A DNA stretch of 12,349 nt from a bacterium (lineage in GTDB: Bacteria > SZUA-182 > DTGQ01 > JAFGSM01), in contig JBLIRP010000102.1 in the NCBI GenBank assembly GCA_049472355.1, positions 1 through 12,349 on the forward strand, given 5' to 3'. The first letter of the stretch is position 1. Each line of letters begins with the position of its first letter. The translations under genes and the position numbers were made by a program. Positions 1 through 12,349 of this stretch are shown in pieces. Below the pieces are notes generated by a model. That model ran no database searches, was not told the DNA's origin, and was given only the letters and a program-made list of their open reading frames with translations.

Positions 1-1512
1 GACCGCGATGGTCCTTCCCGCCTTGCGCACGATCGCGTCCGGGTCCAGGTCCAGGTACGGCTTGTGCCGCACCGCCATGATCACCGCATCCACTCCCTTC
101 AGTGCCTCGTCCAGGTCGGGGCTCATCCGGAGCTGCTTGAGCTTCTCCTGCCCCCTGAAGAAGCGCGCCTTGCTGTGGCCGGGGGCGGGAAAGGTGTCCT
201 GGGCCTCGAATTCCCACCAGTGGTCCACGTAGGGGTCGTGCACCCGGATCTCGGCACCCATCTCGGTGAGCCTGCGCACCATCACCTCCGAGCCGCTGTA
301 CCGGGTGTCTCCCACGTCCTCCCGGTAGGAGGCCCCCAGCACCAGTATCTCCGCTGCGGCGATGGGACGGTCCATGTTCCGGAGGGCGTCCCTGGTGATC
401 TGGCCCACGTGGAGCGCCCTGGTGTCGTTCACGTCGATGGCCGCGGGGGTGAAGCTGAAGATGCTGTCCTCCCAGCCCAGGATGTGCCGGTAGGCCCACA
501 GGCCCAGGCCCCCGTCCTTGGGCAGGCAGTACCCGCCGATCCCCGGGCCGGGGAAGATCATGTTGCTGTGGGTGGGCCGCACCTTGATGGCCTTGATCAC
601 CTTGACCAGGTCCACGCCGTTGCGCTCGGCAAAGAGGCTCCACTCGTTCATGAACGCGAGGATGGTGGCGCGGTAGCTGTTTTCCACGATCTTTGCGGTC
701 TCCGACTCGATGGGCCGGTCCATGACGGTGAGGGGATACTCCCTGGTGTTGAGCACCTCGTTGAGGAACCGCACCACGTGCTGTTTCGCCTCCTCGTTGA
801 TCCCGCTGCACACCCGCCAGAAGTCCCTGATGCTCTTTACGTAGTCCCTTCCGGGCATGACCCGCTCGTAGCTGTGGGCAAGCAGGGGATCGGTGGTGAT
901 CCCGCGCTGCCTGAACACCTTCTTCATGATGGGGTAGGCGATCTGCTCGGTGGTGCCGGGGGCCACCGTGGTCTCGATGATCACCAGGGCCTTTGCCGGG
1001 ATGTGCTCGGCGATGATCTCCAGGGACTGCTCCAGGGCCGCCATGTCCGTCTCCCCCTGCCGCACGTCCCCCAGGGCCTCCTTCACGAAGTCGCACTGCA
1101 CATCCACGATCACCACGTCCGCAAGGTTCAGGGCGTCGTAGGTGAAGGTGGCGGTGAAGGTCTGCTTCTTTTTGACGCACCGGTGGATCATGGGCGCCAC
1201 CTCCGGGTCCTCCGCCTTGACCGGGGAGACGCCCCGGTTGATCAACGGGATCTTCCAGTAGCTGCGGGCGCTGGGCCGCTGCATCCCGATGACGAACTTG
1301 GAGGGCTCCCCCTTCTCGTTCACGGTGTCCGCCACGATAGCGGCCATCACCGCCCCGACAAACCCGACCCCCATGACCACCACGATCTCCCTTCCCTTTT
1401 TCCGGTGATCGGCGACAAGGTCCTGGAGACGGGCGAATTCCTTTCGATAATCATTTTCCTGGGGCAGGGGAAAGCGTTCTCCCTCCGGGCTTGTGGAGTA
1501 TTGTTCTGCCAT
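1..1512 (-). CDS. Nucleotide-sugar 6-dehydrogenase (UDP-glucose/GDP-mannose dehydrogenase family, WecC/WbpA-like motifs); 3' end lies beyond the window
   Basis: Manual translation from ATG at 1512 (AGGAGG RBS just upstream): MAEQYSTSPEGERFPLP...VVVMGVGFVGAVMA (Rossmann GxGxxG), IIETTVAPGTTE, SYERVMPG, KIVENSYR, GPGIGGYCLPKD (catalytic Cys), LGASYREDVGDTRYS, VHDPYV. Open for 504 codons to the window edge. Confidence 0.93.
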   Translation of the reverse strand, partial: MAEQYSTSPEGERFPLPQENDYRKEFARLQDLVADHRKKGREIVVVMGVGFVGAVMAAIVADTVNEKGEPSKFVIGMQRPSARSYWKIPLINRGVSPVKAEDPEVAPMIHRCVKKKQTFTATFTYDALNLADVVIVDVQCDFVKEALGDVRQGETDMAALEQSLEIIAEHIPAKALVIIETTVAPGTTEQIAYPIMKKVFRQRGITTDPLLAHSYERVMPGRDYVKSIRDFWRVCSGINEEAKQHVVRFLNEVLNTREYPLTVMDRPIESETAKIVENSYRATILAFMNEWSLFAERNGVDLVKVIKAIKVRPTHSNMIFPGPGIGGYCLPKDGGLGLWAYRHILGWEDSIFSFTPAAIDVNDTRALHVGQITRDALRNMDRPIAAAEILVLGASYREDVGDTRYSGSEVMVRRLTEMGAEIRVHDPYVDHWWEFEAQDTFPAPGHSKARFFRGQEKLKQLRMSPDLDEALKGVDAVIMAVRHKPYLDLDPDAIVRKAGRTIAV

Positions 1513-1554
1513 GGCGGTTTCCTCCTGGTAAAAAAGGTGGGAATGTTCTAATCG

Positions 1555-1594
1555 TAGGCTGTAGATAATGTCAATAGGCTATAAATAATGTCAA
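1555..1594. repeat. Tandem 20-bp direct repeat in the dehydrogenase leader
   Basis: TAGGCTGTAGATAATGTCAA (1555-1574) and TAGGCTATAAATAATGTCAA (1575-1594), 18/20 identical. Confidence 0.9.
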
Positions 1595-1623
1595 AATATA
1601 TCAAAAAATTTACTTAAGGTCAA
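1595..1623 (-). promoter_or_regulatory. Putative sigma70 promoter of the dehydrogenase
   Basis: Minus strand reads TTGACC-N17-TATATT with a TGn extended -10, about 80 bp upstream of the ATG at 1512. Confidence 0.6.
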
Positions 1624-1658
1624 GCAACTTAGGCAAAATGGTGTCACATGGACAAAAT

Positions 1659-1927
1659 GGGGTCAGGTCTTGAAATGACAGTTTTTGGGAGCATCCCCCG
1701 TACCCGCCGCGGAATATGAGATATGTTGCTGATATTAAGAGCATAGGTTTTGTTTTCGGAACAAACGCTCATGCCGCTTTAGCGGCGCCACGAAGGATGA
1801 AAATATAATTTTCAATAGGATATGTGATATTTTCGGAACAAACGCTCATGCCAATTTATGGCACCACGAAGCATGAAAATATGATTCTATTTTCGAGAAA
1901 AAAACTGACAATTCAAGACCTGACCCC
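1659..1927. mobile_element. Non-autonomous MITE/REP-like element E1 (269 bp) with 28-bp terminal inverted repeats and two internal hairpin units
   Basis: Left end GGGGTCAGGTCTTGAAATGACAGTTTTT (1659-1686) versus reverse complement of 1900-1927 GGGGTCAGGTCTTGAATTGTCAGTTTTT, 26/28. Internal exact 23-bp direct repeat TTTTCGGAACAAACGCTCATGCC at 1753-1775 and 1830-1852. Mobility is inferred. Confidence 0.75.
1884..1911 (-). promoter_or_regulatory. Possible inward-facing sigma70 promoter in the right end of E1
   Basis: Minus strand TTGTCA-N16-TAGAAT; positionally homologous to the promoter-like motif at 4067-4095. Confidence 0.4.
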
Positions 1928-1938
1928 AAATCACGAGA

Positions 1939-1968
1939 TTGACAAATTCCTGTTATCTTGGGTAGAAT
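1939..1968 (+). promoter_or_regulatory. Putative sigma70 promoter of the gmd operon
   Basis: TTGACA (1939-1944)-N18-TAGAAT (1963-1968), 40 bp upstream of the ATG at 2009. Confidence 0.65.
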
Positions 1969-2008
1969 AGGACAGAATTTCAATGAAACGAAAATACAAG
2001 GAGTTGCT

Positions 2009-3094
2009 ATGAAAAGGGCATTGGTCACCGGCATTACCGGCCAGGACGGGGCATACCTTGCGGAATTCCTGTTGAAGAAGGGATACGAGGTGCACGGCAT
2101 CAAGCGCCGGGCCTCCCTCTTCAACACCCAGCGGGTGGATCACCTGTACCGCGATCCCCACGAAAAGGGGGTCGCCTTTTTCATGCACTACGGCGATCTC
2201 ACCGATTCCACCAACCTGATCAGGATCATCCAGGAGGTCAAGCCCGATGAGATCTACAACCTGGGCGCACAGAGCCACGTCATGGTGTCCTTCGAGACGC
2301 CGGAATACACTGCAAATTCGGATGCCATGGGGACCCTCCGCCTGCTGGAGGCGCTGCGCATCCTGAACATGACCGATACGGTCCGATTCTACCAGGCATC
2401 CACCAGCGAGCTGTACGGCCTGGTGCAGGAGACCCCCCAGACGGAGAAGACCCCCTTCTATCCCCGTAGCCCCTACGGGGTGGCAAAGCTCTATGCCTAC
2501 TGGATCACGGTGAACTACCGGGAGGCATACCACATCTTTGCGTGTAACGGCATCCTGTTCAACCACGAGTCCCCGTTGCGTGGCGAGACCTTTCTCACCC
2601 GCAAAATCACCAGGGGGGTCGCCCGGATAAAACTCGGCCTTCAGGACCGGCTTTTCCTGGGGAACCTCGACGCCCGCCGTGATTGGGGGTATGCACCGGA
2701 TTATGTCCGGGCCATGTGGCTTATCCTGCAGCAGGATGAGCCTGACGATTACGTCATCGCCACCGGGGAGAACCATTCCGTGCGGGAATTCGTGGAAAAG
2801 GCCTTTGCCGAGGTGGGTATGGAGATCGCCTGGGAGGGCCAGGGGATCGACGAGAAGGGAATCGATCCGGAAAACGGCGTGGCGCGGGTTGAGGTGGACC
2901 CCCGGTATTTCAGGCCCACGGAGGTGGAATGCCTGCTGGGGGACGCCACCAAGGCACGGGAGAAGCTGGGCTGGAAACCGGAGACCGGGTTCGAGGACCT
3001 GATTCGCCTCATGATCACGGAGGACCTGAAGGAGGCGGAGAGGGACCACCTGTGCCATGAGGCCGGTTTCAGGGTGTACAATTACCATGAATGA
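2009..3094 (+). CDS. gmd: GDP-mannose 4,6-dehydratase
   Basis: [65 protein letters not shown] (YxxxK), [40 protein letters not shown] at 1998-2003 supports ATG 2009 (361 aa) over the track start at 1958. Confidence 0.98.
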
Positions 3095-3106
3095 GGGGAA
3101 ATCCTG

Positions 3107-3946
3107 ATGCGCCGTGCCCTTGTGACGGTTCTTATCCTTACCAATATCCTCCTGCTGATCGGCGTCATCTGGCTCCATGCATTGGTGGGCGAGAAGGGAA
3201 AGGACATCGCGCGGCTCCAGGAGCAGGTGGCATACCTCGCCGGGCACCTTCCCGCAGGGGAAGGCATGGAGCGGGTATCGGCATCGGAGGAACGGATACG
3301 CTCCCTCATCGGGGACCTCGGCGGCAAAAATCTCATCACCCAGTACCAGGCGGGATTGCAGCTCAAGAAGATCGGCCCGCCCGCGGTGCCGTATCTGATG
3401 GAGGCGTTGAAGGGGAGCGAGGGGAGGGACACCAGGCCCCTTCTTCTGCTGTTGCAGGGCATGGGTGATGCGGACCTGACCCCTGATCTCATGGATATAT
3501 ACCGGTCCTCACAGGATGAGGTGAGCAGGGTGGGGATCATCACCATACTCGGGAAGTGGGGGGACTACCGGGCAGAGGGCATCATCCGCGCGGCGGCGCA
3601 GGAGCAAGACTGGCGGCTCAGGACCGCTGCGGCCCAGGCATTGGGCAATTTCGAGGGGGACCAGGCAGCGGCGTCGGCCCTTATTCCGCTTCTTTCAGAC
3701 AAGAACCGTTACGTGCGCTCCACCGCCCAGAATGCACTCCGGAGCCTTGCCGTGGGTGAGGACGGCATCGACCTCTTCACCGGCCTGCTGAAACAGGGGG
3801 ATGCGGATATGCGGTACCTGCTCGTGCGGCACCTGTCCAAGGTGGGGGCAAAGGAGGCCCGCCCCGTGCTGGAAGCGGCTGCCAAGGATACGAACGAGGC
3901 CGTGCGCAAGGCCGCCCTGGAGGCCCTTGCCTCCGGGCAACAGTGA
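3107..3946 (+). CDS. Membrane-anchored HEAT/PBS-lyase-like repeat protein (279 aa)
   Basis: N-terminal hydrophobic helix (ALVTVLILTNILLLIGVIWL) followed by HEAT-like repeats: LKKIGPPAVPYLMEAL, DWRLRTAAAQALG, LIPLLSDKNRYVRSTAQNAL, AAKDTNEAVRKAALEAL. Starts 12 bp after the gmd stop, GAGGGG RBS. Confidence 0.85.
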   Translation: MRRALVTVLILTNILLLIGVIWLHALVGEKGKDIARLQEQVAYLAGHLPAGEGMERVSASEERIRSLIGDLGGKNLITQYQAGLQLKKIGPPAVPYLMEALKGSEGRDTRPLLLLLQGMGDADLTPDLMDIYRSSQDEVSRVGIITILGKWGDYRAEGIIRAAAQEQDWRLRTAAAQALGNFEGDQAAASALIPLLSDKNRYVRSTAQNALRSLAVGEDGIDLFTGLLKQGDADMRYLLVRHLSKVGAKEARPVLEAAAKDTNEAVRKAALEALASGQQ

Positions 3947-4050
3947 GGCCCTTCTTCCGATCTCATGGCAAGATATGTGATCCCCGTCGCTGAAATGACC
4001 GAAAAAAATAAAAAGGAGATCTCTCGAAGCGTGCCTTAAAAGGGTGGCTT

Positions 4051-4149
4051 GGGGTCAGGTCTTGGATTGACAGTCTTTGTCTCCGAAAATAAAATCATAT
4101 GTTCATGCTTCATGGCGCTGCAAAGTGGCATGAGCATTTGTCTCGGACA
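4051..4149 (+). mobile_element. Half element E2: one end motif plus one hairpin unit
   Basis: About 81/99 identity by manual alignment to the reverse complement of 1830-1927 (right part of E1). No closing inverted end before the gene at 4225. Confidence 0.7.
4067..4095 (+). promoter_or_regulatory. Near-consensus sigma70 promoter inside E2, pointing toward the beta-barrel gene
   Basis: TTGACA (4067-4072)-N17-TAAAAT (4090-4095). Confidence 0.65.
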
Positions 4150-4224
4150 CGGGGCCGATTATTCGCCTTTATGGATTAAGGATGGTTTCTGCCGTCAATT
4201 TTTAAGAGAAATGGGGGAGGAATT

Positions 4225-4740
4225 ATGAGCATTAATAAAAGACATGCCTTTCTTGTAGTCATCGTCGTCATCACGTTCGTCTTTTTGGCCTTCACGTCAA
4301 AGGTTATGGCCCAGGGGTTGTCGGGGATGCGTTGGAATGGATGGGGAGCGCGCGTCGGTCTGAGCGATGACCCCGATCAGGTATATGGCGGCGTGCATCT
4401 CAACATGGGAGAGTTTGCACGGGATGTACGCCTCAGGCCGAGCATGGAGCTTGGATTGGGTGATGACGTGACGGTCCTGCAAATACTGGCCGAGGTGCAC
4501 TATGTCTTTTCGAGGGTCCGGCCCTGGACACCCTATCTGGGCGGCGGACTGGGACTGACCTATGTCAATTTCGATGACGATCATCCCGGAGATGACAGCG
4601 ATACGGAGGTTTCCCTGAGCCCTATCTTCGGGATCGAGACCGGGTTGAATCGAGGCAAAAGGCTTTTCTTCGAGCTTAAATTCGGTCTCGGTGATGATGA
4701 TCCCGACATCAAGATAGGGGTGGGAATAAGCTGGAAGTAG
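4225..4740 (+). CDS. Small outer-membrane beta-barrel protein (OmpA/OmpW-like barrel), 171 aa
   Basis: Signal peptide ending near VMA-Q, alternating hydrophobic strands (WGARVGL, YGGVHL, AEVHYVF, WTPYLGGGLGLTYV, LFFELKF), aromatic C-terminal strand IKIGVGISWK; GGAGG RBS. Confidence 0.85.
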   Translation: MSINKRHAFLVVIVVITFVFLAFTSKVMAQGLSGMRWNGWGARVGLSDDPDQVYGGVHLNMGEFARDVRLRPSMELGLGDDVTVLQILAEVHYVFSRVRPWTPYLGGGLGLTYVNFDDDHPGDDSDTEVSLSPIFGIETGLNRGKRLFFELKFGLGDDDPDIKIGVGISWK

Positions 4741-4746
4741 GATTAT

Positions 4747-4886
4747 GGGGTCAGGTCTTGAATTGACAGGTTTTGTTCCGAAAATATCCCGTATTCACTT
4801 GAAAATATAGCATTTTTATAATTCGTGGCGCCACGAATCGGCATGAGGGTTTGTTGCAAGAAACTGATATTTCAAGACCTGACCCC
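4747..4886. mobile_element. Non-autonomous MITE/REP-like element E3 (140 bp) with one internal hairpin unit
   Basis: Perfect 16-bp terminal inverted repeat GGGGTCAGGTCTTGAA (4747-4762 / 4871-4886), 23/28 when extended. The interior aligns with the reverse complement of E1 1753-1842. Confidence 0.75.
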
Positions 4887-5050
4887 ATCTTTGCCATCTT
4901 TGTTTTTGCCTGGGTATTGATTCCTGTGACGCGTTGTAGTATATTTTTCCATAGCAATCATTCCTCTTGGATTCTCCATCTTTGCTCAAATAATCCTTAT
5001 GGCGTGCATCGCAGGCACTCTTTCGGCCTGCGGGCAGGAACAAATCACTG

Positions 5051-5069
5051 GTAGTATCCGGGATACTAC
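5051..5069. repeat. Perfect 9-1-9 inverted repeat
   Basis: GTAGTATCC-G-GGATACTAC. Confidence 0.85.
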
Positions 5070-5125
5070 ATCTTCGCTTTACCATCACCTTATAATTTAG
5101 TCTCTGCGGGTTTAATTTCCCGCCA

Positions 5126-5157
5126 ATACGCCGCTGCTTGCGTCGGGGCAATTTATT
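5126..5157 (+). repeat. Second dispersed hairpin repeat family, copy 1
   Basis: ATACGCCGCTGCTTGCGTCGGGGCAATTTATT; 23/32 ungapped identity with 8047-8078. Confidence 0.55.
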
Positions 5158-5226
5158 GGATCAGCGCCGTCGTTTTCCCTTCTCTGTTTTTATAATTCAG
5201 CCGGTTATAGGAAAGCTGTTAACCAG

Positions 5227-5341
5227 ACTTTCATCCTTCATCGTGATCGAAAGATCATGGGTATTCATATGAGAGCAGTCAACTAATCATGTGTTTTCAA
5301 AACCCTCATGCCTCGTTGTGATGGAACAATCATGGGTGTTT
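5227..5341 (+). repeat. Two diverged free-standing copies of the E1-E3 hairpin unit (75-bp period), without terminal inverted repeats
   Basis: ACTTTCATCCTTCATCGTGATCGAAAGATCATGGGTATTC (5227-5266) and ACCCTCATGCCTCGTTGTGATGGAACAATCATGGGTGTTT (5302-5341) fit the consensus TCATnCYTCRTnGYG-stem-loop-CATGRGnRTT. Confidence 0.65.
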
Positions 5342-5366
5342 ATCACGGGATAACAGGTTATCGCGG

Positions 5367-6902
5367 ATGATCTCCTGTCTCTACAGCGGGACCTTGCTGG
5401 GTATTGACGCCCATCCGGTGGAGGTGCAGGTGGACCTTGCCCGAGGGCTACCGCTCTTCAACACGGTAGGGCTTCCCGATGCCGCGGTCAGGGAGAGCAG
5501 GGACCGGGTCAAGGCCGCCCTCACCAACTCCGGTTTCACCTTCCCCCTGAGCAGGATCACCATCAATCTGGCCCCTGCGGACATCAGAAAGGAGGGAACC
5601 GCCTTCGACCTTCCCATCTCCCTGGGGATACTTGCAGCCCAGGGGCTCATTCCCCAGGACACCCTCAACCGCTATATGATCGTGGGGGAGCTCTCCCTTG
5701 ACGGCAGGATCTGCCCGGTGCGGGGCGCCCTTTCCCTGGCCATGACCGCGCGGGACCTGGACAAGGGGCTGCTGCTTCCCTCGGTGAACCGCAATGAGGC
5801 GGCCATCGTGGAGGAGACCGCGGTGTTTCCGGCGGAAAGCCTCCCCCAGGTGGTGGGCTTTCTGAACGGGGAGATCGACATCCCCCGGCACCGGGTGGAT
5901 ATGGAGGGCCTCTGGGATACGGGGGGAGATGATTTGCTCGATTTCGCTGACGTGAAGGGGCAGGAATACGCAAAGCGGGCACTGGAGGTGGCGGCCGCCG
6001 GATTTCATAATCTCCTGATGCTTGGTCCGCCGGGGTCCGGAAAGACCATGCTGGCAAAACGCATTCCCTCCATACTGCCGCCCCTCGGCCTGGAGGAGGC
6101 CATCGTCACCACCAGGGTCCACAGTTGCGCCGGCCTGATCCCACCGCAACATGCCCTGATCGTGGAGCGTCCCTTCCGCTCCCCCCACCACACCATCACC
6201 CGTGCCGGGATGATCGGCGGGGGAGGGGTGCCGAGGCCGGGGGAGGTGTCCCTGGCCCACAACGGCGTCCTGTTCCTGGACGAGATGCCCGAGTTCAGGA
6301 GGGACATCCTGGAGTTGCTCCGGCAGCCCCTGGAGGACGGCAGGGTGGCCATTGCCCGCGCCTCCATGACCCTGTGTTTTCCCGCCCGGTTTATGCTGGT
6401 GGGGGCCATGAATCCCTGCCCGTGCGGCTACTACTCCCATCCGCAGAAGGAGTGCCGGTGCAGCCCGCTGCAGATACGAAACTACCTGGGCCGCATCTCC
6501 GGCCCCCTGCTTGACCGCATCGACCTGCACGTGGAGGTGCCGCCCATTTCCTACCGGGAGATGAGCGAGGAGCGCACCGGGGAGCCCTCATCGATGATCC
6601 GGGAGCGGGTGATTGCGGGCAGGGAGCGGCAGCGGGAGCGGTACAAGGGGACTCATGTCCTGTGCAATGCACAGCTCGGGTCCAAGGGGATCAAGGAGTT
6701 TTGCCGCCTGGGCAGGGAATCGAAGCAGCTTCTCCAGGGGGCCATTGCCCGCCTGGGGCTGAGCGCAAGGGCCTACGACCGGATCATCAAGGTGGCGAGG
6801 ACCATCGCCGACCTTGCGGGAGCGGTGAGGATCGGTCCGGAGCACGTTGCGGAGGCCATCCAGTACCGGAGCCTGGACCGGGATTTCTGGGGGGAACCGT
6901 GA
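5367..6902 (+). CDS. comM: ComM/YifB family Mg-chelatase-like AAA+ ATPase (511 aa), intact
   Basis: VGLPDAAVRESRDRV, ITINLAPADIRKEGTAFDLPI, GELSLDG, Walker A GPPGSGKT, RPFRSPHHT, PGEVSLAHNGVLFLDE (Walker B), AMNPCPCG, ISGPLLDRIDL, LSARAYDRIIKVARTIADL. Confidence 0.97.
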   Translation: MISCLYSGTLLGIDAHPVEVQVDLARGLPLFNTVGLPDAAVRESRDRVKAALTNSGFTFPLSRITINLAPADIRKEGTAFDLPISLGILAAQGLIPQDTLNRYMIVGELSLDGRICPVRGALSLAMTARDLDKGLLLPSVNRNEAAIVEETAVFPAESLPQVVGFLNGEIDIPRHRVDMEGLWDTGGDDLLDFADVKGQEYAKRALEVAAAGFHNLLMLGPPGSGKTMLAKRIPSILPPLGLEEAIVTTRVHSCAGLIPPQHALIVERPFRSPHHTITRAGMIGGGGVPRPGEVSLAHNGVLFLDEMPEFRRDILELLRQPLEDGRVAIARASMTLCFPARFMLVGAMNPCPCGYYSHPQKECRCSPLQIRNYLGRISGPLLDRIDLHVEVPPISYREMSEERTGEPSSMIRERVIAGRERQRERYKGTHVLCNAQLGSKGIKEFCRLGRESKQLLQGAIARLGLSARAYDRIIKVARTIADLAGAVRIGPEHVAEAIQYRSLDRDFWGEP

Positions 6903-6964
6903 CGCATGAAGCACGACGTATGGGCCATATTGGAGTACTGCAGACATTCAGACATAACGGGGGC

Positions 6965-7038
6965 GTGCCTGGAAGGAGAAACATTTCCGGATAATGGAAA
7001 CGTGTCCGGAAGGAGACACATACCCGGATATCGGAGAT
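6965..7038. repeat. Degenerate 37-bp tandem repeat between comM and comEA
   Basis: GTGCCTGGAAGGAGAAACATTTCCGGATAATGGAAAC (6965-7001) and GTGTCCGGAAGGAGACACATACCCGGATATCGGAGAT (7002-7038), 28/37. A partial in-register copy lies at about 6942-6964. Confidence 0.7.
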
Positions 7039-7317
7039 ATGTCTTGACGCCGATGGCGAGGGATATAGGCGGCATAATCACGGGAATCCATTCCATGAAC
7101 ACTTAAGAAGGCACCATGAGAAAGGGGGTGAGTGAGCGCCCATGGAGCATGGTTAGAGATTATATCGCAGGTATCCTGCCTGCATACCCCCTGTGATATG
7201 GGTTCGGGATGTTTGCGCATGGAACAGGGGATCAAGGAATCTTCGAGACGAAAGGTGGGCCTCCCGATGCCGTTTAGGCTGCAATCATGTAACTTTAGGT
7301 ATCATAAGGAGGTTGCC

Positions 7318-7668
7318 ATGTATCGTGGCAAAGGCATGAAGGGCGTAGTATCGGTGTTCTGTTGTACGGTGGCAGTGTGTATGGTTGTATCCCTCATCAC
7401 GGTGATGCCCCGCGCAGCATATGCTCGGTCTGGTGAAAAGGTGGCTGCTCAGGAAATGATCAACATCAATACGGCGACGCAGGATGAGCTTCTCCTGTTG
7501 AAGAGGGTTGGACCCAGTCTGGCGGATCGCATCATCGCCTACCGGGAAGCGCATGGTCTGTTTCAAAAGACCGAGGATATCCTGAATGTGAAAGGACTCG
7601 GGGAGAAGTTCTGGGAGGCGAACAAGGATCGGATCACGGTCGGGAAATTCAGGGCGAAAGTGGAATGA
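7318..7668 (+). CDS. comEA: ComEA-family periplasmic helix-hairpin-helix DNA-binding protein (116 aa)
   Basis: AAGGAGG RBS at 7306-7312, signal-peptide-like N-terminus, then ININTATQDELLLLKRVGPSLADRIIAYREAHGLFQKTEDILNVKGLGEK (two HhH motifs). Confidence 0.92.
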   Translation: MYRGKGMKGVVSVFCCTVAVCMVVSLITVMPRAAYARSGEKVAAQEMININTATQDELLLLKRVGPSLADRIIAYREAHGLFQKTEDILNVKGLGEKFWEANKDRITVGKFRAKVE

Positions 7669-8046
7669 GCCGCAGCGAGGGCCCAGTCTTTTTTCATGTA
7701 TGACATGACATCCACGCACGACTTCAATCATCAGATGATTGGATCATTTGAATCGACGATACGAAGAAGGCCGCGGCGCCGGGAGACCTGCCTCATCGTC
7801 TCTTGAATCGCAGAGAATGACTCATAGGGGTTCACTCTGCCGCATCCCTGACTGCGTGAACAAGGCTTTCTGTTTTCAATCCAAAGGGTTCGGAGAGTAA
7901 ATCGAAATGGGTATCGGCATGCACGATCGTGTAATTCAGAAAAAGATTCTTGGATTACCATTGCCGTTTCTGAATTGTTTTGTTTTGAGGTATATGCGAT
8001 GCCATGCAGACCGCATCCCTCAGGGCATCTTGAGAAAATTCCTTTG

Positions 8047-8078
8047 ATACCCCGCTGCGTGCGGTGGGATCGTTAATT
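8047..8078 (+). repeat. Second dispersed hairpin repeat family, copy 2
   Basis: ATACCCCGCTGCGTGCGGTGGGATCGTTAATT; imperfect GC-rich hairpin, 23/32 identity with 5126-5157. Confidence 0.55.
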
Positions 8079-8274
8079 CCCTTTAAGAAATAATGAGTTA
8101 AGAATCAATCCCATGAAACATCACTGTCCGTATCGGCAGGGATGATGAAATTTATCTCGTAACATTGGGCCTGAGAAGACGAATTAAACTATAGGCATGA
8201 TAATCCCTTTTCCCTTGGCAAAAGGGGTGACGATACGGTACAAACAAACCATCAATCCGTGGAGAATCATCGAT

Positions 8275-9900
8275 ATGCATCAAATGATTGCTGAATTGAA
8301 GGCATTAAGGACCGGGTCCACGTCAAAAAGCTTGCAGGGGAAAAGACTCGAAGCGCCGGCAATAATTGAGGGAATGCCTGAAGCGGTGATAATTTTTGAT
8401 CTGGATGGGAAGATACTCCAGGTGAATGGCGAGTTTGAAAGAGGCACGGGGTGGAAAAGGGAGGAAGCGGTGGGGAAATCACCCCTGGATCTCGGCATCA
8501 TGTCCAAGGAAGAAGAGCAGAGGGTGGTGAAGGAGATAATACCGAAATTGGAAAGGGACGGCCTGGCCCGGGATGTAGCATTGACTGCAATCCGCAAGGA
8601 TGGGTCGAAATTTCCTATCCTGATGAACTGGATTTTGGTTAAGGATGATTTTGACACGCCGAGCGCCATTATTTCGGTGGCTCGGGACATGACCGAGCAA
8701 AAACGTACAGAGGAGGCACTAAGGGCATCCGAACAGAGATTCAGGGCCATTTTCGATGGTATGGCGGATGGAATACTTTTGGCGGATGTGAAAAATAAAA
8801 GGTTTAATAGTGGTAACACTATGATTTGTCGGATGCTCGGCTATGACCTGAAGGAAATTGAAAAATTGGAGGTCACCGACATCCATCTGAAAGAGGACCT
8901 TTCGTATGTTCTGGAGCAATTTGATCGCCAAATGAAGGGGGATAATACGCTTGCCAAGGATGTCCCGGTGAAAAGAAAGGACGGGAGCGTTTTTTATGCC
9001 GATATCAACTCGGCGCCCATATTATTGGACGGTAAAACGTATCTGATGGGCGCCTTCAGGGACATTACCGAGCGCAAGATCATGGAAGACGAGCTGCGGG
9101 AAACATATCGGCATCTGCGGGAATTACAGGATCAACTTGTACAGTCCGAAAAGATGGGTGCCATCGGCAAACTGGCAAGCGGCATTGCCCATGAATTACG
9201 AAATCCCCTGACCATAATAAACCAGAGTATCTATTGCCTGGAAAATAAACTATCCTCTCAGCAAACCGACACATCCCGGATTCTGGACATGATGAAGGAG
9301 AGCATACGAAGGGCGGATAACATTGTGCAGTCACTTCTGGATTTTTCGAGGATGACCAGTCTCGTTTTGGAGCCCGAGGACATTAATACTATTCTTGAGG
9401 AATCCTACCAGTTGGCGAAATATGGATTGAGCTGTGAACAACACATTGAGCTGATCAAGGAAACGCAACGGGATATGGCAAAGGTCCTGGTTGACGCAAA
9501 TAGGATAAAGCAGGTTTTCATCAATATCTTCTCAAATGCCATTCAGGCGATGCCTGAAGGGGGAAGGATCACTATCCGCACCTATGAGACGCACTTAGAG
9601 GAAATAATGAATGGTGTGGGCAGAAGAAGCGGGGATCATTTCAGACTGGGGGAAAAGGCGGTGGTCGTTGAAATCGAAGACACCGGCGTGGGAATCTCTG
9701 AAGAAAACCTTAAAAAGATCTTTGATCCCTTTTTTACCACCAAAGGGCCTGGTGAGGGTGTCGGCCTGGGGTTGTCGATAATCCGTAACTTGATCGGCAT
9801 GCACAAGGGCCTGATAGATCTGAAGAGCCAGAAGGGTAAAGGAACGAGCGTGACTATTACCTTGAAGGCGGCGGACGAAACAGACCCAGAAAAGGAATAG
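8275..9900 (+). CDS. Cytoplasmic two-PAS sensor histidine kinase (NtrB/AtoS-like), about 541 aa
   Basis: Two PAS/PAC units (RKDGSKFP..VARDMTEQK; RKDGSVFY..FRDITERK), H-box GIAHELRNPL, N-box QVFINIFSNAIQAM, G1 DTGVGI, F-box IFDPFFTTK, G2 GVGLGLSI. Start at 8275 chosen from GGAG at 8261-8264; the exact start is uncertain (ORF open from 8197). Confidence 0.93.
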   Translation: MHQMIAELKALRTGSTSKSLQGKRLEAPAIIEGMPEAVIIFDLDGKILQVNGEFERGTGWKREEAVGKSPLDLGIMSKEEEQRVVKEIIPKLERDGLARDVALTAIRKDGSKFPILMNWILVKDDFDTPSAIISVARDMTEQKRTEEALRASEQRFRAIFDGMADGILLADVKNKRFNSGNTMICRMLGYDLKEIEKLEVTDIHLKEDLSYVLEQFDRQMKGDNTLAKDVPVKRKDGSVFYADINSAPILLDGKTYLMGAFRDITERKIMEDELRETYRHLRELQDQLVQSEKMGAIGKLASGIAHELRNPLTIINQSIYCLENKLSSQQTDTSRILDMMKESIRRADNIVQSLLDFSRMTSLVLEPEDINTILEESYQLAKYGLSCEQHIELIKETQRDMAKVLVDANRIKQVFINIFSNAIQAMPEGGRITIRTYETHLEEIMNGVGRRSGDHFRLGEKAVVVEIEDTGVGISEENLKKIFDPFFTTKGPGEGVGLGLSIIRNLIGMHKGLIDLKSQKGKGTSVTITLKAADETDPEKE

Positions 9901-9949
9901 TGTCCGCCAACGACCTGCCTGCTGAACCAACCGAGGTAGTGTTCGAGGA

Positions 9950-10399
9950 TTACTGGAATTCGACCGGTGGTTTTTTTATGTACATGACCATCCGGATGAC
10001 GTTTCCCTTGTCGGGTACGTATTTTATCTCCACCTCGTCCATCAGGTTCTGGATCAGGAACAGACCCCATCCCCTGGTGCGTTTCTGCCCGTTTATCTTT
10101 TCCTTGATATCGGGCTCGGAGGAGATGTCGTACCGTTCCCCTCCATTGTCCCATACCTCGATGATCATGGCCTCTTCGCTGGGGGTCATGTTGATTACCA
10201 CGTGAACGTTCTGGTTCAATTTGTTGCCGTGCTCGATGGCGTTCAGGCACGCCTCGGTTACTGCTGTCTTGAGGTCGTCGATCTTGGCGGGGAAAAATTT
10301 CATATCCTTGGCGATTGACACGGCGCACCCTGCAGCGATCTTCTCAAATCCCAGTTTGCTCGGTATATGTAATTCAATCGGTTCCTTGAGCTTGATCAT
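9950..10399 (-). CDS. RsbW/SpoIIAB-like anti-sigma factor Ser kinase (HATPase_c_2), 149 aa
   Basis: LHIPSKLG, DDLKTAVTEACLNAIEHG (N-box), IEVWDNG (G1), RGWGLFLIQNLMDEV (G2), GNVIRM. GGAG/GAGG RBS upstream. Confidence 0.93.
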   Translation of the reverse strand: MIKLKEPIELHIPSKLGFEKIAAGCAVSIAKDMKFFPAKIDDLKTAVTEACLNAIEHGNKLNQNVHVVINMTPSEEAMIIEVWDNGGERYDISSEPDIKEKINGQKRTRGWGLFLIQNLMDEVEIKYVPDKGNVIRMVMYIKKPPVEFQ

Positions 10400-10765
10400 G
10401 GCCTCTTTTTCTCCATATCACGATCGTGGGGTATCCCCTTTTTCCTTCGGCTTTACTCTGCGCTGCACCTGCATGCTCCATACTTTCATTATTCTTTTCG
10501 GCACATGGAGGGAATTTCCCTTGTATTCCCTCTGAGTGATTTTTTTCCAAAGATCGCGGGATTAAACGCGATCCGCTGGAAAGCCCCTGGAGGATAATGA
10601 ACAGGCTGCCGAAAAATGCCGATAGTGTTGGTGACCGGCATTTTAATAGTTACAAGCAATTCAGGTCCTTATACCTCGTTTGCGCGGGGGGGGGCAAGGG
10701 CGTGCCGGGCGCACGCTCATCCACCTTTTTCGTAAACCAAGTGAACCGACAGGGATTCGTGAACC

Positions 10766-12349
10766 GTGGCAATAGATGACAAGGAAAGACCCGGGTGGGC
10801 GCCCGATTTCAATAAATACCTCTTCCAGACGTCTCCTGCCTTCTTCATGTCCATCAGTGCCCAGGGAAAGACCATGTTCATGAGCGAGGAGATGCTCCAG
10901 TTGCTCGGCTACAACCTGGAGGAGGTGGTGGGCAAGGATTATGTGAATACCTTTGTCCCGGAGGACCACAGGGAACGGCTTAACGAGATCTTTGATAAGC
11001 TGGGGAGATCACGCAGCCAGGTGTTCGATGAAAATATCCTGATCACCAAGGACGGGCGTGAGCTGCTGGTGAAATGGCAGTGGTGGTCGGTCTTCAGCAA
11101 GAAGAGCGAATTCGATTTCTATTTCGGGGTGGGAAGCGACATCACGGGATTTATTCGATCGGAAGCGGTGGCGCGAGGCCACGACACCCCCTTCCCGATG
11201 CTCGCCGAGAATGCGATGGACATCGTCTGGACGGTGGACATCGACCTGCGCTTTACCTATATCAGTCATTCCATAACCGAACGTTTGGGATACAGCGTGA
11301 AGGAGATGCTGGGCTATCCCCTGGAAAGGGTCCTCACCCCGGCCTCCCTGAAGGTGGTGAAAAAGGCCCTCTCCGAAGAGCTTATCTTCGAATTCAATGA
11401 TAAAAGGGGGAGCTACAAGACGCGGAGCCTGGAGCTCGAGCTGAGGCACAGGGACGGTTTTACGCTGTTGACCGAGAACACATTGAAATTCCTGCACGAT
11501 GCGAACAGGAGACCGATCGGCATCCTGATCGTCACCCGCGACATCAAGGAACGCAGGCGGAAGGAGGAAGCGCTTCGGGATAAGATCATCCAGATGCTCT
11601 TCAACGGTGCGCCGAATCCCATCTTTGTCACGGATGAGTCAGGAAGGTACCTGGATGCCAACAGGGCGGGCCTCGCCTTCCTGGAGTGTGACAAGGAATC
11701 CCTGCAGGTAAAAGGGATAAAGGATTTCACCCCCAGCTTTTTGAAGGAGGCCACCTGCGCGGGGGATACCTCATCCCTTTTGAGAGGCCGGACCTTTGAG
11801 AGCGATTTCCGGGTAAACGGTGATACCAAGACGCTCCTTCTGAGCGTGGTCCCGTTTAACCCTTCGGACCGGGCGATCCTTTTCTGGATCGGGCAGGACA
11901 TCACCTCCCGCAAGCAAGCGGAGGAGGCCCTGCGGGAGAGCGAGGAAAAATACCGGCTGCTCATCGAGTACCAGACCGATCTGGTGGTGAAGATGGATGC
12001 CAAGGGGCGGTTCCTGTTCGTGAGCCCCTCTTACTGCAGGCTGTTCGCCAAAAAGGAGAAGGACCTGCTCGGGGAATCCTTTTTGAACCTCGTGTGCAAG
12101 GAGGACCGGGCGGAAACGGCAAAGGCCATGAAAAGGCTTAATACCCCTCCCCATACCTGCTTTATAGAGCACCGCGTTCTCATACGCGACAAGCAGCGGT
12201 ACATTGCATGGCATCTCAAGGGCATTAAGGGAGAGCGGGGAAAGGTAAAAACCATCGTGGGCGGCGGCAGGGACATCAGCAAACGAAAGAAGGCCGAGGA
12301 GGAGAAGGAGAGTATCCAGGCGCAGCTCCTGCAGGCCCAGAAGATGGAG
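10766..12349 (+). CDS. Multi-PAS (four) sensor histidine kinase, probably hybrid type; 3' part lies beyond the window
   Basis: Manual translation from GTG 10766 (in-frame TGA at 10760-10762), open for 528 codons: four PAS/PAC units ending GVGSDIT, IVTRDIKERR, IGQDITSRK, GGRDISKRK, then AQLLQAQKME, the typical lead-in to a HisKA domain. The kinase core itself is not in the window. Confidence 0.88.
   Translation, partial: MAIDDKERPGWAPDFNKYLFQTSPAFFMSISAQGKTMFMSEEMLQLLGYNLEEVVGKDYVNTFVPEDHRERLNEIFDKLGRSRSQVFDENILITKDGRELLVKWQWWSVFSKKSEFDFYFGVGSDITGFIRSEAVARGHDTPFPMLAENAMDIVWTVDIDLRFTYISHSITERLGYSVKEMLGYPLERVLTPASLKVVKKALSEELIFEFNDKRGSYKTRSLELELRHRDGFTLLTENTLKFLHDANRRPIGILIVTRDIKERRRKEEALRDKIIQMLFNGAPNPIFVTDESGRYLDANRAGLAFLECDKESLQVKGIKDFTPSFLKEATCAGDTSSLLRGRTFESDFRVNGDTKTLLLSVVPFNPSDRAILFWIGQDITSRKQAEEALRESEEKYRLLIEYQTDLVVKMDAKGRFLFVSPSYCRLFAKKEKDLLGESFLNLVCKEDRAETAKAMKRLNTPPHTCFIEHRVLIRDKQRYIAWHLKGIKGERGKVKTIVGGGRDISKRKKAEEEKESIQAQLLQAQKME

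Follow-up and report, generated by a model that had tools for sequence, protein, structure and literature searches.

The stretch of bacterial DNA analysed here (12,349 nucleotides; the window) carries a hairpin of about 41 nt in six copies, which raises the question of what this hairpin is. A first-pass annotation had placed the copies at 1763-1804(-), 1840-1880(-), 4099-4139(+), 4812-4852(+), 5227-5266(+) and 5302-5341(+), coordinates and strands that our searches confirm, and had read them as a structure under selection, either of a REP-like class or a small RNA motif. We report that the six hairpins, read on the opposite strand, are left ends of gene-less miniature elements of the IS110 family. 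We consider it likely that these 60-78-bp miniatures are moved in trans by an RNA-guided recombinase that grips a folded single strand.

Copy number and stem of the hairpin

The six copies are far above chance level: an iterated profile search of the 3.49-Mb assembly recovers 182 copies, against 0 when the genome is reversed. These ~182 copies are dispersed, many of them head to tail; among multi-copy clusters 33/35 are arranged in this way and 2/35 are inverted doublets. One strict hairpin pattern is estimated to occur in ~5200 metagenome stretches, while on viral contigs short-pattern matches were mostly due to chance, with one relevant locus and a further one found by protein. A tRNA scan found nothing, no solved structure related by sequence was found, and the copies in the own genome show no replication-strand bias by a crude GC3-skew proxy (42 vs 39). 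The hairpins have unrelated genes as neighbours, and neighbour-gene clustering over 36 genome loci returned no recurring one.

The variable upper stem keeps its pairing, as had been claimed: counted by script at stem pairs 4-7, Watson-Crick pairs fill 296/342 cells in 125 distinct units of the own genome and 361/405 cells in 137 units from other sources, and one position uses all of C-G, G-C, A-T and T-A. The lower stem ATGCT-TCRT/ATGRGYRT, put forward as a covarying helix, does no better than column shuffles in 24 aligned copies (280/500 for the percentage paired, 196/500 for covariation); its outer pairs are only 38-71% paired in other organisms, and its 5' arm follows, in sequence, a segment of the guide RNA and not the arm across from it. 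Wobbles had been said to work on one strand only; a conserved G.T pair at the stem base bears this out (115/125 units; in the second, other-source set it is partly forced by the search patterns), whereas inner-stem wobbles number 12 vs 14 and 18 vs 13 on the two strands and in 43/125 units the second stem pair wobbles on the opposite strand. Strand bias of the wobbles and covariation of the lower stem are mostly unsupported. The TTTC foot is present, but as the subterminal inverted repeat of the element (ATGAAAAT/ATTTTC). Single copies fold weakly as DNA; on the strand annotated first, only the copy at 4099 beats its own shuffles (z -3.0), and the other five give z -0.5 to -1.4.

Miniature IS110 units in the window and their full-length relatives

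Each window hairpin is paired with a matching right end to give a miniature of 60-78 bp, in which both ends of an autonomous element are present and the gene is absent. A unit runs from a core (AA) through 5/6 nt, an ATG stem-loop CAC, stretches of 4 nt, 2 nt and 2 nt, ATGAAAAT, filler, ATTTTC and 5 nt to a second core; this layout is that of the ends of full-length IS110 elements and is kept in most copies. The first array begins on the plus strand with a decayed unit at 1687..1764, recognised from its sequence and also present in a close relative (G006), which has a truncated left end, a right end TTTTC-GGAAC at 1753-1762 and a core AA at 1763-1764. It is followed on the same strand by a 77-bp unit at 1765..1841, corresponding to the copy at 1763-1804(-), with a 6-nt spacer, stem-loop at 1771-1788, guide-matched site at 1789-1794, ATGAAAAT at 1797-1804, right end at 1830-1839 and core AA at 1840-1841, and by a 60-bp unit at 1842..1901, corresponding to the copy at 1840-1880, with stem-loop at 1848-1864, ATGAAAAT at 1873-1880, right end at 1890-1899 and core AA at 1900-1901. 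The remaining units lie on the minus strand. The copy at 4099-4139 belongs to a 61-bp unit at 4077..4137 (left core 4138-4139) and that at 4812-4852 to a 78-bp unit with a decayed left end at 4773..4850 (left core 4851-4852). Two units of a GATC class form an array at 5204..5339, one of ~60 bp at 5204..5263 with an approximate right boundary (copy 5227-5266) and one of 76 bp at 5264..5339 (copy 5302-5341; left core 5340-5341). The G006 ortholog of the first array has one unit fewer, and its GATC-class array has a third 76-bp unit.

Three of the window arrays are found at inverted ends that belong to a separate miniature of Y1-transposase type. The first is hosted between a left terminal inverted repeat at 1659..1686 (+), which begins GGGGTCAGGTCTTGAA, and a right one at 1900..1927 (-). 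A solitary repeat of the same type at 4051..4079 (+) is present in G006, and a Y1-type miniature with both inverted repeats and one hosted unit, at 4747..4886 with no strand assigned, is absent from the G006 ortholog. The same terminal inverted repeats flank a Y1 transposase gene in another locus (L050), and neither Y1 transposase nor four-helix-bundle families were found in the own genome.

The assignment to IS110 is carried by loci that hold a gene. Among 182 pattern-found loci 13 hold an IS110 transposase, and in 13/13 of these the gene has the same orientation as the hairpin left end, which is upstream of it by 75-210 nt; both the DEDD domain (PF01548) and Transposase_20 (PF02371) score above cut-off in 2/2 proteins scanned. 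Four copies of the element in G265 fix its ends at AA cores, and there, as at the empty sites in G006, the 2-nt core is present at both element ends. Of 16 other IS110s none has the hairpin end or the RNA of this clade, and Pfam-found IS110 loci in five genomes and relatives gave no significant hairpin match with the own-genome profile. Because homology to two of its members was the basis for collecting the clade, its monophyly is in part built in; one divergent member (L116) was recognised by eye only. The clade extends over Desulfobacterota-like MAGs, Planctomycetota, Bacillota, Betaproteobacteria and Actinomycetota.

Precise empty sites in G006 were found for units of 60, 63, 118, 121, 124 and 185 bp (28 ortholog comparisons in 686 kb, of which six are clean empty sites and the rest shared or unclear). 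Single 60-63-bp units were gained precisely at the AA core, with only the core region repeated, and solo units occur at unique empty sites without Y1 ends. The own assembly, which is 87.5% complete, yielded no intact IS110 transposase or guide RNA and only a 43-residue remnant on C145; the same genus has a single clade member (G009), which is split and has guide sites unlike those of the window.

Guide matches and a proposed folded donor

In full-length relatives the transposase is accompanied by a conserved non-coding sequence with two loops, in which four guide-like segments were recognised by sequence covariation; the RNA is predicted and its loops were assigned by eye, and RNAalifold returned no consensus fold from the alignments made here. 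Two of the segments match the target on opposite strands and a third the right end; the site matched by the fourth lies behind the hairpin, ~22-35 nt in from the left end, and shares its strand with that of the third. Against permutations in 22 transposase clusters (<65% amino-acid identity), the displaced fourth guide matches 105/132 vs 63.4 permuted, a value reached in 0/2000 permutations, and its site is the only peak among 140 settings of offset and strand; at the canonical place it matches 39/110 vs 42.4 permuted. The right-end guide matches 103/119 vs 55.3 (17 clusters with a right end), the left-target guide 95/147 vs 53.1 (21 clusters) and the right-target guide, as complement, 45/65 vs 27.1 (13 clusters, after 3 were dropped for wrong right-end calls). 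The right-target guide also has a complement peak at offset +28 (z 4.2), which we treated as composition noise. In pairs of near relatives an element's own guide fits better than the swapped one in 9/11, with 2 ties. Three of the predicted bridge-RNA guides thus behave canonically and the fourth as a guide to a same-strand site behind the hairpin; on these predicted RNAs, the clade does not follow the canonical bridge rule, in which donor-loop guides lie on opposite strands beside the core.

Since the guides match two spots on the same strand either side of the hairpin, the elements likely move as a folded-back single strand. We propose that the IS110 recombinase would act in trans on the miniatures, gripping their joined ends as one folded-back DNA strand. 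Excision would free the guide-matched strand as a single-stranded circle, in which the inverted repeats may pair on one side and the hairpin on the other, so that the two guide sites would lie opposite one another with the open core between them and imitate a melted duplex donor. A single strand exchange would insert the folded strand, and replication or repair would complete the insertion, as with integron attC sites. Growth of the arrays may come from the target guide, which is able to spell the right end of its own element. The fold itself is consistent with this model: in 79 natural junctions the more stable fold is on the fold-back strand in 57 vs 19, and in 48 long class-C units, copies that are related to one another, the true-boundary arm pairs with the 3' arm better than the inner arm in 28, equally in 17 and worse in 3, so the stem seems to be read by its structure across a loop of ~65-110 nt. 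The stem may tolerate loops of 2 to ~100 nt, in which case cargo could be carried within the loop too, besides between the ends. Single-strand excision has been reported for IS621 and CazIS110 (10.64898/2026.08.31.748434; 10.1101/2025.10.25.684509, in the parts consulted). Against a folded-strand donor, CazIS110 integration is said to favour double-stranded donors, and circles still form when the left-end palindrome of ISPpu9 is mutated (PMC12288879, in part). The lack of an intact transposase or guide RNA in the own assembly and of a replication-strand bias likewise count against the proposed model.

The same miniature ends might instead serve a double-stranded donor, as a cruciform or through two donor loops that each act on one half-site (half-match), the hairpin only bringing the displaced site near the core; we regard this as possible but rather unlikely. 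Inner wobbles are symmetric between the strands and end pairing is predicted alike on both (3.71 vs 3.67 bp), so a cruciform fits as well; the portions consulted of reports on IS621 describe donor-only half-match excision (10.64898/2026.08.31.748434; 10.1101/2025.10.25.684509) and those on ISPpu10 a stem-loop folded within duplex DNA that enhances targeting (10.64898/2026.03.19.712850). Counting against a duplex donor, both donor guides are able to pair with one strand only, and the conserved stem-base G.T pairs exist on the fold-back strand only. Single units of 60-63 bp insert precisely, and this is shorter than the length at which duplex circles readily form.

That the units are relics of IS110 ends, owing their number to ordinary recombination or slippage of direct repeats or to passive carriage in the Y1-type miniature, with no IS110 enzyme at work, is in our view very improbable. 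It would agree with the lack of an intact transposase in the own assembly, with the fact that both differences in unit number between the window and G006 fall within direct-repeat arrays, and with the gain and loss, as a whole, of Y1-type inverted repeats that enclose several of the arrays; solo units placed exactly at the AA core of unique sites without Y1 ends, and an end layout kept in most copies, speak against it. The assignment first made, a REP-like class with a HUH (Y1) nuclease or a small structured RNA, retains hardly any probability: three places in the window do show hairpins at Y1-type inverted repeats and the upper stem does covary, but no significant copy was found in the Y1-transposase loci available (0/30, best E 0.24; loci for 30/54 Y1 matches), so that a REP/RAYT or IS200/IS605 end was rejected, empty Y1 miniatures without the hairpin exist (G012), clusters run head to tail and not as inverted pairs, the link to IS110 genes is direct, and a small RNA was rejected on the Rfam comparison that had been called for, in which the hairpin matched no family (one chance match elsewhere, E 0.14), and on the strand first chosen, which flanking genes use as template in 56 clusters vs 30 and which is mostly antisense to them. 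Selection on structure itself stands: the DNA hairpin is likely read in the form of a single strand folded up, and this is the strand that had been chosen.

Comparison with known mobile elements

The Y1-type hosts have a counterpart in TIRtrons / TIRYT (PMC3733652, in the part consulted): the GGGGTCAG ends in the window fit their GGGG-led motif, but they correspond to the host element and not to the hairpin. The closest likeness to the miniatures themselves is found in ISPpu9 and MITEPpu9 of Pseudomonas putida KT2440 (PMC12288879, in the portions consulted). ISPpu9 is of the IS110 family; its left box of 43 bp bears a palindrome, its right box is short, and its core has 2 nt. MITEPpu9, a gene-less miniature, has both boxes and gives rise to circles and to tandem copies. 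The A box, however, differs in sequence and lacks the ATG..CAC stem base and the ATGAAAAT repeat; the palindrome is dispensable for circles, and those portions of the text contain no guide mapping. MITEPpu9 carries an sRNA gene and is present in 8 copies, whereas the miniatures here are 54-78 bp with filler only and number ~182. Apart from MITEPpu9, and from repeat units of non-coding sequence in tandem next to IS110 genes, we found no IS110 miniatures described in the literature searched; such miniatures explain a very common unannotated intergenic repeat.

IS621 and the IS1111-group seekRNA elements ISEc11, ISKpn4 and ISPa11 (PMC11208160, PMC11208158, PMC11187229, each in part) share with this clade the DEDD recombinase, a two-loop guide RNA upstream or downstream of the gene, a 2-nt core, subterminal inverted repeats and an IS1111-type guide order in the target loop. 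Each of their loops pairs with both strands beside the core, whereas here both predicted donor guides lie on one strand and one donor site sits behind a hairpin of free length; published guide mapping with 25-nt windows around the core would tend to miss it. In ISPpu10 (10.64898/2026.03.19.712850, in part) a DNA stem-loop likewise adds to guide pairing in IS110, but it lies in the target and merely enhances, and the donor guides pair on opposite strands. The literature searched holds no description of a same-strand or fold-back donor, although published bridge RNA maps (10.64898/2026.10.21.760802 Fig. S12; PMC11208160 Extended Data Fig. 10) may bear on this novelty. Whether IS110 bridge recombinases use single- or double-stranded donors is a stated open question (10.64898/2026.08.31.748434, in part).

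The ends of the present clade seem to spell out the answer, and its miniatures would offer a minimal substrate, an oligonucleotide of 55-65 nt for which stem, guide site and core are predicted exactly. A parallel to the proposed donor is the integron attC site, in which a folded bottom strand of variable loop length is the recombination substrate; it differs in using a tyrosine integrase and not an RNA-guided DEDD enzyme, and in marking cassette borders and not the dispersed ends of a mobile unit. The chances seem to us evenly balanced that this widespread clade uses a bridge RNA on a folded single-stranded donor, as an RNA-guided counterpart of attC recombination for which units of ~55-65 nt are complete substrates; if true, it would provide a programmable recombinase for single-stranded DNA donors.

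Hairpins at the ends of IS110 elements

The six hairpin copies reported in the window by the first-pass annotation are present as described, and all are intergenic, their neighbours being a nucleotide-sugar dehydrogenase, gmd, a HEAT-repeat gene, an unassigned 171-aa gene and yifB. A profile built from these six copies and iterated three times retrieves 182 copies from the 3.49-Mb source assembly and none from the reversed genome used as a control. These copies group into 135 clusters, with head-to-tail order in 33 of the 35 clusters that hold more than one, and fall into three classes by upper stem. The upper stem covaries as claimed, pairing being retained while sequence varies; the lower stem, considered as a helix, does no better than shuffled sequences, and no Rfam model matched the hairpin. 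The proposal that wobbles are strand-specific stands at the stem base, where the G.T pair favours the strand on which each hairpin had been read (the reader's strand), and falls for the inner wobbles, which are unbiased (12 vs 14; 18 vs 13); the second stem pair, next to the basal G.T, is a wobble on the opposite strand in 43 of 125 units. A tie between the hairpin and a Y1 transposase, in the manner of REP/RAYT systems, was not borne out, with no significant match in the 30 Y1 loci fetched.

Pattern-found loci, several of which stem from few genomes, number 182 (36 genome, 23 viral and 123 metagenome). Thirteen of them carry a whole or partial IS110 transposase, and each of these 13 has the hairpin immediately upstream of this gene, on the complement of the reader's strand. 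The hairpin is the left end of an IS110 element. Four copies at different sites in a compared genome, G265, set the element's boundaries: it starts 5 nt ahead of the stem, past an AA core, and its right end reads TTTC-N5-AA. The same layout, with AA or AG cores, is seen in elements of Planctomycetota, Bacillota, Betaproteobacteria and Actinomycetota, and one hairpin (locus L316) is nearly identical to the class-A hairpin of the window. A single branch (support 99) sets the 22 clade representatives apart; the strict end motif alone retrieves 17 of them, the end motif or RNA occurs in none of 16 other IS110s, and a split clade member is present in G009, a genome of the same genus as the source organism. 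On a Variovorax plasmid (L326) two element copies stand head to tail, the right end of one abutting the next left end, with the left flank repeated.

Miniature units and their Y1-type host

The copies in the window and across the genome are composed of an IS110 left end, filler and a right end, and we are highly confident that they are IS110 miniatures. A search of the source assembly found no intact IS110 transposase or guide RNA; its sole transposase trace is a 43-residue remnant of the clade (C145:3851-3979, minus strand), without ends. Unit spacings within arrays run from 54 bp upwards, with a single outlier at 39 bp. The window and its ortholog in G006 differ by whole units, and 28 ortholog comparisons (686 kb of G006) give six clean empty sites, for units of 60, 63, 118, 121, 124 and 185 bp; the gained units sit at GATG-AA-like sites resembling the unit's own right end. 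In another compared genome, G251, the target guide spells the right end of its own element, and the full element has miniatures stacked next to it.

Forty-eight long class-C units in the source genome (e.g. C13:15085, C79:10990 and C138:31310) enclose a heptamer tract (TGTAGAA/TGTCGAA/TATCGAA) whose length changes mostly in steps of 7. The true-boundary arm pairs with the 3' arm better than the inner arm does in 28 units, equally well in 17 and less well in 3, and it retains the C before the stem in 48/48, against 13/48 for the inner arm; these counts are not independent, as the units are related. Reading of the stem across a long loop would be expected to give this pattern. The tract resembles those beside four-helix-bundle genes, a family that was looked for in the source assembly and not found.

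Three hairpin arrays are surrounded by inverted repeats, GGGGTCAGGTCTTGAA, which also border a Y1 transposase gene in locus L050; two elements are nested here, the hairpin arrays lying inside a GGGGTCAGGTCTTGAA-ended Y1-type element. Empty versions of this type, 60-65 bp long and without a hairpin, are present in G012. A 393-bp element of the source assembly (C45:5992-6384), with GGGGTCAGG inverted ends and pieces of a Y1 transposase gene, is an internal deletion derivative of the Y1 element whose gene is whole in L050. The host element corresponds to the TIRtron kind described in PMC3733652. At about position 7815 the window has a near-empty site where G006 carries a Y1-type miniature with one hairpin unit. 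The 75-bp GC-rich palindromic stretch at 5097-5173 is probably another small mobile repeat; the G006 ortholog lacks it, and one contig of sequencing run X3 skips it.

Predicted guide RNA and a proposed single-strand donor

A conserved non-coding sequence, upstream or downstream of the transposase gene, can be aligned across the clade. The two loops of the predicted guide RNA were assigned by eye, RNAalifold having returned no fold, and were tested in 22 clusters (<65% identity) by permutation among clusters. With permutation values that overstate the agreement because kin share sequence, loop 1 matches the left flank through its 3' segment (95/147 vs 53.1 permuted; 21 clusters) and complements the right flank through its 5' segment (45/65 vs 27.1; 13 clusters, three others having been removed because their right ends were called wrongly), and the 3' segment of loop 2 matches the right end (103/119 vs 55.3; 17 clusters). 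At the canonical place, the donor site beside the core, the 5' segment of loop 2 agrees no better than permuted guides do (39/110 vs 42.4); it matches instead a site behind the hairpin, 8 nt before ATGAAA (105/132 vs 63.4, z 6.9, likewise overstated), the only peak among 140 settings. In the fairer test, on near-relative pairs picked from the tree by the author, the own guide outscores the swapped guide in 9 of 11 pairs and ties in the other two. The loop 2 guides match the right end and a same-strand site behind the hairpin, so that both donor guides are predicted to pair with one strand, the reader's. In one clade member the target guide has the sequence of the final codons in a family of ABC-permease-like paralogues, and hairpins lie directly at the ends of these genes (L187, L170 and about a dozen loci from metagenomes, L157-L161, L186, L205 and L217 among them).

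For IS621, PMC11208158 describes the first strand to be cut and exchanged as the one that pairs with the 3'-side guides, and excision of IS621 and CazIS110 is reported to give a single-stranded circle. In this clade the strand first cut and exchanged would be the reader's strand, on which the joined ends may fold with the inverted repeats paired on one side and the hairpin on the other; about 10 and 12 nt around the core would stay unpaired there, placing the two guide sites opposite each other. Among 79 natural junctions, folding is more stable on the reader's strand in 57 and on the other in 19, while end pairing is equal on both. Against a single-strand donor stand the symmetry of inner-stem wobbles between strands, the absence of a replication-strand bias by a coarse skew proxy, a reported preference of CazIS110 integration for duplex, and the reported dispensability of the left-end palindrome of ISPpu9. 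Given that the copies are IS110 miniatures, we consider a single-strand donor reasonably probable.

Comparison with known systems

The guide order of the clade is the IS1111-type order set out in PMC11187229. Relative to the gene, the predicted guide RNA sequence is on the upstream side in some clade members and on the downstream side in others that have the same ends, which blurs the IS110/IS1111 split. Gene-less IS110 miniatures (MITEPpu9), tandem non-coding units beside IS110 genes (10.64898/2026.08.14.744561) and a stem-loop in the target (ISPpu10) are already known. The text of the papers searched contains no description of a same-strand donor guide displaced by a hairpin; figures and bioRxiv supplements may bear on the point. 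What the window adds to these systems is the minimal unit, its empty sites and the long-loop class.
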